Below the pieces are notes generated by a model. It was not told the DNA's origin and did no database searches. It worked only from the letters and a program-made list of their open reading frames with translations. A stretch of DNA of 64,000 nucleotides from Squalus acanthias (Eukaryota), in the NCBI GenBank assembly GCA_030390025.1, contig CM059431.1, forward strand, positions 143,160,001-143,224,000. Direction: 5' to 3'. Below, in pieces: positions 1 through 64,000 of this stretch (position 1 is its first letter; every line of letters begins with the position of its first letter). Both the position numbers and the translations under genes were made by a program.

Positions 1-856
1 CGACCTCACTCGCACCCGCCCCCGGCCGCACCCGACCCGACCCCGACCTCACTTGACCCGCCCCCGACACCGGCCGCACCCGACCCGAACCCGGCCGCAC
101 TCGACCTGCCACATACCCCGGCCGCACCCGACCCGACCCCGACCTCACTTGACCCGCCCCCGACACCGGCCGCACCCGACCCGAACCCGGCCGCACCCGA
201 CCTGCCACCGAACCCGGCCGCACCCGACCCGACCCCGGCCGCACTCGACCCGCCACCGACCCCGACCTCACTCGACCCGCCACCGATACCGGCCGCTCCC
301 GACCCGCCACTGATCCCGGCCTCACCCGACCCGCCACCGGCCTCACTCAACCCGCCCCCGGCCTCACCCGTCCCGACCCCAACACCGGCCGCACCCGCCC
401 CCGACCCGGCCGCACCCGACCCGGCCCCGGCCGCACTCGACTCGCCACCGACCCCGGCCGCACCCGACCCCGGCCCTGCCCCGACCCCGGCCGCACCCGA
501 CCCGACGCCGGCCGCACTCGACCCGCCACCGACCCCAGCCTGTCCCGACCCGGCCGCACCCGACTCGACCCCGGCCGCACCCGACCCGCCACCTATTCCG
601 GCCGCACCCGACCCGACCCCGGCCGCACTCGACCGGCCACCGCCCCGGCCGCACTCGACCCGCCACCGACCCCGGCCGCACCCGACCCGACCCCGGCCCG
701 TCCCCGACCCCGGCCGCATCCGACACGACCCCAGCCGCACTCGACCCGCCACCGACCCCGGCCGCACCCGACCCGATCCCGGCCGGTCCCCGACCCCGGA
801 CGCACCCGACCCTACCCCGGCCGCACCCGGGCCGACACCGACCCCGGCCACACCCG
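1..856. repeat. GC-rich, strongly C-skewed tandem repeat (CCGGCCGCACCCGACCCG-type units) upstream of the first visible NLR exon, probably intronic
   Basis: Degenerate reiteration of CCGGCCGCACCCGACCCG(A/CC)ACC. The Gly/Ala/Ser ORFs here are by-products of the repeat. Confidence 0.9.
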
Positions 857-997
857 AATCGTCCAGTTGGGAAATCGCGGGGGGAAACGGGTTAGTAATG
901 TCCTGAAGTACTTTCAGTGATTGCTGTAATATCCGAGAGTGAAAAATATATCAGATCCAGTGTTTGATTCCATTTGTTTCTCTCTGTTTGTCTTTAG

Positions 998-1084
998 AAT
1001 GGAGAACTATAAACTGGGAGATTCAGGAGTGAAACTATTGTCTGCGGCTCTCAGGAACCCGGACTGTAAAATACACGAACTGTG
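998..1084 (+). CDS. NLR (NACHT-LRR) gene, LRR exon (87 bp); upstream exons lie outside the window
   Basis: Polypyrimidine tract + TTAG acceptor (996-997) and GTAAGT donor (1085). Translates MENYKLGDSGVKLLSAALRNPDCKIHEL(W), a ribonuclease-inhibitor-type LRR typical of fish/shark NLRs. Phase 2-2. Confidence 0.9.
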
Positions 1085-1224
1085 GTAAGTACCAGACTGT
1101 ATGAGATTGTGTTTATAATAACTGGATGTCTGACACTGCACATTAGTATTAATATCAGTAATAGTGTTATTAATGAACACTGGGAGTTACTCTGATTCCT
1201 GTTATTTCTCTCTCTGATCCCCAG

Positions 1225-1392
1225 GCTATGGTCTGTCGGACTCACAGATTCTTGTGCCGAGGATCTCGCCTCCGCTCTCAGTACAAACCTGTCACTGAAG
1301 GTTCTGGACCTGGGATCAAACTCCTTCACAGACCGATCTGTCCCCGCTCTCGGCCGCCTCATACTGAACTGCAGGAGTCTGGAGCGGATCTG
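1225..1392 (+). CDS. NLR gene, penultimate LRR exon (168 bp)
   Basis: CCAG acceptor (1223-1224) and GTGAGT donor (1393). Translates LWSVGLTDSCAEDLASALSTNLSLKVLDLGSNSFTDRSVPALGRLILNCRSLERI(W), in frame with the previous exon. Confidence 0.9.
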
Positions 1393-1561
1393 GTGAGTGT
1401 TTGTGTTAATGTTTAATGTAATAAATAACATATAAATTGGATTCAGTCAAATTTATGGGTAATATTTGTCTGTAATTATTCTTGAAATATTAACCCCAGT
1501 CTCCCTTTTATTTACTTTTTTCAATCTGTTTATTTCCTGTTTCTCCTTTAATCTGTTTCAG

Positions 1562-1817
1562 GCTGTGGGAGAATCGTTTCAGTTCAACCGGAGAGAACCT
1601 GCTGGAGTTACTGCAGGAAACAAGACCCGGACTGAGTGTGAACTTTTCAAGCGTTGACAATCGCTGCTCTCAGTATCATAATCTGAAAATGTTGCGGTTT
1701 CCAGCTCGAGCTGAGCGAGCGTCATCTCCCATTGTGAGGTCAGAGTCCCAGACACAGGGTCATGAGACTCAGCCGCCCGGCCCCAGAGCGCTGCTTCTGC
1801 AGGATATCCGGGGCTGA
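1562..1817 (+). CDS. NLR gene, last coding exon
   Basis: Long pyrimidine tract + CAG acceptor (1560-1561). Translates LWENRFSSTGENLLELLQETRPGLSVNF...LLLQDIRG, with TGA at 1815-1817. Confidence 0.8.
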
Positions 1818-1921
1818 ATGTTCCCCACTGGGGCACTGGGGAAATGCACAGACAGGAAAGGCCCAGGGCAGGGCTCAGTCTGGGCTGCAGTGGGAAACTG
1901 ACAATTGCACTCAGTATTCCT

Positions 1922-3110
1922 GCGTGTCTCTCCCAGTGAGGAGTCAGACTCTGTAAACAGTGTCCCTGTGTACAGTGTGTGTCGCTCCCAGTGAGGAGTA
2001 AGACTCTGTAACAAGTGTCCCTGTGTACAGTGTGTGTCTGTCCCAGTGAGGAGTCAGACAGTGTAACAAGTGTCCCTGTGTACAGTGCGTGTCTCCCAGT
2101 GAGGAGTCAGACTCTGTAACAAGTGTCCCTGTGTACAGTGTGTGTCTCTCCCAGTGAGGAGTCAGACTCTGTAACAATTGTCCCTGTGTACAGTGTGTGT
2201 CTCTCCCAGTGAGGTGTCAGACTCTGTAACAATTGTCCCTGTGTACAGTGTGTGTCTCTCCCAGTGAGGAGTCAGACTCTGTAACAAGTGTCCCTGTGTA
2301 CAGTGTGTGTCAACCAGTGAGGAGTCAGACTATGTAACAAGTGTCCCTGTGTACAGTGTGTGTCTCTCCCAGTGAGGTGTCAGACTCTGTAACAAGTGTC
2401 CCTGTGTACAGTGTGTGTCTCTCCCAGTGAGGAGTCAGACTCTGTAAAAAGAGTCCCTGTGTACAGTGTGTGTCTCTCCCAGTGAGGAGTCAGACTCTGA
2501 AACAAGAGCCCCTGTGTACAGTGTGTGTTTCTCCCAGTGAGGAGTCAGACTCTGTAACAAGTGTCCCTGTGTGCAGTGTCTGTCTCTCCCAGTGAGGAGT
2601 CAGACTCTGTAACAAGTGTCCCTGTGTACAGTGTCTCTCTCCCAGTGAGTCGTACCCTGTAACAAGTGTTCCTGTGTACAGTGTGTGTCTCTCCCAGTGA
2701 GGAATCGGACTCTGTAACAAGTGTTCCTGTGTACAGTGAGTGTCTCTCCCTTTGCGGAGTCGGACTCTGTAACATGTGTCCCAGTGTACAGTGTGTGTCT
2801 CCTCCAGTGAGGAGTCAGACTGTGTAACAAGTGTCCCTGTGTACAGTCTGTCTCTCCCAGTGAGGAGTCAGACTCTGTAACAAGTGTCCCTGTGTACAGT
2901 GTGTGTATCTCCCAGTGAGGAGACAGACTCTGTAACAAGTGTCCCTGTGTACAGTGTGTGTATCTCCCAGTGAGGAGACAGACTCTGTAACAAGTGCCCC
3001 TGTGTACAGTGTGTGTCTCTCCCAGTGAGGAGTCGGTATCTGTAACAAGTGTCCCTGTGTACAGTGTGTGTCTCTCCCAGTGAGGAGTCGCACTCTGTAA
3101 CAAGTGTCCC
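1922..3110. repeat. 55-bp minisatellite, ~21 copies
   Basis: Unit CTCTGTAACAAGTGTCCCTGTGTACAGTGTGTGTCTCTCCCAGTGAGGAGTCAGA repeated head to tail with no spacers. Confidence 0.95.
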
Positions 3111-3420
3111 CACAACCCTCCGAGATCTCACCACTCCTCTGACCTGTTGCACATCCTCGATTTTCGTTGCTCCACAAAGTCGCCATGACTTCAGCTGCCA
3201 AGGCCCTAAACTCTGGAATTCCCTCCCTGAACCTCTTCGCAGCTCGACATCTCTCTTCTCCTCCTTTAAACGCTTATTAAAACCTACCACTTTCACCGAG
3301 CTTTGGGCCATCTCTCCTAAAATCTCTTTATGCGCCTCCGTGTCAAATGTTGTCTGCTAATTGCGTCGTGTCGTTTCATTACATTGAAGCCGCTATAAAA
3401 ATTCAGGTTATTGTTGTTGT
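3111..3420 (+). mobile_element. L2-type LINE 3' fragment
   Basis: Encodes FSCQGPKLWNSLPEPLR...SSFKRLLK, an L2-like ORF2 C-terminus, and ends in a (GTT)n tail. Confidence 0.7.
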
Positions 3421-3454
3421 CCCTGTGTTGTGTAAATAAAACTCCACCACTTAC

Positions 3455-3529
3455 TTCAGCTCACGCCTGGTCTCCTCGACATTTTCAATAACTGGCTTCA
3501 TTGTCTTAATATATTCAATAAAGGTTTCT
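3455..3529 (-). other. Candidate orphan coding exon (75 bp, phase 2-2), product unknown
   Basis: Minus strand reads TTTAG|A GAA ACC...CTG AA|GTAAGT and encodes ETFIEYIKTMKPVIENVEETRRELK. The polypyrimidine tract is weak. Confidence 0.3.
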
Positions 3530-3551
3530 CTAAAGTACATCCCACCTTCTC

Positions 3552-3699
3552 CCCCTCTGGAGGAGGCCTCAGTCCATCCCCTCTGGACGAGGCCTCGGTT
3601 GGTCCCCTCTGGAGGAGGCCTCGCTCGGTCCCCTCTGTAGGAGGCCTCGGTCTGTCCCCTCTGGAGCAGGCCTCGGTCGGTCCCCTCTGGAGGAGGCCT
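3552..3699. repeat. 26-bp tandem repeat, ~6 copies
   Basis: CCCCTCTG begins at 3552, 3578, 3604, 3630, 3656 and 3682. Consensus unit CCCCTCTGGAGGAGGCCTCGGTCGGT. Confidence 0.9.
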
Positions 3700-3818
3700 G
3701 AAAGTAAAAGCTGCTGTGTGATCTTTGCATTCTTCTAATTCCCCTCCACTCAAATCAAGACAAGACAGGCAGACAGGCAGTTTGGGGGACACACAAAATC
3801 AAGACAACATGCAGAATA

Positions 3819-4031
3819 GAAATGAAAACAGAAAATGCTGGAAATGCTCAGCATTTCAGGCAGCATCTGTGAAGAGAGAAACAGTGTTAATGTTTCAGGT
3901 CGATGACGTTTCGTCAGAACCTTGACAATCTGATGAAAGGCAATAGAGATGAAACGTTAACTCTATTTCTCTCTCTCTCCACAGATGCAGCCTGACCTGC
4001 TGAGTATTTCCAGCATTTTCTGTTTTTATTC
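3819..4031. mobile_element. Palindrome of inverted Penelope-like termini with hammerhead-like cores, copy 1
   Basis: Arms AAAACAGAAAATGCTGGAAAT...TCGTCAG and CTGATGA...ATTTCCAGCATTTTCTGTTTT. Plus core is CTGATGA 3930-3936 + GAAAC 3951-3955. Minus core is CTGACGA 3917-3911 + GAAAC 3896-3892. Confidence 0.7.
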
Positions 4032-5645
4032 CCATTTCCAGCATCAGCAGTATTTTGCTTTTGATGCAGAATAGAAAGCCTGTATCTGTAGGCCGCAAAA
4101 TGAAAAGATGAGATACTGAAAAGTGTCTTTTTGCTTTTAAACTGCCAAACACAGCAGAGCAACGAGCGAAATCAACTTTCTTTCATTGCTGATAGTGTTG
4201 TGTGGCAATTTTTCAGGCTGGCCTGTGTGTGTGTTTGTGTGTGTGAGAGAGAGAGAGAGAGACAGCAAAAGCTGGTTTGTATGCAGGGTTTGACTGAGTT
4301 CAAGTTACCTGCTGTGTCATTGGTATTGCATCTCATGTCTGAAAAAAACAGAAAGGATACACCATTAGATCATACTGATTTAATTCCAGACTGCAATGCT
4401 GTGGGATCTTACTTTGCCTTTCTTTCAGGACTTTTGTAAAAAGCAAAGCTACATATATACCTCAAGCCAATTGATTTTTTCTGGACTGGAATTTATCGAG
4501 GAATGTTTGTGGGGTGTTTCAGAGCATATCCTGCGGTGAGATCTTACTCACCATTAAGCCCAACCCAACCAAACCAAGTCAAGACTTTTGTAAAAACAAA
4601 GTATATATTATATTTTATAAAATATTTTCAGAATAATCCATTTGAATTTTTTTGGGACTGGGCTTTAGTGGGCAATGTGCTTGGGGGTGTTTTCAGAGCA
4701 AAAATTTCTATGGGATCATACCATTCATTTTATCCCACTCCACGCAAATCACAGACAGGCAGACATTTAGTTAACAAAAGTAAAGTAGATATATTATTAT
4801 TTATCCCTGATTGTATTTCCTTCTTTTCACCCTCCCGGTCTTTCATTTCCTTGTGGGGACCCAGGTTTCTGCGGCCTTGACTTCACCGCTTCCTGTTGGA
4901 TTATCCTCATCAAACATGGCCGCACAGCCAGGAAGGGACATCATCAAAAATAGACACTCCCAGGCTGCATCCCTTTCAAAATGGATGGATGTGTGTGAGT
5001 AGGTTTCTGCAAATTGCAGAGTCTGTGTGAGTGTGTGTGTCATGTTAGTGTAAATTTTAGTTCAATGTGGGTGGGAGGGAGACTGTGTGAGTGTCAGACA
5101 GACAGATAGTCATTGACAGCGAGAGACACATGAAATCAAAAGGCAAGTTGCAGAATCGAAAGACTGTTTCTTTAGGCCACAAAGTGAAAAGAAAAGATAC
5201 TGAAAAGCGTCTTTTTGGTTTTAATCTTCCAACACGGCAGTCATCCCTCTGCAGGCTGGCCAGGCTGTGAGTGTGTGTGTGTGTGTGTGTGAGTGAGAGA
5301 GAGAGAGGGCAAAAGCTGGTGTTTGTGTGAGATGTGGTCTGCTGTATTATTACCTGCTGTTGTTCTAATAAACCCTATTGATTTAATTCTGGCCTGGTCA
5401 ACATGTAATGCTGCTGTGTATCACTTTATTGCACTTTATTTCATTTCACTTCACTTCAAGACAGACAGACAGTCAGTCAGTGAGATACTGAAAAATGTCT
5501 TTGTGGACTGTCTGACAATAAAAGCTGCTCTGGGATCTTTGCATCCTCTGGTGCTTTGCATTCTTTTTATTCCACTCAAATCAAGACAAGGCAGGTTGGC
5601 AGGCAGTGAGAGAGATGCATGAAATCAAGACCACATGCAGAATAG

Positions 5646-5864
5646 AAATAAAAACAGGAAATGCTGGAAATACTCAGTAGGTTAGGCAGCATCAGTGGAG
5701 ATACAGAGAAACAATGTAAATGTTTCAGCTCGATGACCTTTCGTCAGAACCTTGCCAGAATCTGACAAAAGGTAATCGGGCTGAAACATTAACTCTGTTT
5801 CTCTCTCTCTCCACAGATGCTGCCTGACCTGCTGAGTATTTCCAGCATTTTCTGTTTTTATTTC
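5646..5864. mobile_element. Palindrome of inverted Penelope-like termini, copy 2
   Basis: Same inverted arms. Minus core CTGACGA-AAGGTCATCGAGCT-GAAAC; plus core mutated to CTGACAA. Confidence 0.7.
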
Positions 5865-6837
5865 AGATTTCCCACATCCACAGCATTTGCTTTTGATGCA
5901 GAATAGAAAGCCTGTTTTTGTAGGCCGCAAAATGAAAAGATAAGATATTGAAAAGTGTAAAAGTGTCTGTTTGCTTTTAAACTGCCGAACACAGCAGAGG
6001 AATGTTAGAAATCAACTTTCTTTCATTGCTGACAGTGTTTTGTGGCAATTTTGCAGGCTGGCCTGTGTGTTTGTGTGTGCGTGTGTGTGTGTGTGAGAGA
6101 GAGCGAGACAGACAGCAAAAGCTTGTGTGCATGCAGGGCCTGTCTTTGTTCAAGTTATCTGCCGTTTGCATTCGTACTGCATCTCATGTCTGAAAAAAAC
6201 AGAAAGTATTCACCATTAGGTCATATTGATTTCATTCCAGAACGCACAGCTCTGGGATCTTACTTTGCCTTTCATTAAATAATTTTGTAATAAGCAAGGT
6301 TACATATATACATCAAGCCATTTGTTATTTTACTGGACTGGACTTTATAGGGGGATGTTTGTGGTGTGTTTCGTGGCATTTCCTGCTGTGGGATCTTACT
6401 CTCCCCTTCAGCCCAAACCAAAAAAGGCAAGACTTCTGCAAAAAAATGTATATATTACATTTTAAAAATTATTTTCAGAAGAATCCATTTGATTATTTTC
6501 AGGATTGGGCTTTATTGGGGAATGTGCTTGGGATGTTTTCAGAGCAAAAGCTGCTGTGGGATCTTTCTATTCATTTTATTACACTCCAGGCAAACCACAG
6601 ACAGGCAGACATTTAGTTAACAAAAGTAAAGTATGTATATTATTTATTCCTGATTGTATTTACTTCTTTTCATTCTCCCGGGCTTTCATTTCCTCTTGGG
6701 TAACCGGATTTCTGGGGCCTCGGCTTCACTTCTTCCTGTTGGATTGTCCTCATCAAACATGCCGCACAGCCAGGAAGGGACATCATCAAAAATTGACACT
6801 CCCAGGCTGCACATCTTTCAAAATAAATGTGTGTGTG

Positions 6838-7040
6838 TGAGTTTCTGCGAATTGCGGAGACTGTGTGAGTGTGTCTGTATGTGCGTGGGTTTCTGTGTTT
6901 CTGCAAATTGCAGAGTCTGTGTGAGTGTGTCTGTATGTGCGTGGGTGTCTGTGTGTCTGCAAATTGCAGAGTCTGTGTGAGTTTGTGTGTGCGTGGGTTT
7001 CTGTGTTTCTGCAAATTGCAGAGTCTGTGTGAGTGTGTGT
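6838..7040. repeat. ~56-bp tandem expansion (~4 copies) inside module unit 2
   Basis: TCTGCAAATTGCAGAGTCTGTGTGAGT is repeated here and is single-copy in units 1 and 3. Confidence 0.85.
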
Positions 7041-7502
7041 GTCATGTTACTGTAAATTTTAGTTCAATATTGGTGGGAGGGAGACTGTGTGAGTGAGAGA
7101 CAGATAGATAGTCAGTGAGAGACATGAAATCAAAAGGCAAGTTGCAGAATAGAAAGCCTGTTCCTGTCTGCCACAAAGTCGAAAGATAAGGTACTGAAAA
7201 GTGTCTTTTTGGTTTTAATCTTCCAACACGGCAATCATCCTTCTGCAGGCTGGCCAGGGTGTGTGTGTGTATGCGAGAGAGAGTGAGGGCAAAACCTAGT
7301 GTTTGTGTGAGATCTGCTTCGGGGTCTTATTACCTTCTGTTGTTGTATTGAACCCTGTTGATTTCATTCTGGCTTGCTCCACATGTAATGCAGTTGTGCA
7401 TCATTTCATTGCAGTTTATTTCACTTCACTTCAAGACAGACAGTCAGCCAGTGAGATACTGAAAATTTATTTGCGCACTGTCTGACAATAAAAGCTGCTG
7501 TG

Positions 7503-8717
7503 TGTAGGGTTCTCAAAATTCCCACATTCCCCAGAGTTATTAATAAGGGGTACCCTGGACAAAGTGGCTTCTAGACCTCAGGGCAGAAGCCTGCGACATT
7601 GAACAGAAACCAGGGCCCTGCAAAAATAGCAGGCCAGGTTACATGCCAGGGTCTGTAAGAGAGTTGCGAAATTCCCAGACCCCCAAAAGACTCAGAGAAA
7701 AAGAGAGAGACCCTAAGAAAAAGGGGCATTGGACATTTTAAAACCAATTGAGTATATTGGACCAGGGACATTTTAAAACATTTTTAAACAGACCTCAGTA
7801 CAGGCTGCCAAAGGAGGCGGGGCTGGCCTCTACAGACAGGTGGTCGACCTGTCTCCAGCCCCATCAAACTGTTTAGCATTTATACAAAGACGTACTCAAC
7901 ACAAATGAACAACCATCAGACCAGCAATCATCCTCCACTTAACAAATATTTAATATCGTTAAAGGACATCTCCTGCCATTAAAGTTAACGACCTTAACAA
8001 GCCCACCAGAATGAAACAAAGCACTGGGAAGATTTGGCGGGCAAATAAGGAACAATCGAAGAGTTTAACTGGAGACCTGTGCTGGAAGAAGCGGGAGTTC
8101 TACAGAGAGGAGTTCCACAGAGGCGAGCAGTTTTGCAGCCTAGCACAACATCTGTCCAAGCCAGACAGACAGGCTACAAGCAGGACAGCTGAAGCACAGG
8201 AGTTCTCCAGTACACAGTTCAACAGAAACAAGACCGTTCAACAAAGAAGGCCAGCAGCTCCAGAAACAGACCGACACGCAAGAAACCAGAGCAACGGTTC
8301 CAGTGACCATCAAACACCTCGAGGCACAAGGGCCTTATGAAACTTTTTACTTAAAAGGACTTTAAACCATAACCTCAACTGTCAAATGATTCGTTTGGTG
8401 AGCATTATCCCTGTTCCTCAAGAGTCTAACTTAGATAGTAAAGTGGGGTTGGGAGGGGTGAGGTATTGTTCTACTGTCATTTCCCTCGTTTATACCGAAG
8501 TTAAGATTGACATGTTATGTTTCATCTCTGATAAATAAACATTGGTTTTCCTCGCACCAATCCACGGGTCTGTTCGTTTGTCCTTATCGCCGCTCTATAA
8601 GTCCTGGGCTCAGAACTAATAAGGGGATAGCGATTCGCAACCGCACAGCGCGCAGGTGAGTCCAGGACTACATAACTGGCTGACCTACAAATAAGCCCGA
8701 GACAAAAACCCCTTACA
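7503..8717 (+). mobile_element. Solo LTR (1215 bp), LTR retrotransposon/ERV
   Basis: TGTAGGGTT...AACCCCTTACA termini (TG..CA, imperfect inverted ends), 4-bp TSD TGTG (7499-7502, 8718-8721) and AATAAA at ~8534. It splits the module motif AAAGCTGCTGTG|G.ATCTT. Confidence 0.8.
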
Positions 8718-8817
8718 TGTGGCATCTTAGTAATCTTTTTATTCCACTCCACTCAAATCAAAACAAGGCAGGCAGGCAGTGAGAGAGACACATGAAATCA
8801 AGACAGCATGCAGAATA

Positions 8818-9035
8818 GAAATAAAAAACAGAAAATGCTGGAAATACTCAGTATGTTAGCAGCACCTGTGGTCAGAGAGAGAAACAGAGTTAAAGTTCCA
8901 GGTCAATGACCTTTCATCAGAACCTTGCCAGAATCTGGCGAAAGGTCATCGAGCTGAAACATCAACTCTATTTCTCTCTCTCTCCACAGATGCTGCCTGG
9001 CCTGCTGAGTATTTCCAGCATTTTCTGTTTTTACT
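8818..9035. mobile_element. Palindrome of inverted Penelope-like termini, copy 3
   Basis: Same arms. Minus core CTGATGA-AAGGTCATTGACCT-GGAAC; plus core CTGGCGA-AAGGTCATCGAGCT-GAAAC. Confidence 0.7.
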
Positions 9036-10263
9036 ACAGATTTCCCACATCTACAGCATTTGCTTTTGATGCAGGATAGAAAGCCTGTTTCTGTTGGCCG
9101 CAAAATTGAAAAGATAAGATTTTGAAAAGTGTCTTTTTGCTTTTAAACTGCCGAACACAGCAGAGGAATGATATAAATCAACTTGTTTTCATTGCTGACA
9201 GTGTTGTGTGGCAATTTTGCAGGAAGGCCTGTGTGTGTGTGTGTGTGTGTGAGAGAGACAGACAGACAGACAGCAAAAGCTGGTGTGTATGTAGGGCTTG
9301 TCTGTGTTCAAGTTATCTGCCATGTGCATTGGTACTGCATCTCATGTCTGGAAAAAACAGAAAGTATACACCATTAGATCATACTGATTTCATTCCAGAC
9401 TGCACTGCTGTGGGATCTTACTTTGCCTTTCTTTCAAGAATTTTGTAAAAAGCAAGGCTACATATATACATCAAGCTATTTGATATTTTTCTGGAGTGGA
9501 CTTTATAGGGGAATGTTTGTGGAGTGTTTCATGGCATTTCCTGTTGTGGGATCTTACTCTCCCCTTCAGCCCAACACAAACAAGACAAGATTTTGTAAAA
9601 GAAAGAGTATATATTATATTTTTAAAATTATTTTCAGAATAATCCATTTGATTTTTTTCTGGAGTGGGCTTTATTGGGTAATGTGCTTGGGATGTTTTCA
9701 GAGCAAAAGCTGCTGTGGGATCTTTCCACTCATTTTATTCCACTCCATGCAAACCACAGACAGGCAGACATTTAGTTAACAAAAGTAAAGTATATATTAT
9801 TGATTCCTGATTGTATTTACTTCTTTTCACTCTCTCGGGCTTTCATCTCCTCTCGGGGGCCCAGATTTCTCATCAAAAATTGACACTCCCAGGCTGCACC
9901 TCTTTCAAAGTGGATGTGTGAGTGTGAGTTTCTGCAAATTGCAGAGTCTGTGTGAGTCTGTGTGTCATGTCACTGTAAATTTTAGTTCAATGTGGATGGG
10001 AGGGAGAGTATGTGAGTGAGAGAGAGACACACAGACAGTCAGTGAGAGGGAAAGACATGAAATCAGAAGACAAGATGCAGAATAGAAAGCCTGTTGCTGT
10101 AGGCTGCAAAGTAAAAGGCTAAGTAACTGAAAAATATTTTGTGGAGCGTCAGTTAGTAAAAGCTGCTAAGGTATCTTTGCATTCTTTTTATTCCACTCCA
10201 CTCAAATTGAGACCAGGCAGGCAGTGAGAGAGACACATGACATCAAGACAATATGCAGAACAG

Positions 10264-10480
10264 AAACCAAAAAGGAAAATGCTGGAAATACTCAGCAGGT
10301 CAGGCAGCAACTGTGGAGAGAGAGAGAAACAGAGTTAATTCAGCTCGATGACCTTTTGTCAGATTCTGGAAAGGTTCTAAGGAAAGGTCATGGAGCTGAA
10401 ACATTAACTCAGTTTTTCTCTCTCTCAACAGTTGCTGCTTGAACTACTGAGCATTTCAAGCATTTTCTGTTTTTATTTCA
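10264..10480. mobile_element. Palindrome of inverted Penelope-like termini, copy 4 (centre inverted)
   Basis: Same arms. The spacer GATTCTGGAAAGGTTC is the reverse complement (1 mismatch) of the spacer in copies 2 and 3. Confidence 0.7.
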
Positions 10481-11404
10481 GATTTCCCGCTTCCACAATA
10501 TTTTGCTGTTGATGTAGGATAGAGAGCCTTTTACTGTAGGCTGCAAAACTGGAAAGAGAAGATACTGAAAATTGTTTCTGCTTTTAAACTGCCAAACACA
10601 GCAGCGCAATGATATAAATCAACTTTCTTTCATTGCTGACAGTGTTGCGTGGCAATTTTGCAGGCTGACCTGTGTGTGTGTGAGGGAGAGAGAGACAGAC
10701 AGCAAAAGCTGGTGTGTATGCAGGGCTTGTCTGAGTTCAAGTTACCTGCCGTGTTCATTGGTACCGCATCTCATGGCTGAAAAAAACAGAAAGTATACAC
10801 CATTAGATCATACTGATTTCATTCCAGACTGCAATGCTGTGGGATCTTACTTTGCCCTTCTTTCAAGACTTTTGTAAAAATGAAAGCTACATTTATACAT
10901 CAAGCCATTTGATTTTTTTTCTGGACTGGACTTTAAAGGGGAATGTATGTGGGGTGTGTCAGAGCTGTGGGATCTTACTCTCCCCTTCATTCCCAACCCA
11001 ACCAAATCAAGACTTTTGTCTAAGTAAAGTATATATTTTATATATATATTATATTTACTTTTTTATTACTTTCAGAATAATAAATCCACTTGATTTTTTT
11101 CTGGACTGGGCTTTATTGGGGAATATTTGTGGAATGTTTTCAGAGCAAAAGCTGCTGTGGGATATTTCCATTCATTTTATTCCACGCCACTCAAATCACA
11201 GACCGACATTTCGTTTACAGAAGTAAAGTATATATGTTATTATTAGATACTTGATTATATTTTCTTCTTTTCACCCTCCCTCCATGCCCATCTCCTGGGG
11301 CGCCAATCACCCCCTACATGCCTGTCCATCCCCTCCAATCCCCCAGGCCACTCCCCCAGCCCCTTGTGGTCCTGAGCTCCACAAACACTCACGCACTCAC
11401 TCAC

Positions 11405-11593
11405 ACAGAAGCCGAGCTGGCGAGCTGCAGCCGCCATTCCTTCCTTGCTTCCTGCACCATGTGCTGCCTGCCTGGCTGTGTCTGTGAGCAGCAGCACAGC
11501 CTGTGAGCGGCTCCAGACAATGGCCACACTCAGCAGCCGGGCGGGCGGGGCGGGAGCCCGCTCTCTGCAACACAAGCTACGCGCCCATTTAAA
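11405..11593 (-). promoter_or_regulatory. Candidate promoter/first exon on the minus strand
   Basis: TTTAAAT at 11593-11587, GC boxes (GGGCGGGCGGGGCGGG), AATGGCGGC (YY1-like, ATG context) at 11438-11430, and stacked GTGAGT donors from 11404. Confidence 0.35.
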
Positions 11594-11602
11594 GTGACAG
11601 TG

Positions 11603-11968
11603 CACTGCAAAGCGCCAGTATATTGCAAAGTGATATTCCATTGCAAAGTGATATTCCATTGTTAAAGGGCTATTATATTGCAAAGTGATATTCCATCGCA
11701 AAGGACTATTATATTGCAAAATGCTACTCCATTGCACAGAACTATTATATTGCGAAATGCTATTCCATTACACAGGACTATTCCATTGCAACGCAATATT
11801 CCATTGCAAGGCGCTATTTCGTTGCAAAGGGCAATTATATTGCAATGTGATATTCCATTGCAAAGGACTATTATATTGCAAAATTATATTTCATTGCAAA
11901 GTTCTATTGTATTGCAAAGTTCTATGCCATTGCAACCTACTATTATATTGCAAAGTGCTATTCCATTA
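11603..11968. repeat. 18-bp minisatellite, ~20 copies, two interleaved variants
   Basis: TTGCAAAGTGATATTCCA and TTGCAAAGGACTATTATA units. Confidence 0.9.
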
Positions 11969-13223
11969 AAAGGACAATTGTACAATCATAGAAATTTACC
12001 GCACAGAAGGGGGCCATTCGGCCCGTCGAGCCCGTTCCGGCTTTCTGCAAGAGCACTTCAGCTCGTCCCAGTCTCCTGCCCTTTCCTGTAGCCCAGATTT
12101 TTTTCCTGCATGTACTTATCCAATTCCCTTTTGAAAGCCACGATTGAATCTGCCTCCTCCACCCTTTCAGGCAGTGCATTCCAGATCTTAACCACTCGCT
12201 GCGTAAAAAAGTTTTTCCTCATATCGCCTTTGGTTCTTCTGCCAATCACCTTAAAGCTGTGTCCTCTGGTTCTCGACCCTTCCGCCAATGAGAACAGTTT
12301 CCCTCTATCTACTCTGTCTTCACACCTCATGATGTTGAACACCTCTATCAAATCTCCTCTCAAACTTCTCTGCTCTAAGGAGAACAACCCCATCTTCTTC
12401 AGCCTATCCATGTAACAGAAGTCCCTCATCCCTGGAACCATTCTTGTAAATCTTTTCTGCACCCTCTCTAAGGCCTTCACTTTCTTCCGAAAGTGCGGTG
12501 CCATGAAAATGGACACATACTGCAGTTGAGGCCGAACCAGTGTTTTGTAAAGGTTCATCATACCTTCCGTGCTGTTCTACTCTGTGCCTCTATTTATTAA
12601 GCCAAGGATCCCGTATGTTATTTTAACAGCTTTCTCAACCTGCCTTGCCACCTTCAACGATTTGTGCAAATCTACCCCCAGCTCTCTCAGTTCATGTACC
12701 CCCTTTAGAATTGTACCCTTTAGTTTATATTGTCTCTTCTCATTCTTCCTACCGAAATGTATCACTTCGCACGTTTCTGCATTAAATTTCATCTGCCACG
12801 TGTTCTCCCATTCCCCCAGCCTGTCTATGTCCTTTTGAAGTCTATCACTATCCTCCTCACTGTTGACTATACTTCCAAGTTATGTGTCATCTGCAAAAAT
12901 TAAATTAGGCCCTGTACACCCAAGTCCAAGTCATTAATATATATCAAGTGAAATTGTGGGCCAGGTGCCGTTGTTTAGGGAACAGCACTGCATAATTTCC
13001 TCAAGTCTGAAAAACTACCATTCACCACTACTCTCTGTGTCCTGTTACTTAGCCAATTTCATATCCTTGCTGTCACTGACCCTTTTATTCCATGGGCTTC
13101 AACTTTTCTGGCAAGCCTATTATGTGGCACTATATCAAACGACTTTTGCAAGACCATGTACACCACATCAAGCACATTGCCCTCATCAACCCTCTCTGTT
13201 ACCCTATCAAAAAACTAATCAAG

Positions 13224-14059
13224 TGTAGAATGTATATACAGACCATTAATTTTAATATTTCTTGAAATGCTTTGCCAGGCAAAAAGCTTTTACAAAGTGA
13301 AATAAAATTGGTTAATGTAACAAGCAATCTTTCGCTGATAAGGCAGGAAACATGGTTGTGACTGCAGGGGGTAGTGATAGTCAACAGAGATAAACAAACC
13401 CTCTCAGATTGTAGACATGGTGTCTCTGGTGATCTTTCTGAGGTGAGAAGTCAAACCTTTGAAGTTTTGAAATGCAGAATACGACATAACTCATGAACCG
13501 AACCAAGTGGTTCTCTGCCACCTTTGTAAGTAAACTTTAGGAGTGAATGAACAATTTTGGGCTGTGATAAGGACAAACTGAATAATAGCCACACAGGATG
13601 TGTGAGTGTAAATGTTTGACAGCTCAAACAGCTCAGACCAACATTAAAGGAAGATTTCACTATCTCTGAATGAATGATTTAATGCAAAAGACAAGGAAAG
13701 CTGTATAAAACACTGTCGCTAAAGAAAATCAGCACTGCAGTCAGAAGAAGGTGGCTTGGCCAGTCATCTTGTCTACGAGGATCAAGCTGCAGTCAAAGGA
13801 AGGAGGGGCCTGGTCAGTCTTTTCATGTACAAGGACCTACAATCAACGCTGGACGGATCATCAGTGGGTGGTTGTATGAAGGATTTCCTGTAATATTATT
13901 GGTGAACTGCTCGAAAAGTGGTTGTGGTTTTGAATCTGTCTTAGGAACAATAAAAGGTTAAAGACAGAACCCGTGTGTCTGGTGTAATTTCTCATAAGTC
14001 TAAAGTCCGAACTCTATAACCTGTTGGACGGGGCGAGGGATAATTCCGCACGTCTTTCA
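13224..14059 (+). mobile_element. Solo LTR (836 bp), ERV/LTR-retrotransposon type
   Basis: TGTAGAA...TCTTTCA termini, 4-bp TSD CAAG (13220-13223, 14060-14063), TATAAAA 13704-13710 and AATAAA 13949-13954. The host CR1 rejoins across it. Confidence 0.85.
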
Positions 14060-14448
14060 CAAGTTAGTTATATTCGATTTGCCTTTGACAAATCCGTGCT
14101 GGCTTCCCTTAATTAATCCACACTTGTCCAAGTGACTGCTGCTTATGCCCCGGATTATCGTTTCTAAAAGCTTCCCCACTATCGGGGTTAAACTGGCTGG
14201 CCTGTAGTTGCTGGGTTTATCCTTACAGCCTTTCTTTGAACCAGGGTGTAACGTTCGTAATTCTCCTTTCCTCTGGCACCACACCGTATCTAAAGAGGAT
14301 TGGAAGATTATGGCCAGTGCCTCCGCAATTTCCACCAATACCACCCTCAGTATCCTAGGATGCATACCATCCAGTCCTGGTGATTATCTACTTTAAGTAC
14401 TGCCAGCCATTCTACTACCTCCTCTTTATCAATTTTTATCCCATCTAG

Positions 14449-15103
14449 TATCTCATAGAAGGTGGTGGTGGATGGAACATTTTCGGACTGGAGACCAGTT
14501 ACCAGCGGTGTGCCACAGGGGTCGGTGCTGGGTCCTCTGCTGTTTGTGATTTTTATCAATGACTTGGAGGAGGGGACTGAAGGGTGGATCAGTAAATTTG
14601 CTGATGACACCAAGATTGGTGGAGTAGTGGATGAGGTGGAGGGCAGTTGTAGGCTGCAAAGAGACATTGATAGGATGCAGAGCTGGGCCGAAAAATGGCA
14701 GATGGAATTTAACCCTGATAAGTGCGAGGTGATTCATTTTGGTAGGGCAAATTTGAATAAGGATTACAGGGTCAACGGCAGGGTTCTGAGGAACGTGGAG
14801 GAGCAGAGGGATCTGGGGGTTCATATCCACAGATCTCTGAAGGTTGCCACTCAAGTGGATAGAGCAGTAAAGAAGGCCTATGGTGTGTTGGCGTTTATTA
14901 ACAGAGGGTTTGAGTTTAAGAACCGTGAGGTTATGCTGCAACTGTACAGGACCTTGGTGAGACCACATTTGGAATATTGTGTGCAGTTCTGGTCACCTCA
15001 CTATAGGAAGGACGTGGAAGCATTGGAAAGAGTGCAAAGGAGATTTACCAGGATGCTGCCTGGTTTGGGGGGGGAGGTCTTATGAGGAAAGATTGAGGGA
15101 GTT
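14449..15103 (+). mobile_element. Internal RT fragment of the young CR1 family
   Basis: Aligns by eye to 54642-55302 with ~5 substitutions and 2 small indels. Contains [11 protein letters not shown] and KFADDT. Confidence 0.95.
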
Positions 15104-15439
15104 CTACCCTCTCTTTCACTATGACTTTGGCAGCATTTCTTCCTTGGTAAAGACATATGCAAAATACTAATTTAGTATCTCAGCCATGCCTCCATGTTTA
15201 GGTCTCCATTTTGGTCCCAAATTGGCCCCACCCCTCCTCTTACTACCCTTTTATTATTTATATGCCTGTATAAGACTTTTGGATTCCATTTTATGATAGC
15301 TGCCAGTCTATTCTCATACTCCCGTTGCCCCTCTTATTTCCTTTTTCACTTCCCCTCTGAATTTTCTATATTCTCGTTATAGGCAGCACCTGATATTCTG
15401 CTCTATTGCAGTCAATGGAACTGATCATCAGGCACTGCG

Positions 15440-16110
15440 TATCCCCCTCCCTGGCCAGTGTCTCAGGTTGAACCGGACTGTTGTCCACCTCGCTGTCCTG
15501 TTTGAACCTGAGCTGAGCTTCTGACCCCAGATCCTGTCCATCACAAAGACTGTGTCACATCGATCAGCTCCGCTCCATCTGGCACAAAATCCTCATCCAT
15601 ATCTTTGTCTCCTCCAGACATGTCTAAGCCAATACTCTCCTGAACTGCCTCACCACGTCCGCTCTCCATAAACATGAGCTTATCCAAAACTCTGCTGCCT
15701 GTAACCTAACTCGCACTAAGTCCGAATCACAGCTCAACCCTGCGCCCGCTGATCTACGCTGGCTCCCGGTCCAGAAACGTCTCGATTTGAAAATTCTCCA
15801 TCATTGCCTCGCCCCTTCCCTATCTCTGTAAACTCCCCCAGCTCTACAAGTCCTATAATGTGCAGTTACTGCTTTACAAGAGCAGATATTGCGAGGGTTG
15901 CATTTTAATGTCTCCGAGAGATCTGCGTTGCTCCTACTCCGGCCTCTTGTGAATCGCTCACATTCTTCAGCCCTCCATTGGTGGCCGTGCCTTCAGCTGC
16001 CCGATCCGTAAACTCTGCCATTACCTCCCTAAAGATCTCCATCTCTCTCCTCCTTGAAGACGCTCCTTAGAACCTATCAGTTTGACCAAAGTTTGGTCAT
16101 CTGTCCTAAA
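15440..16110 (+). mobile_element. Old L2-type LINE 3' remnant
   Basis: Degenerate L2-like ORF2 end (ATCCAAAACTCTGCTGCC, GCTGGCTCCCGGTCC, GCCTTCAGCTGCC...), related to 3111-3420. Confidence 0.65.
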
Positions 16111-16511
16111 TTGTGGCCTGTATTTTGCAGGTCAGCAGTGAACTAACAGCGCTCGCTGTTCATTACACTTCCTCTTGCCCACAGATTTTCTCCGGGCTTT
16201 TGCTCAGGAATTGCGGTGATTAGAAATCCAAAACAGCGCGGCGCCCTCTACAGGGGATCTGGGACCCGGGTGAACAGGACAAGCAACTGTGCAACTCCTC
16301 AACCAATCAGATTAAAGAATCCTTGCTGAGGCTCTCTCGCATCTGAACCAGGAGGTGTAAATTAGAATAGTTAATTCAGACACAAATCATGCGCACAAAA
16401 CGAAATAAAGAGAAAAGAAAGATGTGATTAAGAGAGTGAGAGATACAAGAGACAAAAGGAAAAGTTAAAAAATAATTATTTATATATTTATTTTTTAATC
16501 TACAACAATAT

Positions 16512-17660
16512 TTTTTTTCATTCTTCGGATGTGGGCGTCGCTGGCAAGGCTAGAATTTATTGCCTATTGCTAATGGCCCTTGAGAAGGTCGTGGTGAGCC
16601 ATCTTCTTGAACCACTGCAGTCCGTGTGGTGAAGGTACTTCCATAGTGCAGTTAGGAAGGGAGTTCTAGGACTTTGTCCCAGCAACGATGATATATTTCC
16701 AAGTCAGGATCATATGTGACTTGGACGGGAAATTGGAGGTGATGGTGTTCCCATGCATCTGCTGCCGTTATCCTTCTGGGTGGTAGAGGTTCCAGGTTTG
16801 GGAGGTGCTGTCGAAGAAGCCTTGGCAATTTGCTGCAGTGTATCTTGTAGATGGTACACACTGCAGCCACCGTGCACTGGTGGTGGAGGGAGTGAAGGTT
16901 TAAGGTGGTGGATGGTCTGCCAGTCAAGCAAGCTGCTTTCTCTTGGATGGTATCGAGCTTCGTGGGTGTTGTTGGAGGGGAACCCATCCAGGCCAGAGAA
17001 GAGTATCCCGTCACAATACTTACTTGTGCCTTGTAGATAGATGGTGGAAAGGCATTGAGGAGTCAGGAGGTGAGACACACGCCGCAGAATACCCAGCCTC
17101 TGACCTGCTCTTGTAGCCACAGTAGCTATGTGGCTGATCCAGTTTAGTTTCCAATCAATGGCGACCCCCCAGGATATTGATGGTGGGGGATTCGGTGATG
17201 GTAATCACGTTTAATTTCAAGGGGCGGTGGTTAGACACTCTATTGTTGGAGATAGTCAGTGCCTGGCACTTGTGTGGCGTGAATGATACTTGCCACTTAT
17301 GTCGTCCAAGTATTTCTGCATGTGGACATGGACTGCTTCATTATCTGAGGCTTTGCGAGTGGAACTGAACACTGTGCAATCATCAGCGATCATCCATTTG
17401 TGACCTTATGATGAAGGGTAGGTCATTGATAAAGCTGCTTGGGCCGAGGACATTGCCCTGAGGACCTCTTGCAGCGATGTCCTGGGGCTGAAATGATTGG
17501 CCTCCAACAGCCACAAACATTTTCCTTTGTGCTAGGTATGACTGCAGCAAGTGAAGAGTTTTACCTCTGATTACCATTGACTTCAATTTTACTAGTGCTC
17601 TTTGATGCCCCACTCGAGCTTATGCTGCCTTGATGTCAAGCACAGTCACTCTCACCTCAC
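16512..17660 (-). mobile_element. Non-LTR retrotransposon (CR1/L2 group), 3' part
   Basis: RAGQRLGILRRVSHLLTPQCLSTIY and LHHQCTVAAVCTIYKIHC; tail GCCAGCGACGCCCACATCC + A-rich. Same family as 31432-33726. Confidence 0.85.
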
Positions 17661-17664
17661 TTCA

Positions 17665-18032
17665 CCTCTGAAAGCTGCCATTTGCTCGAGGGAATTCCAA
17701 ATTTCTACCAACCTTTGCACGTCAAATGGTTTCCTAACTTCACTCCTCGCTCCATATTTTAGGCTTTGTCCACTAGTCCTAGACTTCCCAACCATCGCAA
17801 ATTGTTTCTTTCTATCTGCCTTATTAGTTTGCCTTAATATCTCCAAACCTAATAAATCCTTCCTATGGTGCCCAGAACTGAACCCAGTCCTCCAGCTGTG
17901 TTCTAACCAGGGCTTTTTGTATCGCTGGAGCATCAGTAGCACATCCCTATAGTGTAGTCCTCTAGATATAAACCCCAGCATTCCATTAGCCTTTTTCATT
18001 GTTTACCATACCTGCCCATGATATTTTAAGGA
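17665..18032 (-). mobile_element. Old CR1 fragment
   Basis: KKANGMLGFISRGL...RLVEIWNSL. Confidence 0.75.
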
Positions 18033-18033
18033 T

Positions 18034-18270
18034 TTTTTTATTCATTGGACGTGTGGACATCGGCAGCAAGGCCAGCATTTAGTGGTGGTCGTGAGCCGCC
18101 TTCTTGAATACAACTGAGTGGCTTCCTAGGCTATTTCAGACGGCAGTTAAGAGTTAACCACATTGCTGTGGGTCTGGAATCACATATAGACCAGAACGGC
18201 AGATTTGCTTCTATTAGTGAACCAGATGCATTTTTGCGACAATGTGGTAGTTTTGCCATTACTGATTTAT
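18034..18270 (-). mobile_element. SINE fragment sharing its 3' tail with the 16512-17660 LINE family
   Basis: Tail GGCCAGCATTTA...GTGAGCCGCCTTCTTGAA matches the LINE end and is joined to a non-LINE body (AACCACATTGCTGTGGGTCTGGA). Confidence 0.6.
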
Positions 18271-18407
18271 TATTTAATTGACATTTATATTTATATTTAA
18301 TGTCAATATATATTTATGATCGGTCAGTGAGAGGAATCCATCTTTCAATCGGGCTTTTGCCGTTCGATTTACTGATAAAGACAGACAGAGAGAACTGCTG
18401 TGGACAA

Positions 18408-18481
18408 GACAGGCTAGCTCAGTCGGTCAGAAGATGAGACTCATAATCTCAGGGTTGTTGGTTCGAGCCCCACATTGGTAG
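18408..18481 (+). pseudogene. tRNA-Lys(CTT)-derived pseudogene; anticodon now reads CAT
   Basis: Resembles the vertebrate tRNA-Lys-CTT body: GGCTAGCTCAGTCGGT...TGAGACT[CAT]AATCTCAGGGT...GGTTCGAGCCCCAC. Acceptor, D and T stems carry mismatches. T4 tract downstream. Confidence 0.8.
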
Positions 18482-18839
18482 GTTAGTTTTAATGCAGATT
18501 TTAAAGGCGATCCCCAGCTCTGGATTCCGCGGCAGAGAGTCCAAGGAGTGTTTGATGTAAATTAGATTCAACAACAATATCAGAACATCTCTCCATGATT
18601 CTGGACTCTTATCTGTCTCTCGTTGAACTTCTTATCATTTCACCTGCGGCTCAGTGGGACTTCGGGCCAGTGAGATCTCCCCTGGTGTGTCAGCCTTAGA
18701 TGTTTATAAACACATCAGCAGAACATTAACATAACCTGTGCTCCGAGATCTGGCCGGGTCCCATTCTCCGAAGTGAATAATGAGCAGGACGGATTAGAGT
18801 TTCTTTAAAAGAATGACACGAAAATCACTTTGATGTGAG

Positions 18840-18860
18840 GCCGAAATAGCTCAATTGGGA
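18840..18860 (+). pseudogene. tRNA-Phe 5' remnant
   Basis: GCCGAAATAGCTCAATTGGGA versus the tRNA-Phe-GAA start GCCGAAATAGCTCAGTTGGGA (20/21); the rest is absent. Confidence 0.6.
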
Positions 18861-19262
18861 TTCGGCAGCTTATAGATATTATGTGTCTCGTTCTTTGGGT
18901 CCTTTTCTCGAAATTACCAATTGAAACTGAAGTTTTTTATCCGCCACTGAAGGGTTGGGTTTGAATAGAGAGAGACATCAAGGATCGAATCCATTTCTAT
19001 TGGCTGTTTTGAGCTTTTATTTCTCTACCTCCTTCTGCCCCTTTCTCTGTTTTTGTCTCTCTTGGTGCAGGGTGAACATTTGTCCTAAACTGATGCCTTT
19101 TACACATCTCGGGGCGGTCAGACACGCTCTGTCTGTCTGTTGCTGCTTGTGACCATTAACGGAAACAGACCGCGACTTAAACGTTTATCAGCAAACCGAA
19201 GAAAGACAAATAAACAGAAAGATGTATTGTTCCGCCCAGTGCAAAGGTGAAATGGATGTTAG

Positions 19263-20176
19263 TCATAGAGTCAGAGAGTTATACAGCACAGAAAGAGGCC
19301 CTTCGGCTCATCGTGTCTGCGCCGGCCATCAAGCCCTGTCTATTCTAATCCCATTTCCAGCACTTGGTCCGTAGCCTTGTATGCTATGGCGTTTCAAGAG
19401 CTCATCTAAATGCTTCTTGAATGTTGTGAGGGTTCCTGCCTCTACCACCCTTTCAGGCAGTGAGTTCCAGATTCTAACCACCCTCTGGATGAAAAAGGTT
19501 TTCCTCAAATCCCCTCTAAACCTCCTGGCCCTTACCTTGAAACTATGCCCCCTGGTTATTGACCCTTCTACTAAGGGGAAAAGTTCCTTTCTATCTCCCC
19601 TTTCTATGCCCCTCATAATTTTATTAACCTCAATCAGGTCCCCCCTCAGCCTTCTCTGCTCTAAGGAAAACAATCCCAGCCTGTCCACTCTCTCTTCATA
19701 GCTGAAGCGCTCCAGCCCAGGTAACATCCTGGTTAATCTCCTCTGCATCCTCTCCAATGCAATCACATCCTTCCGATAGTGTGGCGACCAGAACTGCACA
19801 CAGTATTCCAGCTGTGGCCGAACTAGCATTTTGTACAGCTCCGTCATAACCTTCTGCTCTTATATTCAATGCCTCGGCTAATGAAGGCAAATGTCCCATA
19901 TGCCTTTTTAACCACCTTATCTACCTGTCCTGCTGCCTTCAGGGATCTATGTACATGCACACCAAGGTCCCTCTGATCCTCTGTCCTTCCTAGGGTCTTA
20001 CCATTCATTGTGTATTCCCTTGCCTTGTTAGTCCTCCCAAAATGCATTACCTCACACTTTTCAGTGTTAAATTCCATTTGCCACTGTTCTGTCCAACTGA
20101 CCAACCCGTCTATATCATCCTGTAGCCTGATGCTTCTTCCCTTCTCGCTATTTACCACCCCACCAATTTTCGATGT
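19263..20176 (-). mobile_element. 5'-truncated CR1 LINE
   Basis: ORFs 19844-20158 and 19329-19847 form the RT C-terminus ([30 protein letters not shown]); 3' UTR with a CTCTATGA-type tail. Confidence 0.92.
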
Positions 20177-20276
20177 TATTGAAAATAATTTCCCCCTGAC
20201 AGTTTGTGTAGATTTTTTGTAAAGTCTGGATTTTCCATGTCAGGAGAAACCGAAAAATTAAGAATTAGACTGCAGA

Positions 20277-20350
20277 TGACCCGTACAGGGATTAAACCCG
20301 TGCCCTTAGCGATATCAGCCCCACGCTCTAAACAACTGTGATAAAAGCTG
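20277..20350 (-). pseudogene. tRNA-Ile-derived pseudogene (anticodon GAT)
   Basis: Reverse complement aligns to the tRNA-Ile-AAT body (CAGTTG.TTAGAGCGTGG.GCT[GAT]A.CGC.AAGG..ACGGGTT.AATCCC.GTACGGG.CA). B box and acceptor stem are damaged. Confidence 0.75.
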
Positions 20351-20959
20351 TCATGATTGTTGGAGCCCCGCGCTGGGCGGTTTGTGTTTTACTTCTCACA
20401 CTGGGTCACAGAGTTATTGTACAGACAATGAACACACCACATGCCTTAAATAATATTCCGATATCAAATAATCACTGTTCGATAAAAACCGAGTATGTAA
20501 ATCGAAAGTAACAGAAAAAGAGCACTTACTTGTGAAAAGAGTGATTGCACCAACAGTGAAGTGGTATCTGCCGGCCTCCGCCAATCTAATCCTGTGACTG
20601 TGGGACTTTGGTTCGGGCAGAGGATTGACTGTGACGACACAATCAGACCACCCCCACCCCCCACCATCCATGTTAAACCTGAAAAGTGTCTGACAAAAAT
20701 TCGGAACAGGCGTCCAGGAAGTAACCCTTCGGAGAGCTTTGTGTTTCTGAATCCCTAACTCTTCTGGCTCTTTGTGACATGTTCCCATTCAATGTACAGA
20801 CCCTCTCCTCAGTCTGCCCCTCGAGACCCGTCACCTCACATTTCTCTGCATTTAATTTCAAAACATGTTTTACACACCTCTCCAGGATTGTCCTGGAGTC
20901 CCCAATACTGTGTCAATTGTAGCACTTTCTGAAATACTACCCGTGTCGTGTTAGTCAAG

Positions 20960-21500
20960 AGAGACAGAGGGGAATTAGACAGACCAAGCGTCGCTGAGAC
21001 TTTGCTGTAGTGAAACAGGGTTTCGGTTCATGAAACATTGCTACAGCTTTCGGAATAGAGGGAGATAATAGAGACCTGATGGGTTCCACCGAAACAAAAG
21101 GGTTTGAGGTGTTGGCAGGTAGAACAGATAGAGTGTGGGGATTGTTTAAACTAGATGTGGAGTTTGTTGATGTAGTTGTTCTATGGAGTTCCTTCAAGGA
21201 GGTGATTCTGAATGCAATGGATCAACGTGTACCCATGCAAAGCAAAGGTACTGAGCGCCATTACAGTCCAGCCTGGTTCAACCGAACTAACAAACAATTC
21301 ATCCAGAAGAGAAAAAGGAATTTAAGACCATGACGGTGAATGGCACAGAATTCCGGCAGCTTCAAAACCAGAAGGTAAGACAAGAGTACAAAAACTGCAA
21401 CAGAATGGCGAAGAACAACTTCACATTGAACATGGCAAGTGAAGAGAAGGGTAATAATAGTGCCAGAGGTAAGTTGAGACATTATTCACAAAATGTTTTA
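20960..21500 (+). mobile_element. Ancient LINE ORF2 linker remnant
   Basis: LWSSFKEVILNAMDQRVP...SPAWFNRTNKQFIQKRKR resembles the EN-RT linker of non-LTR elements. Confidence 0.55.
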
Positions 21501-21810
21501 AACGGCTTGCTTACGCTGTGGTCCGCAAAAGCTTTTGATGACGTTGTAGTGGTCCGCATAAATGAAAAGGTTGGGAATCGCTAATTCGTTAATAAATACG
21601 GTGAATAGCTGAGGCCCCAGCACAGAACCCTCGGGACACCACCAGTCTTCTTCCTCCAAATGAAGTACCTGCCCATTATCCGTATACTGTATTTCCTGTC
21701 GCTCAACCCATTTCCTAACCAGGATAATAATTTGCCTTCACTTCCATGAGGTTCAACTTTAGCTAAGAGTCGCTTATAGTGAATTTATCGAATGCATTTT
21801 TGCCCATGTA

Positions 21811-23169
21811 TACTAGTTTTTAATAATTTGTGAACTGGGACTGACAAACCTCTTTGTTCCGCAACAGTTGCTTCCCATCATTTAGAAAATACTCCGAGTT
21901 ATCTTACTTGGTTCCAAAGTGGATGATCTTTTGTACAATGATCTCGATTTACCGTTATTTTGCCCACTCACTTCATCTGTCTCTGTCACTTACTACTACA
22001 GTGCCTCCGAATTTAGTGCGTTTTTGGAGCTGCCGCACTCTGTTGCTCCATCCAAGTCATTAATAAATATGGTGAAAAGTTGAAGATCCAATACAGATAT
22101 CTGGGGAACAGCACTTCTCACATCTGACGTTGCTGCTAAAGAGCGTGTCGCTTGTGGGAGGGAGAATATTTCTGAAGTGAAGCCTGTTGGAGGCAGTCAG
22201 TCTGGGTGTGTGAGAGAAATGCGCTGTACAGGCGGGATTACTGGAGAAGGAAATGCATAATGTAGAGGGTGTATTGAAGCATGCAAGCCAGTGATGGTCG
22301 TTGTGAGAACTTCAGCAAAACTGACTGATATAATTCGAAACTTTGCATGGAAGTCGGATTTATTTCTCAGTCTTGAAACCAGCACTTGTCCAAAAATCCA
22401 CAGCCTCTATGAGAACAGGGTTCCAAATTTCTATTGCAAAAGCAAAATACTGCGGATGCTGGAAATCTGAAATAGAAACTGAAAATGCTGTAAATACTCA
22501 GCAGGTCAGGCAGTATCTGAATGCAGTAACTCTGATGGCAGTGAACAAGGGTCCATACAACTGACGCATAACCTCCTCCTCCATGTCCAGCCCCCTTGAG
22601 ATAAGGGGCAGGATTACATTAGACTTTTGACTGATGTCTGTACATGTCTACTAGTGTTTAATGATTTGTGAACTGGGACTCACACACGTCTTTTCTCCTC
22701 AATCATTTAGAAAATAAACTGATTATCTTACTTGTTTCCGAATTGGATGAGGTCACACTTGCGCACAATGAATTCAAGTTGTCTTGATTTGCCCACTCAC
22801 TTCATCTGTCTCTGTCCCTTTGGTTAAGACCCGCTCCCATTTGCACTACTACCGTGCTTCCTAACTTACTGCGATCTTCAAACATGGATCTATAACACTC
22901 TGTTGCTCCGTCAAAGTCAATAATAAACATGGTGAAAAGTTGAAGATCTAATACAGATATCTGGGGAACAGCACTTATCACATCTGACGCCGCTGCTAAA
23001 GAGCGTGTCGCTTGTCGGAGGGAGGATATTCCTCAAGTGAAGCCTGTGTGAGGCATTCAGTCTGGGTGTGTGAGAGAAATGCGCTGTACAGGCGGGATCA
23101 CTGGTTAAGTAAATGGAAAATATAGAGGGTGTAATGATACACGTCAGCCAGTGAAGGTCGCTTTGTGAG
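21811..23169. repeat. Direct duplication of ~500 bp (21811-22307 and 22649-23169): CR1 remnant plus a ~190-bp unique block
   Basis: Shared TAATAAA.ATGGTGAAAAGTTGAAGATC.AATACAGATATCTGGGGAACAGCAC...GAGAGAAATGCGCTGTACAGGCGGGAT. Confidence 0.9.
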
Positions 23170-23182
23170 CCTGAGATCCAGA

Positions 23183-23256
23183 GCATGGATTGCTCAGTCA
23201 GTAGAGCATCAGACTTCATAATCTGAAGGTCCAGGGTTCAAGTCCCTGGTCAGGTG
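23183..23256 (+). pseudogene. tRNA-Lys(TTT)-derived pseudogene with an 8-nt anticodon loop
   Basis: GCTCAGTCAGTAGAGCA-TCAGA-CTTCATAA-TCTGA-AGGTCCAGGGTTCAAGTCCCTG. D, anticodon and T stems are intact; the acceptor stem is mismatched. Confidence 0.8.
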
Positions 23257-23304
23257 TTCATTTATATCACGATTCTAATCTCTACATTCGTGCAGTGACA
23301 GCCA

Positions 23305-24160
23305 ATAGGAACAGGAGTTGGTGATTTAGCCCCTCGAGCCTGTTCTGCCATTCATTGAGATCATGGCTGAACTGTGACCGAGCATAATATAACAGCCTTT
23401 GTCCCCAGAATTATTTTAGTTAATAAAAATCGTCAACTTCAGATTTGAAATTAACAATTGACCTAGCATCAACTGCCGTTTGTGGAAGATAGATCCAAAT
23501 GTCTCCCACCCTTTGCATATAGAAGTGTTCCCCAAACCTAGACTCCCCAACCATCGGAAATGTTTCTCTCCATCTACTCTACCAGTTCACTTTAATATCT
23601 TGAAAACTTCGTTGAAATCACCCCAAAACCTTCCAAATTCCAGACATCCAGCCCTAGTTTGTGTTATCTCTCCTCGTAAGATAACCCTTGGAGTCTATGT
23701 ATAATTCTGGTAAATCTACGCTGCACTCCCTCCAAAGCCAACATATCCTTCCTAAGGTGTGGTGCCCAGGACTGAACACAGTATTACAGGTATGGTTTAA
23801 CCAGGGCTTTGTATAGCAGTAGCAAAGCTTCCCCCTCTTATAATCTAGTCAGCTAGATATAAATCCCAGCATTCCATTAGCCTTTTTGATTATTTTCTGT
23901 ACCTGCCCATGACATTTTAATGATCTAGGTGCACGGACCCGTAAGATTCTAAGGAGCTTCAATGTTTCGAGCTTTTCACCATTTAGAAAGTACTCTGATC
24001 TTTCTTTTTTAGTTCGAAAGTCGATGATCTCACATTTGCCTACGTTAAGATCCATTTGCCACAGTTTTGTCCAGTCACTTAATCTACTAATATCTCTTTG
24101 AAATGTTATGTTTCCATCCACATTGCTTACAATGCCGCCTATATCGGCAAACTTGGATAT
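23305..24160 (-). mobile_element. Degenerate CR1 3' fragment
   Basis: LSDWTKLWQMDLNVGKCE and KKANGMLGFIS; CR1 3' UTR at ~23305-23380. Confidence 0.85.
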
Positions 24161-24184
24161 CTGGATTGGATATGCGGCTTTGTA

Positions 24185-25005
24185 AGACGATGGAAACCCA
24201 TGGAATGAAGTGGAAAGTGACGGATGGTTACGGAATTGGTTCAGTGATAGGAAGCAAATGGTGATAGTGGATGGATGTTTTTCAGACTGGGAGGTAGTTT
24301 GCCGTGTTATTCCTCAAGGGTTATTTTGGGTCCATTACTCTTGTCATTTTTTTTTTATAAACAACCTAGGGAGCAGCATTACAAAGTTTGCAGATGACAC
24401 GACACTTGGAAAAGTATTAGATAATGATGAGGATAGTTATAGGCTTCAGGATAACATAGCAAGGATGGTGCGATGGGAAGAAGCATGGCAGAGAAGTGCG
24501 GAGAAGTGTAAGTGATGCACCTTGGGAGGACAACAATGGAAAGACAGTGTGCTATAAATGGCACAATTTTGAAACGTTTAAATGAGCAGATGATCCTAAA
24601 TGTCCATAACACAAATCCTTACAGGTGGCAGGGCAAGTTGATAAGTTGGTTAAAAAATCATCTGGTTGACTTGGTTTTTAAATGGAGGAATAGAATATAA
24701 AAGAGAAGAGATCAGTTAGAACTTTATAAATCACTGGTAAACACTCTGCTGGAGTATTGTTGACAACTCTGAGCACCACACTTCAGGAAAGATGTAAAGG
24801 CCTTAGAAAGGGAACAGAGGAGGTTGACCAGGATGTTACCAGGGATGAGTGACTTCAGTTATGATAAGAGGTTGGAAAAGTTAGGACTGCTCTCCTTGGA
24901 ACAGAAAAGTTAAGACGAGGCCTAATAGAGGTTTTCAGGATGATGTGAGGTTTGATAGAGTCGACAGAGAAAAAATATTCCCCCTGGCGAGTGGGTCAAG
25001 AACTC
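24185..25005 (+). mobile_element. Degenerate CR1 RT fragment
   Basis: WLRNWFSDRKQMVIVDG, ITKFADDT. Confidence 0.85.
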
Positions 25006-25809
25006 GAGATATTGGCTACCAGTGAATCTGCAGTCAATTTGCCGCATCAAAGGCCGAGTTTTATGCCAGATGCTAAACTTCTCCCAATAGCGTGTTGGAC
25101 TCTCACCTCGGCAAAATCATCGACTGAAGAGATTCTCAGTAAAGCTCCTCACATTTCCAATCATTGTTGAAGATTCCCGTTTCCAGTGTTTGACGCTGGG
25201 GGTCTTGGTCACAACAGACCTTCTCTATGAACCTAGCGATCTTTCTCCAGGTAGTGTAGTGATGATTCGACTTCTCTCTTTCCACTTTCCTACCATACTG
25301 CTCAATCAAATAAATTTTTCATATAACCATGATTTATCTTAATTATAGAATTTGTTACAGGAAAACAATGGGAATATTTTTGTGAATAATAAAATATGTA
25401 ATTTAAAATATTTACAATACGTTTGAATTTCTTACTTTAAAGTTAAGTAGTTATTTTGTTTGCCCCTATTTATAGCCACTAAAATCACTCAGAATATCTG
25501 CTGCCAACTCCAGCTCCACCCACAGTAACACACCACTGATGGGGGTGGGTAACCAGCGGCGGAAACCTGTCTCCCTGTGATACTACAAAGGAGCCAGGAG
25601 CCAATCACATAGCAGCCAGTAACAATGTCACAAAGCAACCGGTGCTCCGCCCAGTCGATGTATTCCAGGGTCACATGACCAGGCTCTGCTCCTGGTGCGC
25701 AGTCTTACTGGGCATGAACACATGTTGTACATTCAGTCCGATGTCCGAACCGCTCAGAGCATCAGAGACAAAAAGTGGAGAGAACATCAGTGGTTGAATC
25801 ATCGGGTTA

Positions 25810-26480
25810 GAAACAGTACGCGTAAGATATAGGGTAATGTTCACTCAACACTGTACCAAAGAACATTCCAGGGCAGGTACAGCACCGGTTAGATACAGAG
25901 TAAAGCTCCATCTACAATGTCCCGTCAAACATTCCCACAGCAGGTACAGCACGGGTTAGATACAGAGTAAAGCTCCATGTACACTGTCCCCTCAAAAAGT
26001 CCGACGGCAGTTACAGGGCGGGCCAAATGCAGAGTAAAGCTCCCTCGACACTGTCCCATCAAACACTCCCAGGGCAGGTACAGCACGGGTAAGATACAGT
26101 GTAAAGCTTCCTCTACACTCAACCACTCCCAGGGCAGGTATAGCATGGTTTAGACACAGAGTAAATCTCCCTCTACACTGTCCCATCAAAAATTCCCAGG
26201 CCAGGTAAAGCACGGGTTAGATACGGTATTACACTTCCTTTCTACGATCCCGTCAAATACTACCAGAGCAGGTGCTGCAGTGGTTAAATACAGTGTAAAT
26301 CCCGCTGTATTTTGGTTCAGCAAGAACTTTCATCTCTGATACAGCATCTGGTCAATACAGCTAAAAGCTCCTCTGACACTTTCTAATGAAGCAAACTAAC
26401 TCAGGTACACCACGGTACGGATACAGGTTAAAATTCCACGTGCATATAATTTTCAAGATCTCCCAGGTGAGGTATGGACA
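25810..26480. repeat. ~67-bp minisatellite array
   Basis: Unit ACAGCACGGGTTAGATACAGAGTAAAGCTCCCTCTACACTGTCCCATCAAACACTCCCAGGGCAGGT. Confidence 0.9.
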
Positions 26481-26944
26481 AGATTCGCAGGTGAGTGAAT
26501 CCCCAGTCAAATTGCCACATCAAAGGCCGATCCTTATGGCAAATGTTGAACAGCTGCCGAAAGCGGGTTCGACTCTCAACTCGACAAAGTCCTGTAGTGA
26601 TTGGATTCTCAAGAAAGTTCCTCATCCTTCCAATCATTGCTGAAGCTTCCTGTTTTATCCTCTCTTTGACACAGGGGGTCCTGGTACCACCAGATCTGTT
26701 GTGTGAACCCAATGACATTTCTCCGGTCCCAGTTAATGTGATGAGGATTCGACTTCTCTTGCTCTCCACCTTCCTGAGATACTGCTGGCTCCAAGAAACT
26801 GTCAATATCAAACTGATTCATATTAATTGCCTAAACTATATGGAATTATTTATGTTAAATGTTCGTGTACAAACCGTTCAATGGCGGATGGGGAGTTGAA
26901 TTCTTGTCCCAATGACACTCTCCATCACTGGTCAGAAGCTGAGC

Positions 26945-29900
26945 TGGTGAATCCCGTGGCAGTTGCACAGTTGGCTGGTCCTTTTTTTAATCTATTTTAT
27001 TGGCTGGAGAGCTGGTTCAGGAGCGAGGGCTTTAGATTTCTGAGGCATTGGGACCGTTTCTGGGGGAGGTAGACCTTATACAAGCCAGACGGGTTGCACC
27101 ACAACAGAGCCAGTAACAATATCCTCTGGTGCTGTTGGGAGGGTTTAAACTAGCTTGGCAGGGGGATGGGAACCTGAGAATATTTTCAGAAGCGAGAGAA
27201 GTAAAGCTGCAAATGGAGGGCAGAAAATTAATCAGCGCGTTTGGAGAGCAGAGGAAACAAGGGCACGGAAATAGACAACAAGACATGTTGCTAAATGATA
27301 TATACTTTAACGCACGGAGTCTAGGAAATAAGGGAGATGAGCTAAGGGCACAGATAAACACCTGGGAGTATGATATTATAGTCATTACTGAAACATGACT
27401 GAAAGAAGGGCAGGACTGGCAGCTCAACATTCCTGGTTACAGGATATTCAGGCGAGATAGCGAGGTGTTTAAAAAAATAGGGCGTTCGCACTACTGAGAC
27501 TATTACATCTGTGATGAGGGATGATATGTTAGAATGATCATCAAATGAGGCCATGTGAATTGAACTAAAGGACAAAAATGGGACAATGACACTGCTGGGA
27601 GTGTACTGTAGACCCCCAAACAGTCCGAGGGAGAGAGAAGAGCAAATTTGTAGGCACATTTCTGACAAGTGCAAAAACAATAGGGCAGTGATAGTTTGGG
27701 GATTTCAATTACCCCAATATTAACTAGGATACTACCAGTGTAAAAGATATAGAGGGCACAGCATTCCTAAATTGCATTCTGGAGGACATTTTTAGCCAAT
27801 ACGTAGCAAACCCAAGAAGAGGGTGGGGGAGGGGGTGCAGCTCTTGATTTAGTTTTAGGGAATGAAGCTGTGCAGGTGGAAGGGGTAGAAGGAGTATCAG
27901 TGGGAGAGCATTTTTGTGTTAGTGATCATAATTCATTTAGTTTTAGCACAACAATGAATAAGGACAAAGAAAATACAGGAGTATGGGTTCTAAAATGGGG
28001 GAAGGCCAATTTTACCAGGTTAAGAAGTGATTTAGCAAAAGTGGACTGGAAACAGTTTCTTGAAATGTCAGAGCAGTGGGACATATTCAAGAGGGAGATA
28101 CATGGAGTTCAGGGTAAACATGAAAAAGGGTAGAACTGCCCAATTTAGAGCCCCTGGATGACAAGGTGCACACAGGGTAAGATAAGGCAAAAAAGGGAGG
28201 TAGATATCAGATAGAGTGAGCTCAATACTGCAGAAAGCCTCGAAGGGTACAGAAAGTGTAGGGGTGAAATTAGGAAGGAAATTAGGAAAGCAAAATAGAA
28301 CATGGGAAAATACTGGCAAGTAGAATCAAAGAATACCCAAAGATCTTTTATAATTACATAAAGAGCAAGAGGATAAATAAGGAAATAGTAGGGCCTATCA
28401 GGGACCAAAATGGTGATCTATTTGTGGAGGCAGAGGATGTGGGTAAGGTAATTAATGAATGCCTTGCAGCTGTATTCACAATAGAGGAGGAGGATTCCTA
28501 CTTTGAAGTTAAGGAGGAAGATAGTGAAATATTGTACTTGATAAACATAGTAAGAGAGCAAGTATTAAGTGGTTTAGCATCCGTGAAAGTAGATAAATCG
28601 CCAGGGCCGGATTCAATATATCCGAGGCTATTCAAATAAGCAATTGAGGAAATTGCGGAGGCTCTGACTATCATTTTCCAATCCTCCCTGGCTCCAGCAA
28701 TGGTGCCCCTGATTGGAGAACTGCTAAAGTTGTACCATTGTTTAAAAAGGGAGGAAGGGATAAACCGAGTAATTACAGGCCATTTGGTTTAATCTCGGTG
28801 GTGGACAAATTACTGGAATCAATTCTGAGGGGCAATGTAAACTTTCATTTAGAAAGACACAGATTGATCAAGAACAGTCAGCATAGTTTTGTTAAGGGAA
28901 GGTCGTGTCTGACTAATTGACTTAATTCTTTGTGGAGGTAAGAAGAATGGTCGATGAGCGCAGTGCATTTGATGTAGTCTACATGGATTTTAGCAAGTCC
29001 TTCGACAAGGTCCCACATGGCAGGCTGATCCAAAATGTAAACGCCCAGGGGGTCTGTAGGGGGTGGTGTGGTAGGGTCAGCTTCGCCTCTGACTCAGTGA
29101 GCGGTTCGAATCGCTCCCACGTCCCTGGTTCTAGACCTTGGACTTATTTGGGTGTTGTGAACAAAGATGCAGTCGACAACAGGTTTTGATGAAAGAGTTT
29201 TGACTTTTATTAAAGAAAAAAGGAAACAAACTTAAAACACACTTAATGCTTAAACACAGGTTGGGGAACACACGGTACAGGCGAGGGAGAATTACAATAT
29301 ACAAAAACCCTTATCCCTCCCAAATCCCACTGCCTAGCTAGGTTTGATTCCAGAAGATCAGGGATAATGTTCACCAAATGACAGTTCTTGACAGTTGAGA
29401 GTTAGGGTTTAGAGTCTTTTGAGTAAAAGGTTTCGTAAGGCCCTTGTTGCTGCGAGGTGTCCGATGGTCACTGAGGCGGTCGCTCTGGTCTCTTGAACTG
29501 CTGGCCTTCTTTGTTGAGCTTCTTTCTGTTGAACTCTGCCTCTGTTTAAACTGTCTTCTTCCGAGCTGTGGAACTGCCTTCTTGCAGAACTGTGGAACTC
29601 CTTGCTGCTTCTTCCTTGCTTCTCCTGAACTCTGTGTTTAATCGGAGTTTGAATTGTCCTCATGTTTTGGGTTTCTTGACTGAGCCTAGAACTTCGATCG
29701 GATATTTGCTTTATGTATGTCTTTAATGGGTTCTGTAATCGGTTTGATGGGACCTGTTGTTTTGATTGGGACTGTCTCCTCCTAGGATCTATTGTCAAAA
29801 TGTTAATGCGTGCTGGTGCTTTGAGTGAGGTCATTCCGGTTACACAGACATCGCAATTAACTGCAATACCCAAACTACTTTTGCAGAGGTCGAACCCAAC

Positions 29901-30895
29901 TTCCTTCGCAGCCGTTTCTCCCTTTACAGTCCCAGACATGTTTTTAAAATGCCAAAACTTGGATTTTGTTCTTAAATTCCTTATGTTAGGTCCAAATGCA
30001 TTTTTATCATTCTGAGGAAGTTCCAAAGTGCTTTTTCCTTAGGTTTTGTGTATTTGTAAATTGGATCCAAAATTGGCTCAGTGGCAGGACACAAATGGTC
30101 ATGGTTGAGGGGAGTTTGTGCGACTGGAAGGCTGTTTCCGATGGGTTTCCACAGGGCTCAGTACTCGTTCCGTTACTTTTTGTAGTGTATATTTATGATT
30201 TAGACTTAAATGTAGGGGGCACAATAAATAAATTTGCAGATGATACAAAAATTGACCGTGAGGTTCACAGTGAGGAGGAAAGTTTTAGACTGCAGGAAGA
30301 TATCGATGGACTGGGCAGTTGGGCAGAAAAGTGGCAAATGGAATTCAATTCGGAAAAGTGTGAGGTAATGCATTTGGGGTGGGGCAACAAGGCAAGGGAA
30401 GACACAATTAATGGGAGGATACTGAGAGGCAACGAAGATTCACTAGATTGATTCCTGGGATGAGATGATTGATCTATGAGGAGAGATTGAGTAGAATGGG
30501 CAATGAGTGGTGATCTAAATGGAAGATACGATGCTGAGATCCTTGAAAGGGTAGATGCTGAGAGGTTGTTTTCCCTGGCTGGAGAGTCTAGGACTAGGGG
30601 GCAGAGTCTCAAGATTAGGGGCCAGCCATTTAATACTGAGATGAGGAACAATTTCTTCACTGTGAGTTGTGATTCTTTGGAATTCGCTTCCCCAGAGGGC
30701 TGTGGATGCTCAGTCATTAAGTATATTCAAGGCTGAGATCGATAGATGTGGTACTCTAAGGGAATCAAGTGATATGGGGATCCGGCGGGAAAGTGGAGAT
30801 GATGTAGAAGATCATTCAAGATCTTATTCATTGACGGAGCAGTCTCGAGGGGCCGTATGGCCTACTCCTGCTCCTAATCCTTATGTTCTTATGAT
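26945..30895 (+). mobile_element. Degenerate CR1 LINE (end of esterase-type ORF1, ORF2 EN-RT, 3' end), interrupted by an LTR-like insert
   Basis: YFNARSLGNKGDEL, VITET, SDHNS, DKSPGPD, NYRP, YMDFSKSFDKVPH, KFADDT; tail TCTTATG. Confidence 0.9.
29055..30057 (-). mobile_element. LTR-like element related to 7503-8717, opposite orientation, one end deleted
   Basis: Reverse complement of 29390-29520 matches 8235-8385 (CAACAAAGAAGGCCAGCAG...CAGTGACCATC..ACACCTCG..CAAGGGCCTTA.GAAAC). Terminus TGTAGGGGGT at 29055; no matching far end or TSD. Confidence 0.7.
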
Positions 30896-32250
30896 AAGAA
30901 TAAAATGGGTCCATTTTTTATTTTATTTTTTATTTCTAATTTGATAAAGTTGCAATTAACTACATTTGGTTGAATTACTTACTTTAATATTATTTTTTTC
31001 TTTTATATCCTTGTCCCTATTTATGCTCACTCACAGTATCTGCTGCAACTCAGGCTCTGCCCACGGCACACAATAGCTTGTTAGACTCTCACCTGGAAAG
31101 AATCCAATACTGATGGGATTCTCAGTGGAGCTCCTCGTCTTTATAATCATTGCTGAAGCTTCCTGTTTATCACATACAGCATGTGGTTAATGCAGGGTAC
31201 AGTTCCTCTGACACTACCCAATGAAGCACGCCATCTCATGTACAGTGTGGAATTAATACATTTTCAGGAAAATCGTCCTGTAAGCATCGCGCATGCCCTG
31301 GTGATGTATGAGCTAGCTTTACATACCAGTGATTCCGCAGTCAAATTGTCACATCAAATGCTGAGCTTTTTACCAGAAATTAAATGGCACCTAATAGCTT
31401 TTTACTCTCTAACCTTGAATAAATCCTGTACTGGTGTGTGCCAAAATTGGGAGAGCTGTCCCAGAGATTAGTCAAGCAACAGCCTGGCATAGTGATACTG
31501 GCAGAGTCGTGCCTTTCAGCCAATGTCCCAGATTCCTCCCTTACAATCACCTGGGTATGTCCTGTACCACCGGCAGAACAGACCCTCCAGAGGTGGCATA
31601 CAGTCCTGAGGGCGTTGCCGTGGGAGATCTCAACATTGACTCCGGACCCCATGAAGTCTCATGGCTTCTGGTTAAGCATGGGCAAGGACACTTTCTGCTG
31701 ATTAGCACCTACTGCCCTACCACAGCTGATGAATCAGCAGTCCTGCATGTTGAACACCACTTGGAAGAAGCACTGAGGGTTGCAAGGGCACAGAATTTGA
31801 GGAATTTGAATGTCCATCACCAAGAGTGGCTCGGTAGCAACATTACTGAGCGACCTGGCCGAGTCTTGAAGGAAGTCGCTGCCTGACTATGACTGCAATA
31901 GTTGGTGAGATAACTAACACGAAGGATATCCCTACTTGACCACGTCCTCAACAACCTACCTGTCGCAGATGCTTCTGTCCATAACAGCATAGACCACATT
32001 CCTTGTGGAGACGAAATTTGGTCTTCACACTGAGGACACCCTCCATCCTGTGGTGTGGCTCTACCACCGTGCTAAATAGGATAGATTCAGAACAGATCCA
32101 GCTGCTCAAAACTGGGCATTCTTGAGGCGTTGTGGGCCATCAGCAGCAGCAGAATTGTATTCCACCACAATCTGTAACCTCATGGCCCGGCATATCCCTA
32201 ATTCCACAATTAACATCAAGCCAGGTGACCAACCCTGGTTCAATATGGTG

Positions 32251-32456
32251 GTCTGCAATTGTAAGGTACACATGCTTTGTTTTCTATCTATATATGCTTT
32301 CGCGATTCTGTATCTAATTTACTTCACCTGAGGAAGGAGCAATCGATAGCTCCGAAAGCTTGTGATTTCAAATAAAACTGTTGGACTATAACCTTGTGTT
32401 GTGCGACCTCTCAATTTTGTCCACCCCAGTCCAACACCGGCATCTCCGCATCATGA
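32251..32456 (+). mobile_element. 206-bp Penelope-like terminal fragment inserted in the LINE
   Basis: 11-bp TSD TCAATATGGTG (32240-32250, 32457-32467). Carries a hammerhead motif followed by AATAAA. Confidence 0.75.
32324..32365 (+). ncRNA. Minimal type-I hammerhead ribozyme motif
   Basis: TCAC-CTGAGGA-A-GGAGC-AATCGATA-GCTCC-GAAA-GC-TT-GTGA: stem I TCAC/GTGA, core CUGANGA + GAAA, stem II GGAGC/GCTCC, palindromic AGCT in place of stem III. Confidence 0.7.
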
Positions 32457-34764
32457 TCAATATGGTGTGCAGAAGAGTACACAAGGAGCAGCACCAGGCG
32501 TACCTAAAAATGAGGTGCCAACCTGGGGAAGCTGCAACACAGGACCCACAAGCAAGGGTTCAGATCAAAGCTCTGCATTCCTGCCACATTCAGTAGTGAA
32601 TGGTGGTGGGCAATTAAACAACTAACGGGAGGAGGAAGCTCCATGAATATCCGCATCCTCATTGATGGCGGAGCCCAGCATGCGAGTGCAAAAGACAAGG
32701 CTGAAGCGCTTGCAACAATCTTCAGACAGAAGTGCCGAGTGGATGATCCATATCTGCCTCATCCTGAGGTCCCCACCATCACAGAAGCCAGTCTTCAGCC
32801 AATTCGATTCACTCCACGTGATACCAAGAAACACCTGAGCGCACTGGATACAGCAAAGTCTATGGGCCCCGACAACATCCTGGCTGTCGTGCTGAGAACT
32901 TGTACACCAGGACTAGCCGCGCCTTTGGCCAGGCTGTTGCAGTACAGCTACACACTGGCATCTACCCGAAAATTTGGAAAACGGCCCAGGTATGTCATGT
33001 CGACAAAAAGCAGGACAAATCCAATCCGTCCAATTACCGCCCCAGCAGTCTATTCTCAATCATCAGCAAAGTGATGGAAGGTTTCGTCGACAGTACTATC
33101 AAGCGGCACTTGCTCAACAATTACCCGCTCACCGATGTTCAGTTTGGGTTCTGCCAGGACCACTCGGATCCATACCTCATTATATCCTTCGGCCAACCAC
33201 TGACGGGAGTGTGATGGCATATTCTCCACTTGCCTGAATTAGTGCAACACCAACAACACTCAATAAGCTCGAGAACATCAAGGACAAAGCAGCCCGCTTG
33301 ATTGGCACCCCATCCACCACCTTAAACATTAACTACCTCCACCACCGGCGCACTGTGGCTGCAGTTTGTACCATCTACATGAAGCACTGCAGCAACTCGC
33401 CAAGACTACTTCGGCAGCACCTCCTAAACTCGCGGCCTCTTCCACCTAGAAGGACAAGGGCAGCAGGTGCATGGGAACACCACCACCTCCAAGTTTCCCT
33501 CCAAGTTAAACACCATCATGACTTAGAAGTATATTGCCAATCCTTAATCGTCGCTTGGTCAAAATTCTGGAACTCCCTACCTAAAAGCACTGTGAGAGTA
33601 CCTTCACCACACGGCCTGCAGTGGTCCAAGAAGACGGCCCACCACCACCTTCTCAAGGGCAATTGTGAATGGACAATAAATCCTGGTCTTGCCAGTGACG
33701 CTCACATCCCAGGAATGAATAATAAAACAATTACAATTAATTATATTTGGTTGAATTAATTACATTAATATTAAATTGTTCTTATATTTCCTTACCCCTA
33801 TTTATAGGAGCCATTCTCACTCACAATATCTGCTGCCAACTCGAGCTCCACCCACTGTAACTGACCACTGATGGAGCGCAACCAGGGGCATAAACCTGTC
33901 ACCAGATGACAAAAGAAAGAAGCCAGGAGCCAATCATACATCAGCCACTAACAATGTCACAAAGCAGCCGGAGCTCCGCCCAGTCGAGGCGTCACAGGGT
34001 TACATATCCATGGTCTGCTCCTGGTATGCAGTCTCACTAGGGATGAACACATGTTGTTCATTCAGTCCTGTCTCCGATTGCGTTGGCATGTACAAGCCTC
34101 CAGCCAGGGAGCACAGACTGTCAAAATTTCACCTTATGCATTATCCTTCCATCCTCAGTAAGAGGCCACAATAGTCCATAGCCCAAGGATTCACCTTTTG
34201 ATTCATACACCCCAAGTCTCCCTCACAAAATATCAAGCAGTGCGTTCCCTCCTGCCTTGGCAGCAACCAGGAACAATGTCACAAAGCAGCCAGAGCTCCG
34301 CCCCGTCGAGTATTAAAAGGGTCACATGACCATGCTCTTCTCCTGGTGTGCAGTCTCAATGGGCATGAACACATGTTCTACATTCAGTCCGATCTTCCAT
34401 CCCATTCCCATGTACTGTGACCCAAGGCAGGGAGCACAATCATTCAAATTGCCCTTTATGAATTCTCCGTCCAATCCTCCAAATATGAGCTCCCACTATT
34501 CTTTGGCCCAAATGTCCACCTTTCGATTATACACTGCAAAGTCTCCCTCACATAATATCAAGCAGTGGGACTCCCTCCTGCCTCGCCAGTGAAAGACAAT
34601 TTGAGGTAATGGCACTTGGATGAAGATATAACTTCTTCTGTGTTCTAAAACCAGTCTATTACCTGTAACATGAAGGGGCGTCAGAGGCAAATTGTATGGA
34701 TCATCAGGGCTATCAATGGGTGGGGCCATGTGAGCAATAATTGGAGGGGAAATCATGGGCAATA

Positions 34765-35435
34765 ATAGTTTAAGCTCCATCTACACGGTCCTATCAAACA
34801 CTCGCAGTTCAGGTATGGCACAAGATACATGCAGAGTAAAACTAACTCTACACCGTCCCATCAAACATTCGCAGGTCAGGTACAGCACGGGTTATCTGCA
34901 GTTTAAAGCACATTCTAAACAGCCACATCAAACAATTCCATATCTGGTCCAGCACTGAGTAGATACTGAGTAAATCTCCCGCTAGGCTGTCCCATCAAAC
35001 ACTCCCAGATCAGGTACAGAACGGATTAGCGATAGACTAAAGCTCTGTCAGCACTGTTCCATTAAACACACCCAGGTTAGACACTGCAGGGTTTAAATGA
35101 ATACTAATGCTTCCTCTACGAATTCCCATCATACACTCCCAGGGCAAGTACAACACGGGCTAGATACAGAGTAAAGCTCCCTCTACACAGCACCTTAAAA
35201 CACACCAAGGTCAGGAACAGTACAGGTCAGATACAGAATAAAGCTCCCTCTACATTGTTCCATAATACATTATCAGGACAGGTACAATAACGGTTAGAAA
35301 CAGAGTAAAGCTCCCTTTACACTCTTCGTTAAAACACACAATGAAGCAACAGCGCAGTTCAGATACAGAGTAAATTGCCCTGAACACTGTCCCATCAAAA
35401 GCTCCCAGGGCAAGTAGACAGGGCTTAGATACAAT
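34765..35435. repeat. ~67-bp minisatellite array
   Basis: Same unit as 25810-26480. Confidence 0.9.
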
Positions 35436-36190
35436 GGCCCAGAAATTAAACATGGATGGTTCCCGCGGGGGTAAGGATTCCCCACGATATCGCACTCCGC
35501 GCCTACCTTTTTGTTTGGGGCCCACACGAACTTTAGTTTCAGAGCCTCTTCTTGTTGCAACCGCGCAGTGTGTGCGTATCACAGAGGCGCAATTAGTTCG
35601 TGCGAGCTCTGGGATCACGTGATTCAGTTAGAGCCATTGGCAGCACACCATCTTTCATTCATAGTTTTGACGGCAAGAGCTGTCAAAGCTATGAATACTA
35701 CAAACCCCCAAAAGAACAGCTAAACCTCAATTAAATTTAAAAAAATCCATCACATTAATAAAATAATTATAGTTAAATAAATTAACCACTTTAAACAAAA
35801 AATTAAATTTTTGAAAAAATTTAATTTTTTTTAAAAGTTATAAAAATAAACTTACCTTTCTTTAAAGTCTCTAAAAAAGATAAACCTGTTGAAAAAATTT
35901 TAAAATAACACTTAATTAACTACTTACCTTGTTAAAAGGTCCTACTCCTGCTTTCTTTATGTGTAAAACTTCACCACTTACCTGCGCGTTCAAAGCTGAA
36001 AAAAACTAAGTGCACTGCGTGCTCACAGCCTGTAGCGCGCACGCGGTTCACTTAGGAAACGCCCCCTTTGCAATTCACGAAGTGCCGGTTTCCGCGCATG
36101 CGCAGTGCATGCAGGAAATCGGCAATTCCGGATCTAATACGCGGGAGTACACAGTGCGTACTCTCGCGTATTAGGTTTAATTTTCGGGCC
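35436..36190. mobile_element. Non-autonomous DNA transposon (MITE, PIF/Harbinger-like), 755 bp
   Basis: TIRs GGCCCAGAAATTAAAC / GTTTAATTTTCGGGCC, 3-bp TSD AAT (35433-35435, 36191-36193), AT-rich core, no transposase. Confidence 0.8.
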
Positions 36191-37117
36191 AATATTGTAA
36201 ATCTCACTACAACTGTCAACATTTATCTACACCCAGTTCGAGTGGGGCTGATTCGATTTTGCACCGTTCACCTTTCTGAGACAAAGCTCACTGCAAAAAA
36301 CTTTTTAAACAAAAAATGTTTCCTTTAATTCTAGAATCTGTTGCTCGAAAACAATGGACTAATTTTGCTACTATCAATATATTTACTTTGAATATATTTA
36401 AATGTAATTAAATTTGTTTGAATTACTCACTTTATACTTAACTTTTTAATTTCTTTCCTTGCCCCTATTTATAGGGACTGAACTCAGTAACAATATCTGC
36501 TGGCAACACCAGCTTCGCCCGCAGTAACTCTCCACTGATGTAGCGTAACCAGGGGCGGAAACCTGTCTCCAAGCGACATCGCAAAGGAGCCAGGAGCCAG
36601 GAGCCAATCACACAGCATCCAATAACAATGTCACAAAGCAGCCGAAGCTCCGCCCCGTCGAGGTGTCACAGGATCAGATGACCAGGCTCTCCTCGTGGTG
36701 CGCAGTCTCACTAGAGATGGACACCTGTTGTACATTCAGTCCTGTCTCCGAGCCTGCTCCCATGTACTGAAATCCCAGGCAGGCAGCAAAAACGCGTATA
36801 ATTGCCTTTTACGTACTGTCCTCCCATGCTCCAAATATGAATACATACTATTCACTGGCCCGTGTGTTCATCTTTTGATTTGTACACCACAAAGTCTCCC
36901 TCGCATAATATCAGACAGTTTGTCTCGCTCCTGTCTTGGCATTGAAACGCAGTCTGAAGTATTGGTGCTTGGATGAAGACATAACAAGCACCTCTGTGTA
37001 CTAATATTCCATGTAACAGGAAGAGGTGTCAGAGGCACATTGTAGGGATCATCAGGGCTATGAATGTGTGAGGCCACTGGACTAATAATTGGAGGCGAAA
37101 TCATGGGTAATAATAGA

Positions 37118-37822
37118 TAAAGCTCCGTCTACACTGTCCCATCAAACACTCGCAGTTCAGGTACGGCAGGAGATACACGCAGAGTAAAACTACATCTAAA
37201 CTGTCCCATCAATCACTCCCAAATTATGTACGGCATGGGTTAGATACACTGTAGAGCACAGTTTAAAATATCCCATCAAACAGTCCCACGTCAGGTCCAG
37301 CACGAGGTAATACTGAGTAAAGCTCCCTCTACATGCCCCACCAAACCCGTCCAGGTCAGCTACTACACTGGTTAGATACAGAGCAAATCTCTGTCTAAAC
37401 TGTCCAATCAAACACATCCAGGTTTAGTACAGTATGTATTAAATACCGAGTCAAGGTCCTTTTAGAAATTCCCATAAAACACTCCAGGTCAGGAAAAGCC
37501 CGAGTCAGATACAGAATAAATCTCCCTCGACGCTGTTCGAAAAAACTCTCACATGAAAGGTACAGTACGGATTAGATAAAAGTAAAGCTCCCTGGTCACT
37601 GTCCCATCAACACCACTCCGGCAATACAGCTTGGGCTAGTTACGGAGAATAGCACCCTCTACACTATCTCGTTAAAAAGTCGAATTACAAGTAGACGTGG
37701 TTAATTACAGTGTAAATCTCACTGCATAGTCGTTCGCAAGTACAGACAACTCAGGTGCAGCTTGTGGCCAAAGCAATGTTCAGCTTACCTGACACGACCA
37801 ATGTAGCACACCATCTCACGTA
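37118..37822. repeat. ~67-bp minisatellite array, degenerate; resumes at ~39112-39565 after a CR1 insertion
   Basis: TAGATAC.GAGTAAAGCTCCCT...CTGTCCCATCAAAC units. Confidence 0.8.
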
Positions 37823-37825
37823 TAG

Positions 37826-39110
37826 AGTCATAACGATACCGAAGGAGGCCATTCGGCCCATCGAGTCCGTGTCGGCTCTCTGTAGAGCAATCCAGTCAGT
37901 CCCATTTCCCCCGCTCTATTCCCGTAGCCCTGCAAGTTGATTTCCCTCAAATGCCCATCCTGTCTCCCCTTCAAAACATTGAGAGTCTCCGCTTCCTCCA
38001 CTTCCGTCGGCAGCGAGTTCCATATCCTCACCATCCGCTGTATAAACACTTTTTTCCTCACATCACCCCTGTATCTGTTGCCCTAAACCTAAATCTGTGT
38101 TTCCTAGTCCTTGTACCATCAATTAGTGGGAACAGCCTGTCCCCGTCTAGCCTATCCAAACCCGTCAGAATCTTTTACACCTCTATCATAATCTTGTACG
38201 CCTCTATCAAATCACCCCTCAACCTCCTTTGCTCTAATGAAAACAAATCCAGTTTCTCCAAACTGTCCTTGTAGCGAAGATCCTCCATCCTCGGAACCAT
38301 TCTGGTAAATCTCCTCTGCACCGTCTCAAGTAACTTCACACCCTTCCTAATGTGTGGTGACTAGAACTGGACGCAATACTACAGTTGTGGCCTAACCAGC
38401 ACTTTATAAAGGTTCAACATAACTTTTCTAATTTTGTACTCACTATCTCTATTTATGAAGCCCAAGATCCCATATGCTTTGCTAACCCCTCTCTCAATAT
38501 GTCCCGCCACCTTTAGGGACATATGCACATTAACACTCAGGTCCCTCTGAACGTGCACACTCTTTGAAACCGTGTCATTAAGTGTATATTGACTCGCCCT
38601 ATTCCTTCTGCCAAAATGCATCACCTCACTTGTCTTCCCATTCTGCTAGCCTTTCTATGTCCTGTTGCAGTCGATTGGTATCATCTTCGCTTTTTGCCAC
38701 ACCCCCAAGTTTGGTTTAATTGGCAAATTTAGAAATTCTACTCTGTATTCCAATATCCAGGTTATTAATATATATAACATGGATATTGGAATACAGAGTA
38801 GAATTTCTAAATTTGCCAATGAAATATACATAAATATATATATATATATCAAACAGACATTGGCCCCAGCACTGACCCTTGGGGAACACCAACGTCTAAC
38901 ATCCACCAGTCTGAACAATAGCCATTTACCAGAACTCGCTGTTTCCTGTCATTAAGTCAATTCATTTTCCAAGCTGCCACTGACCCACCTACTCCATGAG
39001 ACTAAATTTTATTAACCAGCCTTCTATGTGGTGTCAAAAGCCTTCTCAAGATCCATGTAGACAACATCCATTGCATTCCCTTCATCAATCCTCCCTGTCA
39101 CTTCATCATA
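37826..39110 (-). mobile_element. 5'-truncated CR1
   Basis: KAYGILGFINR, LYKVLVRPQL, FIQRMVRIWNSLP; CR1 3' UTR. Confidence 0.9.
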
Positions 39111-39714
39111 AAGTCGTGCTGCATAGTAGTTGCTCCCAGGTCAGGTATAACTCGAGTTAGGTACAGAATAAAGTTCAGTCAGTACTTTCCCATCAAACAT
39201 ACACAGGTTAGGTACATTCTGGGTAAAACGCAGAATAAAGTTCACTCTAAAAATCCCATCATACACTCTCAGGGCAATTTCAGCACGGGCTATATACAGA
39301 ATGATGCTCCCTCGACATTGTCTCAGAAAAACACACAGGTGAGGAACAGCACGGGGCAGATACATCGTAAAGTAACCTCGAAACTGTTCAATCAAATACA
39401 CTCAGGTCAGGTTGATAGGGGTTTAGATACAATGCAAATCTCACTGCATATATCGTTCATCTCGCAGAGTGAAGCACAGCATCTCACGGACAGCATGGTA
39501 TGAATACCAGACCGAAATCTCTGCACATATCAACATCACACACTCGCAGGTGAGGTATGGGCGAGCTTTATACACCAGTAAATCACCAGTCAAATTGACT
39601 CAAAAATACCTAGATTTTTACCAGAAATTTAACGGCACCCAATAACTTGTTAGACTCTCACCTTGAACAAATCCTTTACTGATGGGATTCTCAGTGGAAC
39701 TCCTCGCCTTTCTA

Positions 39715-40785
39715 AAAGTATCCAAAAATCTATCGATCTCTGTCTTGACTATAATCAACGACAGAGCATCGATAGCCCTCTGTGGTAGAGACTTCCAAAG
39801 ATTCACAACCGTTTCAGTGAAAAAATGTCTCCTCATCTCAGTCATAAATCGCCGAGATCTTATTGTGAGACTGCGATCCCTAGTTCCTGACTCCACAGCC
39901 AGGGGAGCATCCTCCCAGCATCTATCCTGTCGAGACCCGAAAGAATTTTCAACGTTTCTGTGAAAACTTCTCATTCTTCTAAATTCTAGGGAATATAGGC
40001 CTAGTCTACTCAATCTCTCCTCATAGAACAATACCCCTATACCAGGACCCAGTCTAGTGAGGCCCCGTGACACTCCATCTAAGGCAAATACATCCTCCCT
40101 TACGTAATAAGACCAAAACTGTACACAGTACTCCAGGTGTGGTCTCAACAAGGCCGTATATTATTGCAGTAAGACGTCTTTACTCTTATCCTCTAATTAT
40201 TTTGTAGTAAAGGCTGACATAACATTTGCTGTCCTAATGTATTTCCTTACCTGCATGTTAACTTTCTATGATTCCTGTACAAGGTACCCATGACCCTCTG
40301 AGCACCAATGTTTCCCAATCTCTCACCATTTAAAAATATTCTGCTTTTCTATGTTTCCTACCTATGTGGATAACTTTACATTTCATCACGTTAGATTCCA
40401 TCTGCCATGTTCTGCCTCAGTCATTGAAACTGTCTATATATCTTTGCAACCTCTTTGTGTCCTCCTCACAACTTATTTTTCCACCCAGCTTTGTTTCGTC
40501 AACAAACTTGGATACATTCCACTCGGTCCCTTCATCAAAGTCATTAATATAGATTGTAAGTAGCTGAGGCCCAAGCTCTGATGTTTGCGGTACCCCACTA
40601 GTTACAGCCTGCTAACTCGAAATTACCTGTATATTACTACTCACGGTTTTCTGCCCGTTAACCAATCCTCATGCCCATGCTAATTTCTTATCACCAATCC
40701 CATGACCCCAAATTTTGTGTAATAACCTTTAGTGTGGCAACTTATCGAATGCTTTTTGAAAATCGGAATCTACTCCATTCACTGG
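39715..40785 (-). mobile_element. Degenerate CR1 RT fragment
   Basis: [12 protein letters not shown]...FFTETVVNLWKSLPQR. Confidence 0.88.
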
Positions 40786-41219
40786 TGATTATGTGGCTGA
40801 AGGCCAGCATAATGATGACAAATACGAGGGGACAAAGAACAAAGAAACATAGTAATTGCTGGAGGAAAAATGACCATAGTTCATTTAGTTCACCTACTAC
40901 CATCCTGCTAGTCGCATGTTACATAATACAGTTGCTTGCTAATCATCGAAATCGATCTCCATCAATTAGTCTACAAAAGACCCAGTAAAGACAAGAGTAA
41001 ATCCCCAGTGATACAGCGCTGTGTGGACCATGGGTTCAAAGTCATGAGTTCATCCGAAGCTATCACACTTAGGTCATGTCTCAAATTATGCAGATACCGT
41101 TTCCCAAAACGCTACTTTCAGAAAGAAATCTCTCTAATTTTCATTTGAGTTAGTTATTTCTAACTTCTTCCAGGGTCTTTCCAGGGAGCCTGTTCCATAG
41201 CTGGTTTATGATGTATATA

Positions 41220-41750
41220 GATTTATATAGAATGTACAGCACAGAAACAGAACATACGTTACAACTGGTCCATGTCTGTGTTTATGCTCCACACGAGCCT
41301 CCTCCCACCACACTCACCTAAACCTATCAGCATATCCTTCTAGTCCATTCTTTCTTATGTACTTCCCAGCATCCCCTTCAATGTATCGATGTCACTCGCC
41401 ACAACTAATCCTTGTAGTAGCGAATTCCACATTCTAACCAGTTTCTTGTTGAATAAGTTTCTCCTGGACTCCCTGTTGGATGTATTAGTGCCTATCTTAT
41501 ACTCATGGCCACTAGTTTCATTCTCCTCACAAGTGGGAATGTCTTCTCTTCCTTTACCCTATAAAACCCATTCATAATTTTAAAGACTGCTATCGGGTCA
41601 CCCGTCAGCACTCTCTTTTCTTGAGAAAAGTGCCGCGGATTGTTCAAAATTTGCTGATAGCTATAATCCCTCATTTCTGGTATAAAACCTTTAAATATCT
41701 TCTTCGCCTCTTTCAGTGCCTCTATTTCCTTTTTATAATATGAGAATCAG
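41220..41750 (-). mobile_element. Old CR1 3' fragment
   Basis: GDPIAVFKIMNGF and a CR1-type 3' UTR (TACAGCACAGAAACAG on the + strand). Confidence 0.7.
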
Positions 41751-41769
41751 AGCCTAGCCTCTGAACCAC

Positions 41770-42220
41770 AGTGTAAGTGCAGTGGTACTTCTGGTACCGG
41801 AGGAGGATGTTTAACTCTAGTGTAAGTATAGGTTGCCACTAATATTGGAGGAGCACGGTCAGTTCTATTCTAAGTGTAGGATACCAATATTACTAAAGTA
41901 GCACGTTCATCTATACTGTAAGTGTAGGGCAACACTAGTACCGGAGAAGCACTGACAACCCCAAGATAAAGTGTAGAAGTACCACTAGTGGTGGAGGAGC
42001 ATGTTCCACTCTTTTGTATGTTTAGCGAACCTCTTGTACCACAGGAGTGTGCTCACTTCTGGTGTAAATATAGGCTATCACGAGTACCGGAGGAGCACAG
42101 TCATGTCTACTGTTGGTGTAGGATAAAAAAAGTACAGGCGGAGCACGGGCAAATCTAATGTAAGTGTAGGTTATCACTAGTAGTGGGGGAGCACGGTTTC
42201 GTCTAGTGTAAGTTTAAGAA
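41770..42220. repeat. ~48-bp degenerate minisatellite; resumes at ~46575-46665 after the CR1
   Basis: Unit approximately CTAGTGTAAGTGTAGG.TACCACTAGTACCGGAGGAGCACGGTCA. Confidence 0.85.
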
Positions 42221-42224
42221 CTGC

Positions 42225-45200
42225 CAGAGAGCTGACTCATAAATCTGAGTAATATAAACAAGGGAGGTTGGTGTGCAGTTTGTCACGGAGTGCAACTTGA
42301 CACAAAGTGAATACATTTGGAGTTTGGTAAGTGTGGGAGTTCGTTGAAGTGGGAGAAGGAAGTGTCGCTTTGCCTTGCTTTTCCTAACCTCTCCCGCAGA
42401 GTGGCGGCGGACCTGAGCGGGAGCGGACCGAGGCCCGAGAGCGGGGATAAAAGCAGCAGAAGACCTGCAACTGCAAGAGAAAACTGCAGTGTGACGTCAC
42501 AGGTAAATCAGGTAAGTGATTGGTAGTGACTGTGGGCTAACGTTTATGTTAACATATAACATATAACTAAATTTTTAAAACTAAATTTACTTTAATTAAT
42601 TTAATAAAATAAACGAGGCAAATACTTTGATTACCATTAAACTAATAAATTAATAACTCAGTACAATAATGGGAGAACAGGAAATATGTGTTGCTGCTGC
42701 AATATGTGGGAGCTTGTGGTCACTTTTGTCCAGGGTGACTACACCTGCGGTAAAGTATCTGCGGCTCGAGGAACTTCGGTTCCGACTGGAGGAGCTGGAG
42801 TCCAAGCTGCAGACATCGCGAGACATCAGGGAGGGAGAAAGTTACCTGGACCTTTTTCTCCAGGAGGCAGCTACACCCCTTAGACTAAATACTTTAGAAT
42901 TGACACGAGGTCATGGACAGGAGGGTGTGGCTGTGAGTGAGGCAAGTACGGGGATCCAGGAGGTAGTATTGCAGGAGCCTCAGTCCCTGCACTTGTCCAA
43001 TAGATTCGAGGTTCTTGTAACCTTTGTGGACAAGTGCGGGGACTGCGAGGAGGACGAGCAAACTGACCACTGCACCGTGGTACAGGAAGCCGTTCAAGTT
43101 GGGAAAGTAAAAATGAAGGTGGTTGTTGTAGGTGACACTATAGTTAGGGGGATAGAAACTGTTCTCTGCAGCCAGGAGCGTGAGACCCGAAGGCTAGGTT
43201 GCCTACCTGGTGCCAGGGTAAAAGACATCTCCTCCGGGCTGTACAAGAACTTGGAATGGGAGGGCGAGCAACCAGTTGTCGTGTTCCACGTAGGTACCAA
43301 TGACATAGGTAGGACTAAGATAAAGGTTCTGCTGCGAGAGTTTGAGCAGCAGAACCACAAAGGTAATAATCTCTGGATTATTACCTGAGCCACGAGCAAA
43401 TTGGCATAGGGTCAATCGGATCAGGGAGATGAATGCGTGGCTCAAGCATTGGTGTGGGAGAAGTGGGTTTTGATTCCTGGGGCACTGGCACTAGTACTGG
43501 TGAAAGAGAGAGCTGTTCCGTTGGGACGGACGACACATGAACCATGCTGGGACCAGAGTTCTAGTGAATCGAATAACTAGGGAGGTAGTTAGGGCTTTAA
43601 ACAACATAAGGGCGGGGGGGGGGGGGGGGGGGGGGTCACGGTGGAGAGAAATCTAGAATGTTAAAGAGAAAAGACAAGGAAGCAGTGCAGGAACGGGAAT
43701 GGGTAAGGATAACCAGATTGTGTCAGGAAGGGACAGAGCGTATAAACAAAAGAGTGCACTAACAAATAGGATCCCGGTAAGAAAAAATGGTAAGACAAAT
43801 AGGGCCATAGTACAAAAAAAGTTAAGATGTCCAAAAATTTTAAAAAGACAAATCTAAAGGCACTGTTTCTGAATGCACGAAGCATTCGTAATAAGGTAGA
43901 CGAATTAACAGCACAAATAGATGAAAACGGATACAATTTAATTGCAATTACAGAGACATGGTTGCTGAGTGACCAAGGCTCGGAGCTGAATATCCAAGGA
44001 TATTCCATATTTAGGAAGGATAGGCAAAAAGGTAAAGGAGGTGCAGTGGCGTTGTTCGTGAAGGATGATAGCAGAGCAATAATGAGAAAGGATATTGGCT
44101 CAGAAAATCAAGATGTTGAATCAGTCTGTGTGGAGCTAAGAAGCAGAACACATTGGTGGGAGTTGTATATAGGCCTCCAAACAGTAGCTTTAATGTAGTG
44201 GACGGCATCAAACAGGAAATTAGAAATGCATGAAACAACTGTACTACAGTAATCACGGGTGTCTTTAATCTACATAAAGAATGGCCAAAGCAAATTAGCA
44301 GTAATACTGTGGAGGATGAATTCCTGGAGTGTGTACGAGATGTTTTTTTTAGACCAGTACGTTGAGGAGACAACCAGGGAACAGACTATCAAAGATTGGG
44401 CATTCTGCAATGAGAAGGGGTTAAATAATAATCTTGTTTTTCGGTGTCCTTTAGGGAAGAGTGAACATAACATGTAAGAATTCTTCATTACGATGGAAAG
44501 TTAAGTAGTCCAATCCGAAACTAGGGTCCTAATTCAAAACAAAGGAAACCACGAAGGTAAGAGAAGGGAGTTGGTTATGATAGATTGGGGTGCTTCATTA
44601 AAAGTCATGATGGTGGATAGACAATGGCTAACATTTAAGGAACGGATGTTTGAATTGCAACAGCTATACATTGCTTTCTGGCCCAAAGACACTAAAGGGA
44701 AAGCGGCCCAACCATTGCTAACAAAAAAGTTAAAGATAGTATTAGATCGAAAGAGGAGTCATATAAAGTTGCCAGAAAAAGTAGCAAGCCTGAGGATTGG
44801 GAGCAGTTTAGAGTTCAGCAAAAACAGGCCAAGAGATTGATTAAGAGGGGAAAAAGAGTATTATAGTAAACTGACGAGGCACATAAAAGCAGCAAGTAAA
44901 CGCTTCTGTAAGTATGTAAAATGAAAAAGATTAGTGAAGACAAATGTAGGCCCCTTACAGTCAGAAATGGAAGAATTTATAATGGGGAACAAGGAAATGG
45001 CAGAGCAATTAAACAAAAACTTTGCCTCTGTCTTCACGGTAGAGGTCCCAAATAACTTCCCAATTAAATCTAAGGAACTAAGGGTCTAGTGAGAAGGAGG
45101 AATTAAAGGAAATTAGTCTTAGTAAAAAATAGTGCTGGAGAAATTAATGGGACTGAAAGCCGATAAATTCCCCGGGCCTGATAACCTGCATAACAGAGTA

Positions 45201-46575
45201 CTAAAAGACGTAGCCATGAAAACAGTGGATGCATTGGTTGTCATCTTCCAAAATGCTATAGATTATGGATAAGTTCCTGTAGATTGGAGAGTGGCAAATG
45301 TAACCCCACTGTTTACAGAAGGAGGGAGGGAGAAAACAGGGAGCTGCAGACCGGTTAGCTTAACGTCAGTAGTAGGGAAAATGCTAGAGTCTATTATAAA
45401 TAATTTGATAACAGGACACTTAGAAATTTTCAACGGGAGTCGACAAAGTCAGCAATGGATTTATGAAAAGGGAAATCGTGTTTGACAAACCAACTGGAGT
45501 TTTTTGAGTATGTAACTGGTAGAATAGATAAGGGAGAACCAGTGGATGTGGCGTATTTGGATTTTCAGAAGTCCCTTGAAAAAATGCCGCATAAGAGGTT
45601 AGTGTGTAAAATTAAAGCACATGGGATTGGAGCTAATATATTGGCATGGATTGCCAATTTGTTAACAGACAGGAAACAGAGAGTAGGAATAAATGGGTCT
45701 TTTTCGGGGTGGCAGATGGTGACTAGTGGGTACCGCAGGGATCAGTGAGTGGCAAATACATGACAGATGCAGTATAACGTGGATAAATGTGAAGTTATCC
45801 ACTTCGGTAGGAAAAACAGAACGGAAGGGTATCATTTAAATGTTGATTGATTGGTAAATGTTGATGTAGAAAGAGTCCTGGTTGTCCTTGTACACCAGTC
45901 ACTGAAAGCAAACATACAGGTGCAGCAAGCAGTTAGGAAGGTAAATGGTATGTTGGCCTTCATTCAAGAGGATTTGAGACAGGAGCAAGGATTTTTTACT
46001 ACAGTGAGACCACACCTGGAGTACTGCTTGCAGTTTTGTTCTCCTTACCTAAAAAGGATATACTTGCCATACATGGAGTGCAGCGAACGTTCACCCGATT
46101 GATTCCTCGGATGGACTGTCGTACGAGAAGAGTTTGGATCGACTAGGCCTCTATTCACTAGAGTTTAGAAGAATGAGAGGGGGATCTCATTGAAACGTAT
46201 AAAATTCTGACCGGGCTAGACAGACTGGATGCAAGGTGGATGTTTCCCCTGGCTGGCAAGTTTAAAACTAGGGTTCATAGTCTCAGGATACGGGGTAGGA
46301 CATTTAGAACTGAGATGAGGAGAAATTTCTTCAGTAAGAGGGTGGTGAACCAGTAGAATTGTCTATCACAGATGACTTTGGTAGCCAAGTCACTGAATAT
46401 ATTTAAGAAGGAGATAGATTTCTAGACACAAAAGGCATCAAGGGATATGGGGCGAGAGCGGGAATATCGTATTGAGATGGAGGATCAGCCATGATCATAT
46501 TGAATGGCGGAGCAGGCTCGAAGTGAAGAATGTCTTGCTCCTGCTTCTATTTTTCTATGTTTCTATGTTTCTATG
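42225..46575 (+). mobile_element. Near full-length but decayed CR1 LINE: 5' UTR, ORF1 (zinc finger/leucine zipper + SGNH esterase), ORF2 (APE-RT), (TTTCTATG)n tail
   Basis: ORF 42669-43388 has CCCCNMW/TCGK, LEELRFRLEELESKL, VVGDTIVRG, CLPGARVKD and HVGTND. ORF2 remnants are [24 protein letters not shown] and YLDFQK. Many stops and frameshifts. Confidence 0.92.
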
Positions 46576-47102
46576 TAGGTTGTCACTAGTAGTGGAGGAG
46601 CAGGGTCACGTCTAGTGTAAGTTTTAGGAGCTAATATTACCAGAAGAACATGGTCATCTCTAATGCTGCAGGATTGTTTCATATATTGCAGGATTTGTTT
46701 CACCGCCTGTTCTGGAGGTGTTGGAACACTAGGAGTCAGTGAAGGGCAGGGTCAGGCCGATGGCTGCCATTGTAGCTGCTTCCACCAGTCCTGCTGGAAT
46801 AGGGTCAGCTCCAGTGTTGGGTGATTCCCGTTTCCATTCGTAAAGAATGTTTGTACTGTGCATTTTTTGGAAACTGTACAATAAAAATTTCACATTTTTT
46901 CTCTTAATCCGACGAATAAGTCCAAAAAAAAAACAACTTACCTCAGTTTATTTGTTAAATGAACTAATGCCAATTATGAGGTAATTTGATTAACTCCCTG
47001 GCGGATTAATGTGTGGATAAATATAGCTTACATTCTATTGTCTCAGCCGTGCGCCAGTCAGAGTCTTTCATCTCCTACAGAATTAATCCAATCTCACAGA
47101 AA

Positions 47103-48515
47103 ATGGGACGACCGGCTATACTGCTGATAAAAGAGATTTTCTACCCGATTCCCGCAGCTTTCGGTGTCCCCGGTGAGCCATTATAACCTGCTTGTTGTTA
47201 ATCGGTGTTAACCGTCTCACTGTTCATGTCGCCTGTTGGATAAGGTAACAGTTTTAAAGATGTTAGCATGACACAGTGAACCGCATGTCCGCACTTTCCC
47301 AGTTGCCATTGATATGATAACATTACTGATGTTACAATCTTCTTTGTAACTCCAACACAAGGATTTTTGCGGATTTCCAGACCGTCTTGTCCCCCCGTGC
47401 AGAGTGAGCGCTGCAGCAGCTCATTAAAATGTGTGGGTGGGTTTCCCAGGTAATGGCTCCAATACTAATCCTGTTCTCACACTGCTCCGTGTGGATAATC
47501 ACACTGAATGGAGTAAAATGCTCTCAACAGGGATCTCCATATATATTTCAATCAGACACTGGAACATTATTTCTCTCCTCTCTCTCTCTCTTACAGCGAA
47601 CTTGCTGACAATGGTGATTCTTTCCCGAGGAAACTGCGCCCTTTCCAAGTGTATCTCTGTCTACATGATGGCCATGGCAACAGCAGATCTACTGGTCATG
47701 ATCTTCAATGTACTGACGTATTATATTTTCAGTTATCATTTTCCACTTTCATGCCTGTCCCAGACTCCCGTGTGTAAGTTCAATCTATACATGACTGCTG
47801 TCACCTTCGATTTGTCTGTTTGGTTCACCGTCACCTTCACATTTGACCGATTTGTAGTTATCTGCTACCAGAAGTTTAAAGTAAAGTATTGCACCGAGAG
47901 AACTGCGGCCGCGGTTATAACAGTGTTCACGGTTCTAATCTTTTTAAAGGGCATCCGCGTGCTGTTTGCATTTGAATCTCAGCAAACAATTAACAACAAG
48001 CAGTGGGGCTGTCGGTCAAGTGTAGCTTTTTTTTCCTCCCCTCCAGGTGAAGCGTATCTCTGGTTTCAGACCATATGGCTCGTTTGGCTTCCCTTTACCT
48101 GAATGGCTTTGTTAATTGTTTGATCGTCAAACATATATTAATGGCCAACAGAGCCCGCAGGGGACTCCGGGGTCAGAGCAGTGAGAATCAGAGTGATTCA
48201 GAGATGGAGAGCCGAAGGAAATCCATCATTTTGCTCTTCGCTGTATCGGGCAGTTTTATATTGCTGTGGCTGACATCTGCCGTGAGTTTTGTAACTACCA
48301 GAATGTCGAACACCACTTACTACCGAGGCGACCGCACAAACCCAGCCTATATCGCCGCTGAAACCGGAGCCATGCTGAAGCATTTGATTTCCTGTCCGAA
48401 CACGTGTATTTATGCAGCAACCCAGAGGAGATTCAGAGAAGAGCTGAAGAAGGTGCTGAAATCTCCCTGGACACTGATTCTAAGATTGGTTAAACATGAA
48501 ACAAAGCCGAATTAG
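47103..48515 (+). pseudogene. GPR139-like class A GPCR, two exons (47103-47172, 47597-48515), disrupted in TM5
   Basis: Exon 1 is MGRPAILLIKEIFYPIPAAFGVP|GTGAGC. Exon 2 follows TTACAG: ANLLTMVILSRGNC, AMATADLL, VTFTFDRFVVIC, CPNTCIYAATQRRFREEL. In-frame TGA at 48100-48102, with TM6-7 in a different frame (48075-48515). Confidence 0.88.
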
Positions 48516-51394
48516 AGCTTCGGTTGGGACATTAGAATTCCGTTCTAGCTCGTGTTCTAGCTTAGACTGGGGTTCTCTCTGCTAACCGCTGCATAAGGAT
48601 TGTTCTTGTAAAAACTCACAGGTACGCGACTCTATTTGGGGCACTTTGTAGCATTTAACCAACATGGACCGTGTGTTTCCGCAGTTCTTTGGCCGAGTGT
48701 CTCCTCCCTCACAAGGTCAGTCCCGCTTAATATGAAAAATGTCAATGATGAAGTGAAATTTAATAGTGGAAAATAACAGTTGATCAACGTGTTTAATATC
48801 TGATTCCGCGAGGACTGTAATTTAATTCTATCATATATTGACCGGATCAGTCAGCAGTTTTAGGGAAAGATTAGTCGTTTACAACTCCCTGTCCCTTACT
48901 TTTTTCTCGCAGGTTTGGTTAAAATATTGCTTGGACTGATTGTAGCTGCAAGGGCCGCTTCCCCGCTTCTCCTGAGAATAAGGAGCGGTGCCGCTGTCCC
49001 CTTCACAGTGTCGCGATGTTTCACCACTTTTTGAATGTTTACTGGAGTTGCCTCGTTTTACTTTTTTTTCTGACGGCTTTATTAATGAGAAATAGTTGAA
49101 GGCTGCCCAGCAACATTAAATAAAGTTGTTACTTGCTGTTACTAAATGTATCATGGTGAATCTGCGTGTTATTAACGTGAATCAGCGAACCTGTAACCTG
49201 GTAACACAGTGTAAGAAATACTAATTTATAATCGGGGCATTTGAGGCAAGGGTCAGTAATCAGGACTCTCAGATATTTACATGGAATAATCCGCAGTGTG
49301 TGTTGGTGCACAGACAGTGCCCTGTAGTACCCCGTCCCTTTTACCAACTGGTGTTGAACGGGTACCCCCAGTGCAAGGCGGTGTATTCGGAGCGCCGTCC
49401 GGCATCACTGGGGACCTGGGTTTGAGAGCGTTTCTCGGTGTAACGGCTTCAGATGAGGATTCGAACCAATTAACTAGCATTTTGTCCGCCCGCTAATTTC
49501 AGTGGCTCGGTTTAAACTTTTTTCCAATTTATTCTGCAGTATATGTGATGCAGGTTGGAAGATGTCGAGGAAAAGCTGTTCCTCGAACTGGGTAAATCCA
49601 CTGTTCACACTGCAGGATGTGTAAGAAAGTCAGAGGACTGTCTCTAACTGATTCCGCTGTTCTATTCAGTGTACCGGGTTACACATATAAACAGGCAGCG
49701 CTGTGTCAGCTCCATCTTCACACACCTTCAGCGATTGATGGGCGCCGCAGATATTAATGGTTCTGTTGGTTTATATGAATTTTAAAATGATTGGCTTGCT
49801 TGCATTATCTTTTCACCAGTCGGAATGTATTTTTATCGCGGTGCCTTCCATCTACTGCATGCCTGTAGTTATCAGTCCATTTGGGATTAGTGGAATCTGA
49901 CTATTCTGAAACGAAGGTCATTTTCAATTTCGGCCTGGGCGGAAATCTGACTGGAGCGAACTGTCCGCCACTCATACACCCCGCCGAATTTCCCCTTTCA
50001 TTGACTAAAATGAAAAAGAAAATTGGGTGGGTGTAAAATACGCTGCTGCCAATCGACAGAATTCACTGAAGCGAAGGGAAGTACAGTCAAATCACGGAAT
50101 TATTAACGTGTATCCTATTTCCGAATATTAATTGATAAAATACCGACACTTTTGAAAACGCCACCAATTGTTTCTAGACACTTTACTGTCAGAGTCAGTT
50201 TGGCAGTGCCAGTATTTGGATTGTGGGTCAATTTTTAGTTCTTGTCGATGAAACCTAGTCTCTCATAAATTCTTACACTCAGTAACAGATTTAAATGTTA
50301 TTAAAAGTTTATTGCATATTCGGATCGAAAGACAGACTTAAAAATTTGTGGTGTAACTCACGCGAAGTTCTCCATCGCATATCGACATATCGGAACACGA
50401 TGATCGCGTTGGATGTGTTTGTATAACAGTGCAGAGTGTTCTGTGGTTGTGGACAGTTAGTGGAGGATTACAGAGCTCCATCCAGAGGCTGACGGCCGTC
50501 CTTAACATCGGAATCTGTCTCTTGTTCCACTCAATGCCAGAAGAAGGTAAAGGCATCTTTACCACAGCCGGAATTAAATACATCTTGATTTATATTAATG
50601 TTAAGAAAATCATTGCCCAGAGCTGATGTCCACAATTCTAATGATCCCGAAAAAACAGTAGGCATAAATATTAGTGATTTATTTATTATCCTTGAACTGA
50701 AAAAGTAAAATAAAGCTGCTGAGCAAACAAACTGCAAGGAGTGAAAGATGCAGGAGCGCAGGAATATAATTGGTGACATGTCACCAAATCGCTTGAGCGT
50801 GGCACCCATTGGCTGTTAGTGACAGAGGAGTGACGAACCAGATTCACTTTTGAAGCACTCGCAACGTCATCAGGAGCCCCTTACTCCAGAATGTGGCACC
50901 TTTCACGATGGGCCGCAGGGAGTGAGGTCACAGTCTGATTGTCTTAGAACAGGAAATGCTGCCGCCATCAGTGTCTGTGTCAGAATGCTTCTGCTTTCTC
51001 AGTGATCAGATGTAATTTCCCCAGTCCCGGAATTCTGCCGGACCAACAAGTTAGGGGAGTAAAACCCAACACCAAGTCCGTCAGTCCAGGATATCAGTTC
51101 ACTCTACAACTCTTCAGGCAAAGGGTAAAAGAGAATTGGAACAAATATCACTGGGCAATGCAAATCGGATATTAATTCTGTAATGCCTAAAGTGCTATGT
51201 AATAAACTAGATTTACTATAATGTAATTAATTTAATTTCAGTTCATTTAATTTATTTCAAATTATATTTAGTTTTATGGTCTTTCGTTTAATTTCAATTA
51301 ATGGTATTTTATTTTCAAAATCTCTTTAAGCTTACATCGTGATTTCTGTCACTGCTGAATTTAAATGCTGCAACTTATATTGATAAAACCAGTG

Positions 51395-52450
51395 GATATT
51401 CAGGTGACATGTTGGAACTCCAGGGCGCTTCACCTATCCATGATAATCACGTGTCCATGAAGTGCCTCCATCTGCTCGAACATAAGCTCAGAGTTTCTGA
51501 GCTTGAGGGGCGGCTGGCGTCATTGCAGGGCTGAGAATTTGCTCGATCACATGGTCACCCCGCAGCCACAGTGAGTTCAGGAGCATAGTAAGTTGGTCGC
51601 CATCGGCAGGGTGCGAAGAGGCTGGTGTTGCAGGGATCGTCCTGGAACGTGGCAATCTCACGGATGTGGTCGATTACAGACCAAAAAGGAGATTTTCTTG
51701 TGCAGGCTGGGGCATGGCTTCGGTTCTAAATCAATACTTTGCATGTGACTTCACTAAAGAAAAGGATGCTGCCAATGTTACAGTAAAGTAGGCGATAGTT
51801 GAGAAATTGGATAGGATAAACATAAATAAAAATGATGTACATGAAAGGTTGGTAGCGCTCAAAGTACAAAAGTCACCTGGTCCAAATGGGCTGTATCCGC
51901 GGTAGCTGAGGGAAGTAAGGGTTGAAATTGCAGAGGCTCTGGAGTCACTAAATCTTCCAGTCCACCTTTGATATGGGAGAGCTGCCAGCGTAGTGGTGCA
52001 TCGCAAATATTGCACCCCGTTCAAAAAAGGGGAGAGGGATAATCTGGCAACTCAGGCCAGTCAACCTAACGTCGTGCAGAAACATTTAGAGACAATAATC
52101 CGACAGAAACTTAATTGGCACTTGGAAAATGTGGGTTAATCAATGAAAGCCAGCATAGATATTTTAATGGGGAATCATGTTTTACTAAGTTGATCGAGTC
52201 CTTTCATGAAGTAACTGAAAGGGTTGATGAGGGTAGTGCAGTTGATGCTGTGTATATGGATACAGATTTAAGATAAATGGCACAAAAACCAGCGGGGACA
52301 TGAGGTAAAAATTAATGAAAAAATAGGTAGCAGAGGAGTGGATCGAATTGTTTATCTATTTCAAAGAGCCGGCACAGGCACAATGAGCCAAATGGCCTCC
52401 TTCTGTACTGTATAATTCTAGGATTCTAGGATTCTATGATTCTATGATCT
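51395..52450 (+). mobile_element. Internally deleted old CR1 remnants (ORF1 start, RT N-terminal part, 3' end)
   Basis: ORF1-like CTCAGAGTTTCTGAGCTTGAG, AAGTCACCTGGTCC, GTGTATATGGA; tail (ATTCTAGG/ATTCTATG)n. Confidence 0.75.
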
Positions 52451-55400
52451 GGGTTGGAAGCTGAGAGCCAGTACAAACCATGTTGTAATTTCTGGTTTGT
52501 TGCCGGTGCCACGTGCTAGCGAGTTGAGGAACAGGGAGAGAGTGCAGATAAACACGTGGCTGCAGGGATGGTGTAGGGGGGAGGGTTTCAGTTATGTGGA
52601 TAATTGGAGCACATTCTGGGGAAGGTGGGACCTGTACAAACAGGACGGTTTGCACCTGAACCAGAGGGGCACCAATATCCTGGGAGGGAAATTTGCTACG
52701 GCTCTTCGGGGGGGTTTAAACTAATTTGTCAGGGGGATGGGAAAAAGGGCTGTAGTCCACGAGCCAGTGGTGAGTGTAGGGAGGTACTGAGGAGGGTATC
52801 AAGGTCGCAGGAATGTACCGGCAGACAGGAAGATGGCTTGAAGTGTGTCTACTTCAATGCAAGGAGCATCCGGAATAAGGTAGGAGAACTTGGAGCGTGG
52901 ATTGGTACTTGGGACTACGATGTGGTGGCCATTACGGAGACATGGTTAGAACAGGGACAGGAATGGTTGTTGGAAGTTCCGGGGTATAGATGTTTCAGTA
53001 AGAGTAGGGAAGTTGGTAAGAAAGGTGGAGGAGTAGCATTGTTAATCAAGGATAGTTTAACAGCGGCAGAAAGGCAGTTCGAGGGGGATCTGCCGTCTGA
53101 GGTAATATGGGCTGAAGTTAGAAATAGGAAAGGAGCGGTCACGTTGTTAGGAGTTTTCTACAGGCCCCCAAATAGTAATAAAGATGTGGAGGAAGAAATT
53201 GCAAAGCAGATTATGAATAGGTGTGGAGGTCACAGAGTAGTTGACATGGGTGACTTCAACTTTCCAAATATTGATTGGAACCTTTATCGGTCAAACAGTT
53301 CGGATGGGATAGTTTTTGCACAGTGTGTGCAGGAGGGTTTCCTGACACAATATGTGGATAGGCCGACAAGAGGTGGGGCCACGTTGGATTTGGTACTGGG
53401 TAATGAACCGGGCCAAGTGTTTGATTTGTATGTGGGAGAGCACTTTGGAGATAGTGACCACAATTCGGTAACTTTCACTATTGCAATGGAGAGGGATAGG
53501 GCCATACAGCAGGGCAGGGTTTATAATTGGGGGAGGGGTAATTATGATGCGATTAGGCAAGAATTAGGGAGTATAAGATGGGAACAGAAACTATCAGGGA
53601 AAGGCACAAACGAAAAGTGGAGCTTTTTCATGGAGCAATTACTGCGTGTCCTTGATAGGTATGTCCCTGTCAGGCAGGGAGGAAATGGCCGAGTGAGAGA
53701 ACCATGGTTCACAAAAGAGGTTGAATGTCTAGTCAAGAGGAAAAAGGAAGCGTATGTAAGGATGAGAAAACAAGGTTCAGTTGGGTCGATTGAGGGGTAC
53801 AAGGTAGCAAGGAATGAGCTAAAAAAAGAGCTTAGGAGAGCTAGGAGGGGGCATGAGAAGTCCTTGGCGGGTCGGATCAAGAAAAACCCCAAGGCTTTTT
53901 ACTCTTATGTGAGAAATAAAACAATGACCAGGGTGAGGGTAGGGCCGGTCAAGGACAGTAGTGGAAACTTGTGCATGGAGTCAGAAGAGATAGGAGAGGT
54001 GATGAATGAATACTTTTCGTCAGTGTTCACCGAGGAGAGGGGCCATGTTCTTGAGGATGAGAGTGTGATAAAGGTGGATAGGCTGGAGGTGGTAGATGTT
54101 CTGAGGGAACATGTTTTAGCAATTTTGAAGAACCTGAGGGTCGATAAGACCCCTGGGCCAGATGGGATATATCCTAGGATTCTTTGGGAGGCAAGGGAGG
54201 AGATTGCAGAGCCTCTGGCTTTGATCTTTGGGTCCTCACTGTCCACGGGGATGGTGCCAGAGGACTGGAGAGTGGCGAATGTTGTTCCTCTCTTCAAGAA
54301 AGGAAATAGGAATGACCCTGGTAATTATAGGCCGGTTAGTCTTACTTCGGTGGTTGGTAAGATAATGGAAAAGGTCCTGAGGGATAGGATTTATGACCAT
54401 TTGGAAAGGGGCAACTTAATCAGGGAAAGTCAACACGGATTCATGAAGGGTAAGTCTTGCCTAACAAATTTGATTGAATTCTTTGAGGAGGTAACTAAGT
54501 GTGTAGATGAAGGTAGAGCAGTTGATGTCTTATACATGGATTTTAGTAAGGCGTTTGATAAGGTTCCCCATGGTCGTCTCATGAAGAAAGTAAGGAGTTG
54601 TGGGATAGAGGGAAATTTGGCCGATTGGATAAGTAACTGGCTATCTCATAGAAGGCAGAGGGTGGTGGTGGATGGAACATTTTCGGACTGGAGACCAGTT
54701 ACCAGCGGTGTGCCACAGGGGTCGGTGCTGGGTCCTCTGCTGTTTGTGATTTTTATCAATGACTTGGAGGAGGGTACTGAAGGGAGGATCAGTAAATTTG
54801 CTGATGATACCAAGATTGGTGGAGTAGTGGATGAGGTGGAGGGCAGTTGTAGGCTGCAAAGAGACATTGATAGGATGCAGAGCTGGGCCGAAAAATGGCA
54901 GATGGAATTTAACCCTGATAAGTGCGAGGTGATTCATTTTGGTAGGGCAAATTTGAATAAGGATTACAGGGTCAACGGCAGGGTTCTGAGGAACGTGGAG
55001 GAGCAGAGGGATCTGGGGGTTCATATCCACAGATCTCTGAAGGTTGCCACTCAAGTGGATAGAGCAGTAAAGAAGGCCTATGGTGTGTTGGCGTTTATTA
55101 ACCGAGGGTTTGAGTTTAAGAACCGTGAGGTTATGCTGCAACTGTACAGGACCTTGGTGAGACCACATTTGGAATATTGTGTGCAGTTCTGGTCACCTCA
55201 CTATAGGAAGGACGTAGAAGCATTGGAAAGAGTGCAAAGGAGATTTACCAGGATGCTGCCTGGTTTGGGGGGGAGGTCTTATGAGGAAAGATTGAGGGAG
55301 TTGGGGCTTTTCTCTTTAGAGCGGAGGAGGATGAGAGGCGACTTAATAGAGGTTTATAAGATGATGAGGGGGATAGATAGAGTGGATGTTCAGAGACTAT

Positions 55401-55705
55401 TTCCTCGGGTAGAGGCAGCTGTTACAAGGGGGCATAACTATAAGGTGCATGGGGGAGATATAGAAGGGATGTCCGAGGTAGATTCTTTACTCAGAGAGTG
55501 GTTGGGGTGTGGAATGGACTGCCTGCTGTGATAGTGGAGTCGGACACTTTAGGAACTTTCAAGCGGTTATTGGATAAGCACATGGAGCACACCAGAGTGA
55601 TAGGGAGTGGGATAGCTTGATCTTGGTCTCGGACAATGCTCGGCACAACATCGAGGGCCGAAGGGCCTGTACTGTGCTGTACTGTTCTATGTTCTATGTT
55701 CTATG
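52451..55705 (+). mobile_element. Young 5'-truncated CR1 LINE (end of ORF1, near-intact ORF2, 3' UTR, (TGTTCTA)n tail)
   Basis: Direct repeat TTCTATGATCT at 52440-52450 and 55706-55716. ORF1 end DGLHLN...GGLN* at 52724, followed by a long open ORF2. Confidence 0.97.
52715..55531 (+). CDS. CR1 ORF2: AP endonuclease + reverse transcriptase; true start uncertain, -1 nt lesion in the G run at 55451-55455
   Basis: [67 protein letters not shown]. The typical C-terminus ([23 protein letters not shown]) continues in another frame. Confidence 0.92.
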
Positions 55706-56249
55706 TTCTATGATCTCCGTGCCATTGTTCGTAGTTAGCCGCAGTGTAGGTTGTAAATTTAACAAATGCTGCACTAAGAAAGCGCAGAAACTGATTGTGG
55801 GAAGCGGATGTGTGATCCTGAAGTAACTTTGGGAGATGTGGGTTCACAGTGAAGAGCTTAGACTGCAGAGAAAGACACAAATGCACTTGAACCCTCCGCG
55901 AGCCTTTTCTCACCAATTCGCACTAACATTTAAGTAAGGGAGAAAGGGCTTTTAATTTCCTTTAAGATAAATTGGAGTCAATCAGAAAACTATAAAAAAT
56001 ATTTTATTATTGCTAGTGGTCCAACTGAAGCGCATCACGCACTATATCCAATCATTCCAATACATTAGTAAAGGTAATAAATTCATAATAATCATTTAAA
56101 ATTGAAATTAAACTAAACATTGGGAGTTTAGAAATTATCTGTGAGAAATGCCTCCTGTAGTTTCACCCCAACCGTGCATCTCTTTCTGGAGCTGGATCCT
56201 TATATTTTGCTAAATTTTCAAAATCCAGAAAATTAGCCAAGCACAGGTC

Positions 56250-56362
56250 TCCCATAATGCACCAGTTCGGTTTGAGTCTCTGTCACGGGACGACTACAAC
56301 TCCCAGAATGCAGCAGAGTCGCAGTGCACGTCAGTCTGTGTATCTCTCAATTCCACAATGCA
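56250..56362 (+). promoter_or_regulatory. Cluster of ZNF143/Staf-type binding motifs
   Basis: ACTACAACTCCCAGAATGCA (56293-56312), TCCCATAATGCAC (56250-56262) and a weaker CAATTCCACAATGCA (56348-56362). Confidence 0.6.
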
Positions 56363-57487
56363 GCATAACCCCGGCCCTACTCCTCTTTAGTCAATTTCCT
56401 TAGTGAGAATTTAAAGGAGTGAATGAAGGATTCATCTTCTTCCTCAGCATTTATCTTTCAGGGTAATTGAATTCAGCTTTTCAACAATGGGATCTCCACG
56501 ACGTGAGAAAATAAATGTATTCACAACACAGGAGATTCCGAGCATTTGATGCTGTGTAGGGCCCCTTCAACACAACACAACAGAATTCCTCTGTTTGTAC
56601 TTCAATAGAGTGCATATAACTGGGTTGCCAGCTTTTCATTTGTTAAAGTAGGGACAGGCACGGCAGACTATCCCATGAAAAACTGGGAGGATGACTTGGA
56701 TAAATCGGCAACTTAACAAAAAATGGTTAAACAATAGAGTTCCTATTATTGCCTCCTAAACTCCAGTAAATGTAGTGACAGGTGTACACCATTTGTAGGT
56801 ATACTTTTTGATAATCCTCCCTTCTTTCAAGGTAATTTTCTTGCTTTATTCGTTGTATATCTTGACTGTTAAAGTCCTCAGATCGAAGTTCATCAGTTTA
56901 CCTTTGCCTGTGTTACGCAGCACATGGATGTTGCAGTTTGTTCAGAGAAGTTCATGTTTGTCATGTGATAAACTTTCGATAATATAGTTGTCAACTTCAG
57001 AGCCACATAAATAGGTTTGTGCCGAATTATGCTCTTGGTAATTCAATAAATAACATACAGAATTCAGTATCCCAGTGAGCTGAAATGTTCCGCCCGGCGT
57101 CCCTTCTTACTCCTAATTTCATATTTTGAACTTATAGATATTTATGATTGAACTCCTGCTGCAGTGAAGAATTTGATTAATTTATTCATTCTCCTCGTAA
57201 CATTAAAACTGACATTAGATCACCTGGGGGGTTTCTTTTTTTCTAAAGATGGAAAGCAGGATTTTCTATAATGTCTTCAAACCTGGAATTGTGAATCCCT
57301 GGAATCTCTGGTACAGAGCTGTGTGACCTACAAAGTGCAGAAATATACATTCCATCTTTAGCTTATCAGAACTGCTCACACAGCCCAAATGAGGTAAACA
57401 CAACACTTCTTGTGCCAACAATAATAGATTTCATTGGAACTCTATTCCTCTGATATTCGAGGCACAATTCTCGAACAAAGGGCAGAT

Positions 57488-58140
57488 TGGGATCTGGCAT
57501 ATTACGGGAACCCGTGGGACTGGGATCTGGCAGAGTGCGGGGACCCGTGGGACTGGAACTGGCAGAGTGCGGGAACCCGTGGGACTGGGATCTGGCAGAG
57601 TGCGGGAACCCGTGGGACTGGGATCTGGCAGAGTGCGGGAACCCGTGGGACTGGGATCTGGCAGAGTGTGGGAATCCGTGGGACTGGGATCCGGCAGAGT
57701 GCGGTAAACCGTGGGACTGGGAACTGGCAGAGTACGGGAACCTGTGGGACTGGGATCTGGCAGAGTGAGGGAACCCGTGGGACTGTGATCTGGCAGAGTG
57801 CGGGAACCCGTGGGACTGGGATCTGGCAGAGTGTGGGAACCTGTGGACTGGGATCTGGCAGAGTGCGGGAACCCGTGGGACTGGGATCTGGCAGAGTGTG
57901 GGAACCTGTGGGACTGGGATCTGGCAGAGTGCGGTAACCCGTGGGACTGGGAACTGGCAGAGTGACGGAACCCGTGGGATTGGGATCTGGCAGAGTGCGG
58001 GAACCCGTGGGACTGGGATCTGGCAGAGTGTGGCAACCCGTGGGACTGGGATCTGGCAGCATGCGGGAACCCGTGGGACTGGTAATTGGCAGAGTGCGGG
58101 AACCCGTGGGATGGAATCTGGCAGAGAGTGGGATCTGACA
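57488..58140. repeat. 33-bp G-rich minisatellite, ~20 copies
   Basis: Unit GGGACTGGGATCTGGCAGAGTGCGGGAACCCGT. Confidence 0.95.
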
Positions 58141-58854
58141 GAAAGAAAGGGAACCAGAAGAGCGGGGCTATGATGAGAACGTAACAGTCCAACAAATCAA
58201 TAGAGGAGAGAGACCCACTTTGAAGTAATAAAATATCAATTATATATTTTTTTCAACTTTTTAAACTGATCAGTGAAATGAAATGAAAGGAGATTCGATC
58301 AAATCGTTAAAGAAAGAGATTGGATTATTTTCAAAGGGGAATTTGTTAACATATTTAAAATGTGATCCTTAAATTGTTGATAATACGAAAAAAATAAAGA
58401 TTAATATTCTAAATTGTTGCTTATATGAAAACATGTATTAATAATCTTCTAAATCTTTGATTATGCGAAAAAAATTACGAATAATCTTCTAAACTGAGCC
58501 AGGAAGTGAGCAAGGCAAGACTGGACGTACCCGGATGTGAGTTCTCGGGCGGGCCCTCGCCCACAGCGGGTGAAAGACCTGAAAACTGCCGACATGGCCA
58601 AAAGCTGGGATCGTTCTTCAGAGAGCAGAGAATGTTCAGCTGAGATTTAACAGAGATTTTCAAAATGGTGAGGGGTTTTGAGTAAATAAGGAGAGATAGT
58701 TTCCACTGGCAGGAGGGTCAGTAATCAGAGGATGCTTAATTAAGGCAAATGGATGATGATCCAGGGAGCAGATGAGGATATTTTTTTTACATAGCGAACT
58801 GTTATAATCCGGAATGAATTGCCTGAAAGGGTCATGGAAACAAATTCAATAATA

Positions 58855-59296
58855 AAAAAAAAAACATGTATACAGCTCCTTTCAAGATCCAAGACATCCT
58901 TAAGCGCGTTACAGCCAACAAAGTACTTTTCAAGTGTAGACACTGTTGTCATGTAGGAGGAGTGACCCCATTGTACACAGCCAGGTCTCACCAATAACCA
59001 TGAGATGATGATCAGGGATGTTGGATGAGGGATGAATATTGTCCAGGACTCTGTGGAGACCTCCCCTGCTCTTCTTTCAAATAGTGCTGTGGGATCTTTT
59101 ACGTCCTCCTGACAGGGCACTCGGGGCCTCGGTTTAACGTCCCATCTGAAAGACGGCACCTCCGACAGTGCAGCATTCCCTCAGTACTGCATTGGAATGT
59201 CAACTTAGATTTTGTGTTCAAGTCTCTGGAGCGGGACTTTAGCCCACAGCCATCTGATTCAGAGGCGAGAGTGCTACCACAGAGCCACTGCTGACA
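58855..59296 (-). mobile_element. tRNA-headed SINE with a Deu-domain-like core, inserted in a CR1 3' fragment (58620-59476)
   Basis: Minus strand: TGTCAGCAGTGGCTCTGTGGTAGCACTCTCGCCTCTGA head, GAGGGAATGCTGCACTGTCGGAGGTGCCGTCTTTCAGATG..ACGTTAAACCGAGGCCCC core. Confidence 0.75.
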
Positions 59297-59509
59297 TCTT
59301 TTCACAAATAGTAACTTTAAAAGTGAATTGGGTATTTACTTGAAAAGGCAGGATTTGCTGGGCTTTGGGGAAAGAGCAGGGGAGTTGGACTAATGGGATA
59401 CCTATTTCAAAGAGCCGTAAGAGGCACGATAGGCCGTATGGTCTTCTTATGTGCTTTCTGATTCTATGATTCTATGCCGCTTGCGTTGTCTGCCCATTAA
59501 TGTCAATGG

Positions 59510-62440
59510 AATTGAACTAATGAAGGGGGCGGGGGGGGGGGCGGGAGGATTCAGGAAAGATTACATTTAAATGCAGTGAAATGTCAAGGCAAAAAAACAG
59601 AGTAGAGTTTTGGGTAAACATAAACAGAGTGGGTCAGGAAGGGACAGAGAGAGTAACAAAGGTAAAAAGGCATCAGTGACTAATATCTGAATGCGTGAAG
59701 CATTCACAACAAAATAGATGAATTAATAGCGCAGTTAGAAATTAACAGGTTTGATCTAATAGCCAAAACGGAGACGTGGTTGCAAAGTGGCCAAAGTTGG
59801 GAACTAAATATTCCAGGATACATAAATTTTATAAGAGATAGGCAAATTGAAAAAGGAGGAGGGGTAGCCCTGATAATAAGGGATGGGATACAGACAGTAG
59901 CGAGAAAGGATCTTAGCTCTGAAAATCACGAAGTAGAATTAGTTTGGGTGGATCTCAGAAACAGCAAGGGGCTGTATGCAAGATAGTTTTCTAGACCAGT
60001 ATGTTGAGGAACCAACTAGAGAACATGAACTTAGATCTAGTATTGTGCAACGAGAAAGGGTTAATTAATAACCTTGTAGTAAAGGGGCACTTAGAGAAGA
60101 GAGACCATAATATTACAGAATTTTATATTGAGTTTGAAAGAACATAGTTGAATCCGAAACTAGGGTCTTAAATCTAAACAAAGCAAACTACATAGGCATG
60201 AGGGGCGAGTTGGCTAAGGCAGATTGGGAAAATATATTAAAAGGTATGACAGTGGACGCGCAATGGCTAGCATTTAAAGAATTAATACATAATTTACAAC
60301 AAATATACATTCCTTTAAGGCACAAAATCCCCACAGGAAAAGTGATACAACTTTCGCTAACAAGAGAAGTTAAAGATAGTATTAGGTCAAAGGAAGAGGC
60401 TTTTAATGCTGCCAGAAAGTGTAGTAAGCCTGAGGATTGGGAGTATTTTCGAATTCAGCAAAGGAGGACCAATAAATGTATTAAGGAAGGGAAAATAGAA
60501 TGAGAGTAAACTAGCGAGAGACATAAATACAGTCTGTTAAAGCTTCTATAGATATGTAAAAAGGCAAAGTTAGCGAAAGTAAATGTGGTTCAGTTACAGA
60601 CTGAGACAGGAGAAATTATAATGAGGAATAAGGAAATTGGCAGAGAAATGAAAAAAAAACTTTGTGTCTATCTTCACAGTAGAAGACGCAAAAAACTTCC
60701 CGGAAATAGTGGACAAGTAAGGGTCCAGCGAGAATGAGGAGCGGAAAGAAATTAGGATTAGTAAAAAAGTAGTACTGGAGAAATTAATGGAACTGAAACC
60801 GATAAATCCCCTGGATCTGATGGCCTACTTCCTAGGGTTTTGAAAGAGGTCACTATAGAAATAGTTGGTGCATTGCTTGTAATTTTCCAATATTCCGTAG
60901 ATTCTGGAATGGTTCCACGGATTGGAAGGTAGCAAATATAATCCCACTAGTTAAGAAAGGAGGGAAAGAGAAAACGGGGAACTATAGTTCAGTAAGCCTG
61001 ATATCAGTAGTAGTGGAAATGCTAGAATCTATTGTTCAGGACGTGGTAACAGGGCGCTTAGAAAGTAATGATAGGATTGGGCAGAGTCAACACGAATTTA
61101 TGAAAGGGAAATCGTCTTTGAAAAATCTGTTAGAGTTTTTTAGGCTGTAACTAGCAGAATAGATAAGGGGTGACCAGTGGATGCGGTGTATTGGGATTTT
61201 CAGAAGGCATTCAATAATTAGGTTATTCAACAAAATGAGGGCTAATGGGATTGGGGTAATATTCTAGCAATATTCTACAATTGGTTAACCGACTGAAATA
61301 ATTGCAATAAATCGATTCTAACCGGAGTTGCGTTTGAGTAGCTCTATCAGAGAGGTTGTGGGTTAACCGACTGAAAACAGAGATTAGGAATAAACGGGTC
61401 ATTTTCGGGTTGGCAGGCTGTAACTATAAGGGTACCGCAAGGATCAATGCTTGGGCCGCAGCTATTCACAATCTAAATCAATTTTTTGGATGAGGGGACC
61501 AAATGTAATATATCCAAATTTACTGATGATACAAAGCTAGATGGGAATGTACGTTGTGAGGAGGATGCAAAGAGGCATCAAGGGCATACAGACAGACTAA
61601 GTGAGTGGGCAAGAACAAGGCAAATAGAATATAATTTCGAGAAATGTGAAGTTATTTACTTTGGTAGGAAAAGCAGAAAAGCGGAGTAATTTTTAAATGG
61701 TGCGAGATTGAGAAATGTTGGTGTTCAGAGGGAGATGGGTATCCTTGTACGCGAATCACTGAAATTTAACATGCAGGTGCAGCAAGCAATTAGGAAAGTA
61801 TGTTGGCCTTTTTTACAAGAGGATTTCAATTTAAGAATCAAGACGTCTTCCTGCATTTATATGGGGCCCTGGTGAGACCACACCTGGTGTATTGCGTGAA
61901 ATTGTGGTCTCCTTACCTAACGAAGGATATATTTGCCATAGAGGGAGAGCAAGGAAGGTTCACCAGACTGGTTCCTGGGATCGGGGGATTGTCCTATGAG
62001 GACAGATTGAGTGGACTAGGCCTATATTCTCGAGAGTTTCGAAGAATGAGATTTCATTGAAACATACAAAATTCTTACAGGGCTTGAAAGGCTAGATGCA
62101 GTGAGGATGTTTACCCTGGCTGGTGAGTCTAGAACCAGGGATCACAGTTTCAAAATAAAGGGTCGTCCATTTAGGACTGAGATGAGGAGAAATGTCTTCA
62201 CTCAGAGGGTGATGAATCTTTGGAATTCTCTACCCCAGAGGACTGTGGAGGCTCAGTCGCTGAGTATATTCAAGACAGAGGTAGTTAGATCTTTGAATAT
62301 TAAAGGGATTAAGGGAGATGGAGATAGTTTAGGAAAGTAGAGATGAGGTGGAAGATCAGCCATGATCTCATTGAATGGCGGAGCAGGCTCGAAAGGCCAA
62401 ATGATCTACTCCTGCTCCTGTTTCTTATGTTATATTGTTT
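59510..62440 (+). mobile_element. Degenerate CR1 ORF2 with 3' end
   Basis: WELNIPGY, KGGGVALII, ISKFTDDTKL, VRPHLVYC, FTQRVMNLWNSLPQR; many stops. Confidence 0.9.
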
Positions 62441-62469
62441 ATAGGATTGAAAGCTAAAGAAGCCCTTCC

Positions 62470-64000
62470 ATAATTATCCGATAATCTGCCCGCTGTGTGT
62501 GTGAGACTCCGGGGATGGGGCAGGTCTGGAATGTCCCAACACTGGAGTAGACAAGCGGAATTTAATTAAGAAAGTTTTAGCGAGTGTGGAATTAAAATGT
62601 ATTTATCCATTTAAAAGAAAATAGGAGTCATTATGCAGGGAGCAATATTAAGGATAAAGTAAAAGCATTTTAATTATCCAAAAATCTAGCAGGTAGATAG
62701 TAAGGAGTAGCCACGACTGTTAGGTAAATATTCGAAGTAGAACACAAGTGAATCATTGAAGGAGGGCTTGAATGAGCGACGGAGAACAACGGTTTTGAAA
62801 TATAGTTACATTGTTCAACCACATAAAATGGGAATCTGGAATCCAGGGACCCAGATACCGGGAGATAATGGAATGGGGACTGACCGGCGTGAAGGTTTAC
62901 TTACACTGGTACAAATTTCCTCAATTAGAGAAGATTCCTGAGGATCCGACAGTGGCTGAAATAATCCCAGTGTTTAAAATAAGGCCAGGAGAGATCTAAT
63001 GGGTGAGCACCTTGGAAAAGATGAAAGTAAATGGGAATTATATGGCTTTGAGGGACGATGTGTCATCTTTAACTAACCTGCTGGAGTTTCTGAAACACAT
63101 CACTGGCCTGTAGGGCAGGGGAAATGCAGTTGGAATGACCCAGTCTGATTTTAACGAAGCAGCGGACAAGGTTCCACATCTACAAATGGTGAGGAATTAT
63201 GGGATGGGTGGGAGATCTGGCACTGCACTGACAGCTCATTACAAAATGAAAGTAGGTTATCGACAAATGGGAAACTGTAAGAGACAGGTGACGATTGAAT
63301 CTCCGTGATCTTCCTTGGTATCAGTTTATTTTTAATCTTTTGTTCAATTGAAGCTCAACGGGGATGAGTGTATCTTAAAAAAATGAAAATGATACCAACA
63401 GCGATAAAACTATAAAACCATATAAATTTACTGGGCGGGAGTAATTAATTTGACCCATTCAATCTGTATTGGGTTCGTTGAGAGAGCAATGAAAAACTAT
63501 CGGCACTGTCCTCCTCTCTCTCCACAGACACTTATTTTCTCGTTTTTAAATATTCACCTAACTGTCCTCAAAATATTCTGTGAGGTAAAACATTCCATGC
63601 TCCAGCACCCTTTGCAGAAATAAGTTTCTTCTAAACTCTCTGCACATTCCCATTGTGACCATTTTAAGTCGAATACCCTTTAATGCTAGCTCCCTTACGA
63701 GATGGAATAATCTCTCCCTCTTGACTCTGACGAAACTGTTGATATTTTATAGAATCTCTAATAAATCTCCTCTTAGCTTTCGCTGCTCCAGTGCAAATAG
63801 TCCCAACATCTTGACCCTCATTACCAGTATAGTTCTGATCCATGGCACCATCCTGGTGTGTCTACACTGCCCGCTCTCAGTGGATTTAATTGCCTTTCCA
63901 CAATGAGGGACCGAAGCTGTACCTGGTGTTCTAATGGTGGCCTCACCATTTTGTAAAGATTCATCATCACTTGTTTATTCTTGTGATTAATGTCCCTGTC
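62470..64000. mobile_element. Highly decayed CR1-like remnants (+ to ~63400, - thereafter)
   Basis: VAEIIPVFK, CTAACCTGCTGGAGTTT and GACAAGGTTCCACAT on +. On -, a CR1 C-terminal pattern (AAATCTCCTCTTAGC..., CACCATCCTGGTG). Confidence 0.6.

Follow-up and report, generated by a model that had tools for sequence, protein, structure and literature searches.

The feature at 52690–52790 of the window, the 64 kb stretch of DNA analysed here, marks the point where ORF1 meets ORF2 in an esterase-type CR1 LINE. By comparison with its relatives, the slippery heptamer at this junction is conserved beyond coding need, and the feature is a real one that is kept far beyond the window. ORF2 of these elements is very probably made by a programmed –1 frameshift at U_UUA_AAC, which would give a fusion of ORF1, endonuclease and reverse transcriptase (ORF1-EN-RT).

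The CR1 Junction in the Window

The window holds numerous CR1-like fragments. Copy A, an esterase-type CR1 at about 52450–55716, consists of an ORF1 remnant, ORF2 and a tandem-repeat tail (Table 1). It is 5'-truncated near 52452 and starts directly behind the tail of another CR1. With only about 90 ORF1 codons left, copy A is no translatable unit and serves only as a record of its family's signal. The ORF1 remnant (92 codons, 92 aa) matched Pfam PF13472 with E = 5e-6, under the curated cut-off because of the 5' truncation. Its identity to 19 longer esterase ORF1 proteins was 49–86%, and to the five best full ORF1 esterases 82–86%. In full-length CR1 relatives, ORF1 carries a zinc-finger N-terminus. 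Both ORF2 domains, PF03372 and PF00078, scored above the cut-off.

The original prediction had read the end of ORF1 as GGT TTA AAC TAA, with the heptamer in phase and the stop directly behind it, and this was confirmed in the sequence. ORF2 lies in the –1 frame relative to ORF1, and this frame has no stop between 52604 and 55531 (975 aa stop to stop). ORF2 had also been predicted to lack an ATG until deep inside the endonuclease; the first ATG is indeed at 53213 (KQI-M-NR), residue 167 when the frame is numbered from the heptamer. Alignment to the L1 endonuclease (1vyb/2v0s) placed the equivalent of Glu43, which binds the catalytic metal, at residue 75. A start at 53213 would remove about 120 endonuclease residues, more than half of the domain, the Glu43 equivalent included. 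A family contig aligning to copy A from 52452, with a loose end ahead of that position, differed from it at only 2 sites over 52452–53330. The missing start codon is therefore the state of the family and not decay of copy A. In contigs of diverged relatives, 13 differences were listed at 52682–52707 and none at 52708–52743, with several of these contigs reaching 52728–52741.

Table 1. Features of the CR1 copies in the window
Feature	Position	Strand	Basis
3' remnant of CR1 ORF1 (SGNH/GDSL esterase C-terminus, end G-G-L-N-stop)	52446..52724	+	Pfam, protein identity
Overlapping in-phase G_GGU_UUA heptamer	52712..52718	+	Same register as U_UUU_UUA site of other lineages; also in copy B
U_UUA_AAC slippery heptamer in ORF1 phase; predicted –1 shift site	52715..52721	+	Sequence, phase, conservation
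ORF1 stop TAA directly after heptamer	52722..52724	+	Sequence
G-rich tract 10 nt past heptamer; candidate stimulator	52732..52741	+	Sequence, G4Hunter 1.56
Stretch from heptamer to endonuclease domain	52715..52849	+	Frame and linker counts
APE endonuclease domain of ORF2	52850..53461	+	Pfam PF03372 E=9e-19, aa 46-249
Reverse transcriptase domain of ORF2	54302..55021	+	Pfam PF00078 E=1e-37, aa 530-769
CR1-type 3' tail, short tandem repeats (unit TGTTCTA), no poly(A)	55683..55716	+	Sequence
Copy B junction: U_UUA_AAC, TAG, G-tract at 10 nt	27144..27170	+	53-codon linker open to endonuclease
Copy C junction: U_UUA_AAC and long G run	43596..43635	+	In phase with endonuclease; linker decayed, 7 stops
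Copy D junction: degenerate heptamer A TTG AAC (59511-59517), TAA, G run	59511..59545	+	Sequence

Recurrence of the heptamer at the junctions of copy B (27144–27150, then TAG) and copy C (43596–43602) was found as predicted, and the degenerate form expected near 59511 proved to be A TTG AAC in copy D. The stop of copy C lies 51 nt past its heptamer, not directly behind it. Copy D is decayed and begins only about 35 nt upstream of its junction, where TAA overlaps an in-frame ATG (TAATG, 59518–59522) in the ORF2 frame. A G-tract about 10 nt downstream had been claimed for each copy; this spacing held for copies A and B (10 nt) but not for copy C (7 nt). TTTAAAC is common in the window, with 31 matches on both strands against 12.5 expected from shuffles. 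A lone TTTAAAC therefore means nothing and its fixed position across lineages is what counts, so position and phase were tested instead.

Conservation of the Heptamer among Relatives

Relatives were fetched by an endonuclease N-terminal motif, blind to the junction. The scan gave 44 metagenome loci, from 11 of the 64 parts of the collection, and 10 loci in genome contigs, 6 of which resembled an endonuclease. The other 4 were rejected as chance matches without endonuclease resemblance. Among the 50 endonuclease-bearing loci, 15 had an ORF1 esterase end recognisable by HMM or by the DGxH motif. The 35 loci without a recognisable esterase C-terminus stand outside the counts made on these 15; four of them (L014, L020, L022, L050), with TTTAAAC TAG in phase, were chosen by the heptamer and enter only the tables of 21 junctions.

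A strict X_XXY_YYZ heptamer in ORF1 phase was found at the ORF1 end of 14 of the 15 blind-fetched loci, and of 17 of 18 when the three window copies were added. Where the DGxH motif was found, the heptamer lay 59–71 nt past its D. The –1 frame was stop-free from the heptamer into the endonuclease in 13 of the 15 loci. Elsewhere, the background was 46 in-phase heptamers per 8879 codons, or about 2.6% for a five-codon slot. L038 lacks the heptamer at its ORF1 end, and the linker of L060 is out of phase.

The 14 blind-fetched loci, the three window copies and the four heptamer-chosen loci together make 21 junctions, which are kin, so that counts over them are not counts of independent events. Endonuclease identity of the loci to the window copy was about 29–58%, which makes passive retention of silent sites implausible. 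In an endonuclease tree of 35 rows, built without a named Repbase or Dfam reference and with short rows (including winB, L019, L020, L029, L038 and L060) omitted, both heptamer types fell inside one supported clade (99/96). The window copies grouped with bird-like loci (94/90), and L042 stood apart with weak support. Scans of viral contigs found no CR1 (0 loci in one, 2 weak loci at E 5e-4 in another); motif matches in such contigs (10 + 1) had no endonuclease similarity and were set aside as chance.

Access to ORF2

Linkers from heptamer to endonuclease ranged from 99 to 309 nt, and their length was a multiple of three in 20 of 21 junctions, 19 of these stop-free. A length that varies and yet stays in phase is as expected if the linker is translated from the heptamer onward. 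Nine of the 21 linkers are free of ATG, and in the rest it occurs at codons 2–83.

In 10 of the 13 U_UUA_AAC junctions the ORF1 stop comes directly after the heptamer (0 nt), and in 16 of all 21 junctions the gap is 0–3 nt. Such a position would also suit termination-reinitiation in the style of SART1 (UAAUG) or human L1, where the ribosome would restart at a nearby AUG or near-cognate codon and the heptamer would be part of the coupling signal. Passages of two papers report this route for SART1 and L1 (PMC3894237, PMC2881922). In addition to the TAATG of copy D, L022 has an ATG 2 nt after its stop, copy A an ATT overlapping its stop, and L035 an in-frame ATG within five codons of the junction. 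Across the 21 junctions, however, an AUG next to or overlapping the ORF1 stop was not conserved: only L022 and L035 have an in-frame ATG within five codons, besides the decayed copy D. The codons after the stop are not kept as starts and share no near-cognate codon; a conserved independent start of ORF2, named by the original prediction as a competitor, was not seen. Upstream, a UGGGA motif was present at no more than 6 of the 21 junctions, and its distance varied widely. Reinitiation also leaves two things unexplained, the constant X_XXY_YYZ form in two variants and the junctions of L017, L029 and L036, whose stops lie 6–39 nt beyond a heptamer that is still in place. We consider it unlikely.

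Codon Choice and ORF1 C-Termini

Codon choice at the junction bears on a second alternative, in which the esterase needs a C-terminal Leu-Asn, A/T-rich codons make the heptamer by accident, and ORF2 is reached through an IRES or an internal promoter. The general over-representation of TTTAAAC in the window fits this idea, as does the TTA Leu column, common to both heptamer types (68 vs 71 nt from the motif), since T TTT TTA lies one codon upstream of T TTA AAC. At the junction, however, TTA and AAC never vary, although within these ORFs TTA accounts for 32% of Leu codons and AAC for 32% of Asn codons. The original prediction had asked whether these codons vary freely, and they do not: T TTA AAC encodes Leu-Asn in 13 of 13 junctions (4 of which were picked by the heptamer itself) and T TTT TTA encodes Phe-Leu in 8 of 8. 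Elsewhere in the same ORFs, only 5 of the 58 Leu-Asn pairs and 4 of the 18 Phe-Leu pairs have slippery coding. The T ahead of the Leu or Phe codon is likewise invariant, although the amino acid it belongs to ranges over at least 11 residues, and the eight Phe-Leu junctions do not encode Leu-Asn at all. The protein-constraint explanation is strongly disfavoured, and we hold it to be very improbable.

Because the junctions use either U_UUA_AAC or U_UUU_UUA one codon upstream, slipperiness is kept while the peptide changes. The G_GGU_UUA in the upstream register of copies A and B shows how one site could replace the other.

ORF1 proteins were compared at their C-termini. A search with the ORF1 remnant found 19 longer relatives, 16 ending in Leu-Asn. 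With a profile search of 50%-identity representatives (150 matches listed), 168 different ORF1 relatives were collected in all. An LN end was seen in 67 of these, one of which was an internal fragment and was dropped, leaving 66 true C-termini. U_UUA_AAC needs a third-position T before the Leu codon, so the preceding residue matters; it is codable with such a T in 65 of the 66, while K, Q, E, M and W, which are not, make up 16% at the seven preceding positions. Look-ups of 20 proteins named turtle, two lizards, snake, swallow and sturgeon as hosts of LN-ending ORF1, although the source of the sturgeon record marks it as an unverified contaminant. Shark and eel came as further hosts from the search with the ORF1 remnant.

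Dipeptides 20–31 residues from the anchor were scored in the 109 ORF1 relatives whose end could be anchored by DGxH: 65 had LN, 11 GN, 6 KN, 4 FF, 3 FL and 3 GF; the remaining 17 had none of these six slippery-compatible dipeptides. Gln precedes GN in 9 of 10 GN-ending proteins. U_UUA_AAC, G_GGA_AAC, A_AAA_AAC and G_GGU_UUU encode LN, GN, KN and GF, respectively. A passage of Atkins et al. (2016, PMC5009743) places these four among the shiftiest heptamers on mammalian ribosomes. The protein ends suggest that GN, KN, FF and GF may also be coded as slippery heptamers. Alignments of the diverse ORF1 proteins varied too much to serve as seeds in a search for loci, and a plasmid search for one of the GN, KN, FF or GF C-termini gave no match.

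Least probable of all is that ORF2 is brought into frame in the RNA, by splicing or transcriptional slippage. Runs of G can serve as splicing elements, but contigs of two runs presumed to be RNA contained no splice joints (a weak test, as contigs drop rare forms), and no AG at 52446–52852 has a polypyrimidine tract before it (best 12 of 20 pyrimidines). The longest homopolymer in U_UUA_AAC is 3 nt, and if the RNA were spliced, one would expect to see genomic copies in spliced form.

Proposed Mechanism and Stimulator

For a programmed –1 frameshift, the junctions offer a phased X_XXY_YYZ heptamer and a –1 ORF that is open across the site without a start of its own. The support for this reading, which predicts an ORF1-EN-RT fusion, is comparative. 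The counter-evidence includes heptamer-less L038, out-of-phase L060, copy D with its degenerate site and TAATG, the early in-frame ATGs of L022 and L035, and the 17 ORF1 relatives without a slippery-compatible dipeptide. Most ribosomes would stop at the UAA directly behind the heptamer, and a fraction, with tRNA-Leu and tRNA-Asn on UUA-AAC, would re-pair one base back and read on. The predicted junction peptide is ...GGLN-LICQ.... A minor ORF1(esterase)-linker-endonuclease-RT fusion would thus appear beside abundant ORF1p, as Gag-Pol does beside Gag.

For copy A, the stimulator is the weakest link in this reading. Folding of copies A–C and the family found no downstream hairpin or pseudoknot above shuffles (z = 0.0 to +1.3); at 52722–52800, where folding had been proposed as a check, no structure emerged (z = 0.00). 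Rfam gave no match at the junction. Junctions without a G-tract behaved differently, with a hairpin in the 50 nt after the site in 8 of 12 (z –1.9 to –3.7), whereas 0 of 9 G-tract junctions reached z ≤ –1.9 (Mann-Whitney p = 0.006, groups assigned by sequence). The hairpins of the non-G-tract junctions begin 3–12 nt downstream. In five related loci, for which the MAFFT alignment was ungapped and stem pairs were counted by script, the stem begins 11–12 nt past the site, and its pairing survives G-U/A-U, G-C/C-G and C-G/A-U changes, both one-sided and two-sided. L036 and L017 have plausible H-type pseudoknots, scored without a shuffle control. In one lineage, the shift is thus likely to be stimulated by a 3' hairpin or pseudoknot. 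An H-type scan of the window junctions, also without a shuffle control, returned weak, GC-poor candidates for copies A and B and none for copy C.

At vertebrate-type junctions, the candidate stimulators are the stop codon next to the heptamer and the purine and G tract that starts 10 nt beyond it, which might act as a protein-bound element, a G-quadruplex or a partner in long-range pairing. The G-tract of copy A has a G4Hunter score in the top 0.6% of windows in the element. A –1 shift at UUUAAAC can be stimulated by a downstream G-quadruplex of four G3 tracts, the best spacer being 6–8 nt (PMC3919603); four G3 tracts are not clearly present in copy A. The spacer in the window's family is 10–11 nt, longer than the usual 5–9 nt to a 3' stimulator given in a passage of PMC5009743. 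A search of each element for long-range duplexes with the G-tract found no convincing partner (best –19 to –27 kcal/mol, uncontrolled), and the only sites shared were GC-rich coding motifs.

Comparison with Known Systems

U_UUA_AAC is the site of IBV and U_UUU_UUA that of HIV, as noted in a passage of Atkins et al. (2016, PMC5009743). The CR1 junction resembles retroviral gag-pol and nidoviral ORF1a/1b sites in heptamer form, in both sequences, and in its place at the end of a structural ORF before a –1 polymerase ORF, and in one CR1 lineage also in its 3' stem. It differs in that its host is a non-LTR retrotransposon, known here from sequence. The viral stem or pseudoknot stands at 5–9 nt, whereas vertebrate-type CR1 has a G-tract at 10 nt. 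A longer spacer of 11–14 nt occurs at protein-stimulated sites of arteriviruses and cardioviruses, according to another excerpt of PMC5009743, and arteriviruses use a trans-acting protein complex instead of a classical RNA structure. The CR1 motif, in contrast, is G-rich and has no known binding protein, which makes this analogy a lead only.

Among non-LTR elements, a figure legend in a review states that Dictyostelium TRE5-A and TRE3-A require a –1 frameshift for ORF2 translation (PMC5911963), so among LINEs as a whole the idea of a frameshift has a precedent. These are likewise APE-type elements. However, they belong to the L1 clade, have a non-esterase ORF1 and live in a protist host, and the likeness is one of statement, not of site. 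SART1, with its UAAUG coupling, and human L1, with unconventional re-initiation, share with CR1 a bicistronic LINE RNA and a low ORF2 output; SART1 also employs a downstream RNA structure (passages of PMC3894237 and PMC3708506). Both make a separate ORF2p, whereas CR1 has no conserved start and its frames overlap across the slippery site. An excerpt of PMC5009743 names HeT-A, TART and mammalian LINEs among non-LTR elements.

The window elements resemble canonical vertebrate CR1 (ORF1 type IVB, CR1 subgroup 7) in the esterase ORF1, the APE and RT of ORF2 and the tandem-repeat tail, as described in parts of Metcalfe and Casane (2014, PMC4120745) and PMC13343379. The word frameshift is absent from the main text of both, where the junction signal is undescribed, and PMC13343379, a 2026 CR1-group survey, does not use the word translation either. 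No frameshift at the CR1 junction was found in the portions of the literature searched; the founding CR1 papers and Repbase reports lie outside these and may mention an overlap. From its sequence, the junction is best explained as a known mechanism, –1 frameshifting, in a large family for which we found no report of it.

Conclusions

Our findings bear on how ORF2 of LINEs is translated, which passages of two reviews call an open question (PMC3894237, PMC3708506) and for which the existing answers cover only L1, SART1 and 2A-bearing elements. In most vertebrate species CR1 dominates among retrotransposon groups, according to PMC13343379. A broader proposal is possible, although we lean slightly against it as a whole: CR1-group LINEs may generally reach ORF2 by retrovirus-style recoding. 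Esterase lineages would then shift –1 on interchangeable heptamers (U_UUA_AAC and U_UUU_UUA seen in DNA; G_GGA_AAC, A_AAA_AAC and G_GGU_UUU from ORF1 C-termini), some PHD/OTU-type lineages would use UGA-C readthrough, and in vertebrate CR1s the shift would depend on a G-tract about 10 nt past the heptamer, an unstructured stimulator of a new kind. Birds, reptiles and sharks would then have an ORF1-EN-RT fusion as the active enzyme of their dominant LINE.

If the frameshift at the CR1 junction is real, it would fix the ratio of ORF1p to ORF2p and tie the enzyme to the ORF1 particle, as in Gag-Pol. ORF2 annotations that begin at the first ATG would be truncated, and CR1 mobility assays would have to keep the junction intact. 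The list of natural frameshift sites in vertebrate cells would also grow by a very widespread one, whose stimulator may be of a new kind.

Junctions of Loci with a Non-esterase ORF1

Among the CR1-like loci from metagenome or genome contigs, L026, L034, L045, and L053 carry ORF1 and ORF2 in one shared frame, separated by one TGA-C. The four stop codons are listed in the table below. ORF1 is of the non-esterase type in each of these loci, and domain scans of three of them gave weak matches, to PHD in L026 and L053 and to OTU in L045. No ATG was found upstream of the endonuclease motif in any of the four. In the endonuclease tree, these loci occupy three positions. Judged by their sequence, they are candidates for stop-codon readthrough.

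Coordinates of junction stop codons, tandem arrays and the tRNA-like match
Feature	Location	Strand	Detail
Single TGA between ORF1 and ORF2	L026:1289-1291	+	next codon CTG
Single TGA between ORF1 and ORF2	L034:733-735	+	next codon CTG
Single TGA between ORF1 and ORF2	L045:1076-1078	+	next codon CAT
Single TGA between ORF1 and ORF2	L053:1675-1677	-	next codon CAA
Tandem array	window 14-857 (window start)		GC-rich 21/48-mer
Tandem array	window 1924-3110		55-mer x22
Tandem array	window 57488-58133		33-mer x20
Two related tandem arrays	window 25813-26299 and 34780-35433		67-mer
tRNA-like match, single	window 23183-23256		Rfam, 43 bits

ORF1 is likewise of the non-esterase type in L028, L032, L040, and L021, where it overlaps ORF2 by 140-280 nt in the -1 frame. 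An in-phase A_AAA_AAC is present in L028 and L032, and U_UUU_UUA in L040. A strict heptamer was not found in L021.

Esterase ORF1 Proteins and Loci

Further groups of esterase ORF1 proteins end in GN (P0065, P0069, P0077, P0078, P0082, P0085, P0086, P0094, P0134, and P0162), KN (P0083, P0116, P0143, P0148, P0154, and P0157), FF (P0074, P0090, and P0130), or GF (P0098 and P0153). At the protein level, these dipeptides match what other classic slippery heptamers would encode. The predicted protein P0018 runs from the end of the ORF1 esterase through G-G-F-K-L into the -1 frame and on to the endonuclease. It most likely represents a broken genomic copy and is no evidence for a natural fusion.

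The esterase-ORF1 loci L015, L035, L036, L041, L042, L047, L058, and L062 branch separately from the vertebrate-type group. In PMC4120745, the esterase ORF1 type is reported from vertebrate subgroups alone. CR1 LINE fragments were also found in bacterial or archaeal genome assemblies (L058, L060, L061, L062, L064, and L066), and the CR1 ORF1 protein P0006 bears the database name of a Pseudomonas aeruginosa hydrolase. Eukaryotic contamination of assemblies probably accounts for both.

Copy A and Other Repeats of the Window

The single tRNA-like match is possibly a SINE head. An RT fragment at window 14459-15073 is 99% identical in protein to the CR1 LINE copy A, and the copy A family is therefore young. 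By eye, the final ~25 codons of its open ORF2 frame (window about 55450-55531) seem out of register with the usual CR1 C-terminal motif. One late frame break is probable in copy A. At window 52415-52452 and 59455-59480, the tandem-repeat tail of a different CR1-type element is followed immediately by the start of copy A and of the decayed CR1 copy D, respectively. This arrangement suggests that the copies inserted into such tails or were primed there.
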